Shown piece after piece: positions 1-64,000 of a DNA stretch of 64,000 nt. The translations under genes were made by a program, and so were the position numbers. The notes beneath the pieces were generated by a model. That model searched no databases. It had not been told where the DNA came from and saw only the letters and a list, made by a program, of their open reading frames with translations. The number at the start of each line of letters is the position of its first letter. The first letter of the stretch is position 1. Location of the stretch: NCBI RefSeq assembly GCF_048403405.1, contig NZ_CP183129.1, one strand, 5' to 3'. The stretch is from Escherichia coli. Its GTDB lineage: Bacteria > Pseudomonadota > Gammaproteobacteria > Enterobacterales > Enterobacteriaceae.

Positions 1-960
1 GTAATTAAGATTCAGCCCGAGGTTATTTTGATTTTCGCCACTTTCACCCTGTTTATGCTGGGCCGTCACAGTGACTAATGGCACTGGGGTGTAATTTAAT
101 CCCAGACTCAACGCGACGGGATTGTGATAACCCGTACCAGAGTTAAACAAATCAACACGATCACCAAAATACTGTTCTACGCTGACACTGGTATTGAGGT
201 GTTGATAGAACGGCATGCGCATCCGGGCTGTCAGGTCGTACCCGCGCGCCATCCGTTGTTCCTGCGTGGCTGTCTGTTCGTGCCATGCAGCAAACGGCTG
301 GTAAAAGTTTGCCGATAGTCGCAAATATTCGCCCCACGCTTCGGCACCAAAGCCCGCTCGCTGAAGATTTTCGTCCAGCAAGTAGTCATAAAAAGTGTTA
401 TAACCCACCAGCCAGCTGCCGCGCGCCCAGCGTTGCCCAACGCCCACATTGCTCACCAACCCATCATCCTGCTGAGTAAGCCCCAGCTGGCTCCAGGTGA
501 GATAACGATCATTATCTTGTAACGGCACAAACCAGCTTCCACGACTGCCGGTGAAATGTCCTTCGTTATCCAGTTTGACGTCAACACTGGCATTTCCCCA
601 CGGTGATAGCCAGGACTCTACGTGCTGATTAACCTGTTGACTAAGCGCATCGCGGACTTTTCCCAATGCGAAAGCTTTTGCCTGCTCGCCAGTATCCAGC
701 CCGTTATCATTCATACTGGTTTCGCCGAAATCTTTCACAATTTCAGCAAAGTGTTTTTCCCCATCATGATTTTCAGGTGCCATGCCTAAATCCGGCAGAC
801 CATCATTGTTATTATCAAAGGGATTTGCCGCTTTTTGCTCGAAGGTAGATTGTGCGTTAGCTGTACCGCCTGCCGCCAGCAAGAGTAAATAAAACGGAAT
901 AATGCGAGGAACGAAACGGCTCAAAACGTCGGTAACTTCCGGTAAAAAATGAAAAACCAT
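1..960 (-). CDS. ychO: Invasin/intimin-family outer-membrane protein, N-terminal part; gene continues past the window start
   Basis: Minus-strand frame is open from the ATG at 958-960 to position 1 (translation MVFHFLPEVTDVLSRFVPRIIPFYLLLLAAGG...). It is absent from the supplied ORF track because it runs off the edge. Name from its position next to ychN in K-12, recalled from memory. Confidence 0.6.
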   Translation of the reverse strand, partial: MVFHFLPEVTDVLSRFVPRIIPFYLLLLAAGGTANAQSTFEQKAANPFDNNNDGLPDLGMAPENHDGEKHFAEIVKDFGETSMNDNGLDTGEQAKAFALGKVRDALSQQVNQHVESWLSPWGNASVDVKLDNEGHFTGSRGSWFVPLQDNDRYLTWSQLGLTQQDDGLVSNVGVGQRWARGSWLVGYNTFYDYLLDENLQRAGFGAEAWGEYLRLSANFYQPFAAWHEQTATQEQRMARGYDLTARMRMPFYQHLNTSVSVEQYFGDRVDLFNSGTGYHNPVALSLGLNYTPVPLVTVTAQHKQGESGENQNNLGLNLNY

Positions 961-988
961 AGCCCTAAAGAATAACGATTACTGGCAA

Positions 989-1092
<104 letters not shown>

Positions 1093-1109
1093 GAATACAG
1101 GAGTAAATA

Positions 1110-1463
1110 ATGCAAAAAATCGTGATCGTTGCCAATGGCGCACCTTACGGGAGCGAATCCTTGTTTAACAGCTTGCGGCTGGCCATTGCGTTACGAGAGC
1201 AGGAGAACAATCTGGATCTGCGTCTGTTCCTGATGTCTGATGCGGTCACAGCCGGGTTGCGCGGGCAAAAACCAGGGGAAGGCTACAACATTCAGCAAAT
1301 GCTGGAGATCCTTACCGCTCAGAATGTACCGGTGAAATTGTGCAAAACCTGTACCGACGGGCGCGGGATTAGCACACTTCCTCTGATTGATGGGGTGGAA
1401 ATCGGTACTCTTGTGGAACTGGCGCAATGGACGCTGTCAGCCGATAAAGTGCTCACATTTTAA
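1110..1463 (+). CDS. ychN: DsrE/YchN-family protein
   Basis: 117-aa ORF; sequence and position before chaC match K-12 YchN as I recall it. Confidence 0.85.
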   Translation: MQKIVIVANGAPYGSESLFNSLRLAIALREQENNLDLRLFLMSDAVTAGLRGQKPGEGYNIQQMLEILTAQNVPVKLCKTCTDGRGISTLPLIDGVEIGTLVELAQWTLSADKVLTF

Positions 1464-1471
1464 TGTTTGAG

Positions 1472-1488
1472 GGGGCGTCTGACGCCCC
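1472..1488. terminator. GC-rich hairpin between the convergent genes ychN and chaC
   Basis: Palindrome ggggcgtc/gacgcccc directly after the ychN stop; no clear T-run. Confidence 0.35.
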
Positions 1489-1506
1489 ACTATGAGGGAA
1501 GTTTAC

Positions 1507-2202
1507 TCAGGCGAATCCCGGCCGTAACACACCATCCGGATAATTCTCCGCCAGCAGTTTTTTTACCGATACCAGCAAATCATTCAGCCCATCGTCCTGC
1601 ATTCCCAGTTTGATAAGCTCCTGTTCCAGTGAAAACAGGTATTGTGCGTTGGTTCCCAGTGGACCGCTCGCCGCTGCAATCAACGGCGCGATGACCTGAG
1701 CGCGAGTGTCAGATTCATATTCTGGATGTCGCGGGTCCATAATAAACACAATGGCGTTTACTGTGCGTCCATCATCAAGATCAAGCTGACACCAGGTTGG
1801 CAGATAACAGCCGGTAATCATCTCGCGCTTCCACAACAGGGTTAGTTCCTGCTCCAGCGTCTCTTCTGGCAGTCGATAGGCGACGCCTGTGGTGCGTCCG
1901 CCCTCTTTCAGTGCAAGCATCCGTCCCGGCTGGTGCGCAGTCCCACGCCCGGCGGTCAGGCGCAGGCAAAACGCGCGATGCCATCCAACCAGTGTACCGG
2001 TGCACGACTCGGTAAACTCCAGTGCCGGATTCCACATCAACGATCCATAACCGAAGATCCACACCGGTCCCTCATCAGGTCGACAAGCCAGCGTCGCCGC
2101 CAGCGAAGCCGCCCGTTGCTCTGCTGACCATAAGAGTGATTCTTCAATGGCACCAAATGCCGTTTTACAATCGGCATTCATCAAGAAATCACGCGTTATC
2201 AC
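1507..2202 (-). CDS. chaC: Glutathione-specific gamma-glutamylcyclotransferase ChaC
   Basis: ORF 1507..2238; start trimmed to the GTG at 2200-2202, which has a GGAGG Shine-Dalgarno 6 nt upstream and gives VITRDFLMNADCK..., matching the K-12 ChaC N-terminus. Confidence 0.8.
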   Translation of the reverse strand: MITRDFLMNADCKTAFGAIEESLLWSAEQRAASLAATLACRPDEGPVWIFGYGSLMWNPALEFTESCTGTLVGWHRAFCLRLTAGRGTAHQPGRMLALKEGGRTTGVAYRLPEETLEQELTLLWKREMITGCYLPTWCQLDLDDGRTVNAIVFIMDPRHPEYESDTRAQVIAPLIAAASGPLGTNAQYLFSLEQELIKLGMQDDGLNDLLVSVKKLLAENYPDGVLRPGFA

Positions 2203-2359
2203 CTTACACCTCCGCCACTGCATACTTCCCTGCGACAACTTTTTGGTGTCTTCCGGACATTTTTACTGCTCATTTTGAAACCACTAACGGGACAATATGC
2301 AATCCACGGACCACTTGCAAGGCAACACCGCACGAATAGCTTTAACTAAGCTACCGGTT

Positions 2360-2590
2360 TTACGATTTTTTATGCCATTTATCATCATCCCCTTTGGCAT
2401 ATTCATGCTTCACAGCAGCCCAGGCCACTTTATGCGAGGTTTCTTCGCGACTGGCGTCATCACGCCGATCTTCTTTATCTTTATATTGCTCCCATGCGCT
2501 GTTAAACGCTTCTTTATAGATATCCTGAGCATGAGACGGTAGCACGTGCTTTACGCTTTCCGGCAGATCGCTTTTCGTTTTATACGGCAT
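2360..2590 (-). CDS. chaB: Cation transport regulator ChaB
   Basis: 76-aa ORF; size and sequence fit ChaB; lies between chaC and chaA. Confidence 0.85.
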   Translation of the reverse strand: MPYKTKSDLPESVKHVLPSHAQDIYKEAFNSAWEQYKDKEDRRDDASREETSHKVAWAAVKHEYAKGDDDKWHKKS

Positions 2591-2859
2591 CGTTGACTCC
2601 TTTTACAAAGTTGAACATTAAGTGTGGTCAACAATATCCACTCTTGCCAAAACATAAGAATTTTCATGTCAGACTCTTCTTAAGAAACGCTAAAACAAAC
2701 ATTGTCTAAACGCATTGCTTATTTTTATGGCCCGATGAGTAAAAAATCGACAGCGGGGTAAAAATTCGTAAAATGTTACCGATATCCAGACACTTTCTGT
2801 TATTTTTCCTACCTATTTTTTACATTTTCGATAAATTCATCTGCAAAGGGATAACCATA

Positions 2860-3960
2860 ATGTCAAATGCTCAAGAGGCGGTAAAAACCCGCCACAAGGA
2901 GACTTCGCTTATTTTCCCGGTTCTGGCGCTGGTAGTGCTGTTCCTGTGGGGAAGCAGCCAGACACTACCAGTGGTCATTGGCATCAATCTTCTTGCTCTT
3001 ATTGGTATTTTAAGTAGCGCCTTTAGTGTTGTCCGTCATGCGGACGTATTAGCCCATCGCCTGGGAGAACCTTACGGTTCGCTTATTCTTAGCCTTTCAG
3101 TGGTTATTCTTGAAGTCAGTTTGATTTCAGCTTTAATGGCAACCGGCGACGCCGCGCCAACGCTAATGCGTGATACGCTCTATTCAATCATTATGATTGT
3201 TACCGGTGGGCTGGTTGGCTTTTCATTATTGTTGGGCGGACGCAAGTTTGCCACCCAATATATGAATCTGTTTGGTATCAAGCAGTATTTAATTGCGTTG
3301 TTCCCCCTGGCGATAATCGTACTGGTATTTCCAATGGCTCTGCCTGCGGCGAATTTTTCAACCGGTCAGGCGTTACTGGTAGCATTAATTTCTGCGGCAA
3401 TGTATGGCGTATTTTTGCTGATCCAGACCAAAACGCATCAAAGTTTATTTGTCTACGAGCACGAAGATGACAGTGATGATGACGACCCGCACCACGGTAA
3501 ACCGTCTGCCCATAGCAGCCTTTGGCATGCTATCTGGTTGATTGTCCATCTGATTGCCGTTATTGCAGTCACCAAAATGAACGCCAGCCCGCTGGAGACA
3601 TTGCTCGACAGCATGAATGCCCCTGTCGCCTTTACTGGCTTCCTGGTGGCTCTGTTGATTCTGTCGCCGGAAGGTTTAGGTGCGTTAAAAGCAGTGTTGA
3701 ACAACCAGGTCCAGCGCGCGATGAATCTGTTCTTTGGTTCAGTGTTAGCAACCATTTCGCTTACCGTACCTGTCGTCACGCTAATTGCCTTTATGACGGG
3801 TAACGAATTGCAGTTTGCACTTGGTGCGCCAGAAATGGTAGTGATGGTGGCCTCTTTAGTGCTGTGCCATATCTCCTTCTCCACCGGACGTACTAACGTG
3901 CTCAATGGCGCAGCGCATCTGGCACTGTTTGCCGCCTATTTGATGACGATATTTGCCTGA
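2860..3960 (+). CDS. chaA: Ca2+/H+ (Na+/H+) antiporter ChaA
   Basis: Start taken at the internal ATG (2860) giving MSNAQEAVKTRHKETSLIFPVLAL..., 366 aa, polytopic membrane protein with the acidic DDSDDDD loop. Confidence 0.9.
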   Translation: MSNAQEAVKTRHKETSLIFPVLALVVLFLWGSSQTLPVVIGINLLALIGILSSAFSVVRHADVLAHRLGEPYGSLILSLSVVILEVSLISALMATGDAAPTLMRDTLYSIIMIVTGGLVGFSLLLGGRKFATQYMNLFGIKQYLIALFPLAIIVLVFPMALPAANFSTGQALLVALISAAMYGVFLLIQTKTHQSLFVYEHEDDSDDDDPHHGKPSAHSSLWHAIWLIVHLIAVIAVTKMNASPLETLLDSMNAPVAFTGFLVALLILSPEGLGALKAVLNNQVQRAMNLFFGSVLATISLTVPVVTLIAFMTGNELQFALGAPEMVVMVASLVLCHISFSTGRTNVLNGAAHLALFAAYLMTIFA

Positions 3961-4251
3961 CAGTTATATCTCCTCCGATGACAGAAATCGGGGGAGATAA
4001 TATAAATTCCTGCTTATTGTATTTCTTCATACTACCTGAACAGGTTGTTAATCAGAATTGCGAGCCTGTACCAGAACCTGCACGAAACCACTGCAACAGC
4101 TGTTGAAAAGCCGGAATGTACTCTTTATTGCAAACATTTCAGGGATGAAGTGAAGATGAATTGAGACGTAGTATCCACACCAAGCCGGCGTTATCCGGTG
4201 AGGCGCAATGTTGCGGGGGCTTTATCCCTGGTGGCATTGGTTGCTGGAAAG

Positions 4252-4318
4252 AGAAAACCCCCGCACGTTGAGAGGTAAAACCTGACAACAGAACGGGGGC
4301 TAATCTTGAACCATCAAC
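4252..4318 (-). ncRNA. rdl: Rdl antisense RNA, copy 1 (approximate position)
   Basis: Placed about 48 nt upstream of, and antisense to, the ldr start by analogy with K-12 ldrA/rdlA spacing (from memory); the region has complementary C5/G5 stems. Confidence 0.35.
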
Positions 4319-4365
4319 AATTCAAGAATAGCCGCAAAATGTTGTCATTACAACAAGGCGGCTAT

Positions 4366-4473
4366 ATGACGCTCGCGCAGTTTGCCATGATTTTCTGGCA
4401 CGACCTGGCAGCACCGATCCTGGCGGGAATTATTACCGCAGCGATTGTCAGCTGGTGGCGTAACCGGAAGTAA
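4366..4473 (+). CDS. ldr: Type I toxin Ldr (35 aa: MTLAQFAMIFWHDLAAPILAGIITAAIVSWWRNRK)
   Basis: ATG at 4366, TAA at 4471-4473; shorter than the 60-aa cut-off of the ORF track; matches the K-12 LdrA-type peptide. Confidence 0.85.
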   Translation: MTLAQFAMIFWHDLAAPILAGIITAAIVSWWRNRK

Positions 4474-4522
4474 GGTGAAAACGGGCGTCAGGCTGCCGTG
4501 ATGGCAATATGCGCCCGAAACC

Positions 4523-4554
4523 GGCCGCAGGTGTAACAGCCTGCGGCCTTTTTT
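4523..4554 (+). terminator. Rho-independent terminator of ldr copy 1
   Basis: Hairpin ggccgcag(N10)ctgcggcc followed by a T6 run. Confidence 0.8.
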
Positions 4555-4786
4555 GTCTTTATCTCTTCCACAAGTAAATATTGGCAACCCGAGCTGGAAG
4601 CATCATCCAGAGCACTCATGAAACGACTGTAACAGCTGTTGAAAAACCGGAATGCACTCTTCATTGCATACATTTCAGGGATGAAGTGAAGATGAATTGA
4701 GTCGTAGTATCCACACCAAGCCGGCGTTATCCGGTGAGGCGCAATGTTGCGGGGGCTCTATCCCTGGTGGCATTGGTTGCTGGAAA

Positions 4787-4853
4787 GAGAAAACCCCCGC
4801 ACGTTGAGAGGTATAACCTGACAACAGAACGGGGGCTAATCTTGAACCAGAAC
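4787..4853 (-). ncRNA. rdl: Rdl antisense RNA, copy 2 (approximate position)
   Basis: Same placement logic as copy 1, shifted by the 535-bp repeat period. Confidence 0.35.
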
Positions 4854-4900
4854 AATTCAAGAATAGCCGCAAAATGTTGTCATTACAACAAGGCGGCTAT

Positions 4901-5008
4901 ATGACGCTCACGCAGTTTGCCATGACTTTCTGGCACGACCTGGCAGCACCGATCCTGGCGGGAATTATTACCGCAGCGATTGTCAGCTGGTGGCGTAACC
5001 GGAAGTAA
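4901..5008 (+). CDS. ldr: Type I toxin Ldr, second copy (MTLTQFAMTFWHDLAAPILAGIITAAIVSWWRNRK)
   Basis: ATG at 4901, TAA at 5006-5008; differs from copy 1 by two residues. Confidence 0.85.
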   Translation: MTLTQFAMTFWHDLAAPILAGIITAAIVSWWRNRK

Positions 5009-5057
5009 GGTGAAAACGGGCGTCAGGCTGCCGTGATGGCAATATGCGCCCGAAACC

Positions 5058-5089
5058 GGCCGCAGGAGTAACAGCCTGCGGCCTTTTTT
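5058..5089 (+). terminator. Rho-independent terminator of ldr copy 2
   Basis: Hairpin ggccgcag(N10)ctgcggcc followed by a T6 run. Confidence 0.8.
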
Positions 5090-5129
5090 GTATCCGGCCC
5101 CATGAATAAATATCCTCCGGCATAGCCGG

Positions 5130-5815
5130 AGGTTTTTCAAATGCGCCTATAAGGCTCTCTTACCAGCCGCGCCCTAACAGGCGCACACGATCTGACATTT
5201 GCATCCAACTTCGTTACTTACGGCCCGTAAACGGGCTGCCCGGATAGGGAATCGATAACTGCTCTCCCATTTTATCCTCTTCAAGCTGGTGCTTTATGTA
5301 ATCCTGTATCTTCGCCGTGTTCTTACCCACCGTATCGACGTAGTACCCTCTGCACCAGAACTCCCTGTTCCTGTATTTGAATTTCAAATCACCAAACTGC
5401 TCGTAAAGCATCAGACTGCTTTTCCCTTTCAGATATCCCATAAAGCCGGATACGCTCATTTTGGGCGGGATCTCCACAAGCATATGGATATGATCTGCAC
5501 AGCATTCAGCTTCCAGAATCCGTACACTTTTCCACTCACACAGCTTTCTCAAAATACTGCCTATTGCTCTACGCTTCTCTCTGTAGAACACCTGTCTTCG
5601 GTATTTTGGCGCAAAAACTATGTGATATTTACAGTTCCATCGGGTGTGCGCTAAGCTCTTTTCGTTCCCCATTGGGACCCCCTTTTGATTTCTTGTTTGA
5701 CACTTGCAGTTGCCAGACCGCAAGGTGTTTTAACAAATCAAAAGGGGTTTTAATAACTGGCTTAAAGCTGAAAGCTTTCCGGAACCCCCAGCCTAGCTGG
5801 GGGTTTTCTGTGCAC
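5130..5815 (-). mobile_element. IS200-family insertion sequence (ends approximate)
   Basis: Contains a 152-aa IS200-type TnpA and, at its upstream end, the perfect hairpin aacccccagcctagctgggggtt (5783-5805). Sits between the ldr repeats and the kdsA stop, where my recollection of K-12 has no IS. Confidence 0.75.
5214..5672 (-). CDS. tnpA: IS200/IS605-family transposase TnpA (Y1 HUH type)
   Basis: Start at the ATG (complement of 5670-5672) with a GGGGG ribosome-binding site; MGNEKSLAHTRWNCKYHIVFAPKYRR...HIHMLVEIPPK is the classic IS200 TnpA sequence. Confidence 0.9.
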   Translation of the reverse strand: MGNEKSLAHTRWNCKYHIVFAPKYRRQVFYREKRRAIGSILRKLCEWKSVRILEAECCADHIHMLVEIPPKMSVSGFMGYLKGKSSLMLYEQFGDLKFKYRNREFWCRGYYVDTVGKNTAKIQDYIKHQLEEDKMGEQLSIPYPGSPFTGRK

Positions 5816-5866
5816 AAAAAAGCCTTAACGCAGAACGCTAAGGCTTTAGTTTTCAAGCAAAAAAGT

Positions 5867-6730
<864 letters not shown>

Positions 6731-6756
6731 TTAATCTTGAGTAAAATGTCGATTAA

Positions 6757-7566
6757 TTAATGCAGCACAATATGTTTATGCGCGATGTTATTTATTTGCG
6801 CACGGATCATTTCGCTGATCGGGTCTTCCGGACACTGTTCAACGAAATAACTTAAATCGTTCAACGCAACGTGTTCGCAATCCAGTTGCGCATAAATCAA
6901 CCCGCGATCGCGAATTTCATAGGGATCTTCCGGGTTGAATTGTAATAAAGCTTCGCTGGTGCGTAACGCCAGCTCCATCTGATTTTCTTCCATCAACGAA
7001 GCTTTGAGTGTATCCAGCAATTTGCGGATTACCTCAATGTTATCAGCTTCATCAAGGTCTTCATAAAACAGTTCCGCCGACGGGCTGATATTTCCCTTTA
7101 ACCATACATCCAGCATATGTTCGCTTAACGATTCACCGTTAAAAGGATTAATCAGCCAAATTTCGCCATCCGGACATTCAATGCGCAATATCAGCTGCGT
7201 CGGGAAAATCACCGGCAATAGCGGCAAATCGAGACGATTCGCGACCCATAATAAAACGGCACCTAATGATACCGCACTGCCCTGTCGATTCTTTAACACC
7301 TGGTCCAGCCATAATGCATCGGAAAGGCGATAAACGCCGCGTGAGGCTTTAAATCCCCAGTCGCCGTAAAACAGCGCGATCAGTTTTTCCAACTGCTCTT
7401 CTAAAGGCAGAAGCTGGCTGATTTCTTCCTTCGCCAGACTAACGAGACGCTCCAGTTCGTCGTAAACATCTTGCGAGGGAAAATCGCGGCGGATTGCTTC
7501 GCAAGCCAGGATCATGCCTTCGCACAATGGCGCTTTATTAAATTCGAAATCAGCTAACGATCTCAT
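6757..7566 (-). CDS. sirB1: SirB1 (YchA), invasion-gene-regulator homolog
   Basis: 269 aa; position between kdsA and sirB2 matches K-12. Confidence 0.85.
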   Translation of the reverse strand: MRSLADFEFNKAPLCEGMILACEAIRRDFPSQDVYDELERLVSLAKEEISQLLPLEEQLEKLIALFYGDWGFKASRGVYRLSDALWLDQVLKNRQGSAVSLGAVLLWVANRLDLPLLPVIFPTQLILRIECPDGEIWLINPFNGESLSEHMLDVWLKGNISPSAELFYEDLDEADNIEVIRKLLDTLKASLMEENQMELALRTSEALLQFNPEDPYEIRDRGLIYAQLDCEHVALNDLSYFVEQCPEDPISEMIRAQINNIAHKHIVLH

Positions 7567-7569
7567 GAC

Positions 7570-7962
7570 TTACCCCAGTAACGGTACTTTTGTGGTGGCG
7601 AGTTTAATGATGATGTACAGCACCACCAACGCCAGCGGGAAGGCAATAATGCGCGCCTGCTGACTGTGCATACGACGATAATCGAATGCAATAAAACCCA
7701 AAACGATATAAATGATAACTCCAAACAGCTTTTCAGTCAGCCACTGTGCCTGCCCGGAAAATGGCAGGATGTGCGCTTTAGCCATCAACGCAATGCCGCT
7801 TAACAATAACACCGTATCGACAACCGGCGGCACAATGCGCGTCCAACGAGCAAATGCCTGTGGATGCTTCTGATAACGTAGCCAGAAACGTAAGGTTAAT
7901 AGCCCTACAGAAAGCGCAATGCTAATGAGATGAACGCTAAGCAGTGTAGAAAAACTTGTCAT
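7570..7962 (-). CDS. sirB2: SirB2 (YchQ) inner-membrane protein
   Basis: 130-aa hydrophobic protein; overlaps the prmC stop by 4 nt. Confidence 0.85.
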   Translation of the reverse strand: MTSFSTLLSVHLISIALSVGLLTLRFWLRYQKHPQAFARWTRIVPPVVDTVLLLSGIALMAKAHILPFSGQAQWLTEKLFGVIIYIVLGFIAFDYRRMHSQQARIIAFPLALVVLYIIIKLATTKVPLLG

Positions 7963-8792
7963 TGATAATAGCGGCCGAGCGTTACGCGCTCGTTATCACC
8001 ATAGTCCCGACAGGTTTCGACGTCATGATATCCCGCGTGGATAAATGCCTGTCGCACCGCTTCGCCCTGCTGCCAACCATGTTCCAGAAGCAGAAAGCCG
8101 CCGGATACCAGCGCGTTACGCGACTGTTCGATGATATGCACAATGTCTGCCATTCCACTGTCTGCCGCAACCAGCGCAGTGAGCGGCTCAAAGCGAACAT
8201 CGCCTTGTTGAAGATGTGGGTCCTGCTCGTCAATATACGGCGGATTACTGACAATCATCGCAAACTGCTGCCCGGCTAGCGCGCTAAACCAGTCGCTTTG
8301 CAGAATATGGATGTTTTTGATCGCCAGATTCTGGGCATTACGTTGCGCCAGGGCGACAGCATCGGGCATACGATCTACAGCGGTAATTTCGCAGTCCGGG
8401 CGCTCGCTAGCCAGCGCCAGCGCAATCGCCCCGGTACCCGTCCCGAGATCGAGAATACGGCAAGGTTGTTCAGGCAACCGCGCCAGTGCCTGCTCCACCA
8501 GACACTCCGTATCCGGGCGCGGAATTAAGGTCGCTGGCGAAACAAATAACGGCAACGACCAGAATTCTCGCACCCCGGTTAAATGAGCAATGGGTTCACC
8601 ATCGCGACGACGTGTCAGTAGCGCATCAAGTTGCTGACATTGTTCGTCAGTCAGCTGCGTTTCACCAAAGGCGAGAATAAAAGTACGCCCTCTGCCGGTA
8701 ACATGCTCCAGCAGGATTTCAGCATCACGCCGCGGGCTTTCGCTCGCCTGAAGTTGGCTTATTGCTTCACGTAACCAGTGTTGATATTCCAT
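7959..8792 (-). CDS. prmC: Release-factor glutamine methyltransferase PrmC (HemK)
   Basis: 277 aa with SAM-binding motif LDLGTGTGAIALALA and the NPPY catalytic motif. Confidence 0.95.
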   Translation of the reverse strand: MEYQHWLREAISQLQASESPRRDAEILLEHVTGRGRTFILAFGETQLTDEQCQQLDALLTRRRDGEPIAHLTGVREFWSLPLFVSPATLIPRPDTECLVEQALARLPEQPCRILDLGTGTGAIALALASERPDCEITAVDRMPDAVALAQRNAQNLAIKNIHILQSDWFSALAGQQFAMIVSNPPYIDEQDPHLQQGDVRFEPLTALVAADSGMADIVHIIEQSRNALVSGGFLLLEHGWQQGEAVRQAFIHAGYHDVETCRDYGDNERVTLGRYYQ

Positions 8793-9874
8793 TATTCCTG
8801 CTCGGACAACGCCGCCAGTTGGTCGGCCTGATGTTCCTGGATAATCGGTTCAATCAGCATATCCAGCTTACCTTCCATCACTTCATCCAGGCGGTAGAGC
8901 GTCAGGTTGATGCGGTGATCGGTAACGCGCCCCTGCGGGAAGTTGTAAGTACGGTTACGGTCGCTGCGATCGCCACTCCCCAGCAGGTTACGACGGGTAG
9001 ACGCTTCGGCCTGTTGCCGTTTTGCCATTTCTGCAGCGTGGATGCGAGCACCGAGTACAGAAAGTGCTTTAGCTTTGTTTTTATGTTGTGAACGTTCGTC
9101 CTGACATTCAACAACAATCCCAGTCGGCAAGTGAGTAATACGAATTGCCGAATCGGTGGTGTTAACGTGCTGACCACCCGCCCCTGACGAGCGGAAAGTA
9201 TCAATGCGTAAATCTGCCGGGTTGATGTCCGGCAGTTCTGCGTCAGGCAGTTCTGGCATTACCGCAACGGTACAAGCAGAAGTATGAATACGCCCCTGCG
9301 ATTCCGTAGCAGGAACACGTTGCACGCGATGACCGCCAGATTCGAATTTCAAACGACCATATACACCATCACCGCTAATTTTGGCGATGATCTCTTTATA
9401 GCCACCATGTTCACCCTCGCTGGCGCTCATGATTTCTACACGCCAGCGGCGGGCTTCGGCGTAACGGCTGTACATACGGAACAGATCGCCAGCGAAGAGC
9501 GCCGCTTCGTCGCCGCCGGTTCCGGCACGGACTTCGAGGAAGGCGTTACGTTCGTCATCAGGATCTTTTGGTAGTAACAGAACCTGTAATTGCTGTTCCA
9601 GTTGCTCGCTTTTTTCTTTAGCTTCGCGCAGTTCATCCTGCGCCATCTCACGCATTTCAGGATCGTCGAGCATCATCTGTGCGGTTTCGATATCTTCCTG
9701 AACCTGTTGCCAGTCGGTAAAACAGCGCGAAACATCACTTAACTGCGCATATTCGCGTGATAATGCGCGAAAACGTTCCTGGTCGGCGATAGTTTGCGCG
9801 TCACCCAGCAACGCCTGAACTTCTTCATGGCGTTCATGCAGGGCTTCCAGTTTGGCAACGATAGAAGGCTTCAT
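8792..9874 (-). CDS. prfA: Peptide chain release factor 1
   Basis: 360 aa with the GGQ motif (SGAGGQHVN); 1-nt overlap with prmC. Confidence 0.95.
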
Positions 9875-9915
9875 AGGCGTAAATGCACCCTGTAAAAAAA
9901 GAAAATGATGTACTG

Positions 9916-11172
9916 CTACTCCAGCCCGAGGCCGTCGCGCAGAATATTCAGGCGTTCGTTATCCCCGTCACGGGCGGCCTGTTGAAGTGATTTCGTTGGC
10001 GCATGGATCAGGCGGTTAGTCAGTTTCCATGCCAGATCCTGCATAATGGCTTGCGCGTCGCCGCCCTGCTCAAGGGCCGCTAACGCTTTGGCGGTTAACT
10101 CATCGCGAACTTGCTCTGCCTGGCTGCGATACTCGCGAATGGTTTCGCTGGCGCTTTGTGCACGCAGCCACGCCATAAATTCGCTGGTTTCCTGGGCGAC
10201 AATAGTTTCCGCCTCAACTGCTGCGGCTTTACGCTGCGCCAGGTTATGCGAAATGATGCTTTGCAGATCGTCAACGCTATAAAGATAAGCATTCGCCAGT
10301 TTACCTACTTCCGGCTCAACATCGCGCGGAACTGCAATATCCACCAACAGCATCGGTTGGTTACGACGACTTTTTAATGCGCGCTCCACCATGCCTTTCC
10401 CGATAATCGGTAACGGGCTGGCGGTGGAACTAATGATGATATCGGCTTCGCGCAGACGCTCGTCGATATCGCTCAGGGCAATAACTTCCGCGCCGACTTC
10501 ATCTGCCAGAATTTGGGCACGTTCGCGAGTGCGGTTGGCGATAATCATCTTCTGTACTTTGTGTTCGCGCAGATGACGCGCCACCAGCTCGATGGTTTCG
10601 CCCGCACCCACCAGCAGTACCGTCACCGTAGAGAGCGATTCAAAGATCTGCCGCGCCAGCGTACAAGCCGCAAAAGCGACAGACACAGCACTGGCACCGA
10701 TATCTGTTTCAGTGCGAACGCGTTTCGCTACAGAGAAAGATTTCTGGAACATGCGTTCCAGTTCGCTGGCCTTCATATGACCTTTTTGCGAATCAGCAAA
10801 GGCTTTTTTTACCTGACCGAGGATCTGCGGCTCCCCCAGAACCAGTGAATCCAGGCCGCTGGCAACACGCATCAGATGGCTAACCGCGTCGTTATCCTGA
10901 TGCCAGTAGAGGCTTTTACGCAGGTCTTCTTCATTAAGATTGTGATAATCGCAAAGCCAGCGGATTAACGCCTCTTGCAGGTTATCCTGCTCTTCAACGC
11001 TAAGATAAAGTTCCGTGCGATTGCACGTCGACAGCACCACGCCGCCCTGCACCATCGGCTGCGCAAGCAGGCTGTCAAGCGCCTGATCGAGCTTATCCGG
11101 CGAAAACGATACACGTTCTCGCAGCGATACAGGTGCCGTTTTATGGTTAATACCGAGCGCTAAAAGGGTCAT
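9916..11172 (-). CDS. hemA: Glutamyl-tRNA reductase
   Basis: ORF 9916..11370 trimmed to the ATG at 11170-11172 giving [21 protein letters not shown]..., 418 aa. Confidence 0.95.
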
Positions 11173-11316
11173 GTCTGCGGGAAATAATACCAACGTTGAT
11201 AGGGTTAGTCTGCTTGCATCATACAGGATGCGTAAGATCAATAAAAGAGAGCGCCCCCTTTTGGAGTAATTGCCGAAAGCCGTTAGATTCTGGCAATTAA
11301 GACAACTTGAACATAG

Positions 11317-12008
<692 letters not shown>

Positions 12009-12009
<1 letters not shown>

Positions 12010-12860
12010 TGCGGACACAGTGGCCCTCTCCGGCAAAACTTAATCTGTTTTTATACATTACCGGTCAGCGTGCGGATGGTTACCACACGCTGCAAACGCT
12101 GTTTCAGTTTCTTGATTACGGCGACACCATCAGCATTGAGCTTCGTGACGATGGGGATATTCGTCTGTTAACGCCCGTTGAAGGCGTGGAACATGAAGAT
12201 AACCTGATCGTTCGCGCAGCACGGTTGTTGATGAAAACTGCGGCAGACAGCGGGCGTCTTCCGACGGGAAGCGGTGCGGATATCAGCATTGACAAGCGTT
12301 TGCCGATGGGCGGCGGTCTCGGCGGTGGTTCTTCCAATGCCGCGACGGTTCTGGTGGCGTTAAATTATCTCTGGCAATGCGGACTAAGCATGGATGAGCT
12401 GGCGGAAATGGGGCTGACGCTGGGCGCAGATGTTCCTGTCTTTGTTCGGGGGCATGCCGCGTTTGCCGAAGGCGTTGGTGAAATACTAACGCCGGTGGAT
12501 CCGCCAGAGAAGTGGTATCTGGTGGCGCACCCTGGTGTAAGTATTCCGACACCGGTGATTTTTAAAGATCCTGAACTCCCGCGCAATACGCCAAAAAGGT
12601 CAATAGAAACGTTGCTAAAATGTGAATTCAGCAATGATTGCGAGGTTATCGCAAGAAAACGTTTTCGCGAGGTTGATGCGGTGCTTTCCTGGCTGTTAGA
12701 ATACGCCCCGTCGCGCCTGACTGGGACAGGGGCCTGTGTCTTTGCTGAATTTGATACAGAGTCTGAAGCCCGCCAGGTGCTAGAGCAAGCCCCGGAATGG
12801 CTCAATGGCTTTGTGGCGAAAGGCGTTAATCTTTCCCCATTGCACAGAGCCATGCTTTAA
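12009..12860 (+). CDS. ispE: 4-diphosphocytidyl-2-C-methyl-D-erythritol kinase
   Basis: 283 aa, GHMP-kinase motif [14 protein letters not shown]; overlaps the lolB stop. Confidence 0.95.
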
Positions 12861-12884
12861 GCCGGGCAAGCTGAGTTTCGGTGA

Positions 12885-13958
<1,074 letters not shown>

Positions 13959-13976
13959 TCGAACCCGGCTCAAAGA

Positions 13977-13997
13977 CCCGCTGCGGCGGGTTTTTTT
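13977..13997 (+). terminator. Rho-independent terminator of prs
   Basis: Hairpin cccgc-tgcg-gcggg followed by a T7 run. Confidence 0.8.
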
Positions 13998-14082
13998 GTC
14001 TGTAATATCCATTTGTATGACCTATGCCTCCTTCACCTGCCATTTAGTTGACAGATGATGCGCTCACGGATGAAACATTATT

Positions 14083-15762
14083 GTGAACAAAATATTTTCC
14101 TCACATGTGATGCCTTTCCGCGCTCTGATCGACGCTTGCTGGAAAGAAAAATATACTGCCGCACGGTTTACCCGTGACCTGATTGCCGGGATAACCGTCG
14201 GGATTATTGCTATCCCGCTGGCAATGGCGTTGGCTATTGGTAGTGGTGTGGCACCCCAGTACGGTTTATATACCGCAGCTGTTGCGGGGATTGTCATTGC
14301 TCTGACGGGTGGGTCACGCTTTAGCGTTTCCGGTCCGACTGCGGCATTTGTGGTAATTCTCTATCCCGTTTCGCAACAGTTTGGACTGGCAGGACTGCTG
14401 GTCGCGACACTCATGTCAGGTGTCTTTTTGATCCTGATGGGGCTGGCACGTTTTGGACGCTTGATTGAATATATTCCGGTTTCCGTGACCTTAGGTTTCA
14501 CCTCGGGTATCGGGATCACCATCGGTACCATGCAGATTAAAGATTTTCTCGGTCTGCAAATGGCCCATGTCCCGGAGCATTATCTACAAAAAGTCGGCGC
14601 ATTATTTATGGCGTTGCCGACCATTAATGTGGGTGATGCTGCCATTGGCATTGTGACGCTTGGCATTCTGGTTTTCTGGCCGCGTCTGGGCATTCGTTTG
14701 CCTGGTCACCTTCCGGCCTTGCTGGCTGGTTGCGCGGTGATGGGGATTGTTAACCTGCTCGGCGGGCATGTTGCTACCATCGGATCGCAATTCCACTACG
14801 TTCTGGCAGATGGTTCTCAGGGTAACGGTATTCCGCAACTGCTGCCGCAACTGGTACTACCGTGGGACCTGCCCAATTCAGAATTTACCCTCACCTGGGA
14901 TTCTATTCGCACACTGCTGCCTGCGGCATTCTCAATGGCAATGCTCGGCGCAATCGAATCTCTGCTCTGCGCCGTGGTACTGGATGGTATGACCGGAACG
15001 AAACACAAAGCGAACAGCGAACTGGTTGGACAGGGACTGGGGAATATCATCGCCCCGTTCTTTGGTGGTATTACCGCTACAGCTGCCATCGCGCGTTCTG
15101 CCGCTAACGTCCGTGCCGGGGCAACTTCCCCTATCTCGGCGGTGATCCACTCTATTCTGGTTATTCTTGCCCTGCTGGTACTGGCACCGCTGCTCTCCTG
15201 GCTGCCGCTTTCCGCCATGGCTGCCCTGCTGTTGATGGTGGCGTGGAACATGAGTGAAGCGCACAAAGTGGTCGACTTGCTGCGTCATGCGCCGAAAGAT
15301 GACATCATCGTCATGCTGCTGTGCATGTCGCTGACTGTGCTGTTTGATATGGTTATTGCCATCAGCGTGGGGATCGTGCTGGCATCGCTACTGTTTATGC
15401 GTCGTATCGCACGTATGACTCGCCTGGCACCGGTAGTCGTAGACGTTCCAGACGATGTTCTGGTTCTGCGCGTTATTGGTCCGCTGTTTTTTGCTGCCGC
15501 TGAAGGCTTGTTCACGGACCTGGAGTCACGTCTTGAAGGCAAACGGATTGTGATTCTGAAGTGGGATGCCGTTCCGGTACTTGATGCTGGTGGTCTTGAT
15601 GCGTTCCAGCGTTTTGTGAAGCGTCTGCCCGAAGGATGTGAACTGCGCGTGTGCAACCTGGAATTCCAGCCACTGCGCACTATGGCTCGCGCAGGCATTC
15701 AACCGATCCCGGGCCGCCTTGCTTTCTTCCCGAATCGTCGCGCGGCGATGGCGGATTTATAA
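14083..15762 (+). CDS. dauA: SLC26/SulP-family C4-dicarboxylate transporter DauA (YchM) with STAS domain
   Basis: 559 aa; polytopic membrane region plus C-terminal STAS-like region. Confidence 0.9.
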
Positions 15763-15816
15763 GTACGAGATTGACCAGTCAGCGCAAACTGACTGGTCAG
15801 CAAACTGCATTATTTG

Positions 15817-16095
15817 TTAGCTATGACGGCGATTATCGCTACGGCGGCAACGTTTGTCATAGTGGCGAACCCACCAGTAACGGTCGCACACCTGTTCATG
15901 CCCGCCAACACGGGCACCCGCCAGCCAGAGAATGGCACCGACGAAAATACTTAGCACTGCACCATGTGCGAAATACTGGGGCATATTAAACTGTGGTAAC
16001 TGGTTGAGGATTGAATACCCCACGCCGACCACCATTACCACCAGACCCAACCCCATGAGCACGTTACCGAGTAACGAAGCGTTTTTGCGTTTCAT
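15817..16095 (-). CDS. ychH: Small inner-membrane protein YchH
   Basis: 92 aa with two hydrophobic helices; position between dauA and pth. Confidence 0.8.
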   Translation of the reverse strand: MKRKNASLLGNVLMGLGLVVMVVGVGYSILNQLPQFNMPQYFAHGAVLSIFVGAILWLAGARVGGHEQVCDRYWWVRHYDKRCRRSDNRRHS

Positions 16096-16372
16096 ATGTC
16101 ACCTCCGGAACTTTCTGGGTTGTAACAGGGAATACCCCTCTTCCTTATGTGTAAAGTATAGACAACACCCTGTGGGTTATGTGCGGGCGTGATCACAATT
16201 ACAACCCTTATTTCAACAAAACTTTACAAATAAACGCCTGAACACCTTGACTTTCTAATAGTCCACTCAGGCAATTATTGCGTTATCTGCATTTGATACG
16301 CAGTTTTTTGTCAAGCGGGGCCGCAACCAGTAAACTACGCGCCAGTTATGTACACACTCAGGACAAAAAAAC

Positions 16373-16957
16373 GTGACGATTAAATTGATTGTCGGCCTGG
16401 CGAACCCCGGCGCTGAATACGCCGCAACGCGACATAATGCTGGTGCCTGGTTCGTTGACTTACTGGCAGAGCGATTGCGCGCTCCGCTGCGCGAAGAGGC
16501 TAAATTCTTTGGTTATACTTCGCGAGTCACCCTTGGAGGCGAAGATGTCCGCCTGTTAGTCCCGACTACATTTATGAATCTCAGCGGCAAAGCCGTTGCG
16601 GCGATGGCCAGTTTTTTCCGCATTAATCCGGACGAAATTCTGGTGGCCCACGACGAACTGGATCTGCCTCCTGGCGTCGCCAAATTTAAGTTGGGCGGTG
16701 GCCATGGTGGTCACAATGGACTGAAAGACATCATCAGTAAATTGGGTAATAACCCTAACTTTCACCGTTTACGCATCGGAATCGGTCATCCGGGCGATAA
16801 AAATAAAGTTGTTGGTTTTGTATTAGGCAAACCGCCTGTTAGTGAACAGAAGTTAATTGATGAAGCCATCGACGAAGCGGCGCGTTGTACTGAAATGTGG
16901 TTTACAGATGGCTTGACCAAAGCAACGAACCGATTGCACGCCTTTAAAGCGCAATAA
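16373..16957 (+). CDS. pth: Peptidyl-tRNA hydrolase
   Basis: 194 aa from a GTG start, [27 protein letters not shown]... Confidence 0.95.
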
Positions 16958-17073
16958 GTCGTTGTCTGCGGCATTTTTGCCGAGTGCCGTGTATAATAGG
17001 CAAAGTTATTTCCATTTCTGCAATCTGTTAGCAATAACAGGTTGATTATTAAGATATTAAGGTGATTTAAATC

Positions 17074-18165
17074 ATGGGATTCAAATGCGGTATCGTCGGT
17101 TTGCCCAACGTCGGGAAATCTACCCTGTTCAACGCGCTGACCAAAGCCGGTATTGAAGCGGCCAACTTTCCATTCTGCACCATCGAGCCGAACACAGGCG
17201 TCGTACCAATGCCTGACCCTCGCCTGGATCAACTGGCTGAAATCGTAAAACCGCAGCGTACGCTTCCCACGACCATGGAATTTGTCGATATCGCCGGTCT
17301 GGTAAAAGGCGCATCGAAAGGCGAAGGTCTGGGTAACCAGTTCCTGACCAACATCCGTGAAACCGAAGCGATCGGTCACGTTGTTCGCTGCTTTGAAAAT
17401 GACAACATCATTCACGTTTCCGGCAAAGTTAACCCGGCTGATGATATTGAAGTTATCAACACCGAACTGGCGCTGGCGGACCTCGACACCTGCGAACGTG
17501 CGATTCATCGCGTACAGAAGAAAGCCAAAGGTGGCGATAAAGACGCGAAAGCTGAGCTGGCGGTCCTGGAAAAATGCCTGCCCCAGCTGGAAAACGCAGG
17601 TATGCTGCGCGCGCTGGATTTAAGCGCTGAAGAGAAAGCGGCTATTCGTTACCTGAGCTTCCTGACGCTGAAACCAACAATGTACATCGCCAACGTCAAC
17701 GAAGACGGTTTTGAAAACAACCCGTATCTTGACCAGGTGCGTGAAATCGCGGCGAAAGAAGGTTCTGTTGTGGTTCCGGTTTGTGCTGCTGTTGAAGCAG
17801 ACATTGCCGAACTGGACGACGAAGAACGTGACGAGTTTATGCAGGAGCTTGGGCTGGAAGAGCCGGGCCTGAACCGTGTGATCCGTGCCGGTTATAAGCT
17901 GCTGAACCTGCAAACTTACTTCACCGCTGGGGTGAAAGAAGTACGTGCATGGACCATTCCGGTTGGTGCAACCGCGCCGCAGGCCGCTGGCAAAATCCAT
18001 ACTGATTTTGAAAAAGGCTTTATCCGTGCACAAACTATTTCGTTCGAAGATTTCATCACTTACAAAGGTGAACAAGGCGCGAAAGAAGCAGGCAAAATGC
18101 GTGCAGAAGGCAAAGATTACATCGTTAAAGATGGCGATGTAATGAACTTCCTGTTCAATGTCTAA
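17074..18165 (+). CDS. ychF: Ribosome-binding ATPase YchF (Obg-family GTPase fold)
   Basis: 363 aa; G1 motif [10 protein letters not shown]-terminal TGS domain. Confidence 0.95.
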
Positions 18166-18222
18166 TTAATTTGTTGTCTCATGAGGTTTCGCTAAATCTC
18201 ATGAAGAGCGCAAAAGTATATA

Positions 18223-18252
18223 AAATCCACGCAATTGCGTGGATTTTTCATT
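18223..18252 (+). terminator. Rho-independent terminator of ychF
   Basis: Hairpin aaatccacgc-aatt-gcgtggattt followed by a T-rich run. Confidence 0.75.
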
Positions 18253-19009
18253 TTACCGAGTCCTAACCATTCTTATAACATCCTACACTTTTGTGCTTAT
18301 TGCCTATAGTGAACCACCAGAATAATTAAAGACATAAGTGTTCAGATGAGGGATATCTCATTAGCAATGAGATAACGTAAGTTTGTGTTCCACTGCACAT
18401 CAGACACCTTTTACAGCTGATCAATATTGATCACGCTCCAATATGCTGGCGAGAAAAGGACTTGCCTGAAGGGCAATATCCAGCAGATAAAGCCCCCGAA
18501 TAACGTGATTACGTGCGATCCTGGCAAGATGAAAATGATAACCAGTAGCACGATAATAACGATAAGCCAGAAAATCCATTGATCAAAAATGAATATCGAT
18601 GTTTTTTGCTTTTTCTTATTAGTAATGCAAAAATGGCTCATATTGTTTTTGTTATGCAGATACATCAAGCGAAAATCCCATAACTAATTAGGATTATTAC
18701 CAAAAATATTCACCAAATTATTTAACCGCTGTTTGTTGTAATGTTTTTGTCATATTCATAGTAACGAATTGGAATAAGTAACGACAACTTAGGGAATAAC
18801 TCGATCTAAACTCACCTTTGTAAGGAGGATGTTAAATATATATTAATTCCTGTGTTCCTGATTTTGCCCGGTAATAGAGAATTATTCTCAGAGCAGCTCA
18901 TCATGATTGCACCATACAAATATCATGATGATAAGAGGATATTATTCATTGACTTAAACAAAATGACAAAATCCATAGACCCATAGCCTGGGTACTATAT
19001 AGGAGTGGT

Positions 19010-21895
19010 ATGGGCATCAAACAACACAATGGGAATACCAAAGCCGATCGTCTCGCTGAATTAAAAATCCGTTCGCCCTCCATTCAACTGATAAAATATG
19101 GCGCTATTGGTTTGAATGCAATTATCTTTTCCCCCCTGCTGATAGCTGCTGATTTAGGAAGTCAAAATGGCACCACTATTACTATTAGTGATGGTGACAG
19201 AATTACAGGAGATACCGCCGATCCATCAGGAAACCTCTATGGTGTAATGACCCCAGCAGGAAACACGCCTGGCAATATCAACCTGGGTAATGATGTCACC
19301 GTCAATGTCAACGACGCCTCTGGATATGCAAAGGGAATCGTTATTCAGGGCAAGAACAGCTCCCTGACAGCTAACCGACTTACAGTAGATGTTGTTAGTC
19401 AAACCTCTGCCATCGGCATTAATTTAATTGGTGACTATACCCATGCTGACTTAGGCACAGGCAGCACCATTAAGAGTAACGATGACGGCATCATTATTGG
19501 ACATAGCTCAACACTAACAGCCACTCAATTCACCATTGAAAACTCGAACGGTATAGGCCTAACCATCAATGACTATGGCACCAGTGTCGATCTTGGAAGC
19601 GGAAGTAAAATCAAGACCGATGGAAGTACAGGTGTTTATATCGGTGGTCTCAACGGCAATAACGCCAATGGTGCTGCGCGTTTTACGGCGACAGACCTGA
19701 CAATCGATGTTCAGGGCTACAGCGCCATGGGAATAAACGTACAGAAAAACTCTGTTGTCGATCTCGGAACAAACAGTACCATTAAAACCAATGGCGATAA
19801 TGCGCACGGCCTCTGGAGCTTTGGCCAGGTGAGCGCGAATGCACTCACTGTTGATGTAACTGGATCCGCGGCCAATGGCGTCGAAGTTCGTGGTGGTACA
19901 ACCACTATCGGTGCTGATAGCCATATTTCTTCCGCGCAGGGCGGTGGCCTCGTAACCAGTGGTTCAGACGCGACAATCAATTTTTCTGGCACGGCAGCGC
20001 AACGAAACAGCATCTTTTCCAGCGGTTCTTATGGTGCCTCAGCCCAGACGGCAACGGCTGTTGTCAACATGCAAAATACCGATATTACGGTTGATCGTAA
20101 TGGCAGTCTGGCGCTGGGTTTGTGGGCGCTCAGCGGCGGTAGAATAACCGGAGACAGTTTGGCTATCACCGGCGCGGCAGGAGCCAGGGGGATTTATGCC
20201 ATGACCAACAGCCAGATCGATCTCACGAGCGATCTGGTCATTGATATGAGTACACCCGACCAGATGGCCATTGCAACGCAACATGACGATGGTTATGCCG
20301 CCAGCCGCATCAACGCCTCGGGTCGTATGCTTATCAACGGTAGCGTTCTTTCCAAAGGTGGGCTAATCAATCTGGATATGCACCCTGGGTCGGTTTGGAC
20401 AGGTTCTTCCCTCAGCGATAATGTCAATGGCGGGAAACTGGACGTTGCAATGAATAACAGCGTCTGGAACGTAACAAGTAATTCTAATCTCGACACGCTG
20501 GCGCTGAGCCATTCAACTGTCGATTTTGCCAGCCACACGTCAACTGCCGGCACATTTACCACATTAAACGTAGAGAACCTGAGCGGTAACAGTACCTTTA
20601 TTATGCGTGCTGATGTTGTTGGCGAGGGTAATGGCGTTAATAATAAAGGGGATTTATTGAATATCAGCGGGAGTAGTGCTGGTAATCACGTATTGGCTAT
20701 CCGTAACCAGGGCAGCGAGGCCACAACGGGAAATGAAGTTCTGACAGTGGTAAAAACCACTGACGGCGCGGCCTCGTTCAGCGCGTCTTCTCAGGTTGAG
20801 TTGGGAGGATATCTGTATGATGTGCGTAAAAATGGCACTAACTGGGAGCTCTACGCTTCCGGGACAATTCCGGAGCCGACTCCAAATCCTGAGCCCACAC
20901 CAGCTCCCGCTCAGCCTCCCATAGTCAACCCCGATCCTACGCCTGAACCCGATCCTACGCCTAACCCCGCTCCCACGCCTAAACCCACCACGACTGCAGA
21001 TGCTGGCGGCAATTATCTCAATGTCGGTTACTTATTGAACTATGTTGAAAACCGTACGCTGATGCAACGGATGGGTGACCTGCGAAATCAGAGTAAAGAC
21101 GGTAATATCTGGTTGCGCAGTTATGGGGGAAGCCTGGACTCCTTTGCCAGTGGCAAACTGAGCGGCTTTGACATGGGTTACAGCGGTATCCAGTTTGGTG
21201 GGGATAAACGTCTCTCTGATGAAATGCCGTTGTATGTCGGTCTGTATATTGGCTCAACACATGCATCGCCGGACTATAGCGGAGGCGACGGTACCGCACG
21301 TTCAGACTACATGGGAATGTACGCCAGTTACATGGCACACAACGGTTTTTACAGCGATCTCGTAGTAAAAGCATCGCGCCAGAAAAATAGTTTCCACGTA
21401 CTGGACAGTCAGAACAACGGCGTTAACGCCAACGGCACTGCGAATGGAATGAGTATCTCCCTGGAAGCCGGGCAGAGGCTCAACCTGTCCCCTACTGGTT
21501 ATGGGTTCTATATAGAGCCGCAAACCCAGCTCACATACAGCCACCAGAATGAGATGGCTATGAAGGCGAGTAATGGCCTCAATATACATCTGAATCACTA
21601 CGAATCGCTGCTGGGGCGTGCCAGCATGATACTGGGGTATGACATCACCGCAGGCAACAGCCAGCTGAATGTCTATGTGAAGACTGGCGCTATCCGCGAG
21701 TTTTCAGGGGATACCGAATATCTGTTGAACAACTCCCGGGAGAAGTACAGTTTCAAAGGTAATGGCTGGAATAATGGCGTGGGAGTCAGTGCACAGTATA
21801 ACAAACAGCACACATTCTATCTCGAAGCGGATTACACGCAGGGTAACCTCTTTGATCAGAAGCAAGTCAACGGAGGATATCGCTTCAGCTTTTAA
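19010..21895 (+). CDS. ycgV: AIDA-like autotransporter adhesin
   Basis: 961 aa: N-terminal signal region, repetitive Gly/Thr/Asn-rich passenger, Pro-rich linker (PEPTPNPEPTPAPAQPP...), C-terminal beta-barrel ending in ...YRFSF. Confidence 0.8.
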   Translation: MGIKQHNGNTKADRLAELKIRSPSIQLIKYGAIGLNAIIFSPLLIAADLGSQNGTTITISDGDRITGDTADPSGNLYGVMTPAGNTPGNINLGNDVTVNVNDASGYAKGIVIQGKNSSLTANRLTVDVVSQTSAIGINLIGDYTHADLGTGSTIKSNDDGIIIGHSSTLTATQFTIENSNGIGLTINDYGTSVDLGSGSKIKTDGSTGVYIGGLNGNNANGAARFTATDLTIDVQGYSAMGINVQKNSVVDLGTNSTIKTNGDNAHGLWSFGQVSANALTVDVTGSAANGVEVRGGTTTIGADSHISSAQGGGLVTSGSDATINFSGTAAQRNSIFSSGSYGASAQTATAVVNMQNTDITVDRNGSLALGLWALSGGRITGDSLAITGAAGARGIYAMTNSQIDLTSDLVIDMSTPDQMAIATQHDDGYAASRINASGRMLINGSVLSKGGLINLDMHPGSVWTGSSLSDNVNGGKLDVAMNNSVWNVTSNSNLDTLALSHSTVDFASHTSTAGTFTTLNVENLSGNSTFIMRADVVGEGNGVNNKGDLLNISGSSAGNHVLAIRNQGSEATTGNEVLTVVKTTDGAASFSASSQVELGGYLYDVRKNGTNWELYASGTIPEPTPNPEPTPAPAQPPIVNPDPTPEPDPTPNPAPTPKPTTTADAGGNYLNVGYLLNYVENRTLMQRMGDLRNQSKDGNIWLRSYGGSLDSFASGKLSGFDMGYSGIQFGGDKRLSDEMPLYVGLYIGSTHASPDYSGGDGTARSDYMGMYASYMAHNGFYSDLVVKASRQKNSFHVLDSQNNGVNANGTANGMSISLEAGQRLNLSPTGYGFYIEPQTQLTYSHQNEMAMKASNGLNIHLNHYESLLGRASMILGYDITAGNSQLNVYVKTGAIREFSGDTEYLLNNSREKYSFKGNGWNNGVGVSAQYNKQHTFYLEADYTQGNLFDQKQVNGGYRFSF

Positions 21896-21994
21896 GTGCG
21901 GGATAGACAAGCCCTTAAACGATGCTGAAAAATGTTAGCGTGCGCCGGAATGAAATACAGATCTCTCTGATGTATCAGAAATCGTTTCTGTCTT

Positions 21995-23923
21995 TCATAC
22001 CCGGCGCTTAAACTGCCCTGCATCAATGCCATGTTGCTTCATTTTCCGCCACAGCGTAGTGCGGCCGATTCCAAGTAAAGCCGACATTTCCTGAATGCGA
22101 CCGCCTGTGACCTGGGCTGCGTTAATAATTGCCTCTTTTTCAACTTCCGCAAATGACAGACTGGTGGAAAGGCGGGTGGCGCTGACATCATCTGTCGCCT
22201 GCTCGGTAAACAGATGTTCAGGTAAATCACTGACGCGAATGCGCCCGTTATCACTACTCAGAGCAAGATTCTCGATGACGCTGTAAAGTTCAAAATCGTT
22301 GCCAGGCCATGCACAGGAAACCAGGCGAGCGAGGGCATCGTCATCAATTTTCAGCCGCGTAGAGAAGCGTTTTTCAAGACTGTGTAATTTGTTATTCACC
22401 AGCGCCGGAATGCTGCCACGCCGCATACGCAGAGGCGGGATGGTAATTTCAAATGCATGCAGCGCGTAATACAGCTGGCGACTAAAGCGATTTTGTTCCA
22501 CCAGCATTGCGAGGTCCGCGGTCGTTGTGGCAATCACTTTGACATCAATGGGTATTAAACGCCGCGCATCCAGTCGCGTGATAACACCCTGCTTGATAAC
22601 CTGAAGCAAAGCAGACTGTAACTCCACCGCCAGATATTCAATCTTTTCAAGAAACAGCGTGCCGCCGTGCGCCAGTTCCAGCCGACTCAGACGGCCATTT
22701 TCATTATCCGTGCGATCGCCACCAATAAATTCTTCCGCCAGCGCCGCATCACCATATAACTCACAATTGACGGCAATATAAGGCCCCGCTGCACGCTCGC
22801 TTTCATTATGAATTGCCTGACTTAGCAGTGCCTTGCCCACGCCCTCCTCTCCACAAAGCAGGACAGGAAAGCTACTGCGCGCCGCCTGGCGACCAAAATG
22901 AATCAAGCGGCGGGTTTGCGGATCCTCTTGTGGCATATGAGCGAAAGTATGGCTGACTTTTCCTAATTGACTGGTCATTAACTGCCGCATCTGTTCCACA
23001 GGATGGAGCAACAAAATAAAGCTGGTTCCCTGCGTTTCTATTATCGGTTTAAGGGTTATCACCGCATCAATAAACTGATGCTGACTTTCAAAGGTTGCTT
23101 CTACGTGTTTGAGCGGATGTGCCTGTTTTATTGCTTGTTGCAATACGGCGGGTAACGTTAAGAGTTCAGTGATTGCCCTTCCCTGACTTGCCGTCGCGTC
23201 AAGGCGCAAGACCCGCGCCGCCTGGGCGTTGATAAATTGCAAATTACCCTGCTCGTCCCAGCTAATCACCCCATCATCCATACTTTCTAACAGGGCATTA
23301 AGTTGATTTAAATGACGGTTAGTTTCAGCGAGCAAACTGTCCGTCAGCAGTAAATTACCGACCTCTCGGGCGATTGCCAACGTCAACGGCAAATCAGCTG
23401 CGGTAGTTTGCTCAACCGGACACGCCAGCGCTATTGTTCCCGTCAATCGGCCCTTGCTGTCAAACAACGGCGTTGCACAAAAGGCCCAGTTCCAGAGTGC
23501 CTGTTTGAAATGTTGATCGGCCATCGTTTTCACGGCCTGACCAGAGATAGCCGCTAACGATAGCGCACAAGTACCAATAATTCCCTCGGCGCAATACGTG
23601 CCGTCATTGAATCCCAGTGCACTTAGCTGCTGCAAGGTTTGCGGATCGCCATTACGGCTGAGAATGCAGGCGGTTTCATCGAGGATAAACAGCGCACACT
23701 CTCGCGGTGCCATATATTCCCAGGCATCTTCCAGCGCAGCCTGCCCGAGCGTCAGCATCGCTTTCTTACGCCGATAAATAGACGCAAATGTCACGCCCTG
23801 GGCCTGGTGTGGTACGTTCCATGTCTCCCGTTTCATCAGCTTAATGCATCGCTCCCAGGAGGTTGCAATTAAGGGAGATATGTCCCGACCATCGTTGTTA
23901 AAAGCGCTACTCATATCCCGCAT
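21995..23923 (-). CDS. dhaR: Sigma-54-type enhancer-binding activator of the dha operon
   Basis: 642-aa ORF (the true start may be the second Met at 23914); AAA+ sigma-54 interaction motifs (GEEGVGK, GAFTGA-like) and a C-terminal helix-turn-helix; divergent from dhaK. Confidence 0.9.
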   Translation of the reverse strand: MRDMSSAFNNDGRDISPLIATSWERCIKLMKRETWNVPHQAQGVTFASIYRRKKAMLTLGQAALEDAWEYMAPRECALFILDETACILSRNGDPQTLQQLSALGFNDGTYCAEGIIGTCALSLAAISGQAVKTMADQHFKQALWNWAFCATPLFDSKGRLTGTIALACPVEQTTAADLPLTLAIAREVGNLLLTDSLLAETNRHLNQLNALLESMDDGVISWDEQGNLQFINAQAARVLRLDATASQGRAITELLTLPAVLQQAIKQAHPLKHVEATFESQHQFIDAVITLKPIIETQGTSFILLLHPVEQMRQLMTSQLGKVSHTFAHMPQEDPQTRRLIHFGRQAARSSFPVLLCGEEGVGKALLSQAIHNESERAAGPYIAVNCELYGDAALAEEFIGGDRTDNENGRLSRLELAHGGTLFLEKIEYLAVELQSALLQVIKQGVITRLDARRLIPIDVKVIATTTADLAMLVEQNRFSRQLYYALHAFEITIPPLRMRRGSIPALVNNKLHSLEKRFSTRLKIDDDALARLVSCAWPGNDFELYSVIENLALSSDNGRIRVSDLPEHLFTEQATDDVSATRLSTSLSFAEVEKEAIINAAQVTGGRIQEMSALLGIGRTTLWRKMKQHGIDAGQFKRRV

Positions 23924-24141
23924 CCCTTATGACAAAAGGTGTTCCGGCTCGCAATTTTAAGTATTAATACACGTAAAAGTTTCAATATGGAACATTCATT
24001 AAAGAATATGTTTCACTATGAAACATAATTTGGGCTAATTTTCTTTTCCCTTGCCTGATGCACAATGGATTCATCGGCAGTCAGTGGTCGCCGTGTCGTT
24101 GAACATCATCCATGCCCTACCGTAATTGCTGGAGCAAAATA

Positions 24142-25212
24142 ATGAAAAAATTGATCAATGATGTGCAAGACGTACTGGACGAACAACTGGCAGGACTAGC
24201 GAAAGCGCATCCATCGCTGATACTGCACCAGGATCCGGTGTATGTCACCCGAGCTGATGCCCCCGTTGCAGGTAAAGTCGCCCTGCTGTCGGGTGGCGGC
24301 AGCGGACACGAGCCGATGCATTGTGGTTATATCGGTCAGGGGATGCTTTCGGGGGCCTGTCCGGGCGAAATTTTCACCTCACCGACGCCCGATAAAATCT
24401 TTGAATGCGCCATGCAAATTGATGGCGGCGAAGGTGTACTGTTGATTATCAAAAATTACACCGGCGATATTCTTAACTTCGAAACAGCAACCGAGTTACT
24501 GCACGATAGCGGCGTAAAAGTGACCACTGTGGTCATTGATGACGACGTTGCAGTAAAAGACAGTCTTTATACCGCCGGGCGGCGCGGCGTTGCCATCACC
24601 GTATTAATTGAAAAACTCGTAGGCGCAGCGGCGGAGCGTGGCGACTCACTGGACGCCTGTGCGGAACTGGGGCGTAAGTTGAATAATCAAGGCCACTCAA
24701 TAGGTATTGCTCTCGGTGCCTGTACCGTTCCTGCCGCGGGCAAACCTTCTTTTACCCTGGCGGACAATGAGATGGAGTTTGGCGTCGGCATTCATGGTGA
24801 GCCAGGTATTGACCGCCGTCCCTTCTCTTCCCTTGATCAAACCGTCGATGAAATGTTCGACACCCTGCTGGAAAATGGCTCATACCATCGCACTTTGCGT
24901 TTCTGGGATTATCAACAAGGCAGCTGGCAGGAAGAACCACAAACCAAACAACCGCTCCAGTCTGGCGATCGGGTGATTGCGCTGGTTAACAATCTTGGCG
25001 CAACTCCGCTTTCTGAGCTATACGGCGTCTATAACCGCCTGACCACACGTTGCCAACAAGCGGGATTGACTATCGAGCGTAATTTAATTGGCGCGTACTG
25101 TACCTCACTGGATATGACCGGTTTCTCAATCACCTTACTGAAAGTTGATGACGAAACGCTGGCACTCTGGGACGCCCCGGTCCACACCCCGGCCCTTAAC
25201 TGGGGTAAATAA
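24142..25212 (+). CDS. dhaK: Dihydroxyacetone kinase, dihydroxyacetone-binding subunit
   Basis: Start at the internal ATG, MKKLINDVQDV..., 356 aa. Confidence 0.9.
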   Translation: MKKLINDVQDVLDEQLAGLAKAHPSLILHQDPVYVTRADAPVAGKVALLSGGGSGHEPMHCGYIGQGMLSGACPGEIFTSPTPDKIFECAMQIDGGEGVLLIIKNYTGDILNFETATELLHDSGVKVTTVVIDDDVAVKDSLYTAGRRGVAITVLIEKLVGAAAERGDSLDACAELGRKLNNQGHSIGIALGACTVPAAGKPSFTLADNEMEFGVGIHGEPGIDRRPFSSLDQTVDEMFDTLLENGSYHRTLRFWDYQQGSWQEEPQTKQPLQSGDRVIALVNNLGATPLSELYGVYNRLTTRCQQAGLTIERNLIGAYCTSLDMTGFSITLLKVDDETLALWDAPVHTPALNWGK

Positions 25213-25222
25213 GGAGAAAGCA

Positions 25223-25855
25223 ATGTCACTGAGCAGAACTCAAATTGTTAACTGGCTCACTCGTTGTGGCGATATTTTCAACACCGAGAGCGAGTATCTT
25301 ACCGGACTGGATCGCGAAATTGGCGACGCTGACCACGGGCTAAATATGAACCGAGGCTTTAGCAAAGTGGTGGAAAAACTCCCTGCTATCGCAGATAAAG
25401 ATATCGGTTTCATTCTCAAGAATACCGGTATGACGCTACTTTCCAGCGTCGGTGGTGCCAGTGGTCCGCTTTTCGGTACCTTCTTTATCCGCGCCGCACA
25501 GGCGACCCAGGCACGGCAAAGCCTGACGCTGGAAGAGCTTTATCAGATGTTCCGCGATGGCGCGGACGGCGTAATCAGTCGCGGTAAAGCCGAACCTGGC
25601 GATAAAACCATGTGTGATGTGTGGGTGCCGGTGGTGGAATCGTTACGTCAGTCCAGCGAGCAAAATCTCTCTGTTCCGGCGGCGCTCGAAGCTGCCAGTA
25701 GCATCGCCGAGTCCGCTGCACAAAGTACGATTACGATGCAAGCCCGCAAAGGCCGCGCCAGTTATCTCGGTGAACGCAGTATTGGTCACCAGGACCCCGG
25801 TGCGACCTCGGTGATGTTTATGATGCAAATGTTGGCGTTAGCCGCAAAAGAGTAA
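25223..25855 (+). CDS. dhaL: Dihydroxyacetone kinase, ADP-binding subunit
   Basis: Start at ATG 25223 (MSLSRTQIVNWL...), 210 aa, preceded by AAGGAGA. Confidence 0.9.
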   Translation: MSLSRTQIVNWLTRCGDIFNTESEYLTGLDREIGDADHGLNMNRGFSKVVEKLPAIADKDIGFILKNTGMTLLSSVGGASGPLFGTFFIRAAQATQARQSLTLEELYQMFRDGADGVISRGKAEPGDKTMCDVWVPVVESLRQSSEQNLSVPAALEAASSIAESAAQSTITMQARKGRASYLGERSIGHQDPGATSVMFMMQMLALAAKE

Positions 25856-25865
25856 GGAATTGGTG

Positions 25866-27284
25866 ATGGTAAACCTGGTCATAGTTTCACATAGCAGCCG
25901 ACTGGGAGAAGGTGTCGGTGAACTAGCCCGTCAGATGTTAATGAGTGATAGTTGTAAAATCGCCATTGCCGCGGGAATTGACGATCCACAAAATCCCATT
26001 GGTACCGATGCCGTCAAAGTGATGGAGGCCATCGAATCTGTTGCCGATACCGACCATGTGCTGGTCATGATGGATATAGGAAGCGCATTATTGAGTGCTG
26101 AAACTGCGCTGGAATTGCTGGCTCCCGAGATCGCCGCAAAAGTACGTTTGTGTGCTGCGCCGTTGGTCGAAGGTACACTGGCAGCAACGGTCAGCGCGGC
26201 CTCGGGGGCGGAGATCGACAAAGTTATCTTTGACGCCATGCATGCGCTGGAAGCCAAACGTGAACAACTGGGTTTACCCTCCTCCAACACTGAAATCTCT
26301 GACACATGTCCTCCGTACGATGAAGAAGCCCGTTCTCTGGCGGTGGTCATAAAAAACCGTAACGGCCTGCATGTACGTCCGGCCTCCCGGCTGGTTTATA
26401 CCTTATCGACATTTAATGCCGATATGTTGCTGGAGAAAAACGGCAAATGCGTCACACCGGAGAGTATTAACCAGATTGCGTTACTACAAGTTCGCTATAA
26501 CGATACGCTGCGCCTGATTGCGAAAGGGCCAGAAGCTGAAGAGGCACTGATCGCTTTCCGTCAGCTGGCTGAAGATAACTTTGGTGAAACGGAGGAAGTT
26601 GCTCCACCTATTCTGCGTCCCGTTCCGCCTGTTTCGGGTAAAGCCTTTTATTATCAACCGGTTTTATGTACGGTACAGGCAAAATCAACCCTGACCGTGG
26701 ATGAAGAACAAGAACGATTACGCCAGGCCATTGACTTCACGTTATTAGATCTGATGACGTTAACAGCGAAAGCAGAAGCCAGCGGGCTTGACGATATTGC
26801 CGCAATCTTTTCTGGTCACCATACACTGTTAGATGATCCGGAACTGCTGGCGGCGGCAAGCGAACTCCTTCAGCATGAACATTGCACGGCAGAATATGCC
26901 TGGCAGCAAGTTCTTAAAGAACTTAGCCAGCAATACCAGCAACTGGATGATGAATATCTACAGGCTCGCTATATTGATGTGGACGATCTTCTGCATCGCA
27001 CCCTGGTCCACCTGACCCAAACGAAAGAAGAACTCCCGCAGTTTAACTCGCCAACTATTCTACTGGCGGAGAACATCTATCCCTCCACAATACTGCAACT
27101 GGATCCGGCGGTTGTAAAAGGTATCTGCCTTAGCGCCGGAAGTCCGCTATCCCACAGCGCCCTGATCGCCCGTGAACTGGGGATTGGCTGGATTTGCCAG
27201 CAGGGTGAGAAACTGTATGCGATACAACCAGAAGAAACGCTAACGCTGGACGTTAAAACGCAACGTTTCAGCCGTCAGGGTTAA
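25866..27284 (+). CDS. dhaM: Dihydroxyacetone kinase phosphotransferase subunit (PTS EIIA-HPr-EI-like fusion)
   Basis: Start at ATG 25866 (MVNLVIVSHSSRLGEG...), 472 aa. Confidence 0.9.
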   Translation: MVNLVIVSHSSRLGEGVGELARQMLMSDSCKIAIAAGIDDPQNPIGTDAVKVMEAIESVADTDHVLVMMDIGSALLSAETALELLAPEIAAKVRLCAAPLVEGTLAATVSAASGAEIDKVIFDAMHALEAKREQLGLPSSNTEISDTCPPYDEEARSLAVVIKNRNGLHVRPASRLVYTLSTFNADMLLEKNGKCVTPESINQIALLQVRYNDTLRLIAKGPEAEEALIAFRQLAEDNFGETEEVAPPILRPVPPVSGKAFYYQPVLCTVQAKSTLTVDEEQERLRQAIDFTLLDLMTLTAKAEASGLDDIAAIFSGHHTLLDDPELLAAASELLQHEHCTAEYAWQQVLKELSQQYQQLDDEYLQARYIDVDDLLHRTLVHLTQTKEELPQFNSPTILLAENIYPSTILQLDPAVVKGICLSAGSPLSHSALIARELGIGWICQQGEKLYAIQPEETLTLDVKTQRFSRQG

Positions 27285-27604
27285 ACCACCGTTCGGATGG
27301 CATCGTTCTGATGCCATCCGGCTATTTACTCTGCACGGATGATTTTTAACTACCTGTTATATTTTTCACCAAATCATGATGATTTTTTCTGCGCTAATCG
27401 CGAACCCAACGCCGCTGGCTGGCTAACAAACAGACGTTATTTGATCACTCTATTTCGCCGTTATTTATCCCTTTAATTCCCTTTTCTAAAATGCCTGACC
27501 GTTCGCAGAATGAGATTTCGATCATGCAGCTAGTGCGATCCTGAACTAAGGTTTTCTGATACTTGAATACCGTTTTATTCGGTTTCGCCAAAGGAGAATG
27601 ATTG

Positions 27605-29302
27605 ATGAAATCCCCCGCAGCTTCTCGCCCGCTAAAAATGGCGTTAATTCCAGCCTGCATTTTTTTGTGTTTCGCTGCGCTATCGGTGCAGGCAGAAGAA
27701 ACACCGGTAACGCCACAGCCGCCTGATATTTTATTAGGGCCGCTGTTTAATGATGTGCAAAACGCCAAACTTTTTCCGGACCAAAAAACCTTTGCCGATG
27801 CCGTGCCGAACAGCGATCCGCTGATGATCCTTGCTGATTATCGGATGCAGCAAAACCAGAGCGGATTTGATCTGCGCCATTTCGTTAACGTCAATTTCAC
27901 CCTGCCGAAAGAGGGCGAGAAATATGTTCCGCCAGAGGGGCAATCACTACGCGAACATATTGACGGACTTTGGCCGGTATTAACGCGTTCTACCGAAAAT
28001 ACCGAAAAATGGGATTCTCTGTTACCGCTGCCGGAACCTTATGTCGTGCCGGGCGGACGTTTTCGCGAGGTATATTACTGGGACAGTTACTTCACCATGT
28101 TAGGACTTGCCGAAAGCGGTCACTGGGATAAAGTCGCGGATATGGTGGCCAATTTTGCTCATGAAATAGACACTTACGGTCATATTCCCAACGGCAACCG
28201 CAGTTACTATTTAAGTCGCTCGCAGCCGCCCTTCTTTGCCCTGATGGTAGAGTTACTGGCGCAGCATGAAGGTGATGCCGCGTTGAAGCAATACCTGCCG
28301 CAAATGCAAAAAGAATATGCTTACTGGATGGACGGTGTTGAAAACCTGCAAGCCGGACAACAGGAAAAACGCGTTGTAAAACTTCAGGATGGTACCCTTC
28401 TCAACCGCTACTGGGACGATCGCGATACGCCACGACCAGAGTCATGGGTGGAAGATATTGCCACCGCCAAAAGCAATCCGAATCGACCTGCCACTGAAAT
28501 TTACCGCGACCTGCGCTCTGCCGCTGCGTCTGGCTGGGATTTCAGCTCGCGCTGGATGGACAACCCGCAGCAGTTAAATACCTTACGCACCACCAGCATC
28601 GTACCGGTCGATCTGAACAGCCTGATGTTTAAAATGGAAAAAATCCTCGCCCGCGCCAGCAAAGCTGCCGGAGATAACGCGATGGCAAACCAGTACGAAA
28701 CGCTGGCGAATGCCCGTCAAAAAGGGATCGAAAAATACCTGTGGAACGATCAACAAGGCTGGTATGCCGATTACGACCTGAAAAGTCATAAAGTGCGCAA
28801 TCAGTTAACCGCGGCCGCCCTGTTCCCGCTGTACGTCAATGCGGCAGCGAAAGATCGCGCCAGCAAAATGGCGACGGCGACGAAAACACATCTGCTGCAA
28901 CCAGGCGGCCTGAACACCACGTCGGTGAAAAGTGGGCAACAATGGGATGCGCCAAACGGCTGGGCACCGTTGCAGTGGGTCGCGACAGAAGGGTTACAAA
29001 ACTACGGGCAAAAAGAGGTGGCGATGGACATTAGCTGGCACTTCCTGACCAATGTTCAGCACACCTATGACCGGGAGAAAAAGCTGGTGGAAAAATATGA
29101 TGTCAGCACCACCGGAACAGGGGGCGGCGGTGGCGAATATCCATTACAGGATGGCTTTGGCTGGACCAATGGCGTGACGCTGAAAATGCTGGATTTGATC
29201 TGCCCGAAAGAGCAACCGTGTGACAATGTTCCGGCGACGCGTCCACTCAGTGAATCAACAACACAGCCGCTAAAACAAAAAGAGGCGGAACCTACGCCTT
29301 AA
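27605..29302 (+). CDS. treA: Periplasmic trehalase
   Basis: Start at ATG 27605 ([30 protein letters not shown]...), 565 aa with signal peptide. Confidence 0.95.
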
Positions 29303-29316
29303 CTTTACTGTATATC

Positions 29317-29360
29317 GAGCAATGCCATTACGTGCATAAAATTGGCATTGCTCTTTCTTC
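29317..29360 (+). terminator. Terminator hairpin after treA
   Basis: gagcaatgcca(N15)tggcattgctc followed by tttcttc. Confidence 0.6.
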
Positions 29361-29638
29361 ATCACGAAATACCAAATACCACTCTTTCTACGGTCTATGC
29401 CTTTATTTTCTTTTATTAGAGAAGATTTTAATTTTATTTTATCAACTTGTTAATCATTACACCTCTATTTATATTTTCCCCCACTCCCCATTCTCCCTGA
29501 CAATTTTCTTGTGGAACAAAGTGTTATTTAAGAAACAAGCAAATCATTCTGTCTCTTTAGACAAATTTTGACATCAAACATGATCTTTTTCGCTATATGT
29601 GTAAGTATATATCGGTTTTAATTATCAGGATATTACTT

Positions 29639-30661
29639 ATGTCACTAACCAGACGGAGGTTTACACAGATTCTTGCGTCGACATTGTTCCTGCATCATCT
29701 GCCGTCCTTTGCACTATCAGTCAAATTCTGGGCCTCACTGACGCTTCCCGAAGCCCAAAACATTACACGCATCGTCAGCGCAGGCGCGCCCGCCGATTTA
29801 CTATTGCTGGCTGTCGCGCCAGAAAAAATGGTCGGTTTTTCCTCTTTTGATTTTGCCCGTCAGGCATTAATTCCATTGCCAAAGCACATTCGCCAGTTCC
29901 CCAGGCTGGGACGACTCGCCGGGCGCGCCAGCACACTCTCGCTGGAAGGGCTTATGGCGTTACATCCCGATTTGGTCGTTGATTGCGGCAATACGGATGA
30001 AACCTGGATCTCCCAGGCACGGCAGGTTAGCGAACAGACACAAATACCCTGGTTATTGCTTAACGGGAAACTGGAACAATCAGCAGAACAGTTAACAACG
30101 CTTGGCAAAACGTTAGGCGAAGAGCACCGCACCGCAGAACAAGCCAATCTCGCCAGCCGCTTCGTTGGTGAAGCTCAGGCATTCGCCACCTCACCCGCCG
30201 CTAACCTCAGCTTTTATGCTGCGCGCGGTCCTCGAGGGCTGGAAACGGGCTTACAGGGTTCGTTGCATACCGAGGCGGCGGAATTATTAGGTTTGCACAA
30301 CGTCGCGCAAATAGCCGATCGCCACGGTCTGACACAGGTTTCCATGGAAAATCTCCTGCGCTGGCAGCCGGATATTATTCTGGTTCAGGAGGCCGTTACT
30401 GCAGATTTTATTCGTCGTGATCCTCTCTGGCAGGGCGTGAAAGCGGTTGCGGAACAACGCATCTTATTTTTAAGTGGCCTGCCCTTTGGCTGGCTGGATG
30501 CCCCGCCGGGAATCAACCGTCTTCTGGGATTACGCAGACTTCACGCCTGGCTGGATCCCGCCATCAATCGCCAGTTTAAAAGTGACATGCAGCATTACGC
30601 CCAACTGTTCTGGCATTGCCTATTAAGTGACGCCGACTATCAAAAATTGGTGGCGAGCTAA
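29639..30661 (+). CDS. ABC transporter periplasmic substrate-binding protein (siderophore/cobalamin-type)
   Basis: Start chosen at the ATG after AGGA (MSLTRRRFTQILAS..., Tat-like RRxF signal); domain class is inferred from operon context, not from a recognised motif. Confidence 0.65.
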   Translation: MSLTRRRFTQILASTLFLHHLPSFALSVKFWASLTLPEAQNITRIVSAGAPADLLLLAVAPEKMVGFSSFDFARQALIPLPKHIRQFPRLGRLAGRASTLSLEGLMALHPDLVVDCGNTDETWISQARQVSEQTQIPWLLLNGKLEQSAEQLTTLGKTLGEEHRTAEQANLASRFVGEAQAFATSPAANLSFYAARGPRGLETGLQGSLHTEAAELLGLHNVAQIADRHGLTQVSMENLLRWQPDIILVQEAVTADFIRRDPLWQGVKAVAEQRILFLSGLPFGWLDAPPGINRLLGLRRLHAWLDPAINRQFKSDMQHYAQLFWHCLLSDADYQKLVAS

Positions 30662-31641
30662 TGAGAACCGTAAACGGATGTATTTTGCTGCTGGCAGCTA
30701 TCAGTATCACTTTTGCCGCCGTAAGTGGGGCTTATCATCTCGATATACAGCAACTGCTGGCGCTCATTCTTCGTCAAGAAAATGTTCCTGTGCAGGAACA
30801 AATTGTCTTCTGGCAAATCCGCGTGCCGCGTATTCTTGCTGCGCTGTTTCTGGGCGCGGCGCTGGCAGGGGCCGGAACCACCTATCAGGGAATGTTCCGT
30901 AATCCCTTAGTGTCACCGGATATTTTAGGCGTCTCCGCCGGTGCCGGACTTGGTGCCTGCGCGGCAATCCTGTGGGGATTATCCATTGTTTACATCCAGC
31001 TGTACGCATTTTGCGGCGGGCTGATGGTGGTCGCGGGCGTCTGGTTGATTACGCGTCGGGTGACCCGCCACGATCCGATCTTAACCCTGGTGCTGGTAGG
31101 CATTGCGTTAGGAACGTTGTGCGGAGCGGGGATATCGCTAATAAAAACGCTGGCCGATCCTTACACCCAGTTACCGTCAATTACCTTCTGGTTGCTGGGG
31201 GGGCTGTCCACCGTGACCTTACGCGATCTCTGCTATGCTGCACCGATCATTCTCATAGGCTCCTTGCCCCTGTTTTTTCTCCGCTGGCGTATGAATTTAC
31301 TCACGCTTTCCGACGACGAAGCCCGTTCGCTGGGACTGAACGTGACACGTCTGCGCTTTGGATTAATTGTCTGCGCCACACTAATCACCGCCAGCACGGT
31401 AGCAATAGCGGGCATAATTGGTTGGGTCGGCCTGGTCGTTCCGCACATTGCCCGCTTGTTGACCGGTCATAACCATCAGCAGCTGTTGCCCATGGCAATG
31501 TGTACTGGCGCGATTCTGCTCCTGCTTACCGATACGCTGGCACGCAGCATTGGAACAACAGAAATCCCACTTGGCATTCTGACCGCTTTTGTTGGTGCAC
31601 CGTTTTTCCTGTTTTTGTTGTTACGCGGAGGTCGCCAGTGA
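30661..31641 (+). CDS. ABC transporter permease (FecCD/BtuC family)
   Basis: 326-aa polytopic membrane protein; stop overlaps the start of the downstream ATPase (GTGA). Confidence 0.8.
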   Translation: MRTVNGCILLLAAISITFAAVSGAYHLDIQQLLALILRQENVPVQEQIVFWQIRVPRILAALFLGAALAGAGTTYQGMFRNPLVSPDILGVSAGAGLGACAAILWGLSIVYIQLYAFCGGLMVVAGVWLITRRVTRHDPILTLVLVGIALGTLCGAGISLIKTLADPYTQLPSITFWLLGGLSTVTLRDLCYAAPIILIGSLPLFFLRWRMNLLTLSDDEARSLGLNVTRLRFGLIVCATLITASTVAIAGIIGWVGLVVPHIARLLTGHNHQQLLPMAMCTGAILLLLTDTLARSIGTTEIPLGILTAFVGAPFFLFLLLRGGRQ

Positions 31642-32396
31642 CTTTGCTTGCCGTCCGTCATGCGTCTCTGGGTTACTCCCGCCATCCGGTGCTACGCGAC
31701 GTGTCCTTCACCCTGTCGCAAGGAACAATTTGTTGTCTGTTAGGAGCCAATGGTTGCGGCAAAACCACACTCATGCGCTCCATTCTTGGCGTTATACCGT
31801 TATTAAAAGGCGAGATCTTACTGGATAGCCTCCCTGTGCAGACACTCAGCCATCGCCAGCGCGCGCAGGCTATTGCCTGGGTGCCGCAGGCGCACGACGG
31901 CATTTTTGCTTTTAGTGTGCTGGATATGGTGTTGATGGGCCTGGCCCCCACCATAGGCGCTTTTTCCGTTCCCGGTAAGCAAGAACGCCTGAAAGCAACG
32001 GAGCAACTGGAAAAGCTGGGCATTTTGCATCTGGCGACACGACGCTGGAATACACTTAGCGGCGGTGAACGTCAGCTGGCTTTAATCGCCCGTGCACTCG
32101 TCCAGCAACCGCGCTTGTTATTACTGGATGAGCCTGCCTCCAGCCTCGATTTCGGTCATCAGATCCAACTACTGGACACGCTGGCGCAGCTCAAAAATAA
32201 CGGCATGGCAATGCTAATGTCGACTCATCATCCGCTCCATGCCAACGCCATTGCCGACAGCATTATCCAGGTAGAGCCAGATGGACGAGTAACACAAGGC
32301 TTACCGACCGAACAGTTAACAACGAACAAACTGGCTGCCCTGTACCGGGTTTCTGCCGACCAGATTCATCATCACCTCTCTGCAATTAGCCACTAA
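31638..32396 (+). CDS. ABC transporter ATP-binding protein
   Basis: GTG start; Walker A GANGCGKTT, signature LSGGERQ, Walker B LLLDEP. Confidence 0.85.
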   Translation: MTLLAVRHASLGYSRHPVLRDVSFTLSQGTICCLLGANGCGKTTLMRSILGVIPLLKGEILLDSLPVQTLSHRQRAQAIAWVPQAHDGIFAFSVLDMVLMGLAPTIGAFSVPGKQERLKATEQLEKLGILHLATRRWNTLSGGERQLALIARALVQQPRLLLLDEPASSLDFGHQIQLLDTLAQLKNNGMAMLMSTHHPLHANAIADSIIQVEPDGRVTQGLPTEQLTTNKLAALYRVSADQIHHHLSAISH

Positions 32397-32405
32397 GGAA
32401 CAATC

Positions 32406-33218
32406 ATGCTCATTGATGATATTGATTTTGCGGACCTTTACCTGCAGCAACTCAAACTGGCCCACCGCACAGAAAAAACGCCGGCTCACTGGGATCAACG
32501 GGCGGAAAAAATGGCGGAAAATTGCGCCTCGCCTACGGACAGCTACCTGCAACAACTGACCTCAAAAATTGACCTGCAAGGCGCGCAAACCTTATTCGAT
32601 ATGGGCTGCGGACCGGGTACCGTATCGCTGGCGCTGGCGGCCAAACTCACGACGATTTATGGCGTTGATTACAGTCAGGGGATGCTGAACGTTGCCGCCC
32701 GTCGCGCCGCCGCGCTAAAGGCAGACAATGTCCACTGGATCCAGCGCGCCTGGGAAGAGGACTGGAGTGACCTGCCACGCTGCGATATTGCCGTGGCTTC
32801 CCGCTCCACTCTGGTGGCTGATATGCGCCAGGCAATGAGCAAACTGAATAATCAGGCACGGCTTCGCGTCTATACGACTCATCTGGTCAGCACCTCGTTC
32901 GTCTCTCCAGCCATTCAGCGGGCGGCTGGTCGGGAAGTGATCGAATTACCCAACTATATCTTTGCGCTCAACGTCCTGTATCAGATGGGAATTTATGCTC
33001 ACGTTGATTTTATCCGTGGACAAAATTGCCAACAGGATAACAGCACCTGGGAACGTTTTGAGCAGAACGTCAGCTGGAGTCTGGGCGCGCTTAACGACGA
33101 TGAGCGTGAGCGGTTATATCGCTGGTATCAACAACAAGATGCTCGTGCCCTCGCCCCTGCCAGCCGCGACTGGGCGCTCATCTGGTGGGATAGCGTACCG
33201 CAAGAGGCACTGCGATGA
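32406..33218 (+). CDS. Class I SAM-dependent methyltransferase
   Basis: 270 aa with motif I FDMGCGPGTVSL. Confidence 0.7.
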   Translation: MLIDDIDFADLYLQQLKLAHRTEKTPAHWDQRAEKMAENCASPTDSYLQQLTSKIDLQGAQTLFDMGCGPGTVSLALAAKLTTIYGVDYSQGMLNVAARRAAALKADNVHWIQRAWEEDWSDLPRCDIAVASRSTLVADMRQAMSKLNNQARLRVYTTHLVSTSFVSPAIQRAAGREVIELPNYIFALNVLYQMGIYAHVDFIRGQNCQQDNSTWERFEQNVSWSLGALNDDERERLYRWYQQQDARALAPASRDWALIWWDSVPQEALR

Positions 33219-34069
33219 TTTTCCTTTCTCAGGCACAAATCGATGCGTTACTTCTGGAAGATATCCAGGGCGGTGACCTGACCACGCGAGCATTAAATAT
33301 TGGACACCAGCATGGCTATATAGAGTTTTTTCTCCGTCAGGGCGGCTGCGTCAGCGGCATTTCTGTCGCGTGTAAGATGTTAACTACGCTGGGATTAACT
33401 ATTGATGACGCGGTCAGCGACGGTTCACAAGCGAACGCGGGTCAGCGGCTAATCCGTGCGCAAGGTAATGCCGCAGCACTTCATCAGGGATGGAAGGCAG
33501 TCCAGAATGTGCTGGAGTGGAGTTGCGGTGTTTCTGATTATCTCGCTCAAATGCTGGCGTTACTTCGTGAACGTTACCCTGATGGCAATATCGCCTGCAC
33601 CCGAAAAGCAATTCCGGGCACCCGCTTACTGGCCTCGCAGGCAATTCTGGCTGCCGGAGGACTGATTCATCGTGCCGGATGTGCGGAAACCATATTATTG
33701 TTTGCCAACCACCGCCATTTTCTTCATGACAATCAGGACTGGTCAGGCGCAATCAATCAGTTACGTCGCCACGCACCCGAGAAGAAAATAGTTGTTGAAG
33801 CCGACACGCCGAAAGAGGCAATCGCCGCGTTACGCGCGCAACCAGACGTACTTCAGCTCGACAAATTTAGTCCGCAACAGGCAACTGAAATTGCGCAAAT
33901 AGCACCGTCGCTGGATCCTCACTGCACGCTGGCTCTGACCGGTGGAATTAATCTGACAACTCTCAAAAATTACCTCGACTGCGGCATTCGCCTTTTTATT
34001 ACCTCCGCGCCTTATTACGCGACACCAGCTGACATTAAAGTCAGTCTGCAACCCGCAGCCTCTATTTAA
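33215..34069 (+). CDS. ModD-like protein (quinolinate/nicotinate phosphoribosyltransferase fold)
   Basis: 284 aa; overlaps the methyltransferase stop (ATGA); family assignment is from general sequence resemblance recalled from memory. Confidence 0.55.
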   Translation: MIFLSQAQIDALLLEDIQGGDLTTRALNIGHQHGYIEFFLRQGGCVSGISVACKMLTTLGLTIDDAVSDGSQANAGQRLIRAQGNAAALHQGWKAVQNVLEWSCGVSDYLAQMLALLRERYPDGNIACTRKAIPGTRLLASQAILAAGGLIHRAGCAETILLFANHRHFLHDNQDWSGAINQLRRHAPEKKIVVEADTPKEAIAALRAQPDVLQLDKFSPQQATEIAQIAPSLDPHCTLALTGGINLTTLKNYLDCGIRLFITSAPYYATPADIKVSLQPAASI

Positions 34070-34094
34070 TTCTTTGTTAAACGGAATTTATTCT

Positions 34095-47206: not shown

Positions 47207-48900
47207 ATCCCCCGGTTAATCATACAGGCGGCAAATGCCCGGAAAGCGTTGCTCATGCTATTGTCGCTGGCGTCGGCACGAATATCATTGAGTTTCTGGC
47301 GCAACGTGGTCGCAAGATCAGGGTTATCGACAGCGATATCGTCAAGCAGGGCGTTACTCAGGTTGAGCTCGTTATCAAGGTCTGCAGCGGCAGCGGTAAT
47401 TTCATGATCTGCCTTTTGCGTTTCTTGATAAACCCGATCGGCTGTTTCGCTTGCTGGGCGAGCCGTTTCATCAACCTGCCGTGCCGGATTCTGTATGCGA
47501 TGGATGGCGCGTTCACGCAGTGCCGGTTTGTGCAGTTCATAGAAGGGCTCAACATCTGGGCTACGTCCTTCCATCATGTGTGCCAGCGCAGCGCGATACG
47601 CCTGCTGGTTCACGCTCCAGTCAGCATCCCTGATGGCGCTTGCGGCAGTGCGAACTGCGCCAGCGACCGGCGACATCTGCATGCCGTCCAGGATCTGCTG
47701 CGCACGCTCGGAAATGGTGACTTTCAGGTCGTCGGGGATCTCGCCGCGGGAAATCTGAGACTGGCGCCAGCGCGCCTGCTCTGCTGTCGCGTTCTGCTCC
47801 AGCGATGTGTTGATCTCCTGATTGCGTGCAGCGATGGCGTCTTTCTCGGCCTGAATCTCTTTCAGTGCCCTAGAGCGCGCATCCTTAAACTTCATCCGCT
47901 TCCCCTGATACTTTTTGGTGCGCTGTTGCAGCGTCGCATCAAGCGAGTCAGCATGACGTTGATTAGCCGCAAGCTCGGCACGCAGGTCGGCAACGTTACC
48001 GATCTGCCCGCTCTGTAACTCCTGCTGGCGCGCCATATAGTCAGGAACCACGTCGTCATAAGCCCGGCTGTATGCGTAGCTCTCCGCTTCACTGGAAATG
48101 GCCGCCGCCAGATCTGCGTTAGCGCCAACCTCAGGGATATTCACGCCCGCCGGAATGTTGTCAGGCGTTATCACCGGGGTTGGCTGCGCATCGCCAGAAA
48201 ACTCCGGGGACTCTCCCGTTGCAGCATCGGGAACGCGACGCGGTCGCACGATATCGGCGATAAGGCCGCCGCCGGCATGCATTAGACCGCCAGCCATCGT
48301 GTTAAAGAAAGTACTTTCCAACGCGTTGCTATAGGTGAAGTCGTCACCTTCCGCCGCCGCTGCCAGCCCGGTAAGCGGCACGGTCACCACCGCCTGCGCT
48401 GCCCCCATGCGTGCACCAGCAACAAATCGCTCGCCAAATCGGCCAAGCACAGAAGCTGCCTTTGCTTCTCCAGCGAACGGAACCAGCGCCAGCGCCACGT
48501 TACCAGGATCTGCCATTGAACCAGCTAGGCTGGCTGCGAAATTAAGCGGCGTGGCTACCCACCCGCTCGGTGCCGACATCGCAATCTGCTGGCGTGCCAG
48601 AGAATCTTTGCGTTCGGCAATAACATGATCGAGAAAAGCCTGCGTAACGCCAGAATCTGGCACGTTTATGCTCTTTACGCCGTACTGCTTCAGGAGCTCA
48701 TCTGCGTCCTGCTTACTGATAACTGTAGAGTTTGGGTCATTCGCCAGCGAGTCGGCCTGCGCAAAGCGGTAGCCGGACATGACCGGCCCCTCTTCAAATC
48801 CCTGCTTAAGGGAAGAAAGCAGCGATTCGCCAAGCCCTGCTGGCGCGTTGCCAATTGGCTGGTTAATGCCCTGTCCCGGATCATCTGTGTAAATTGGCAT
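47203..48900 (-). CDS. Large Ala/Gly-rich protein of unknown function (565 aa), second gene of cargo operon
   Basis: Translationally coupled on both sides; contains hydrophobic Gly/Ala-rich segments. Confidence 0.75.
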   Translation of the reverse strand: MPIYTDDPGQGINQPIGNAPAGLGESLLSSLKQGFEEGPVMSGYRFAQADSLANDPNSTVISKQDADELLKQYGVKSINVPDSGVTQAFLDHVIAERKDSLARQQIAMSAPSGWVATPLNFAASLAGSMADPGNVALALVPFAGEAKAASVLGRFGERFVAGARMGAAQAVVTVPLTGLAAAAEGDDFTYSNALESTFFNTMAGGLMHAGGGLIADIVRPRRVPDAATGESPEFSGDAQPTPVITPDNIPAGVNIPEVGANADLAAAISSEAESYAYSRAYDDVVPDYMARQQELQSGQIGNVADLRAELAANQRHADSLDATLQQRTKKYQGKRMKFKDARSRALKEIQAEKDAIAARNQEINTSLEQNATAEQARWRQSQISRGEIPDDLKVTISERAQQILDGMQMSPVAGAVRTAASAIRDADWSVNQQAYRAALAHMMEGRSPDVEPFYELHKPALRERAIHRIQNPARQVDETARPASETADRVYQETQKADHEITAAAADLDNELNLSNALLDDIAVDNPDLATTLRQKLNDIRADASDNSMSNAFRAFAACMINRGM

Positions 48901-48901
48901 G

Positions 48902-51523
48902 TTATCGTCCTGATTGCTGGCCGTTCTGGAAAATGTTAATCAGGTTGTCGCGCTGACTTTCTGCGCTGTATTCCTTAGACTGTCCGGGAGTATATTTCAC
49001 CGGAGTATCAATGAACTTGGTAATGCTGTTCCATACTGATCGGTTGGTTGTTCCCAGTTTCGCCAGATCGTTGAACGGCACCGTAATCGGGTTGCCGTCG
49101 GCACCGTTGACGATCAGCCCGTTGAGCATCAGGGTAAGTCCTGTTTCGTCGCTGTTGGTAACCCACTGCGCATTATCACGAATGCGGGAGATACTCTGCT
49201 CACGGTTGACCTCATCAGGTAGCCTTGGGTCACCAATAAGCGGCATAATCTGATCTGCTGACAGGTTTTTCAGATACGCATTGGCACCATCGTTAACGTC
49301 ACGAATATCTATCCCTGCACGCTTAGGTAGCCGCCAAGTGCCATTGGTCTGATACTGCTCGCCGAGGATGTCCTGATACGCCTGTTTTGCTGCATCAGAC
49401 GCCGACATTCCGCGCTGCATGTTGATGTAAGTAAGTCGTTTTCCCTGCTCGTTGAAGTTATTCCACACGGCAGTGCCACCAGGCTGAACAACCATCGTGC
49501 CAGCAAAATCTTTCGATTGGTCATTCCATGACGAGTCGGCGCTATCCGCGTCGGTTTTCTCAAGACTGCCGCGTAAGTCAGCAGTTTTAACGCTACGGTT
49601 TTGCCAGAGCGCATTTGCCGCGCGCGGGTTCTCGGTAGCCATGACAACCTGCAACGCAGGATAAGCGCTCTTCTGAACCTGCTGCATCACCTGATCCGAG
49701 TATTTTCCGAACGACTGCGCCACCGACTGAATGGCCTTTACGCTAGATTCCTGCGTGTTGTCAATACGCTGCAGTACGTCGTTGACCATGGACTCCGGTA
49801 AAACTTTTTTGCTCATTATCCCCAGGCGGTCTTTTTCAGACTGTATGCGGGAAACTAGGTATTCACCAGATGAAGGGTCATTGAGGTACTGCTGGAATGC
49901 AGCCTGCACAACCGGAGAGTTTTGTTGCAGCCATGCCCCCGGATCCGCTTCCCGCGCCTTCAGTACCTGCCCAAGCTTGACCTTTGCCGATGCATAAAGC
50001 TCGGCTTTGTATTTAAAGTCAGGGTCGTTTTCCTGCGGTGCCATTGCCTGCACGGCGGCGGTACCCTGCTGGACGTTGCCCTGCATGATGGTCTGATAAA
50101 CAGGTTGTAGCGTCATTGCCTGCTGGTATTGCTGGAAGGTTTTTTCCATCTGCAGGCGCTCGGCAGGCGCTGCCTGAAGCGGCATAACGGCGGCCCATTC
50201 GTGCGCTGAAATAGGCGTCACCTGCTTACCGGCCTCAATTTTGGATAGGTCGTCCTGCATTCGACTCTGTAGCGCAACGCGACCGGCTGAAGCCTGCATG
50301 TCGTACATGCCAGCAACCTTGCTCATCATCTGCGACTTTTTGTCCGGACTCATGGCGTTCCAGAATGGCTGTGCGATGAGGTTTTCCATCGTCGCAGATC
50401 CAGGAATAGCTCCAGCACTGCCAGTTACTTTTGCCACATAATTGCGCGTCTCGTCGTATGGGATAGCTGCGGCAAACTGGGCGTTACTGACTTCGCCTGT
50501 GCGCGGATCGCCAATCTGTTTAATCCAGCCGTCAACCTTTCCTGGGCCAGCGTTATAGGCAGCTACTGCCAGAACCGGGTTATTGTCGTATTTCTTCATC
50601 TGCGCGCCGAAATAAGCTTGCCCCAAGCGGGCATTATAGCGCGGGTCATTCAACCATTTATCTCGGTCCCACGGCACACCAGCAAGGCGGGCAGCTTCGG
50701 GGCCAGTATCTTCCGTCACCTGCGCTACGCCAACAGCGCCTTTTGGCGACACCAGAGGTGTTCCGTCCTTTCCGTACTGATTTCCGCCACTCTCCTGCCA
50801 GATTATTGCAGAGAATAACTGCGCCTCACTCGGTGTATCGGTTACCTCAATCTTGCCGTTCGGCCCCATCATCTGTTGATACATCGGCACATACCACGCC
50901 TCCGCCGCACCGTTCGCGGCATTCTCGCGCCACGAAACCCAGTTCTGTTCGATCTCTTCCTGACTCTGGCCGTGTGCTTCGCCGTAAGCGATGATGCTAT
51001 GATATGCCTTCAATCCTGCCTGGTTTGCCATTGTCGGGTTACGGAACTGCATCGATAGGTTTTTTAGTGTCGCATCCTGCATATCCGCCTCATACTGGCG
51101 AACCTGTCCTATTTCGTACCTCCCAGCCTGCGTAGTGAACTGAATGCGCTGCTGCTGCGCCTGCTGCATGAAAGCATTACGAGCCTGTTCATCCGGCAGC
51201 GACATAGCCAGTTGTTCGACCTGAGCATCAAACTGCTGCGTATACTCCTGACCTTTTCCAATAGCATTTTTCCCTTTCAGGTTAAGCAAACCTGTTTCAG
51301 GGTTATTCAGCAGATCGCTGCCTGTCTGACTGAGTTTAAGGGATGCCTCCTGAACCAAGGCAATATTGGCACGCTGTTTTGCCTGACCCAGAACATCAAT
51401 TGCCTCTGCTCCTGCACGAACAAAAGCATCACTAATACCTGGCTGAGAAAACGTCTGCAAGCCTGCTGACTGAACTCCACGGCTCTCAACCTGACGTCCG
51501 GATACTGTTGGTACGACTGGCAT
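48902..51523 (-). CDS. Large protein (873 aa) with an internal lytic-transglycosylase (SLT-like) motif
   Basis: GGAGG ribosome-binding site before the ATG; motif AIIWQESGGNQYG...GVAQV...AAYNAGPGKV at about aa 230-330, resembling soluble lytic transglycosylase active sites. Confidence 0.8.
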   Translation of the reverse strand: MPVVPTVSGRQVESRGVQSAGLQTFSQPGISDAFVRAGAEAIDVLGQAKQRANIALVQEASLKLSQTGSDLLNNPETGLLNLKGKNAIGKGQEYTQQFDAQVEQLAMSLPDEQARNAFMQQAQQQRIQFTTQAGRYEIGQVRQYEADMQDATLKNLSMQFRNPTMANQAGLKAYHSIIAYGEAHGQSQEEIEQNWVSWRENAANGAAEAWYVPMYQQMMGPNGKIEVTDTPSEAQLFSAIIWQESGGNQYGKDGTPLVSPKGAVGVAQVTEDTGPEAARLAGVPWDRDKWLNDPRYNARLGQAYFGAQMKKYDNNPVLAVAAYNAGPGKVDGWIKQIGDPRTGEVSNAQFAAAIPYDETRNYVAKVTGSAGAIPGSATMENLIAQPFWNAMSPDKKSQMMSKVAGMYDMQASAGRVALQSRMQDDLSKIEAGKQVTPISAHEWAAVMPLQAAPAERLQMEKTFQQYQQAMTLQPVYQTIMQGNVQQGTAAVQAMAPQENDPDFKYKAELYASAKVKLGQVLKAREADPGAWLQQNSPVVQAAFQQYLNDPSSGEYLVSRIQSEKDRLGIMSKKVLPESMVNDVLQRIDNTQESSVKAIQSVAQSFGKYSDQVMQQVQKSAYPALQVVMATENPRAANALWQNRSVKTADLRGSLEKTDADSADSSWNDQSKDFAGTMVVQPGGTAVWNNFNEQGKRLTYINMQRGMSASDAAKQAYQDILGEQYQTNGTWRLPKRAGIDIRDVNDGANAYLKNLSADQIMPLIGDPRLPDEVNREQSISRIRDNAQWVTNSDETGLTLMLNGLIVNGADGNPITVPFNDLAKLGTTNRSVWNSITKFIDTPVKYTPGQSKEYSAESQRDNLINIFQNGQQSGR

Positions 51524-51619
51524 TAGTAACCTCCTATTTTGAATCGGGAGTCAGAATTCATAAAACCTGAGTTAGATAACATTGGCGTCCCTCTGCTTTG
51601 ATGCTGTACCAGCGATTCA

Positions 51620-51826
51620 TTACTCACCCCCCGATGCAAAACCATTCTGATTAAGCCAGGCGTTTACGGCATGTCTGACAATCTGCGCCACGCCTGGTAA
51701 TGGCTGATCAGGGTGATTGTTCACATGGTCGATTCTGTACTGCTTAATGCGCATCACGGTCTGTGCATCCAGATGAACGGAACCACCTCTGACATCGCCT
51801 GTGTTCAGGTCGTTAATACAATTCAC
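51620..51826 (-). CDS. Small protein (68 aa), possible DNA-binding regulator upstream of the cargo operon
   Basis: ORF only; C-terminal helix-like AQIVRHAVNAWL; function is inferred from position. Confidence 0.4.
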   Translation of the reverse strand: MNCINDLNTGDVRGGSVHLDAQTVMRIKQYRIDHVNNHPDQPLPGVAQIVRHAVNAWLNQNGFASGGE

Positions 51827-51918
51827 AGCAATTTCCTCTTACTGACTAAACTATGCACATTATTGATCTGAAAAAGTGGTAGATAAACATATTTCTATCA
51901 CAAAAACAGATTGATTGA

Positions 51919-51942
51919 TTTCAGCCCCAAAAAAAGCCGGAT
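51919..51942 (-). terminator. Rho-independent terminator separating the replication module from the cargo operon
   Basis: Minus-strand hairpin agccgg-agcaat-ccggct followed by U7 (plus-strand A7 at 51919-51925). Confidence 0.75.
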
Positions 51943-52192
51943 TGCTCCGGCTCTGTGCTTACTTCTGGTAGTTACGCCATACTGATTTCCCGATCCCATC
52001 TATCCCCATTTCTTTTTCAGTGCGTTTAAGCGACCGTTTCAGGTCTTCTAAATTATCCGGTTGCTTCGGTGGCCTCTGTGCCTTCCTGGAACATTCCAGT
52101 CGTCGCATTGATATGTAATACCGTTCCTTATCAGTTTCCCAACTGCATTACTTCACCCCATCGCGCCGCCGCTCTTCGGTACAGGGTTTTAG

Positions 52193-52609
52193 TTAGCCTC
52201 CGACTCTTCCGTAGCGCTGTTCTGGTGGATTCACATAGCCCCTTTCTTGCAGGTATTCGCGAATATCAGACATCAGGAGACGGTTAACCGTGCTCTTGTC
52301 TTTTCTCCGGTAAAGGCGTCTGGTGATCATGAAGTAGTTAGCAATGACCTCCGGTATATCCCTGACGCTGATACATGCTGTATGCTGGTCAATAGCTTCA
52401 ATCATCTCTTCACGAGTTACAAAAGTCTGGCGTAAACGAGTGATCACACCATGTACATCTGAACGATCATTTATACGCTTATTTTGGCGCTTCGCGCTCT
52501 CGACTGTGACACTGACAATAATGTCAACTCTTTGTTTTTCCGCCATTTCATCCACAATGTGATCACCTGCACGGCGACCATGTGCGTGATCATTTCTTAC
52601 TATTTCCAT
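52193..52609 (-). CDS. Hypothetical protein (138 aa)
   Basis: ORF overlapping the FinO-like gene end by 20 nt; the true start may be the internal MAEKQ. Confidence 0.45.
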
Positions 52610-53087
52610 TCATCTCCTCCAGTAGTTTTCCTGCGTGCGTCTGTTGTAGTGGTGTTACCTCGCCGCACGGCTGGCCTTTCAGGTCGTAACGCGCGCCACC
52701 AGCTACCAGGGCGCGGTAATAGCGCGGAGTCTGCACATAACGCGCCAGCGTTGCGCGTAGTGTTCCCTGTCCGAGTGAAATACCTCTCGCGGCAATATCC
52801 TGTATCAGGTCGTCAAATATCCCCACCTTAAGCGGCTTAGGTGATTCCGGGCTGAATAATTCAGGCCATAGCTCAATAAGACGGTTAACGCGTCTGCGGT
52901 TTTTACGCTGCTGTTTGGTCATACGCCGCCGCGGTGTTGCTCCTGTGAGCTTCTGCTGTGTGTTCTGGTTATCTGGCATCACTTTATGCGCCGATGTGGT
53001 TTTATTCTGCTGCTGCGCCGCCTGTGCTGTTTTCTGCGGCGTGCCGTAAATGCCCTTCGGTTTTCTGTTTATGGTCAGCTTTGTCAT
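52590..53087 (-). CDS. ProQ/FinO-domain RNA-binding protein
   Basis: [14 protein letters not shown]...[35 protein letters not shown] aligns by eye with E. coli ProQ (PLKIGIFQDLVDRV...[35 protein letters not shown]). Confidence 0.75.
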
Positions 53088-53123
53088 GCCTTCCCCTGTA
53101 ATTACTCTGTTCGCTGTTGTGAA

Positions 53124-53546
53124 TTAAAACGGTATCCCGTCCCCGTACGGATCGTCGTTACCCGCCTGTTGTTTTGCCCTGTTCAGTGCGTCAGTAGCCT
53201 GCCCTTGCTGGCCTTTTTTGCCGCCCGGTCGCGCCGTTCTCGCACTGATTACGCTGTCTGCGATAACCTGCCAGCCCTGCCGCGTTTCGCCGTTCTGGCC
53301 TGTCCACTGGCTTACCTGCATGTTACCCGCCACGCTCACCAGTTCGCCTTTGTGGTGTTTTGCCAGTGCGTCGGCCTGTCTGCCAAACGCCAGGACGGAT
53401 AACCACATCGTCGCCGTTCCGTCATCTGCCTGATTGCATGGAAGGGGGACCGCCATACTCGCCATCGCCATTTGTGTGCCCTTGCTGGTGGTCTTTAACT
53501 GCGGGTCAGCCACCAGCCGCCCGTAAGCTGATATTTGCGCCGTCAT
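53124..53546 (-). CDS. ssb: Single-stranded DNA-binding protein (SSB-like)
   Basis: OB-fold-like core (YGRLVADPQL ... WLSVLAFGRQA) and the acidic C-terminal tail DDPYGDGIPF, which resembles the SSB DDDIPF tip. Confidence 0.7.
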   Translation of the reverse strand: MTAQISAYGRLVADPQLKTTSKGTQMAMASMAVPLPCNQADDGTATMWLSVLAFGRQADALAKHHKGELVSVAGNMQVSQWTGQNGETRQGWQVIADSVISARTARPGGKKGQQGQATDALNRAKQQAGNDDPYGDGIPF

Positions 53547-53609
53547 GCTGTTTGTTCTCCGGTTTTAACGTGATAGTTACGCTTGTTTACACTCTTACAG
53601 TGAAATTTT

Positions 53610-53732
53610 GCGGGTTACAATCGCACATTTGCGGGTTATAACTGCCGTTTTGCGGGTTACGTGCGGGTTATTGATTTCCTTTTTAATCATGCAGTTAATT
53701 AACTTATGCACAGGATAACCCGCATAACCCGC
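53610..53732. repeat. Iteron cluster 2: four direct GCGGGTTAY copies (53610-53671) plus two tandem inverted copies (53715-53732)
   Basis: Read directly; lies between the primase/helicase stop and the ssb start. Confidence 0.85.
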
Positions 53733-53756
53733 AACTTTTTACCTCACACAGGGAAG

Positions 53757-55883
53757 TTAATCTTCTGCTTCAGGCTGGAACATCAGCACGTAAAAAATAT
53801 GCTGCTTCCCGCCAATCCTGCCGAGCGCCTTTTTCTTGTAACGGCGGTCGCCTCCCGCTTCCAGCATTCCGGCAGCACTCAACGCGCGGGCAAAGTGAGA
53901 CGGATTAAATCCCTGTGCTATCTCACCCTCAAACACATGCGGGAACGTGTAAAAACGGAACTCGTCATCTTCGTTTCTGATACTCCCCTTTCTGTATCCG
54001 GCAAGGTCTTTAATCGGTAAATCACGCTCGTCGCTGTTTGGATAGGGAAGGTATCGACTGAACCCGAACGACGACAAAAACGCCTCAGCCTGTTCAACCA
54101 TCTGTTTAAATTCCCTGTTGCCCGTGCCGAATTCCTTCACCCAGGCATTAAAGTTATGCTGAACTGCATCACGGCACGCCTGAACATCCCAGCCTGTAAC
54201 ATGACCGGAAAGCACAAGCGCGGCCTCCAGTACGGCGAATCTTTCCCCCACACGGTGAACCTGCTCGCCGTAGCTCTCCGGTATCAGGTTGCGCCACCGC
54301 TCGCGACATGCCCTTACCGCGTCCTTTGCCTCCTGCTGGTGACCTGCCAGCCATTTAACCCACTCACGACCTGCCGCCCCGTGATTTTCTGTCCAGGCAT
54401 CTTTTAACGCGTCTGCGTGCGCCTTTCCGGTGCTGTATTCGTGAAACTGCGATGCCTTTTCCATCGGCACGTTAAGCAGACGGACAAGCTGCCCCGCTTT
54501 AATTTTTATCCCTTCCGTTTTGAGGAATGTTTCAACGTCCATTTCTCCGGTGCTGATTGCCACCGTGCGCCAGTGTTTTATCTCCCTGTTGCCGCCGTCC
54601 TTCGCCCCCTGTAATTTCCCGGAACCGTTAAACAGCGTATAGGCTGACGTGGACACCTCCCGCGCGTTTCCGGCCTGGCCTATTTCATCCAGGGGTAACA
54701 GCCCGTCATTATGTGCTTCGGCCTCGTTGGCGATACCTAACGCCGTTCCGTACCAGGTCAGCCGTTGCGCGTCCGGCTCTCCCCATAAACTTGATGCAAT
54801 GTTCTGTGTGGTGGTTTTACCTGCTGATGATTGCTCAAAAAGATGAACCCCGAAGCCGTCAGCACCCACCAGCCCGATTAATGGTGCGGATAGCGATACC
54901 GCCACACCCAGCATCATGGACGGATTACCACCAGCCAGCCGTGCCACGGTATCGCGCCAGCCCTCCGCTGTTCCCGCCACGGAATAGCCATTAACAGCGG
55001 CAGTTTTTCCGGTAAACAGGATGGGTTTCTCTGATTCACCAATGACCGAACCATCCGGCATGATGTACGCACCAAAATGCCACCCCGTTGTTGTGCTTAA
55101 CTGCCATTCCTCATGGTTTCCGCTTAACTGCATCCAGTCAGCCAGGATAGCCCTGTATTTGCCGTTGGTCGTCACGTTAAGGCCGTGGTCTTTCAGCAAC
55201 CGCCAGCCGTCACGGTCACCAATGCCTCCGCACGGGACCGCCATTGTAATGACCTCATGGTTTGCTGGTTTTTTCCAGCGCATCACGCGGTAATGCTCTT
55301 TGCCGATTGTTCCTGTTCCCAGTAGTTCAAGCGGAGAACATAACCACGTCTCAGGCCGGATAATTTCGCCTGACTGCTTGTCCACTTTGGGCGTTACCCA
55401 GAAAACACCATCGACGCGACTTTCAACACGAGGCTTTAATTCGTCATCATAATTTCCGGTGAAATTTGTCTTCGCCGGAAGGTTGATCACCAGACTGTTA
55501 CCGCGTTCCGCATCATCCTTCAGTCCAGCCATGCGCGGTGTCCAGTCCTCCGGCTGCTGATCAACAAAGCTGCGGTAGCAACGCGCCTCCTTCACACCCG
55601 CCACTGCAAGCAGTGTCGCTATCTGTGTAAGGTGCTGCTCTGATATTTCACCAGCACGATAAACGCGCACGTAATAGCGCCCTTTGTCGATGATTTGCGT
55701 GTCTGCCAGACTCGCCAGTTGTTCCGGTCCAAGAATAACTGGATGTGTATCATCTGCCGCAATATGCTTTCCGGCCCATTCGCTCCACTCTTTCGCATGT
55801 GCCCAGGCATCACTACCCGCAAAGATAATCACCTCCGTCATTTTGTCTTTCGGCTGGTGCTTTAAATTCGGTGCGCGTTTCAT
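53757..55883 (-). CDS. Phage/plasmid primase-helicase (P4 alpha-like replication protein)
   Basis: 708 aa; Walker A-like EQSSAGKTT; size and position downstream of alpA and upstream of the iterons. Confidence 0.7.
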   Translation of the reverse strand: MKRAPNLKHQPKDKMTEVIIFAGSDAWAHAKEWSEWAGKHIAADDTHPVILGPEQLASLADTQIIDKGRYYVRVYRAGEISEQHLTQIATLLAVAGVKEARCYRSFVDQQPEDWTPRMAGLKDDAERGNSLVINLPAKTNFTGNYDDELKPRVESRVDGVFWVTPKVDKQSGEIIRPETWLCSPLELLGTGTIGKEHYRVMRWKKPANHEVITMAVPCGGIGDRDGWRLLKDHGLNVTTNGKYRAILADWMQLSGNHEEWQLSTTTGWHFGAYIMPDGSVIGESEKPILFTGKTAAVNGYSVAGTAEGWRDTVARLAGGNPSMMLGVAVSLSAPLIGLVGADGFGVHLFEQSSAGKTTTQNIASSLWGEPDAQRLTWYGTALGIANEAEAHNDGLLPLDEIGQAGNAREVSTSAYTLFNGSGKLQGAKDGGNREIKHWRTVAISTGEMDVETFLKTEGIKIKAGQLVRLLNVPMEKASQFHEYSTGKAHADALKDAWTENHGAAGREWVKWLAGHQQEAKDAVRACRERWRNLIPESYGEQVHRVGERFAVLEAALVLSGHVTGWDVQACRDAVQHNFNAWVKEFGTGNREFKQMVEQAEAFLSSFGFSRYLPYPNSDERDLPIKDLAGYRKGSIRNEDDEFRFYTFPHVFEGEIAQGFNPSHFARALSAAGMLEAGGDRRYKKKALGRIGGKQHIFYVLMFQPEAED

Positions 55884-56182
55884 TTCTTGCCCCTGAATGC
55901 GTTAATCATGTTCTTTATTACCTGAATATTTGCCCGTGCTTTCTCTTTACTGGTGGGCTTACTGCGTGGTACTGCACATACCAGTGAAAAATCACGCCGG
56001 AACTGATGAACGGGCATCACACAGTCATAGTCGTACCCTGCGCGGCGGTATGTAATGTGCCGTTCATACACGGAATTAATAACCACGCTGTCACCATATT
56101 TATCCCGGAAAATATCCCCGATCCTGATTTTCGGGTGAGTCTGTCCGCTGGCATTTAAGCCAGTAAATTTAATCTTCTTCAT
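55880..56182 (-). CDS. Hypothetical protein (100 aa)
   Basis: ORF with 4-nt overlap onto the primase start. Confidence 0.5.
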   Translation of the reverse strand: MKKIKFTGLNASGQTHPKIRIGDIFRDKYGDSVVINSVYERHITYRRAGYDYDCVMPVHQFRRDFSLVCAVPRSKPTSKEKARANIQVIKNMINAFRGKK

Positions 56183-56184
56183 GT

Positions 56185-56442
56185 TTATTTCCCGGTGTGA
56201 GGTTCTTCTTTATATTTATGGGCTAACAAATCTGGTAATTGCCTGTATTTATCCTCGGCAATATATTCAGAATAATCGACAGCACTGTTCAGTATATCTA
56301 ACGCCGTTTCATGCTCCAGATTCGAAACTATAAGGAACGTTGCTACTTTTAGCATATTCGCGATATGCAAAAGAGCATCAATTTCATTTTTTGGCGCTTC
56401 ACTGAATTTTTGCTCCAGAAGAATAAATCGTTCATCACGCAT
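56185..56442 (-). CDS. Hypothetical protein (85 aa)
   Basis: ORF 2 nt upstream of the 100-aa gene. Confidence 0.5.
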   Translation of the reverse strand: MRDERFILLEQKFSEAPKNEIDALLHIANMLKVATFLIVSNLEHETALDILNSAVDYSEYIAEDKYRQLPDLLAHKYKEEPHTGK

Positions 56443-56638
56443 AGTATTCCCCCTGACGGATGCGGGCAGTAAATACCATCACGCAGCCAGCCGGGGATTG
56501 CTGACGGGCTTCCTGTTCGCTGGCGGCCTCGATGTGTATTACGCGTGGTTGTGCGGTGCTCAGGGCGATAAAACGCCAGATGTATTTATTCAGGTTGTGC
56601 GAGTCCCGCCCTTGCGGGTGTGTGGTATGATTTAACAT
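56435..56638 (-). CDS. Hypothetical small protein (67 aa)
   Basis: ATG (complement of 56636-56638) preceded by GAGG at the proper spacing. It is the 3-prime segment of an otherwise implausible 345-aa ORF in the track. Confidence 0.4.
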   Translation of the reverse strand: MLNHTTHPQGRDSHNLNKYIWRFIALSTAQPRVIHIEAASEQEARQQSPAGCVMVFTARIRQGEYYA

Positions 56639-56735
56639 AGCTACCTCGATACGCTTTCTATCGTTGGTGGTTAGACGCCCTGCATGTGTTGCGAGCACTG
56701 CGGGGCGTTGCTTAATTTGAGCAATGCAACCCAAA

Positions 56736-56771
56736 CTGTGCGCACAGATTAAAATCATGTGTGCGCACATG
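56736..56771. promoter_or_regulatory. Two GTGCGCAC-core palindromic operators 20 bp apart in a divergent promoter region
   Basis: ctgtgcgcacag (56736-56747) and catgtgtgcgcacatg (56756-56771); further copies at 56805-56816 (half site) and 57069-57081. Confidence 0.6.
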
Positions 56772-56843
56772 TCAATACTTAACTTCTCACTTTTTTTGCT
56801 GTATTGTGTGCGCCCATCAAATCCATTTAAGTGAGGTGTACCA

Positions 56844-64000: not shown

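What the first reader, a model, noticed from the sequence alone, without database searches (positions are those of the whole stretch)
1..960. Edge-truncated ychO is missing from the supplied ORF track
The minus strand is open for all 320 codons from the ATG at 958-960 to the window start, encoding an invasin-family protein. The track omits it, presumably because the ORF has no in-window stop. The same caveat applies to dadA at the other end, whose listed start (63952) is only an internal Met.
Basis: seen in the sequence. Interest (0 to 1): 0.15.

Follow-up and report, generated by a model that had tools for sequence, protein, structure and literature searches.

The report
Edge-cut ychO gene, ordinary annotation gap
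The left end of the window holds the first two-thirds of ychO, a well-known and almost universal E. coli gene for an outer-membrane "inverse autotransporter"; the ORF list misses it only because its stop codon lies beyond the window edge, so this is an ordinary bookkeeping gap and not a discovery.

Summary
The minus strand of 1-960 is open for all 320 codons (chance about 5e-8), while the other five frames carry 9-26 stops. The DNA is 100% identical to E. coli chromosomes where it is annotated as ychO, "inverse autotransporter invasin YchO", 464 aa, in the usual narL-ychO-ychN-chaCBA context. It passes Pfam IAT_beta (E 5.5e-89) and the NCBIfam YchO/YchP equivalog. The mechanical ORF list skips it because the ORF runs off the window.

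Two details need correcting.
1. The ATG at 958-960 is probably not the start. RefSeq and K-12 both start ychO at the TTG at 922-924. At least 3,701 of about 5,420 complete E. coli records carry a 1-nt deletion between the ATG and the TTG. That puts the ATG out of frame, where it opens a 12-codon mini-ORF ending in TGA over the TTG. One strain has ATT instead of ATG.
2. dadA is indeed cut by the right edge: residues 140-432 of 432 are present. Its listed start at 63952 is a GTG that encodes internal Val156, not a Met.

Verdict: already known, low interest. In passing I noted a rare ~19-kb integrase-bearing element at about 42.76-61.77 kb.

The parts
1..924 (-). ychO coding sequence, 5' part: codons 1-308 of 464, counted from the TTG start at 922-924. 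The remaining 156 codons plus the stop (471 nt) lie beyond the left window edge.
   Evidence: Open frame. 100% identical to annotated ychO in six E. coli chromosomes. RefSeq CDS limits in strain 4621 and K-12. 302/308 identical to K-12 YchO.
925..960 (-). Twelve codons upstream of the TTG that are in frame in this strain (ATG at 958-960, MVFHFLPEVTDV). Most likely 5' leader, not coding sequence of YchO.
   Evidence: A 1-nt length polymorphism in the T-run puts this ATG out of frame in K-12, CLSC36, MB165 and 100248. The two deleted alleles are carried unchanged by 2,534 and 1,167 records. In those alleles the ATG opens a 12-codon mini-ORF ending in TGA over the TTG.
853..924 (-). Predicted Sec signal peptide, MSRFVPRIIPFYLLLLAAGGTANA, with predicted cleavage before Q25. 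It has two Arg in the n-region, a hydrophobic core and an A-N-A cleavage motif.
   Evidence: Sequence inspection and a hydropathy scan. No dedicated signal-peptide predictor was available. Pilatti et al. 2016 (PMC4787180) also describe an N-terminal signal sequence that older annotations had cut off.
1..735 (-). Inverse-autotransporter beta-barrel domain (Pfam PF11924 IAT_beta), profile positions 4-246 of 279. The last ~33 profile positions and the whole C-terminal passenger are outside the window.
   Evidence: The full-length protein from an identical genome matches the solved invasin (4e1t, E 1.2e-46) and intimin (4e1s, E 2.6e-41) barrels over residues 108-348.
961..1109 (.). ychO-ychN divergent intergenic region. 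With 925-960 it makes 185 bp between the two annotated start codons.
   Evidence: Annotation. The promoter and terminator scan found nothing above the shuffle expectation. No Rfam family here.
1110..1463 (+). ychN (DsrE/F sulfur relay family protein), the divergent neighbour that fixes the synteny.
63119..64000 (-). dadA (D-amino acid dehydrogenase), 3' part: residues 140-432 of 432 plus the stop. The first 139 codons (417 nt) lie beyond the right window edge. The 'start' listed at 63950-63952 is the GTG codon of Val156.
   Evidence: NCBIfam NF001933, 475 bits against a cut-off of 383, profile 140-419. RefSeq dadA limits in strain 4621. Full translation. ORF list.

Best explanation
Window 1-924 (minus strand) is the 5' two-thirds of ychO (b1220). 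I infer this is the same gene as iatA of Goh et al. 2019. It is a core E. coli gene for a small inverse autotransporter (type Ve secretion, intimin/invasin family).

Expected mechanism, taken from what is established for this family and not shown here:
- The pre-protein is exported by Sec through a 24-residue signal peptide.
- The IAT_beta domain is inserted into the outer membrane as a 12-stranded barrel.
- The short C-terminal passenger (about 115 aa, encoded outside the window) is threaded through the barrel to the cell surface, where it contributes to adhesion, invasion and biofilm formation.

Translation most likely starts at the TTG at 922-924, not at the ATG at 958-960. If the predicted cleavage before Q25 is correct, the mature protein is the same whichever start is used. 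The gene is missing from the ORF track only because its stop codon lies 471 nt beyond the window edge. dadA at the right edge is cut in the same way and loses its first 139 codons.
For: Shown here:
- A 320-codon open frame, chance about 5e-8.
- 1-1500 is 100% identical to six E. coli chromosomes and is present in 5,420 of 5,426 genomes, annotated ychO + ychN.
- Synteny narX-narL-ychO-ychN-chaC-chaB-chaA.
- Pfam IAT_beta, E 5.5e-89.
- NCBIfam equivalog NF007556 YchO/YchP: 510.1 bits against a cut-off of 508 for the truncated protein, 800.5 bits for the full length.
- Matches to the invasin and intimin barrels in the PDB.
- 98% identity to K-12 YchO.

For the start codon:
- RefSeq and K-12 CDSs are 1,395 nt and start at the TTG.
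- The ATG is out of frame in at least 3,701 of about 5,420 records. In a spread sample, 26 of 40 records showed a 1-nt-shorter span.
- The ATG is ATT in strain 100248.
- The family profile begins 2 residues after the TTG.
- The TTG start gives a canonical signal peptide.

From the literature:
- An APEC ychO null mutant shows reduced adhesion, invasion, biofilm formation and virulence (PMC4787180).
- iatA is a 1,395-bp gene present in 124 of 126 genomes, with a short passenger modelled as FN3/Ig-like (PMC6714894).
Against: - The rest of the gene in this particular genome cannot be seen, so its intactness is inferred from the six genomes that are identical over 1-1500.
- No candidate start has a Shine-Dalgarno match better than background: -3.4 to -3.6 kcal/mol against a background of -2.4 +/- 2.2, compared with -6.9 for ychN. 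Ribosome-binding signals therefore do not confirm the TTG.
- In this strain the ATG is in frame, so some initiation there cannot be excluded.
- The passenger region (residues 342-464) has no Pfam hit.
- Surface display of IatA could not be shown by Goh et al..
Confidence: 0.93

Rival explanations
1. In this strain, and in the roughly one-third of E. coli with the in-frame allele, the ATG at 958-960 is the real start. This would give a 476-aa pre-protein whose signal peptide has a 12-residue longer n-region.
For: The ATG is in frame with no intervening stop. ATG is intrinsically a better initiator than TTG (established knowledge). The in-frame arrangement is also seen in O157:H7 F7508 and 14EC017. 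Shine-Dalgarno scores do not favour the TTG.
Against: The ATG is out of frame in at least 68% of genomes that still carry an intact, non-pseudogene 464-aa ychO, and it is ATT in one strain. RefSeq annotates the TTG even in in-frame strains. The only SD-like AGGG/AAGG lies 2 nt from the ATG, which is too close. The extension adds E and D to the n-region of the signal peptide.
Confidence: 0.12
2. The gene starts at the internal ATG at 781-783, which is Met48 of the 464-aa protein. This matches older annotations that lacked the first 141 bp.
For: Pilatti et al. report that the deposited SEPT362 annotation lacked a 141-bp signal-peptide segment. The ATG at 781-783 is the next in-frame ATG.
Against: An outer-membrane beta-barrel protein needs a signal peptide, and only the upstream starts supply one. 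The NCBIfam profile covers residues 5-454 of the 464-aa protein, so it includes the region upstream of Met48. Current RefSeq and K-12 annotations use the TTG.
Confidence: 0.02
3. The open frame is a decayed or non-functional remnant (pseudogene) in this genome, not a working gene.
For: Only 308 of 464 codons are visible. Goh et al. could not detect IatA protein.
Against: There is no stop in 320 codons. The visible part is 98% identical to K-12 YchO with no gaps. In genomes identical over 1-1500 the gene is annotated intact. The gene is kept in 5,420 of 5,426 genomes. A mutant phenotype has been reported in APEC.
Confidence: 0.02

Closest known systems
YchO (b1220, NP_415738.2) of E. coli K-12 MG1655, 'putative invasin YchO'
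   Same: Same gene at the same chromosomal place between narL and ychN. 302 of 308 visible residues are identical with no gaps. Both have the TTG start context and the same signal peptide apart from A17V.
   Different: Six amino-acid substitutions. The window's allele has one more T in the run upstream of the TTG, so the upstream ATG is in frame here. In K-12 that ATG opens a separate 12-codon mini-ORF.
IatA (EcSMS35_1920) of E. coli SMS-3-5, Goh et al. 2019 (PMC6714894)
   Same: Same gene length (1,395 bp), near-universal presence (124 of 126 genomes), and the same layout: signal sequence, beta-barrel and a short passenger without Big_1 repeats, LysM or a lectin domain. This matches what is found here.
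   Different: That iatA and ychO are the same gene is my inference from length, prevalence and architecture. The paper never uses the name ychO, and I did not compare the sequences.
Invasin (Yersinia pseudotuberculosis, PDB 4E1T) and intimin (EHEC, PDB 4E1S/5G26)
   Same: Homologous 12-stranded inverse-autotransporter beta-barrel: E 1.2e-46 and 2.6e-41 over YchO residues 108-348. Same Pfam IAT_beta domain.
   Different: Invasin and intimin carry long passengers of Ig-like repeats capped by a C-type lectin-like domain, and intimin also has a periplasmic LysM domain. YchO has only about 115 residues after the barrel, with no recognisable Pfam domain. Scores against the intimin and SinH NCBIfam models are far below their cut-offs, so it is a family relative and not an orthologue.
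DadA, D-amino acid dehydrogenase of E. coli (for the right-hand edge)
   Same: Residues 140-432 are present, followed by dadX as in every E. coli.
   Different: Nothing of note. The first 139 codons are outside the window.

Membership tests
Inverse autotransporter (type Ve secretion; intimin/invasin family) | IAT_beta outer-membrane barrel domain (Pfam PF11924), homologous to the solved invasin and intimin barrels | tested here: met
   E 5.5e-89, profile 4-246 of 279 in the window fragment. E 4.3e-103, profile 4-279 in the full-length protein of an identical genome. PDB 4e1t at 1.2e-46 and 4e1s at 2.6e-41.
Inverse autotransporter (type Ve secretion; intimin/invasin family) | N-terminal Sec signal peptide ahead of the barrel | tested here: met
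   MSRFVPRIIPFYLLLLAAGGTANA|Q: a basic n-region, a hydrophobic core (9-residue Kyte-Doolittle mean up to 2.7) and an A-x-A site. This rests on inspection only, not on a trained predictor.
Inverse autotransporter (type Ve secretion; intimin/invasin family) | Inverted order: the barrel is N-terminal and the passenger is C-terminal, with the passenger usually built of Ig-like domains | tested here: inconclusive
   The order is met in the full-length protein: barrel at 64-341, then about 120 further residues. That tail is outside the window and has no Pfam hit. The Ig/FN3-like fold is only reported from Phyre2 modelling by Goh et al.. I did not predict the structure.
Inverse autotransporter (type Ve secretion; intimin/invasin family) | Passenger displayed on the cell surface, with adhesin or invasin activity | not testable with these tools
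   Literature only. The APEC ychO mutant is less adhesive and less invasive (PMC4787180). IatA protein could not be detected by Goh et al..
YchO/YchP family invasin (NCBIfam NF007556, equivalog) | Score at or above the curated cut-off of 508 bits | tested here: met
   510.1 bits for the 320-aa fragment. 800.5 bits for the full-length 464-aa protein from a genome identical over 1-1500.
YchO/YchP family invasin (NCBIfam NF007556, equivalog) | Conserved chromosomal position narL-ychO-ychN in E. coli | tested here: met
   ychN lies at 1110-1463 (+) in the window. narX-narL-ychO-ychN-chaCBA is seen in strain 4621 and K-12.
D-amino acid dehydrogenase DadA (NCBIfam NF001933) | Score above the cut-off (383 bits) and a dadAX operon arrangement | tested here: met
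   475 bits, profile 140-419 of 429. dadX lies directly downstream at 62039-63109 (-).

The most novel reading that the evidence does not exclude
The short T-run between the upstream ATG and the TTG start may act as a lineage-fixed switch. In about two-thirds of E. coli (5-T or TTATT alleles) the ATG opens a 12-codon leader mini-ORF (MVFH[YF]YRKLPTF) whose TGA stop overlaps the TTG start as TTGA. That is a termination-reinitiation arrangement which could drive translation from an otherwise weak TTG that lacks a Shine-Dalgarno sequence. In the other third, including this window (6-T allele), the same ATG is fused in frame and would give a longer signal peptide. If both arrangements are used, ychO expression would depend on the upstream ATG in every lineage.
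Probability: 0.08. Interest if true: 0.25.

Novelty: already known. Interest (0 to 1): 0.04.

Why it matters
It matters only for housekeeping. A stop-to-stop ORF list drops genes that are cut by a window edge and gives false starts to genes cut at their 5' end, so both ends of every window need a separate check. The same mechanical rule also over-extends starts: here ychO would be too long by 12 codons, chaC by 12 and chaA by 29. Nothing here changes what is known about ychO or dadA.

Tried and rejected
- **Shine-Dalgarno scoring.** I scored anti-SD duplex energy for the four in-frame candidate starts (958, 922, 880, 781). None is better than background, whereas the ychN control is clearly better. 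This does not help to choose a start.
- **Promoter and terminator scan of 800-1200.** One promoter-like and one terminator-like hit, each at the level expected from shuffles. No use.
- **Rfam scan of the whole window.** Nothing in 1-1500, so there is no sign of a structured RNA or antisense element under the finding.
- **Search for ychO by name in the two main inverse-autotransporter surveys.** The name is absent from both. The link to iatA therefore stays an inference.
- **Attachment-site repeat at the ends of the 19-kb element.** Only a 10-bp exact match and a 9/12 imperfect overlap turned up. Not resolved.
- **Not run on purpose.** I did not run the large protein or genome-collection searches or a structure prediction. 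The identification was already unambiguous, and the passenger domain lies outside the window.

Full report
**Observation.** Translating window 1-960 on the minus strand gives 320 sense codons with no stop, beginning at the ATG at 958-960. The other five frames of the same stretch contain 9-26 stops. With this base composition, a 320-codon open frame has a chance probability of about 5e-8. The mechanical ORF list has no entry for this frame, only short shadow ORFs of up to 72 aa in other frames. This agrees with its stated rule that ORFs running off an end are not listed.

**Identity.** Window 1-1500 is 100% identical to six complete E. coli chromosomes. It is present at 95% identity or more in 5,420 of 5,426 complete genomes, always annotated as ychO ("inverse autotransporter invasin YchO") plus ychN. 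In strain 4621 and in K-12 MG1655 the context is narX-narL-ychO-ychN-chaC-chaB-chaA, and the window continues the same way.

The fragment matches Pfam IAT_beta with E 5.5e-89, covering profile positions 4-246 of 279, so the barrel domain itself is cut by the window edge. Even truncated, it just clears the curated cut-off of the NCBIfam equivalog "YchO/YchP family invasin", at 510.1 against 508 bits. The full-length protein from an identical genome scores 800.5 bits. Scores against the models for intimin, SinH and other inverse autotransporters are far below their cut-offs. The closest solved structures are the invasin (4e1t) and intimin (4e1s) beta-barrels, over residues 108-348. The visible part is 302/308 identical to K-12 YchO without gaps.

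**Start codon.** Every RefSeq record I opened, and K-12 (b1220, NP_415738.2), annotate a 1,395-nt (464-aa) gene whose first codon corresponds to the TTG at window 922-924. That is 12 codons downstream of the ATG.

Alignment of seven alleles shows that the T-run between the ATG and the TTG varies in length:
- The window, O157:H7 F7508 and 14EC017 have six T, so the ATG is in frame.
- K-12, MB165 (TTATT), CLSC36 and 100248 (five T) have one base less, so the ATG is out of frame.
- Strain 100248 also has ATT in place of the ATG.

The two deleted 80-nt alleles are carried unchanged by 2,534 and 1,167 records. So at least 3,701 of about 5,420 records (68%) have the ATG out of frame while keeping an intact ychO. 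An even-step sample of the ranking gave 26 of 40 records with a 1-nt-shorter span. The window's own allele is carried unchanged by 570 records.

In the deleted alleles the ATG opens a 12-codon mini-ORF (MVFHYYRKLPTF or MVFHFYRKLPTF) whose TGA overlaps the TTG as TTGA. The family profile begins two residues after the TTG. The TTG start also yields a canonical signal peptide, MSRFVPRIIPFYLLLLAAGGTANA|Q, whereas the ATG would add MVFHFLPEVTDV, with two acidic residues, to the n-region.

Shine-Dalgarno scoring does not discriminate, because no candidate start is above background. I conclude that the TTG at 922-924 is the start (about 0.8), and that 925-960 is leader that happens to be in frame in this lineage. 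If the predicted cleavage before Q25 is right, the mature protein would be the same either way.

A third start is the ATG at 781-783, which I take to be the start behind the older annotation that Pilatti et al. describe as lacking 141 bp. It would leave an outer-membrane protein without a signal peptide, so I reject it.

**Function and mechanism.** By homology, YchO is a small type Ve (inverse) autotransporter. The expected steps are Sec export, insertion of the N-terminal 12-stranded barrel into the outer membrane, and passage of the C-terminal passenger through the barrel to the surface. Only the domain homology, the signal peptide features and the domain order are shown here. The steps themselves are inferred from established knowledge of intimin and invasin.

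The passenger (residues ~342-464) lies outside the window and has no Pfam match. Goh et al. 2019 describe IatA, a 1,395-bp gene found in 124 of 126 genomes. It has a short passenger modelled as FN3/Ig-like, and they could not detect the protein (PMC6714894). That this is ychO is my inference. Pilatti et al. 2016 report that an APEC ychO null mutant is reduced in adhesion, invasion, biofilm formation and virulence, with broad transcriptome changes (PMC4787180). ychO is also listed as a YfeC-bound, differentially expressed gene (PMC8464067) and as half of a ychO-narL convergent transcript overlap (PMC12288877).

**The dadA remark.** Window 63119-64000 (-) is open to the right edge. It matches the D-amino acid dehydrogenase model at profile positions 140-419 of 429 (475 bits, cut-off 383). 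In strain 4621 dadA is 1,299 nt (432 aa) and extends 417 nt beyond the point that corresponds to window 64000. The window therefore holds residues 140-432. The ORF list's start at 63950-63952 is a GTG, which in the real protein is Val156 (...[12 protein letters not shown]...).

**Verdict.** This is a correct, low-value bookkeeping note about a well-known core gene. Novelty: already known. The only mildly new thing is the lineage-fixed T-run polymorphism, which turns the upstream ATG into either an in-frame extension or an overlapping 12-codon mini-ORF. I give it a low probability of having any function.

**Seen in passing.**
- The window is about 18-19 kb longer than the same interval in strain 4621. 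A phage-like integrative element lies at about 42,757-61,767, inside the 3' end of a leucine-rich-repeat protein gene between cvrA and dadX. It carries a tyrosine integrase, Rha, AntA, DUF927 and SLT-domain proteins, and several large ORFs with no family match.
- Only 2 of 5,426 complete genomes carry 80% or more of this element, and none has this junction with dadX.
- Rfam finds two rdlD antitoxin RNAs and STnc490 at 4.2-5.8 kb.
- The ORF list over-extends chaC by 12 codons and chaA by 29 codons relative to RefSeq.

Noticed in passing
window ~42757-61767 (junctions at about 42756 and 61768-61780): A ~19-kb phage-like integrative element is inserted in the 3' end of a leucine-rich-repeat protein gene (ORF 41412-42758 +) between cvrA and dadX. 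It carries a tyrosine integrase (60311-61663 -), Rha (58201-58899 -), AntA (57465-58208 -), a DUF927 protein (53757-55883 -), an SLT-domain 873-aa protein (48902-51523 -) and large ORFs with no Pfam match (47203-48900, 44654-47206, 44091-44651 -). Strain 4621 has the empty site. Only 2 of 5,426 complete E. coli genomes hold 80% or more of it, and none has this junction with dadX. A few patches are about 94% identical to phiV10-like phages. I found no clear attachment-site repeat.
   Followed up: partly
window 925-960 (-); K-12 locus L002 1750-1788: The T-run upstream of the ychO TTG start differs in length between lineages. In at least 68% of genomes the upstream ATG opens a 12-codon mini-ORF whose TGA overlaps the TTG start (TTGA). 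In the window's lineage the ATG is fused in frame to ychO. Translational coupling is possible but untested.
   Followed up: partly
window 4252-4317 (-), 4788-4853 (-), 5682-5805 (-): Two rdlD antitoxin RNAs (87 and 83.6 bits) lie where strain 4621 annotates an Ldr-family toxin gene downstream of chaA, which points to ldr/rdl type I toxin-antitoxin repeats. There is also an STnc490 Hfq-binding sRNA match at 146 bits.
   Followed up: no
window 1507-2238 (-) and 2773-3960 (+): The mechanical ORF list over-extends two neighbouring genes relative to RefSeq. chaC is listed as 243 aa from a TTG against 231 aa annotated (window 1507-2202). chaA is listed as 395 aa against 366 aa annotated (window 2860-3960). 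This is the same 'first start after a stop' artefact as the ATG at 958.
   Followed up: yes
locus L001 2529/2530 (outside the window, 471 nt left of window position 1): The ychO and narL coding regions converge and abut with no spacer. The pair is listed among RNA-seq-detected transcript overlaps ('excludons') in PMC12288877.
   Followed up: no

What the first reader, a model, noticed from the sequence alone, without database searches (positions are those of the whole stretch)
4086..5092. Only two ldr/rdl type I toxin-antitoxin units, with divergent toxin variants
K-12 carries three tandem ldr/rdl units at this locus, from memory; this window has two (period 535 bp). The toxin peptides differ at two positions (A4T and I9T). 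The second unit's downstream sequence diverges immediately after its terminator and runs into the IS200, hinting that the IS or a recombination event removed or replaced a third unit.
Basis: partly seen in the sequence, partly recalled or inferred. Interest (0 to 1): 0.35.

Follow-up and report, generated by a model that had tools for sequence, protein, structure and literature searches.

The report
Ordinary two-copy ldr/rdl toxin-antitoxin array
This is a normal, intact two-copy version of the E. coli ldr/rdl toxin-antitoxin repeat between chaA and kdsA, a copy-number state shared by roughly a third of sequenced E. coli, and the neighbouring IS200 element is an unrelated later insertion that removed nothing.

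Summary
Two ldr/rdl units lie 535/536 bp apart between chaA and kdsA. Their 35-aa toxins differ only at A4T and I9T. K-12 has three units at this locus.

The interpretation that IS200 removed or replaced a third unit is not supported.
- An IS-free genome (PS_131_S11) has the same two units and the same two peptides. It is 99.3% identical up to the insertion point.
- Its empty site, CCCCATG|AAAAAAGCC, shows that the 711-bp IS200C (5105-5815) is a clean insertion with no target duplication and no flanking loss. It sits just after the T-tail of the kdsA terminator.
- IS-free two-unit arrays also occur in O157:H7, O145, O104:H4 and a chicken isolate.

Among 5,426 complete E. coli genomes, about 25% lack an inter-unit spacer (one unit, by inference), about 30% have two units and about 45% have three or more. 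Window unit 1 matches K-12's ldrC position and unit 2 the ldrA position. The extra K-12 unit (ldrB) is a mosaic. Copy number therefore varies through recombination among repeats, and the direction of change is unresolved.

Both toxins match Pfam Ldr_toxin and both Rdl RNAs exceed the Rfam threshold. The whole arrangement is 100% identical in an existing RefSeq genome. It is ordinary and already known.

The parts
2860..3960 (+). chaA (sodium-potassium/proton antiporter), the left boundary gene of the locus
   Evidence: The ORF ending at 3960 is annotated as chaA in the 100%-identical genome TUM14771.
4071..4556 (+). ldr/rdl unit 1 (chaA-proximal), positional orthologue of the K-12 ldrC unit
   Evidence: Repeat core at 96.3% identity to unit 2. 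It is closest to first-position units of other genomes and is first-type at all diagnostic sites.
4366..4473 (+). ldr toxin gene 1, 35 aa, MTLAQFAMIFWHDLAAPILAGIITAAIVSWWRNRK (identical to K-12 LdrA/LdrC, WP_000170955.1)
   Evidence: Pfam Ldr_toxin 86 bits, E 1.7e-24.
4252..4317 (-). rdl antitoxin RNA 1, antisense to the ldr 5' UTR; its 5' end lies 48 nt upstream of the ldr start codon
   Evidence: Rfam RF01813, 83.6 bits against a gathering score of 50. Stable stem-loop with a U tail, z = -4.5.
4523..4556 (+). intrinsic terminator of ldr mRNA 1
   Evidence: Terminator scan: 10-bp stem with 8 GC pairs, followed by a T6 run.
4557..4606 (.). inter-unit spacer, found only between units
   Evidence: Only about 54% like the chaA-side flank of unit 1. 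A 70-mer across it is present in 4,065 of 5,426 genomes, with a median of 2 places per genome.
4607..5091 (+). ldr/rdl unit 2 (kdsA-proximal), positional orthologue of the K-12 ldrA unit
   Evidence: 98.5% identical to the K-12 ldrA unit body. It clusters with last-position units and is last-type at all diagnostic sites.
4901..5008 (+). ldr toxin gene 2, 35 aa, MTLTQFAMTFWHDLAAPILAGIITAAIVSWWRNRK (T4/T9 variant, WP_000176713.1)
   Evidence: Pfam Ldr_toxin 87.2 bits. An exact 60-mer covering both substitutions occurs in 197 records. The same peptide is in IS-free PS_131_S11 and EC17CM2.
4788..4853 (-). rdl antitoxin RNA 2; differs from rdl 1 at three 5'-terminal positions and one apical-loop position
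   Evidence: Rfam RF01813, 87.0 bits. Fold z = -5.3.
5058..5091 (+). intrinsic terminator of ldr mRNA 2, intact
   Evidence: Terminator scan.
5092..5104 (.). native unique spacer after the last unit, shared with IS-free genomes
   Evidence: Empty-site comparison with L001, L002 and L003.
5105..5815 (-). IS200C insertion sequence, 711 bp, inserted without target duplication or flanking loss directly after the T-run of the kdsA terminator
   Evidence: The empty site in L001 is CCCCATG|AAAAAAGCC. The ends were defined by aligning four independent insertions. This junction is present in 262 of 5,426 genomes.
5214..5672 (-). tnpA, the Y1 (HUH) transposase of IS200C
   Evidence: Annotated as WP_000526135.1 in TUM14771. 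Pfam Y1_Tnp 130.7 bits.
5682..5805 (-). IS200 left-end / tnpA 5' UTR structured RNA (Rfam STnc490), including the left-end hairpin
   Evidence: Rfam RF01405, 146.1 bits against a gathering score of 56.
5816..5844 (-). kdsA intrinsic terminator (hairpin 5822-5844 plus T6 run on the minus strand), intact and abutting the IS left end
   Evidence: Read directly from the sequence. Inverted repeat I1. The same sequence is present in IS-free loci.
5867..6721 (-). kdsA (3-deoxy-8-phosphooctulonate synthase), the right boundary gene
   Evidence: ORF, annotated as kdsA in TUM14771.

Best explanation
The region is an intact two-unit allele of the chromosomal ldr/rdl type I toxin-antitoxin array that sits between chaA and kdsA in E. 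coli.

How each unit works, inferred from K-12 work and not tested here:
- Each unit encodes a stable mRNA for a 35-aa membrane toxin (Ldr).
- On the opposite strand it encodes a roughly 66-nt antisense RNA (Rdl).
- Rdl pairs with the ldr 5' UTR and keeps toxin synthesis off.

The number of units at this locus is a common polymorphism in the species, ranging from one to at least three and up to about seven. It is generated by unequal homologous recombination and gene conversion among the 96-98% identical repeats.

The window's two units are the positional counterparts of K-12's outer units. Unit 1 corresponds to ldrC and unit 2 to ldrA. K-12's middle unit (ldrB) is the extra one.

The adjacent IS200C is a separate, later insertion of 711 bp. 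It lies exactly after the T-tail of the kdsA terminator, with no target duplication and no loss of flanking DNA. It marks a sub-lineage of about 5% of sequenced genomes and is not the cause of the two-unit state.
For: Shown here:
- Repeat structure and peptides.
- Pfam Ldr_toxin at 86 and 87 bits for both peptides.
- Rfam rdlD at 83.6 and 87.0 bits against a gathering score of 50, with both Rdl folds stable.
- Both ldr terminators are intact.
- K-12 has three units.
- IS-free PS_131_S11 has the same two units and peptides, is 99.3% identical up to 5110 and resumes at 5816.
- IS-free two-unit arrays occur in O145, O157:H7, EC17CM2 and O104:H4, and a one-unit locus occurs in AH19D088.
- The inter-unit spacer is present in 4,065 of 5,426 genomes, at 6,515 chromosomal places, median 2 and maximum 6 per genome. 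In an even sample of 60 records, 26 had one junction and 34 had two.
- Units cluster by position, not by genome.
- Window unit 1 is first-type and unit 2 last-type at every diagnostic site.
- The IS ends were defined from four independent insertions, each abutting a terminator hairpin and T-run.
- The IS junction is in 262 genomes and the whole 2.4-kb arrangement is in 258, one of them 100% identical.

From the literature:
- Ldr loci evolve by lineage-specific duplications and a few losses (PMC2887945).
- Rdl overlaps the ldr 5' UTR and is thought to act like Sok (PMC4147584).
Against: - Nothing here tests expression or toxicity. The A4T substitution has no functional data that I found.
- The simple sigma-70 scan found no promoter in the region, so promoter positions rest only on about 97% identity to the K-12 units.
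- The direction of copy-number change (gain in K-12-like lineages or loss here) is not resolved. Only three diagnostic body sites separate first-type from last-type units, and the units are mosaic.
- The census uses a 70-mer and megablast. Diverged spacers could be missed, and per-genome counts are estimated from totals and a 60-row sample.
Confidence: 0.9

Rival explanations
1. IS200C insertion, or IS-mediated recombination, deleted or replaced a third ldr/rdl unit.
For: The IS lies only 13 nt after the last unit, and K-12 has a third unit.
Against: - The filled and empty sites differ only by the 711-bp element. The 13-nt native spacer on the left and the A6 run, kdsA terminator and kdsA on the right are all retained.
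- IS-free PS_131_S11 has the same two units and peptides at 99.3% identity.
- Several unrelated IS-free lineages also have two units.
- There is no second IS200 copy in the window that could have served as a recombination partner.
Confidence: 0.02
2. The window's lineage descends from a three-unit ancestor and lost the middle (ldrB-type) unit by unequal crossing-over between repeats, independently of the IS.
For: - Three units is the commonest state, at about 45% of genomes.
- Repeats 96-98% identical and 535 bp apart are good substrates for RecA-dependent deletion.
- The spacer before window unit 2 is identical to the K-12 ldrB-unit spacer over the first 55 columns, whereas its body matches the ldrA unit at 98.5%. 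A ldrB/ldrA recombinant would look like this.
Against: - The spacer evidence rests on two SNPs that may be specific to K-12.
- Unit 2 is last-type at the three diagnostic body sites (columns 81, 97 and 106) where K-12's and NCTC86's middle units are first-type. A crossover would therefore have to fall within the first few bases of homology.
- K-12's middle unit is itself a mosaic. Its peptide is identical to the first-unit peptide of two-unit O157:H7, which reads more easily as a duplication from a two-unit array.
Confidence: 0.3
3. Assembly artefact: a three-unit array was collapsed to two units in the assembly the window comes from.
For: Tandem 535-bp repeats can collapse in short-read assemblies.
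Against: - The two units differ at about 18 positions and are resolved.
- 258 complete genomes, including one 100% identical over 2.4 kb, show the same arrangement.
- The two-unit state is annotated in many independent complete genomes.
Confidence: 0.02

Closest known systems
E. coli K-12 LDR-A/B/C array (ldrA-rdlA, ldrB-rdlB, ldrC-rdlC) between kdsA and chaA (Kawano et al. 2002; reviewed in PMC4147584 and PMC7472228)
   Same: - Same locus and orientation, and a unit length of about 535 bp.
- Same layout in each unit: a 35-aa Ldr ORF, an Rdl antisense RNA whose 5' end lies 48 nt upstream of the start codon, and an intrinsic terminator.
- Unit 1 peptide is identical to LdrA/LdrC.
- Unit bodies are 97.3% (ldrC position) and 98.5% (ldrA position) identical to K-12.
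   Different: - Two units rather than three. No counterpart of the mosaic middle (ldrB) unit.
- The kdsA-proximal toxin carries A4T and I9T. T9 is also found in K-12 LdrB.
- A 711-bp IS200C lies between the array and kdsA.
Two-unit ldr arrays of other E. coli: PS_131_S11, TUM14771, EC17CM2, O157:H7, O145, O104:H4
   Same: - TUM14771 is 100% identical over 3700-6100, including the IS.
- PS_131_S11 has the same two peptides without the IS.
- EC17CM2 has the same T4/T9 peptide in the same position.
   Different: O157:H7, O145 and O104:H4 carry other peptide variants (T9/G29, T9/D29, T9/S29 and I9/G29) and other haplotypes at the Rdl 5' end.
IS200 of Salmonella and E. coli (IS200/IS605 family, IS200C isoform)
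   Same: - Y1_Tnp transposase.
- About 710 bp with no terminal inverted repeats.
- Left-end hairpin and structured tnpA 5' UTR matching Rfam STnc490 at 146 bits.
- No target-site duplication.
   Different: Nothing notable. This copy is simply one lineage-specific site, present in 262 of 5,426 genomes.
hok/sok type I toxin-antitoxin system
   Same: Long 5' UTR with an antisense RNA that does not cover the toxin's start codon. The literature proposes leader-ORF coupling by analogy (PMC4147584). There is a weak sub-threshold Rfam sok match over the ldr 5' UTR (27-30 bits against a gathering score of 59).
   Different: It is not a member. The toxin matches Pfam Ldr_toxin and not Hok, and the sok match is well below threshold.

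Membership tests
Ldr/Rdl (LDR) type I toxin-antitoxin | 35-aa hydrophobic peptide of the Ldr family, with a conserved Trp after the transmembrane helix and a charged C-terminus | tested here: met
   Both peptides match Pfam PF13940 Ldr_toxin over residues 1-35 at 86 and 87.2 bits, against a cut-off of 27. Both contain ...IVSWWRNRK.
Ldr/Rdl (LDR) type I toxin-antitoxin | Cis-encoded antisense RNA (Rdl) of about 66 nt opposite the ldr 5' UTR, not overlapping the start codon | tested here: met
   Rfam RF01813 full-length matches at 4252-4317 and 4788-4853 on the minus strand, at 83.6 and 87.0 bits against a gathering score of 50. Each ends 48 nt upstream of its ldr ATG. Both folds are stable.
Ldr/Rdl (LDR) type I toxin-antitoxin | Long direct repeat of about 530 bp at the chaA-kdsA locus | tested here: met
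   Period 535/536 bp. Same flanking genes as K-12.
Ldr/Rdl (LDR) type I toxin-antitoxin | Peptide is toxic on overexpression and the cognate Rdl relieves the toxicity | not testable with these tools
   Known for LdrD and LdrA in K-12 (PMC4147584, PMC7472228). The unit 1 peptide is identical to LdrA. The T4/T9 variant is untested.
Ldr/Rdl (LDR) type I toxin-antitoxin | Transcription of a stable ldr mRNA and an unstable Rdl RNA | not testable with these tools
   No expression data. The consensus promoter scan found nothing. The terminators are present.
IS200/IS605 family insertion sequence (IS200C) | Single Y1 HUH transposase gene (tnpA) | tested here: met
   Pfam PF01797 Y1_Tnp at 130.7 bits. 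Annotated as an IS200C family transposase in RefSeq.
IS200/IS605 family insertion sequence (IS200C) | About 0.7 kb, with subterminal hairpins rather than terminal inverted repeats | tested here: met
   711 bp by alignment of four copies. Left-end hairpin lies within the STnc490 match. Right-end hairpin at 5114-5132.
IS200/IS605 family insertion sequence (IS200C) | Insertion without target-site duplication | tested here: met
   The empty site CCCCATG|AAAAAAGCC and the filled site differ only by the element.
IS200/IS605 family insertion sequence (IS200C) | Transposition activity | not testable with these tools
   The tnpA ORF is intact at 152 aa. Activity is unknown.

The most novel reading that the evidence does not exclude
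The two units may be functionally non-equivalent, not redundant.

- Their Rdl RNAs differ at three positions of the single-stranded 5' end and at one apical-loop position. These are the kinds of positions that give cognate-only repression among the Sib/Ibs paralogues (PMC2943612).
- A 1-nt indel at about 4314, inside the Rdl/ldr overlap, changes what an upstream TTG codon reads into. In unit 1, TTG 4306 is in frame with ldr and gives a 55-aa extended product. In unit 2, TTG 4842 opens a 20-codon leader ORF whose stop overlaps the ldr start (ATGA).

If Rdl acts through a leader ORF, as proposed for ldrX, the two haplotypes could be regulated by different mechanisms and be insulated from each other's antitoxin.
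Probability: 0.12. Interest if true: 0.4.

Novelty: already known. Interest (0 to 1): 0.1.

Why it matters
It matters little in itself. It is a correct annotation point: two intact ldr/rdl modules, one IS200C, no gene loss.

The one useful by-product is a rough census showing that K-12's three-unit array is only one of three common states. About 25% of complete E. coli genomes appear to have one unit, about 30% two, and about 45% three or more. K-12's ldrB unit is a mosaic. People who use K-12 as the reference for type I toxin-antitoxin dosage, or who build clean deletions, should not assume three copies in other strains.

The haplotype differences at the Rdl 5' end and in the upstream reading frame could be used to test the unproven leader-ORF model of Rdl action.

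Tried and rejected
- Tandem Repeats Finder returned nothing because its longest period is 500 bp and the unit is 535 bp. The repeat finder and BLAST were used instead.
- The sigma-70 consensus scan found no promoter in 3950-5900. By eye, a weak 8/12 candidate for rdl (TTGTAA, 17 nt, TATTCT on the minus strand, about 4325-4353) is identical in both units, but it is unverified.
- I tried to read Kawano et al. 2002 (DNA Res) and Kawano 2012 (RNA Biol) for published strain comparisons and the ldrX proposal. Neither is held.
- One literature query was rejected for syntax. A search on IS200 target-site preference returned nothing specific.
- I tried to read a crossover footprint in K-12's middle unit. 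Only three body sites are diagnostic, and the rest of the apparent switch is the position-specific spacer, so no direction of change can be claimed.
- The weak Rfam sok matches over the ldr 5' UTR (27-30 bits against a gathering score of 59) were rejected as membership evidence.
- I ran no further search on outgroups. The cost was not justified for this finding.

Full report
**What is in the sequence**

Window 3400-6800 reads as follows:
- the 3' end of chaA (+ strand, stop at 3960)
- two tandem repeat units
- a short unique spacer
- an IS200-type element with tnpA on the minus strand
- kdsA on the minus strand (5867-6721)

The repeat finder reports two direct-repeat blocks with spacings of 536 and 535 nt. 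Pairwise alignment shows the difference is a single-base indel at about 4314. BLAST puts the strongly conserved core at 4071-4556 and 4607-5091, at 96.3% identity. The 50 nt between the cores (4557-4606) are only about 54% like the chaA-side flank of unit 1 and act as an inter-unit spacer.

Each unit contains:
- a 35-codon ORF, at 4366-4473 and 4901-5008
- an intrinsic terminator, with stems at 4523-4548 and 5058-5083 followed by T-runs
- a full-length match to the Rfam rdlD antitoxin model on the opposite strand, at 4252-4317 (83.6 bits) and 4788-4853 (87.0 bits), against a gathering score of 50

Both peptides match Pfam Ldr_toxin end to end at 86 and 87 bits. They differ only at A4T and I9T. 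Both Rdl sequences fold into the expected long stem-loop with a U tail, with z-scores of -4.5 and -5.3.

**Comparison with K-12**

A unit-by-unit alignment gives these results:
- Window unit 1 corresponds to the chaA-proximal K-12 unit (the ldrC position). The flank is 94.5% identical and the body 97.3%.
- Window unit 2 corresponds to the kdsA-proximal K-12 unit (the ldrA position). The body is 98.5% identical.
- The K-12 middle unit (ldrB) is only 95.8-96.0% identical to either window unit.

**The IS is a bystander**

A megablast of 3700-6100 against 5,426 complete E. coli genomes found 258 genomes with the whole arrangement, one of them (TUM14771) 100% identical.

It also found genomes that match on both sides but lack the IS. 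In PS_131_S11 the match runs at 99.3% identity from 3900 to 5110 and resumes at 5816. That genome has the same two Ldr proteins, WP_000170955.1 and WP_000176713.1, and no transposase.

The empty site reads CCCCATG AAAAAA GCCTTAACG. The filled site reads CCCCATG [AATAAATATCC...GTGCAC] AAAAAA GCC.

I aligned four independent IS200C insertions: this one and copies near caiF/carB, hypT and frmA/fghA in other strains. The alignment shows that the shared sequence starts at the AA[T/C]AAATATCC end and stops at GTGCAC. The element is therefore window 5105-5815, 711 bp, inserted without target duplication and without loss of any flanking base.

On the tnpA strand the left end directly follows the T6 run of the kdsA terminator hairpin (5816-5844). 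The other three copies likewise abut a hairpin plus T-run. The 13 nt at 5092-5104 are the normal spacer after the last unit in IS-free genomes.

The transposase matches Pfam Y1_Tnp at 130.7 bits. The tnpA 5' UTR matches Rfam STnc490 at 146 bits. An 81-mer across the left junction is present in 262 genomes, which points to a lineage-specific insertion. There is no second IS200 copy in the window.

**Two units is a common state**

IS-free two-unit arrays are annotated in O145 RM12275-C1, O157:H7 Z1768, the chicken isolate EC17CM2 and O104:H4 2009EL-2050. A one-unit locus is seen in AH19D088, and three units in K-12 and NCTC 86.

A 70-mer across the inter-unit spacer gave the following:
- It is present in 4,065 of 5,426 genomes, at 6,515 chromosomal places.
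- The median is 2 places per genome and the maximum is 6.
- In the evenly spaced sample of 60 records, 26 had one junction and 34 had two.

From both the totals and the sample, roughly 25% of genomes lack an inter-unit junction, which I read as one unit. About 30% have two units and about 45% have three or more. These are estimates. Megablast with a 70-mer could miss diverged spacers.

The literature already describes Ldr evolution as lineage-specific duplication with a few losses, and lists differing Ldr counts per genome (PMC2887945).

**How the units relate**

In a neighbour-joining tree of 19 units from nine genomes, the units cluster by position and not by genome. All chaA-proximal units group together and all kdsA-proximal units group together. 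The two middle units form a separate mosaic pair.

At the sites where first-position and last-position units differ consistently, window unit 1 is first-type throughout and window unit 2 is last-type throughout. Neither unit therefore shows a recombinant scar.

K-12's middle unit has the inter-unit spacer, as any non-first unit must, but it is first-type at the three diagnostic body sites. Its peptide is identical to the first-unit peptide of two-unit O157:H7. This reads more naturally as a duplication that created the third unit. With only three diagnostic sites and evident gene conversion, I cannot fix the direction of change. I give loss from a three-unit ancestor a probability of about 0.3.

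**The peptide variants**

Across the sampled units the toxin varies at position 4 (A/T), position 9 (I/T), position 26 (A/V) and position 29 (S/G/D). T9 is the K-12 LdrB state, so I9T is a standing polymorphism.

The T4/T9 combination is already a RefSeq protein, WP_000176713.1. It occupies the kdsA-proximal position in three of the sampled genomes: TUM14771, PS_131_S11 and EC17CM2. The exact 60-mer covering both substitutions is in 197 records. Both changes lie in the N-terminal segment before the hydrophobic stretch LAAPILAGIITAAIV. I found no functional data for A4T.

**Mechanism**

By homology with K-12, each unit should produce a stable ldr mRNA with a long 5' UTR and an unstable Rdl antisense RNA. 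Rdl pairs with that UTR upstream of the start codon and prevents toxin synthesis. The proposed route is through a leader ORF, as in hok/sok, but this remains unproven (PMC4147584). Ldr peptides insert in the inner membrane. Overexpression of LdrD or LdrA causes loss of ATP synthesis, nucleoid condensation and cell death (PMC4147584, PMC7472228).

What is shown here is that all the sequence parts are intact in both units. Expression, toxicity and repression are inferred.

The IS should be transcriptionally insulated. Its left-end hairpin faces kdsA, its right-end hairpin (5114-5132) is terminator-like in both directions, and both host terminators are intact.

**Verdict**

The feature is a known family in a known, common allelic state, and it is 100% identical to an existing RefSeq genome. 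Interest is low.

The most novel reading the evidence leaves open is that the two units are not interchangeable. Their Rdl RNAs differ at 5'-end and loop positions. A 1-nt indel also changes an upstream TTG ORF from an in-frame extension of Ldr in unit 1 to a 20-codon leader ORF overlapping the ldr start in unit 2. This could be used to test the leader-ORF model.

Noticed in passing
window 42757-61776: A segment of about 19 kb is absent at this point from the otherwise 99.97%-identical genome TUM14771. There the flanks are contiguous next to a hypothetical gene between dadX and cvrA. The segment matches an element that carries a tyrosine integrase and genes for a DUF927 protein, an AntA/AntB antirepressor, a Rha regulator and an SLT transglycosylase. 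That element sits at other chromosomal positions in other E. coli, at 99.9% identity in two genomes and 99.7-99.8% over 59% of the query in several APEC/ExPEC strains. In the rows listed, no complete genome matched the element together with these flanks. It looks like a small integrative phage-like or satellite element in an unusual site.
   Followed up: partly
window 5105-5815, with L011, L012 and L013: In all four independent IS200C insertions compared, the left end (the tnpA 5' side) directly follows a run of 5-7 T that is itself preceded by a GC-rich hairpin, that is, the tail of an intrinsic terminator (kdsA, carB and two others). This suggests that IS200C targets single-stranded T-tails of terminators. 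I did not find a paper stating this for E. coli IS200C in the searches I ran.
   Followed up: partly
window 4306-4369 and 4842-4904: A 1-nt indel at about 4314, inside the Rdl/ldr overlap, changes the frame of an upstream TTG codon. In unit 1, TTG 4306 reads in frame into ldr and would give a 55-aa product. In unit 2, TTG 4842 opens a 20-codon ORF (LNQNNSRIAAKCCHYNKAAI) whose TGA stop overlaps the ldr ATG (ATGA), a translational-coupling layout. Both haplotypes recur in other genomes: CATCAA, against C-AGAA or A-CAGC.
   Followed up: partly
window 4208-4285 and 4744-4821: A 25-codon ATG ORF in the ldr 5' UTR (MLRGLYPWWHWLLERENPRTLRG[K/I]T) is conserved in both units. Its 3' end overlaps the Rdl-complementary region. 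It is a second candidate for the proposed ldrX leader ORF. No evidence of translation.
   Followed up: no
window 2773-2859: The chaA reading frame is open for 29 further codons upstream of the annotated start, giving an ORF of 395 aa from 2773 against an annotated ChaA of 366 aa. This is probably just an in-frame upstream ATG and not a real extension.
   Followed up: no
E. coli genome collection: Some genomes carry up to six inter-unit junctions, implying about seven tandem ldr/rdl units. Twelve inter-unit junction matches lie on plasmids, so ldr arrays are not strictly chromosomal.
   Followed up: no

Follow-up and report, generated by a model that had tools for sequence, protein, structure and literature searches.

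The elements IS200C and IS200 of Escherichia coli and Salmonella are the closest described counterparts of the IS element examined in this work. They are of the same size (~707–711 bp), contain a single tnpA of 152 amino acids (aa), possess the same left-end terminator hairpin, 5'UTR stem-loop (STnc490) and right-end hairpin, and likewise lack terminal inverted repeats and a target duplication. In IS200, the left-end hairpin acts as a terminator in both directions and halts ~85% of the transcripts that enter the element, the 5'UTR stem-loop forms a translational block on tnpA, and an antisense RNA, art200, is also present (PMC4513863, PMC5435999). The element described here shows no substantive difference from IS200C and IS200, and only its location, downstream of kdsA, is particular to a subset of E. 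coli. The left-end hairpin of a further related element, IS1541 of Yersinia pestis and Y. pseudotuberculosis, shares a 23-nt core with that of the present element, and the right end of IS1541 in its tandem copies (a hairpin followed by ATATTTATT) is the same. IS1541 likewise sits directly after terminator-like hairpins with a T-run, but the first 10 nt of its left end differ (GTGCCCAGAA in IS1541 vs. GTGCACAGAA here), and in Y. pestis it is present at a far higher copy number and also occurs as tandem copies.

The elements IS608 of Helicobacter pylori and ISDra2 of Deinococcus radiodurans, for which "peel and paste" transposition is established, encode homologous Y1/HUH TnpA proteins (E-values of ~1e-19 and 1e-16, respectively). 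Similarly to the IS200 group, they contain subterminal hairpins and insert seamlessly 3' of a short target that lies beside their left end. However, IS608 and ISDra2 carry tnpB and recognize a fixed target (TTAC and TTGAT, respectively) with no need for a nearby hairpin, whereas IS200 is devoid of tnpB and its sites consist of a hairpin followed by TTT(T/A)TT. In the family members that have been studied, insertion takes place 3' of a specific target and single-stranded DNA (ssDNA) is required (PMC2806898); elements of the IS608/ISDra2 type favour single-stranded, lagging-strand template DNA (PMC2806898, PMC5027513). The REP-associated transposases (TnpA_REP or RAYT) resemble IS200 in their association with extragenic hairpins downstream of genes. 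However, RAYTs are single-copy domesticated genes that are flanked by REPs, whereas the element described here is a mobile, multicopy IS.

In the present work, we have analyzed a 64,000-nucleotide stretch of an E. coli chromosome (referred to below as the window), whose region 4600–6400 matches the TUM14771 chromosome with 100% identity. The gene order around the insertion comprises chaA (+), two ldr/rdl toxin-antitoxin repeats (+/−), the IS, and then the minus-strand genes kdsA, sirB1, sirB2, prmC and prfA. The reading that we favour, to which we assign a probability of roughly 93%, is that an IS200C element, oriented like kdsA, inserted once and seamlessly just 3' of the kdsA terminator's T-tract. 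The original prediction had described an IS200-type element with an intact tnpA and the typical hairpins in the interval that separates the ldr/rdl repeats from the end of kdsA, and all of these features are indeed present. The element is intergenic, its left end lying 51 nt from the stop codon of kdsA (3-deoxy-8-phosphooctulonate synthase; 5867–6721, minus strand), which is intact and has the same orientation as tnpA.

The identity of the element is indicated by several independent comparisons. The 713 nt at positions 5105–5817, which consist of the element plus 2 ambiguous nt, are 100% identical to IS200C copies at other loci and in other E. coli genomes, and chance resemblance is thereby excluded. 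The identical region in TUM14771 is labelled in RefSeq as "IS200/IS605-like element IS200C family transposase," and the identical protein is the IS200C TnpA WP_000526135.1. The single tnpA gene (5214–5672, minus strand) encodes a Y1 (HUH) transposase of 152 aa with no internal stop, in which the HUH motif corresponds to H61-I-H63 and the catalytic tyrosine lies in the YxxxQ motif Y125-IKH-Q129. This protein matches the NCBIfam model NF033573 (transpos_IS200) at 147.7 bits (cut-off 55), and its relatives of known structure are 2ec2, 2f4f/2f5g, 2a6m (IS608 TnpA) and 2xm3 (ISDra2 TnpA), with E-values ranging from 4e-23 to 2e-16. An assignment to the RAYTs was rejected, as the match to NF047646 is weak and falls below the cut-off (32 vs. 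80 bits). Within the ~0.7 kb element, tnpA is the sole open reading frame with family matches and tnpB is absent. Hence, judged from its sequence, the element is an intact IS200C and belongs, within the IS200/IS605 family, to the tnpA-only IS200 group; the full length of the element, its intact TnpA and its identity to other IS200C copies also uphold the original view that it is IS200-like and complete rather than truncated.

The structural features at the two ends of the element conform to the same assignment. Terminal inverted repeats are absent, the two ends (GTGCACAGAA... and ...ATATTTATT) not being inverted copies of each other. From position 5815 the left end consists of the ten nucleotides GTGCACAGAA and then the left-end hairpin (5783–5805, minus strand), which has a stem of 10 bp and a folding energy of −18.7 kcal/mol and is followed, on the plus strand, by TTTTCT. 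This hairpin forms part of an RNA region (5682–5805, minus strand) that also includes the long 5'UTR stem-loop and, before it, a second, short hairpin, and that matches the Rfam family RF01405 (STnc490) over its full length (model positions 1–124) with a score of 146.1 bits (gathering score 56). The 5'UTR stem-loop (5679–5747, minus strand) holds in paired form the Shine-Dalgarno region just upstream of the tnpA ATG and is part of a 101-nt fold of −37.2 kcal/mol (z = −4.6). By analogy with IS200, the left-end hairpin and the 5'UTR stem-loop would have retained in this copy their roles in blocking transcription and translation. The right-end hairpin (5114–5132, minus strand; 8 bp, −15.9 kcal/mol) is followed in the sense of tnpA by ATATTTATT, which extends to the end of the element, and this right end is identical in 8 other IS200C copies. 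A sub-threshold match to the 3' end of the Rfam family Ysr202 was also seen over the right-end hairpin (5105–5137, plus strand; 23 bits vs. a gathering score of 315), and the model for this Yersinia sRNA probably includes an IS1541 end.

The boundaries of the element were determined by comparison with empty sites in three strains, viz. 118UI (L132), a K-12-type laboratory strain (L002) and a strain of serotype O169:H41 (L003). The junction was located by visual inspection, and a synthetic query from which the IS had been removed confirmed it. The empty site reads ...GTATCCGGCCCCATG-AAAAAA-GCCTTAACGC..., and the corresponding occupied sequence in the window reads ...CCCCATG-AA-[709 nt]-AAAAAA-GCCTTAACGC.... 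These comparisons delimit a complete element of 711 bp on the minus strand at 5105–5815, with its left end at 5815 and its right end at 5105; due to a 2-nt A/T ambiguity at the junction, the limits 5107–5817 are also allowed (±2 nt). The interval originally given for the element, 5130–5866, is thus superseded, for one of its limits falls inside the right-end hairpin, and at the other end it takes in 51 bp of host sequence, the kdsA terminator included. The synthetic sequence matches strain 118UI at 288 of 289 positions, which indicates a seamless insertion of the kind customary in the IS200/IS605 family. Apart from the two ambiguous nucleotides, the empty-site comparison shows no target duplication, a feature whose presence the original prediction had left to be settled by alignment, and the site is otherwise unchanged; a 2-bp duplication flanking a 709-bp element is a formally possible reading of the same ambiguity. 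The sole mismatch to 118UI is a single nucleotide polymorphism at window position 5866, directly 3' of the kdsA stop codon, where the window has T and the empty-site genomes (118UI, K-12 and O169:H41) have A. Genomes carrying the insertion whose identity to our sequence is 99.9% rather than 100% may differ at this position or at another.

The comparison with empty sites also determines the origin of the terminator that follows kdsA. The original prediction described a hairpin at 5821–5845, flanked by an A-run and a T-run, and suggested that the terminator of the operon may be either native or supplied by the IS. The hairpin exists, as a 13-bp stem at 5819–5847 that folds on both strands, and its 3' arm runs into a T6 tract, the terminator as a whole occupying 5816–5847 on the minus strand and its hairpin beginning 19 nt past the kdsA stop codon. 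Its folding energy is −17 kcal/mol on the kdsA-sense strand, and the fold of the opposite (+) strand, with the tail TTTAGTTTT, is weaker (−12 kcal/mol). A consensus terminator scan did not report this terminator, the reason being that the maximal stem absorbs three T's of the T-run; folding reveals a clear hairpin. Of the two origins suggested, the native one is borne out, since the hairpin and its T-run are present at the same place in all of the IS-free genomes inspected (i.e., the K-12-type, O169:H41 and 118UI strains) and lie outside the IS. That the IS provides the operon with its terminator, either because the 5821–5845 hairpin belongs to IS200 or because the left-end hairpin has replaced a native one, might be suggested by the inclusion of the former hairpin in the interval first proposed and by the bidirectional terminator hairpin that IS200 carries at its left end. 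However, this is scarcely credible given the conservation of the 5819–5847 hairpin and T6 tract in IS-free genomes such as K-12 and 118UI and the position of the IS boundary at 5815, outside the hairpin; the left-end hairpin at 5783–5805 would be at most a redundant second barrier. An IS-derived kdsA terminator is ruled out by the empty-site alignment.

The native terminator is left intact by the insertion. The left end of the IS abuts its T-tract, the T6 run survives, and only the sequence after T6 is changed (CATGGG to GTGCAC). Both the kdsA hairpin and the left-end hairpin of the IS are predicted from sequence and the literature to act as terminators in this strain, and, as the hairpin and T6 are preserved, termination of kdsA would be essentially unchanged. 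The kdsA operon thus keeps its own terminator and there is no regulatory novelty to attribute to the IS.

On its other side the IS adjoins the second ldr copy, which consists of a gene for an Ldr toxin of 35 aa (4901–5008, plus strand), its rdl antitoxin RNA (4788–4853, minus strand) and a terminator (5058–5089, plus strand) with a 9-bp GC-rich stem and T6 that faces the kdsA terminator in convergent orientation. The first ldr/rdl copy is found at lower coordinates (ldr, 4366–4473, plus strand; rdl, 4252–4317, minus strand). At the empty site the T/A runs of these convergent terminators are only ~16 nt apart, and it is in this gap that the IS is located. The ldr terminator is untouched, both coding regions are intact and no coding sequence is affected, and we infer that the IS has no significant effect on the expression of kdsA or ldr/rdl. 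The long direct repeat that contains ldr/rdl (window 4140–5090) is present in 2 copies here vs. 3 in the K-12-type strain (2229–3406 of that locus), and in some genomes that carry IS200 at the kdsA site the match is extended by ~535 bp and covers an additional ldr gene, suggesting that these genomes possess three ldr copies as opposed to the two of the window. Hence, the copy number of the ldr repeat varies independently of the IS. A sub-threshold Rfam match to sok over ldr, below the gathering score, was set aside.

Other copies of IS200-group elements were also examined. No further IS200 copy was found within the 64-kb window, and independent copies were therefore drawn from other genomes. 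Eight other IS200C copies from different loci and genomes all show the same junction, viz. a hairpin, a T-run and then TT|GTGCAC (8/8). One of them is carried by a plasmid and one separates lacZ from lacY, and the others lie downstream of nagE, clpA, yfeX, uhpT, sgrS/sgrT and a prophage lom-like gene. When the window copy is included, a hairpin and T-run, as judged by eye, are found at the left end in 9/9 E. coli copies. A search of species-representative genomes with the 23-nt left-end hairpin yielded 120 stretches, from taxa including Y. pestis (IS1541), Vibrio, Brenneria, Pluralibacter, Edwardsiella and several gut metagenome-assembled genomes (MAGs). A hairpin and T-run ending ≤12 nt from the junction is present in 111 of the 127 unique left-end flanks (87%), compared with 119 of 3000 random 60-mers from the same loci (4%), a lenient control for which gene 3' flanks would be a stricter substitute. 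Among the 16/127 flanks that do not match this pattern, several do contain a hairpin, but one that has a mismatch or a larger loop. The consensus at the junction is TTT(T/A)TT|, and the commonest distance from the GC-rich stem is 6–7 nt; since the motif TTG served to locate the boundary, the T/T at the two junction-adjacent positions is in part circular. The left end abuts TT in every copy examined.

These results indicate that the kdsA terminator is no accidental neighbour of the IS, since such a hairpin and T-run adjoin 111/127 junctions and constitute the typical site for the IS200 group, and the native terminator is probably the reason for the location of the element at kdsA. Terminator-like stem-loops were reportedly proposed as insertion hot spots for IS1541 by Odaert et al. 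in 1998. Terminator-like sequences are also over-represented upstream of IS elements, most strongly for the IS200/IS605 family (bioRxiv 10.1101/2025.07.22.666184), and the statistical signal in that work was the only account of terminator targeting by IS200 that the literature searched provided. The association of IS200-group insertions with terminators has thus already been reported and is not new, and the present locus represents a clean, textbook case of an IS200 landing right after an intrinsic terminator. Insertion after terminators means that genes are rarely disrupted and that the element is shielded from outside transcription, which helps to explain why it is tolerated.

A resemblance between the target and the element itself was also observed, as the right end of the element (hairpin ... 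TTTATT|) is similar to the junction consensus. In Y. pestis NCTC5923, the left ends of tandem IS1541 copies (loci L077, L078, L080 and L124) lie directly after the right-end hairpin and ATATTTATT of another copy, an arrangement that looks as if the right end itself had served as the insertion target. We tentatively suggest, while considering it rather doubtful, that IS200-group transposases may choose their sites by structure, a folded ssDNA terminator (hairpin plus TTT(T/A)TT) mimicking the right end of the element (hairpin ... TTTATT); no description of such a mechanism was found in the literature searched. If true, this mimicry would explain the ~87% of junctions that abut terminators across several phyla, as well as the tandem copies, which would be insertions after the right end of another copy. 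Repeated insertion at one and the same nucleotide after a terminator (e.g., that of kdsA) could then occur, and IS200 markers would be prone to homoplasy as a result.

The mechanism of the insertion at kdsA can be outlined from the better studied members of the family. As inferred from IS608 and ISDra2, the element would have moved as a single-stranded circle and integrated into ssDNA 3' of its target, the kdsA-sense strand probably being exposed as lagging-strand template with its terminator hairpin able to fold. The GC skew of the plus strand is negative throughout the window, which indicates that the strand in the sense of kdsA and tnpA is the G-rich, leading-type strand, i.e., the template for lagging-strand synthesis; this fits the bias of the family. 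After the insertion, any read-through from kdsA would meet the left-end hairpin of the IS before reaching tnpA, so that the transposase would stay silent, and the insertion would probably be neutral and inherited as a marker of a clade.

Information regarding the distribution of IS200 bears on both its activity and its value as a marker. The original prediction regarded IS200 as rare, which does not hold in E. coli, where full-length copies (≥80% of the query) are found in 2063 of the 5426 complete genomes, a single genome having as many as 35 matching places. The insertion at the kdsA site is present in 258/5426 complete genomes (4.8%), including an O102:H6 strain and many human clinical isolates; among the matches listed, all carriers have the same junctions and an identity of at least 99.8%. 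The carriers have 12–29 places per genome that match the 961-nt junction query, a count to be read in light of the fact that this query also holds some ldr-repeat sequence. Near-identical empty sites exist as well (e.g., in 118UI and PCN033). The description of IS200 as nearly immobile agrees with how it is regarded in the laboratory (PMC4513863), but its spread in this lineage has been recent, as the large number of identical copies shows. The dearth of transposition events seen in the laboratory, which has made IS200 notoriously difficult to study in this respect (PMC4513863), and the fixation of this copy in 258 genomes could also be taken to mean that it is a dead relic, truncated or inactivated and kept only by descent. 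We consider this very improbable, because the element is full length, its 152-aa TnpA is intact with the HUH and tyrosine motifs, its sequence recurs with 100% identity at many other loci, and the carriers hold many copies. This combination of an intact, full-length element with many identical copies argues instead for recent activity of this exact sequence.

Another explanation for the persistence of this copy is that it has been co-opted by the host, a regulatory benefit being derived from its 5'UTR RNA, from art200 or from its position between kdsA and ldr/rdl. Salmonella RNAs processed from the 5'UTR of IS200 tnpA affect gene expression (PMC5435999), and the STnc490 region is intact here. 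However, such an RNA would be made by any of the many identical copies and would have no tie to the kdsA locus, both flanking transcription units keep their own terminators, and the literature searched contained no data of this kind for E. coli; co-option is thus, like the dead relic, most unlikely to account for the copy. Seamless insertion of IS200C behind the kdsA terminator, followed by inheritance, is the interpretation that we retain, and a single origin of the insertion in all 258 genomes is assumed. As the insertion is common to a subset of genomes, it is usable as a marker at the level of a clade (258 genomes), though not at the level of a strain, and the marker value originally proposed for it is narrowed to this extent. 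Because IS200 targets terminators, independent insertion at the same nucleotide is conceivable, and this is a caveat for its use. RefSeq already names this known IS at the kdsA site, and the importance of the element beyond careful annotation is small.

Some of the other copies encountered in our analyses have features of their own. In E. coli strain 7/2 (locus L004), IS200C is located in the lacZ-lacY intergenic region, oriented against the lac operon and adjoining an intergenic palindrome; owing to its terminator hairpin, which is bidirectional, this copy could exert a polar effect on lacY and lacA. In E. coli O158:H23 (locus L009, 330–400), IS200C is found right after a hairpin and T-run downstream of sgrT, this hairpin presumably being the sgrS/sgrT terminator. 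The plasmid p98190-contig_3 of E. coli strain 98190 (locus L011) contains an IS200C that is 99.4% identical to the window copy and lies, after a hairpin and T-run, between two pseudogene fragments of an antirepressor (KilAC and KilA-N domains), which looks like an insertion inside a coding sequence.

The left-end hairpin core is conserved far beyond the enterobacteria. Exact matches to its 23 nt are present in MAGs assigned to Oxalobacter, Bacillota, Peptococcaceae, Mailhella/Desulfovibrio, Elusimicrobiaceae and Saccharibacteria (loci L012–L015, L017, L019–L034, L036–L040, L056–L061, L064–L068 and L070–L072). Most of these matches lie ~15–230 nt from a contig end, which suggests that MAG assemblies break at multicopy IS200-like elements. 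The left-end leaders vary among these MAG copies, examples being GTGAAACGAA and GGTTAAAAGAA.

Follow-up and report, generated by a model that had tools for sequence, protein, structure and literature searches.

The segment at positions 52590–55883 is likely to constitute the replication module of a phage satellite of the PICI type integrated next to dadX in Escherichia coli, comprising a predicted initiator helicase, an iteron-type origin and a single-stranded DNA-binding protein (SSB), with a FinO-domain protein as an optional regulator. The segment was analyzed within a window of 64,000 nucleotides (contig NZ_CP183129.1), whose relevant features are compiled in Table 1. An earlier note on this DNA had proposed an island-encoded replication set, and this was borne out: its three ORFs were located where it had placed them, all on the minus strand and all with domain matches that greatly exceed chance expectation.

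Table 1. Features of the island and its replication region (window positions; strand "." for features given without strand)
Feature	Position	Strand	Remarks
Whole integrative island, PICI-type phage satellite	42757..61806	-	19,050 bp; integrase at right end
Second TAACCCGCA iteron cluster	43229..43382	.	2 inverted and 3 direct copies, 21-bp spacing, around AT-rich spacer
Intrinsic terminator	51928..51951	-	GCCGGA-GCAA-UCCGGC then U7; -10.4 kcal/mol; hairpin plus U-tract scan
PerC-family regulator gene, frameshifted	51959..52184	-	RefSeq annotation of identical island
138-aa ORF	52193..52609	-	Overlaps FinO gene end by 20 nt; RefSeq hypothetical
FinO-domain protein, putatively RNA-binding, 165 aa	52590..53087	-	Basic N-terminal extension (aa 1–62) and FinO domain (aa 63–162)
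SSB, 140 aa	53124..53546	-	C-terminal DDPYGDGIPF tip
Origin of replication	53600..53745	.	4 direct and 2 inverted TAACCCGCA iterons around AT-rich spacer
Replicase, 708 aa	53757..55883	-	Toprim-like N-domain (aa 1–127), DUF927/MCM-like initiator helicase core, C-terminal alpha/beta domain
Toprim-like N-terminal domain of replicase, 127 aa	55503..55883	-	Probably catalytically dead
DUF4222 gene	55880..56182	-	Stop overlaps replicase start by 4 nt
AlpA-family regulator	58974..59192	-	Pfam Phage_AlpA, E 6.9e-6
Tyrosine integrase	60311..61579	-	RefSeq annotation of identical island

The genes of the island were arranged in the order integrase-AlpA-Rha/Ant-Icd-DUF4222-replicase-ori-SSB-FinO-PerC-late genes. 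In the published scheme of Gram-negative PICIs, Int and AlpA are followed by a Bro zone, a replication zone (Primase, SSB) and a late zone (PMC10111431), and the order Int-AlpA-Bro/Ant zone-Icd-DUF4222-replicase-ori-SSB-PerC-late zone was common to the island and the Gram-negative PICIs compared (EcCICFT073-type; EcCIMP1; cf-PICIs). The assignment to the PICIs was based on the integrase, AlpA, replicase and origin in canonical order, the att sites at the flanks, and the lack of a full complement of genes for virion formation, packaging and lysis, of which only four for epsilon15/phiV10-like virion proteins are present; no capsid, portal, terminase or lysis gene was found among the island annotations.

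Predicted helicase, iteron origin and SSB

The replicase matched Pfam DUF927 over aa 169–436 (E 3.6e-46) and, among PDB sequences, SaPIbov1 Rep (8tch, 1.7e-14) and Cch (5dgk, 9e-4). Across 46 homologues, the Walker A residues G355-K356 were invariant and the Walker B residues D399-E400 nearly so (at least 90%). A Foldseek search with the AF2 model (pLDDT 90.8) returned Cch 5dgk at the top (E 5e-23, TM 0.76–0.78), followed by SaPIbov1 Rep 8tch (E 1e-21, TM 0.70) and then MCMs. The DUF927 core with its Walker motifs, the three-dimensional similarity and the adjoining iteron origin place the protein in the Cch/SaPI-Rep type, and on sequence and model it is an MCM-like predicted initiator helicase of that type, for which we infer helicase activity. 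SaPIbov1 Rep and SCCmec Cch share the core, the fold and the Walker motifs with it, are likewise encoded on chromosomal islands, and have an iteron origin adjoining their genes; nevertheless, sequence identity amounts to 16–17%, both are staphylococcal whereas the present host is Gram-negative, and both lack the N-terminal Toprim-like domain. RefSeq names the identical gene 'DUF927 domain-containing protein'. The 4-nt overlap of the DUF4222 gene with the replicase gene recurred in all island types seen, including L002, L008, L009 and L010 with their AAA_25, P4-type and DNA-primase-family replicases, and the translation of the two genes is probably coupled.

The protein had earlier been called a primase/helicase. 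The helicase part of this designation stands on the DUF927 core and the fold, whereas the primase part is not supported: zinc ribbon, catalytic Glu and DxD motif, all retained by close relatives, are missing. Neither a Pfam zinc-ribbon domain nor a Toprim profile was matched in the 708-aa sequence, whereas the relative P0206 (919 aa) contains Zn_Ribbon_Prim (E 4.8e-13). At the position of the catalytic Glu, the replicase has IIFAG (A22) against IIAEG in P0206, and at the DxD position YRAGE (A77-G78) against AADND; both replicase motifs were invariant in 31 sequences. Membership in the DnaG/P4-type Toprim primases was not supported, as the zinc ribbon, the Glu after strand 1 and the DxD after strand 3 were all missing. 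Compared with the P4 alpha-type or Zn-ribbon-Toprim-DUF927 primase-helicases represented by P0206, the replicase has a similar strand 1 (VIIFAG versus VIIAEG), a helicase part of 58% identity and what appears to be a retained Toprim-like fold, but not the zinc ribbon, the Toprim Glu and DxD, or a recognizable Toprim profile. Judged from these residues, the N-terminal domain is probably catalytically dead. It is nonetheless strongly conserved, with 23 invariant positions in the 31 sequences, which implies that the domain does something, and it may hold a non-canonical catalytic site. The replicase would represent a natural primase-helicase deprived of priming chemistry but not of the domain concerned, and would allow tests of how the work is shared among it, host DnaG and the island SSB.

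The origin, which the earlier note had overlooked, lies directly downstream of the replicase gene and upstream of ssb, with six TAACCCGCA copies in the 140 bp that follow the replicase stop codon. The window contained 12 exact copies against 0.41 expected, a number reached in none of 100 shuffles (0/100), and four islands carried island-specific, mutually different iterons at the same position. The second iteron cluster is situated at the end of the island opposite the integrase, with no replicase gene adjoining; PICI L015 has a homologous segment at the same distal end. The role of this cluster (43229–43382) is left unexplained by the replication-module model.

The SSB exceeded the NCBIfam TIGR00621 cut-off (61 bits versus 53.95), matched phrog_44 (1e-39), and found 26 solved SSBs in the PDB, and both its OB-fold domain and its acidic -IPF tip point to a bacterial SSB (TIGR00621/PF00436). 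The acidic ...DGIPF tail that had been read from the sequence was confirmed as ...NDDPYGDGIPF and is kept as DDPYGD[G/N/D]IPF in three other islands (L002, L004 and L008). The identical gene is named 'single-stranded DNA-binding protein' in RefSeq.

Upon induction by a helper phage, the helicase would recognize the iterons, probably via its C-terminal domain, melt the AT-rich spacer and then load itself. As neither catalytic residues nor a zinc ribbon remain in the Toprim-like N-domain, priming would be left to host DnaG. The island SSB would cover the unwound strands, and its ...IPF tip may recruit host SSB-interacting proteins such as primase, the Pol III chi subunit and PriA.

The FinO-domain protein, its relatives and its neighbours

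The 165-aa protein (18.6 kDa, computed pI 10.65) matched Pfam ProQ/FINO (PF04352) over aa 64–162 (E 1.6e-23) and, in the PDB, the ProQ N-terminal domain 5nb9 (2e-14), FinO 1dvo (4e-11) and further 6s10, 3mw6 and 7rgt, with NMB1681 and RocC among the matched structures. Its K87, G89, R111, Y123, R133 and D135 align with K35, G37, R58, Y70, R80 and D82 of ProQ, the functional importance of which has been established by mutagenesis; among 27 family members, K87, Y123 and R133 were invariant, and G89 and D135 were conserved in at least 90%. The FinO/ProQ family consists of small (14–27 kDa), basic proteins (PMC9977716). With the profile and structure matches, the small and basic character and the residues of the concave RNA-binding face all present, a genuine FinO domain was confirmed at the level of sequence.

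The alignment with E. coli ProQ across the RNA-binding core, noticed earlier by eye, held up (38% identity over 97 aligned residues of the ProQ N-terminal domain, key residues kept), whereas a ProQ-like architecture did not. While ProQ has 232 aa, the island protein ends 3 residues past the FinO domain match and carries its basic 62-residue extension at the N-terminus. A ProQ orthologue was rejected on the missing linker and C-terminal Tudor-like domain and on the NCBIfam ProQ equivalog score (57.5 bits versus a cut-off of 127). The architecture rather resembles that of FinO from F-like plasmids and FopA from the IncI1 plasmid pCol1B9, which are likewise small, basic and mobile-element-encoded, with a positively charged N-terminal extension and a single FinO domain, the likeness to FopA being by description alone; concave-face residues are also kept in the island protein. 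In contrast to these two, the island subfamily is borne on chromosomal islands; it was not found on plasmids, where the best true matches were FinO (about 31%), and identity to FinO over the domain is about 32%. RefSeq names the identical gene 'ProQ/FINO family protein'. All three genes are thus already annotated there, and the protein is a new member of the known FinO-domain proteins. The region is otherwise a textbook satellite replication module, correctly named by RefSeq, with the FinO-type protein as its only under-studied part.

The FinO gene is maintained, to judge from 267 homologues and the occurrence of the identical protein on at least 1000 contigs. The ssb/finO segment was matched in 2408 of 5426 complete E. 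coli genomes, only 170 of which showed both genes at ≥80% coverage. In 6 of the 7 PICI contexts seen, the gene lay beside or close to perC whatever the replicase type, and its presence followed that of perC more closely than that of the replicase. It is missing from PICIs with the DUF4222-replicase-SSB layout (Nissle 1917), and a diverged branch of the family resides in genomic islands of the YagK/YfjJ type that have no replicase at all. As an optional, shuffled gene, finO belongs to the replication set by position only.

The ssb gene, the FinO gene, the 138-aa ORF and the frameshifted perC run in the same orientation, overlapping or with gaps of 36 nt, and the canonical terminator downstream (Table 1) is predicted to end a replicase-ssb-finO-perC transcription unit. 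The 138-aa ORF showed partial similarity to an anti-repressor (Ant) family (phrog_63, 9e-27 over aa 57–127) and no Pfam match. Intact perC genes adjoin the FinO genes of L004, L008, L012 and L015, while perC is a pseudogene in the window island and in L009, with finO intact in both; the frameshift marks the accessory cassette as partly in decay.

Possible roles of the FinO-domain protein

We regard the FinO-domain protein as an optional, co-transcribed post-transcriptional regulator that would not be a core replication factor. By analogy with FinO, FopA and RocC, it would most likely grip the hairpin of a terminator together with the 3' U-tail and shield the bound RNA against exonucleases, and the basic N-terminal extension would promote pairing of the RNA with an mRNA target from either island or helper. 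The terminators at 51928–51951 (minus strand) and about 57387–57415 (plus strand) are candidate ligands. The earlier proposal that the protein acts on island antisense RNAs or interferes with host ProQ is plausible. The searches within the island identified no cognate RNA: an Rfam scan at E <= 1 gave no match beyond one irrelevant lncRNA model, promoter-like sites were not enriched (6 found, 11.6 expected), and opposite the finO 5' end the antisense strand showed no excess structure (z -0.16). If the protein has a dedicated RNA partner, E. coli phage satellites would gain a post-transcriptional level of control, and a compact, genetically isolated system would be at hand for studying RNA choice by FinO domains. 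To our knowledge, these satellites have so far been explained only via proteins, for example AlpA, Rpp and capsid remodelling.

The association with perC, irrespective of replicase type, would also suit an outward accessory cassette, in which the FinO-domain protein and PerC are not replication machinery and are directed at host ProQ/FinO-dependent RNAs, F-plasmid FinP or helper-phage transcripts. Such a role gains from the report that the PerC homologue of a PICI acts on host virulence genes (PMC11773190) and from the partial interchangeability of FinO domains between species (PMC9977716). Since its support is purely contextual and perC is broken in two islands that keep finO intact, we hold this role to be possible but doubtful.

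We judge it unlikely that the protein is a dedicated copy-number controller, which would stabilize a cis-antisense RNA against the DUF4222 leader and the replicase translation coupled to it, after the model of FopA (IncI1 plasmids) or PcnR (IncI2 plasmids). The 4-nt DUF4222/replicase overlap in all island types seen, which resembles the leader-peptide coupling of IncI replicons, and the location of the gene within the replicase-ori-ssb transcription unit would fit this role, as would the precedent of two plasmid FinO-domain proteins that work as copy-number controllers (PMC9977716; PMC8053102). However, no promoter-plus-terminator pair antisense to DUF4222 or the replicase start was found, the gene is missing from PICIs of the same layout (Nissle 1917), and the diverged branch occurs in islands without a replicase.

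A wider reading, improbable to a similar degree, is that the PICIs of enterobacteria have a separate clade of FinO-domain RNA chaperones, found neither on plasmids nor in sequenced phages, which acts at the RNA level in the conflict among satellite, helper and host, for example by capturing terminator-bearing RNAs, either of the helper phage or ProQ-dependent ones of the host, or by controlling the switch from satellite replication to late-gene expression. In a more extreme version, the chaperone would help an RNA transcript to prime or open the adjacent origin, the replicase being primase-dead. On the chaperone-clade reading, if true, satellite biology in enterobacteria would have its first layer based on an RNA chaperone. 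A literature search found no paper on FinO-domain proteins in enterobacterial PICIs; one paper mentions a ProQ/FinO-like regulator in Vibrio satellite-plasmids.

Boundaries, mobility and late genes of the island

The integration site, which dadX adjoins, was defined by the empty site in NZ_CP103479.1, where window position 42756 is joined to about 61768. In NZ_CP148435.1 the same element is present at the dinD-yicC locus, with an alignment spanning exactly 42757–61806. The 19-kb element was 99.7–99.9% identical at the two chromosomal sites in different strains, indicating recent mobility. A prophage remnant in decay, with genes that have ceased to work together, might be suggested by the frameshifted perC and by the late region, in which epsilon15/phiV10-like virion genes form a mosaic lacking capsid, portal and terminase. 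This reading is very unlikely in view of the near-identity, the intact integrase, AlpA, replicase, origin, ssb and finO, the conserved catalytic and RNA-binding residues and the standard PICI gene order.

EcCIMP1 has helper-like DNA-transfer proteins (PMC11773190), and the late genes of the present island similarly resemble podovirus virion and ejection proteins. Unlike other Gram-negative PICIs, the island has an epsilon15/phiV10-like late cassette that is neither P22-like nor lambdoid, contains no TerS or capsid gene, and possesses a second iteron cluster. We infer that the island depends on a helper, and its late genes suggest a Uetakevirus (phiV10/epsilon15-like) as the candidate helper phage. 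At 19 kb, the island lies at the top end of the usual PICI sizes.

Replicase and SSB of the island

The three minus-strand open reading frames in 52590-55883, which the earlier note had read as an island-encoded replication set of a primase/helicase, an SSB and a ProQ/FinO-like RNA chaperone, were all recovered in that interval with domain matches far beyond chance. All three genes are already correctly named in RefSeq, the names given to the identical genes agreeing with the DUF927, SSB and ProQ/FINO assignments, and a replicase with an SSB is a recognised replication module of phage-inducible chromosomal islands (PICIs) (PMC10111431). Two refinements are added here, namely a Toprim domain that is probably dead and the accessory status of the FinO-domain protein.

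Minus-strand features of the replication region and the late cassette (window coordinates)
Feature	Coordinates	Strand	Size	Characteristics
Replicase	53757-55883	-	708 aa	Pfam DUF927, E 3.6e-46
Replicase N-terminal domain	55503-55883	-	aa 1-127	conserved, ~125 aa; probable Toprim-like fold without catalytic residues
SSB	53124-53546	-	140 aa	above the curated NCBIfam SSB cut-off; 26 solved SSBs matched
FinO protein	52590-53087	-	165 aa	Pfam ProQ/FINO, 1.6e-23
Late cassette	44091-51523	-	873, 565, 850 and 186 aa	four genes; full-length PHROG matches

The replicase matched the PHROG 'DNA primase' profile phrog_1139 (2e-174), covering it from position 136 on only, and, in the PDB, the sequences of the staphylococcal island MCM-like initiator helicases SaPIbov1 Rep (8tch, 1.7e-14) and SCCmec Cch (5dgk, 9e-4). 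Across a 46-sequence alignment, Walker A G355-K356 was invariant and Walker B D399-E400 nearly so. The AlphaFold model (pLDDT 90.8) was best superposed on Cch (E 5e-23, TM 0.76-0.78), followed by SaPIbov1 Rep (E 1e-21, TM 0.70) and then by MCM helicases. The family is very large, with 10,416 representative clusters at E <= 0.001, and many of the relatives are about 900 aa long.

The primase label was not supported by comparison with the closest of these long relatives, the 919-aa protein P0206 (helicase identity 58%), in which Zn_Ribbon_Prim and Toprim_3 domains precede DUF927. The catalytic Toprim motifs IIAEG and AADND of P0206 are replaced in the replicase by IIFAG and YRAGE, respectively, and a primase reading was rejected on these motifs; A22 and A77-G78 of the N-terminal domain were invariant in 31 of 31 aligned members. 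The domain, for which there is no Pfam family, is fused, interchangeably, in E. coli islands to helicases of three unrelated classes (DUF927, D5_N/DUF5906 and AAA_25), and its fragments carry the NCBI name 'DNA primase'. Judged from its sequence, it is probably a conserved, re-purposed and non-catalytic Toprim remnant.

The SSB, which ends in DDPYGDGIPF, is distant from the host protein (26.6 bits to E. coli SSB, 1eqq). Its acidic tail, as previously pointed out, is kept and reads DDPYGD[G/N/D]IPF across islands whose replicases are of three different types. The -IPF tip of E. coli SSB docks many partners, the chi subunit, PriA and DnaG among them. Since that tip docks partners and the island tip is conserved, recruitment of host proteins by the island SSB may reasonably be inferred, and such recruitment would fit a replicase unable to prime.

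A DUF4222 gene (55880-56182) was found directly upstream of the replicase, as it always is at the compared loci L002, L008, L009 and L010, whatever the replicase type; its stop overlaps the replicase start by 4 nt in the window and at each of these loci. The DUF4222 protein could possibly be a loader, a specificity factor or a translational leader.

Candidate origin and a second iteron cluster

The 210-bp gap from the replicase stop to the ssb start was found to hold two inverted and four direct copies of TAACCCGCA around an AT-rich spacer, the last three direct copies being spaced by 21 bp. The window contains 12 exact copies vs 0.41 expected, a number reached in 0 of 100 shuffles, and three other islands carry their own, different repeats at the equivalent position. 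On sequence grounds, the array has the arrangement expected of an island origin that would be read by its own initiator. This iteron origin is an addition of the present analysis and was absent from the earlier note.

A second complete TAACCCGCA cluster was observed at 43229-43382, comprising two inverted copies, an AT-rich spacer and three direct copies that recur every 21 bp. Some 10.3 kb separate it from the first cluster, to which it is oppositely oriented, and it occupies the island end distant from the integrase, inside 1.3 kb without RefSeq annotation, where ORF 42772-43260 had no family match in PHROG or PADLOC; a homologous segment occupies the same distal end of the PICI L015. This cluster may serve as another origin or as a cis site like crr of P4, and its derivation from a duplicated replicase gene was rejected, the similarity being confined to the iterons themselves. 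Beside it, two adjacent 150-nt segments of 43400-43699 (+) fold much better than shuffled sequences, the first (43400-43549) with z -3.08 (reached in 0 of 200 shuffles) and a well-defined MFE (-49.9 kcal/mol) and the second with z -2.28. The region had no Rfam match and, among complete E. coli genomes, is present in just ~44.

The FinO-domain protein and its linkage

The FinO protein (18.6 kDa, pI 10.65) matched the solved FinO domains of ProQ, FinO, Lpp1663, NMB1681 and RocC. Its domain (aa 63-162) shares 38% identity with the N-terminal domain of ProQ and 32% with FinO, and the proposed likeness to the RNA-binding core of ProQ was borne out by retention of the equivalents of K35, G37, R58, Y70, R80 and D82. 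The domain is preceded by a strongly basic extension (aa 1-62, pI 11.9), in which the motif MTxLTINRKP is conserved and a TKRQRKNRRR stretch occurs. Unlike ProQ, the island protein lacks the linker and C-terminal domain, its architecture being of the same type as that of FinO/FopA (PMC7491321).

The family comprises 267 detectable members, almost all from Escherichia, Shigella, Salmonella or Citrobacter, and at least 1000 contigs encode the identical protein. No member was found on the plasmids searched, where the best real matches were FinO at ~31%, and sequenced phages gave remote matches only. A peptide-pattern scan of one genome per species added just two further loci, in E. albertii and Serratia oryzae, not enough to support a covariation analysis. 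The occurrence of FinO-domain proteins on mobile elements is well established, and a ProQ/FinO-like regulator has been mentioned in passing for Vibrio satellite-plasmids; we found no literature on such proteins in enterobacterial PICIs.

The gene, finO, sits in varied contexts: after SSB in a capsid-forming PICI whose helicase is AAA_25; between SSB and perC in a Citrobacter island whose primase is of the D5_N/DUF5906 type; after SSB-PerC in a TerS-bearing PICI; in an SSB-FinO-PerC run in L015; directly after the replicase, without SSB, in another PICI; and together with perC in a deleted remnant. The Nissle 1917 PICI carries DUF4222-primase-SSB without FinO and without PerC. The ssb-finO segment was partly matched in 2408 of 5426 complete E. 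coli genomes, and both genes at >=80% coverage were present in just 170 of the 5426. Given these contexts, the absence from the Nissle 1917 PICI and the 170 genomes, finO is an optional, shuffled accessory, the linkage of which to perC is more consistent than to any replicase. Thus, of the replication set proposed earlier, the replicase and SSB stand, and FinO belongs by position only. Large genomic islands that lack a replicase carry, in their YagK/YfjJ-AlpA backbone, a diverged FinO branch that is often frameshifted; at L003, L011, L013 and L014 it is convergent to a UCP030791-family gene and frameshifted in two of the four.

In the island, finO starts 36 nt past ssb and is overlapped at its end by the following ORF, and the transcription unit closes at a canonical terminator, GCCGGA-GCAA-UCCGGC-U7 (51928-51951). 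FinO domains bind a hairpin with a free 3' tail and usually stabilise one structured antisense RNA, speeding pairing with its target (PMC9977716). By analogy, the most likely activity of the island protein would be to grip a hairpin with a 3' tail, stabilise an antisense RNA and accelerate the pairing of that RNA with its target.

When the entire island was searched against Rfam (E <= 1), the outcome was one meaningless lncRNA match and no C4, IsrK, FinP or Inc-like RNA. Consensus scans gave promoter-like sites below chance expectation and terminator-like sites modestly above it, mostly weak, and a dedicated scan gave three convincing terminators, each ending a protein-coding unit; no stand-alone small-RNA promoter-terminator unit was found in these scans. 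Among 20 intergenic segments, fold z-scores were notable for two, 43400-43549 (+) and 51827-51975 (+), neither linkable to FinO. An antisense RNA over the conserved finO 5' end was rejected for lack of excess structure (z -0.16). We rank an island-encoded terminator-binding RNA regulator above any specific reading, be it copy-number control in the manner of FopA/PcnR, outward regulation together with PerC or protection of the island's own 3' ends.

Island extent, gene order and late cassette

The window is chromosomal DNA of E. coli. In strains without the element at the dadX locus, window position 42756 is joined straight to ~61768, from a leucine-rich-repeat protein gene to dadX, and another strain carries, between dinD and yicC, a copy that matches 42757-61806 at 99.7-99.9% identity. 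This empty site and the near-identical copy at a second locus identify the island as a discrete, recently mobile element of 19,050 bp. Its ends lie at 42757 and 61806 in the window and at 14756 and 33806 in L001, the dinD-yicC copy. One integrase is using two chromosomal sites, which have in common just a short and imperfect core, approximately TTCTGAATCTG.

The minus-strand order is integrase, a 216-aa ORF, AlpA (Pfam match 6.9e-6), Rha and AntA/B; then, past two small plus-strand YlcI/YnfO-type ORFs, an Icd-like gene, an 85-aa ORF and DUF4222; then replicase, SSB, FinO protein, a 138-aa ORF, a frameshifted perC and the terminator; and finally four large late genes. The same Int-AlpA-Bro zone-Replication (Primase, SSB)-Late zone layout is the scheme of Gram-negative PICIs (PMC10111431). 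PADLOC gave no match for ten island proteins, and the cargo thus includes no known defence system.

The late-cassette products are homologues of epsilon15/phiV10-type podovirus virion and ejection proteins, in parallel with EcCIMP1, a PICI with homologues of the DNA-transfer proteins of its podovirus helper (PMC11773190). The 873-aa SLT-domain protein is near-identical to phiV10 gp18 over aa 1-135 and unrelated in the remainder, the 565-aa protein occupies the position of gp19 but has no similarity to it, and identity between the 850-aa protein and gp20 is 23%. The cassette suggests a satellite making replacements with its own ejection proteins. The stretch separating the operon terminator from the first late gene contains, at 51850-51910, a long but imperfect palindrome, AATCAATCTG...CAGATCAAT (fold of the spanning 51827-51975 (+), z -2.95), which is possibly an operator of the late promoter.

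The two plus-strand YlcI/YnfO-family ORFs, paralogues of 65 aa that each end in AKEQE, oppose the main minus-strand operon in the 56737-57415 region and are closed by a strong terminator at 57387-57406. The divergent promoter region shared by these ORFs and the Icd-like gene contains clustered TGTGCGCACA palindromes (56737-56817), and the region as a whole is likely a regulatory switch of the island.
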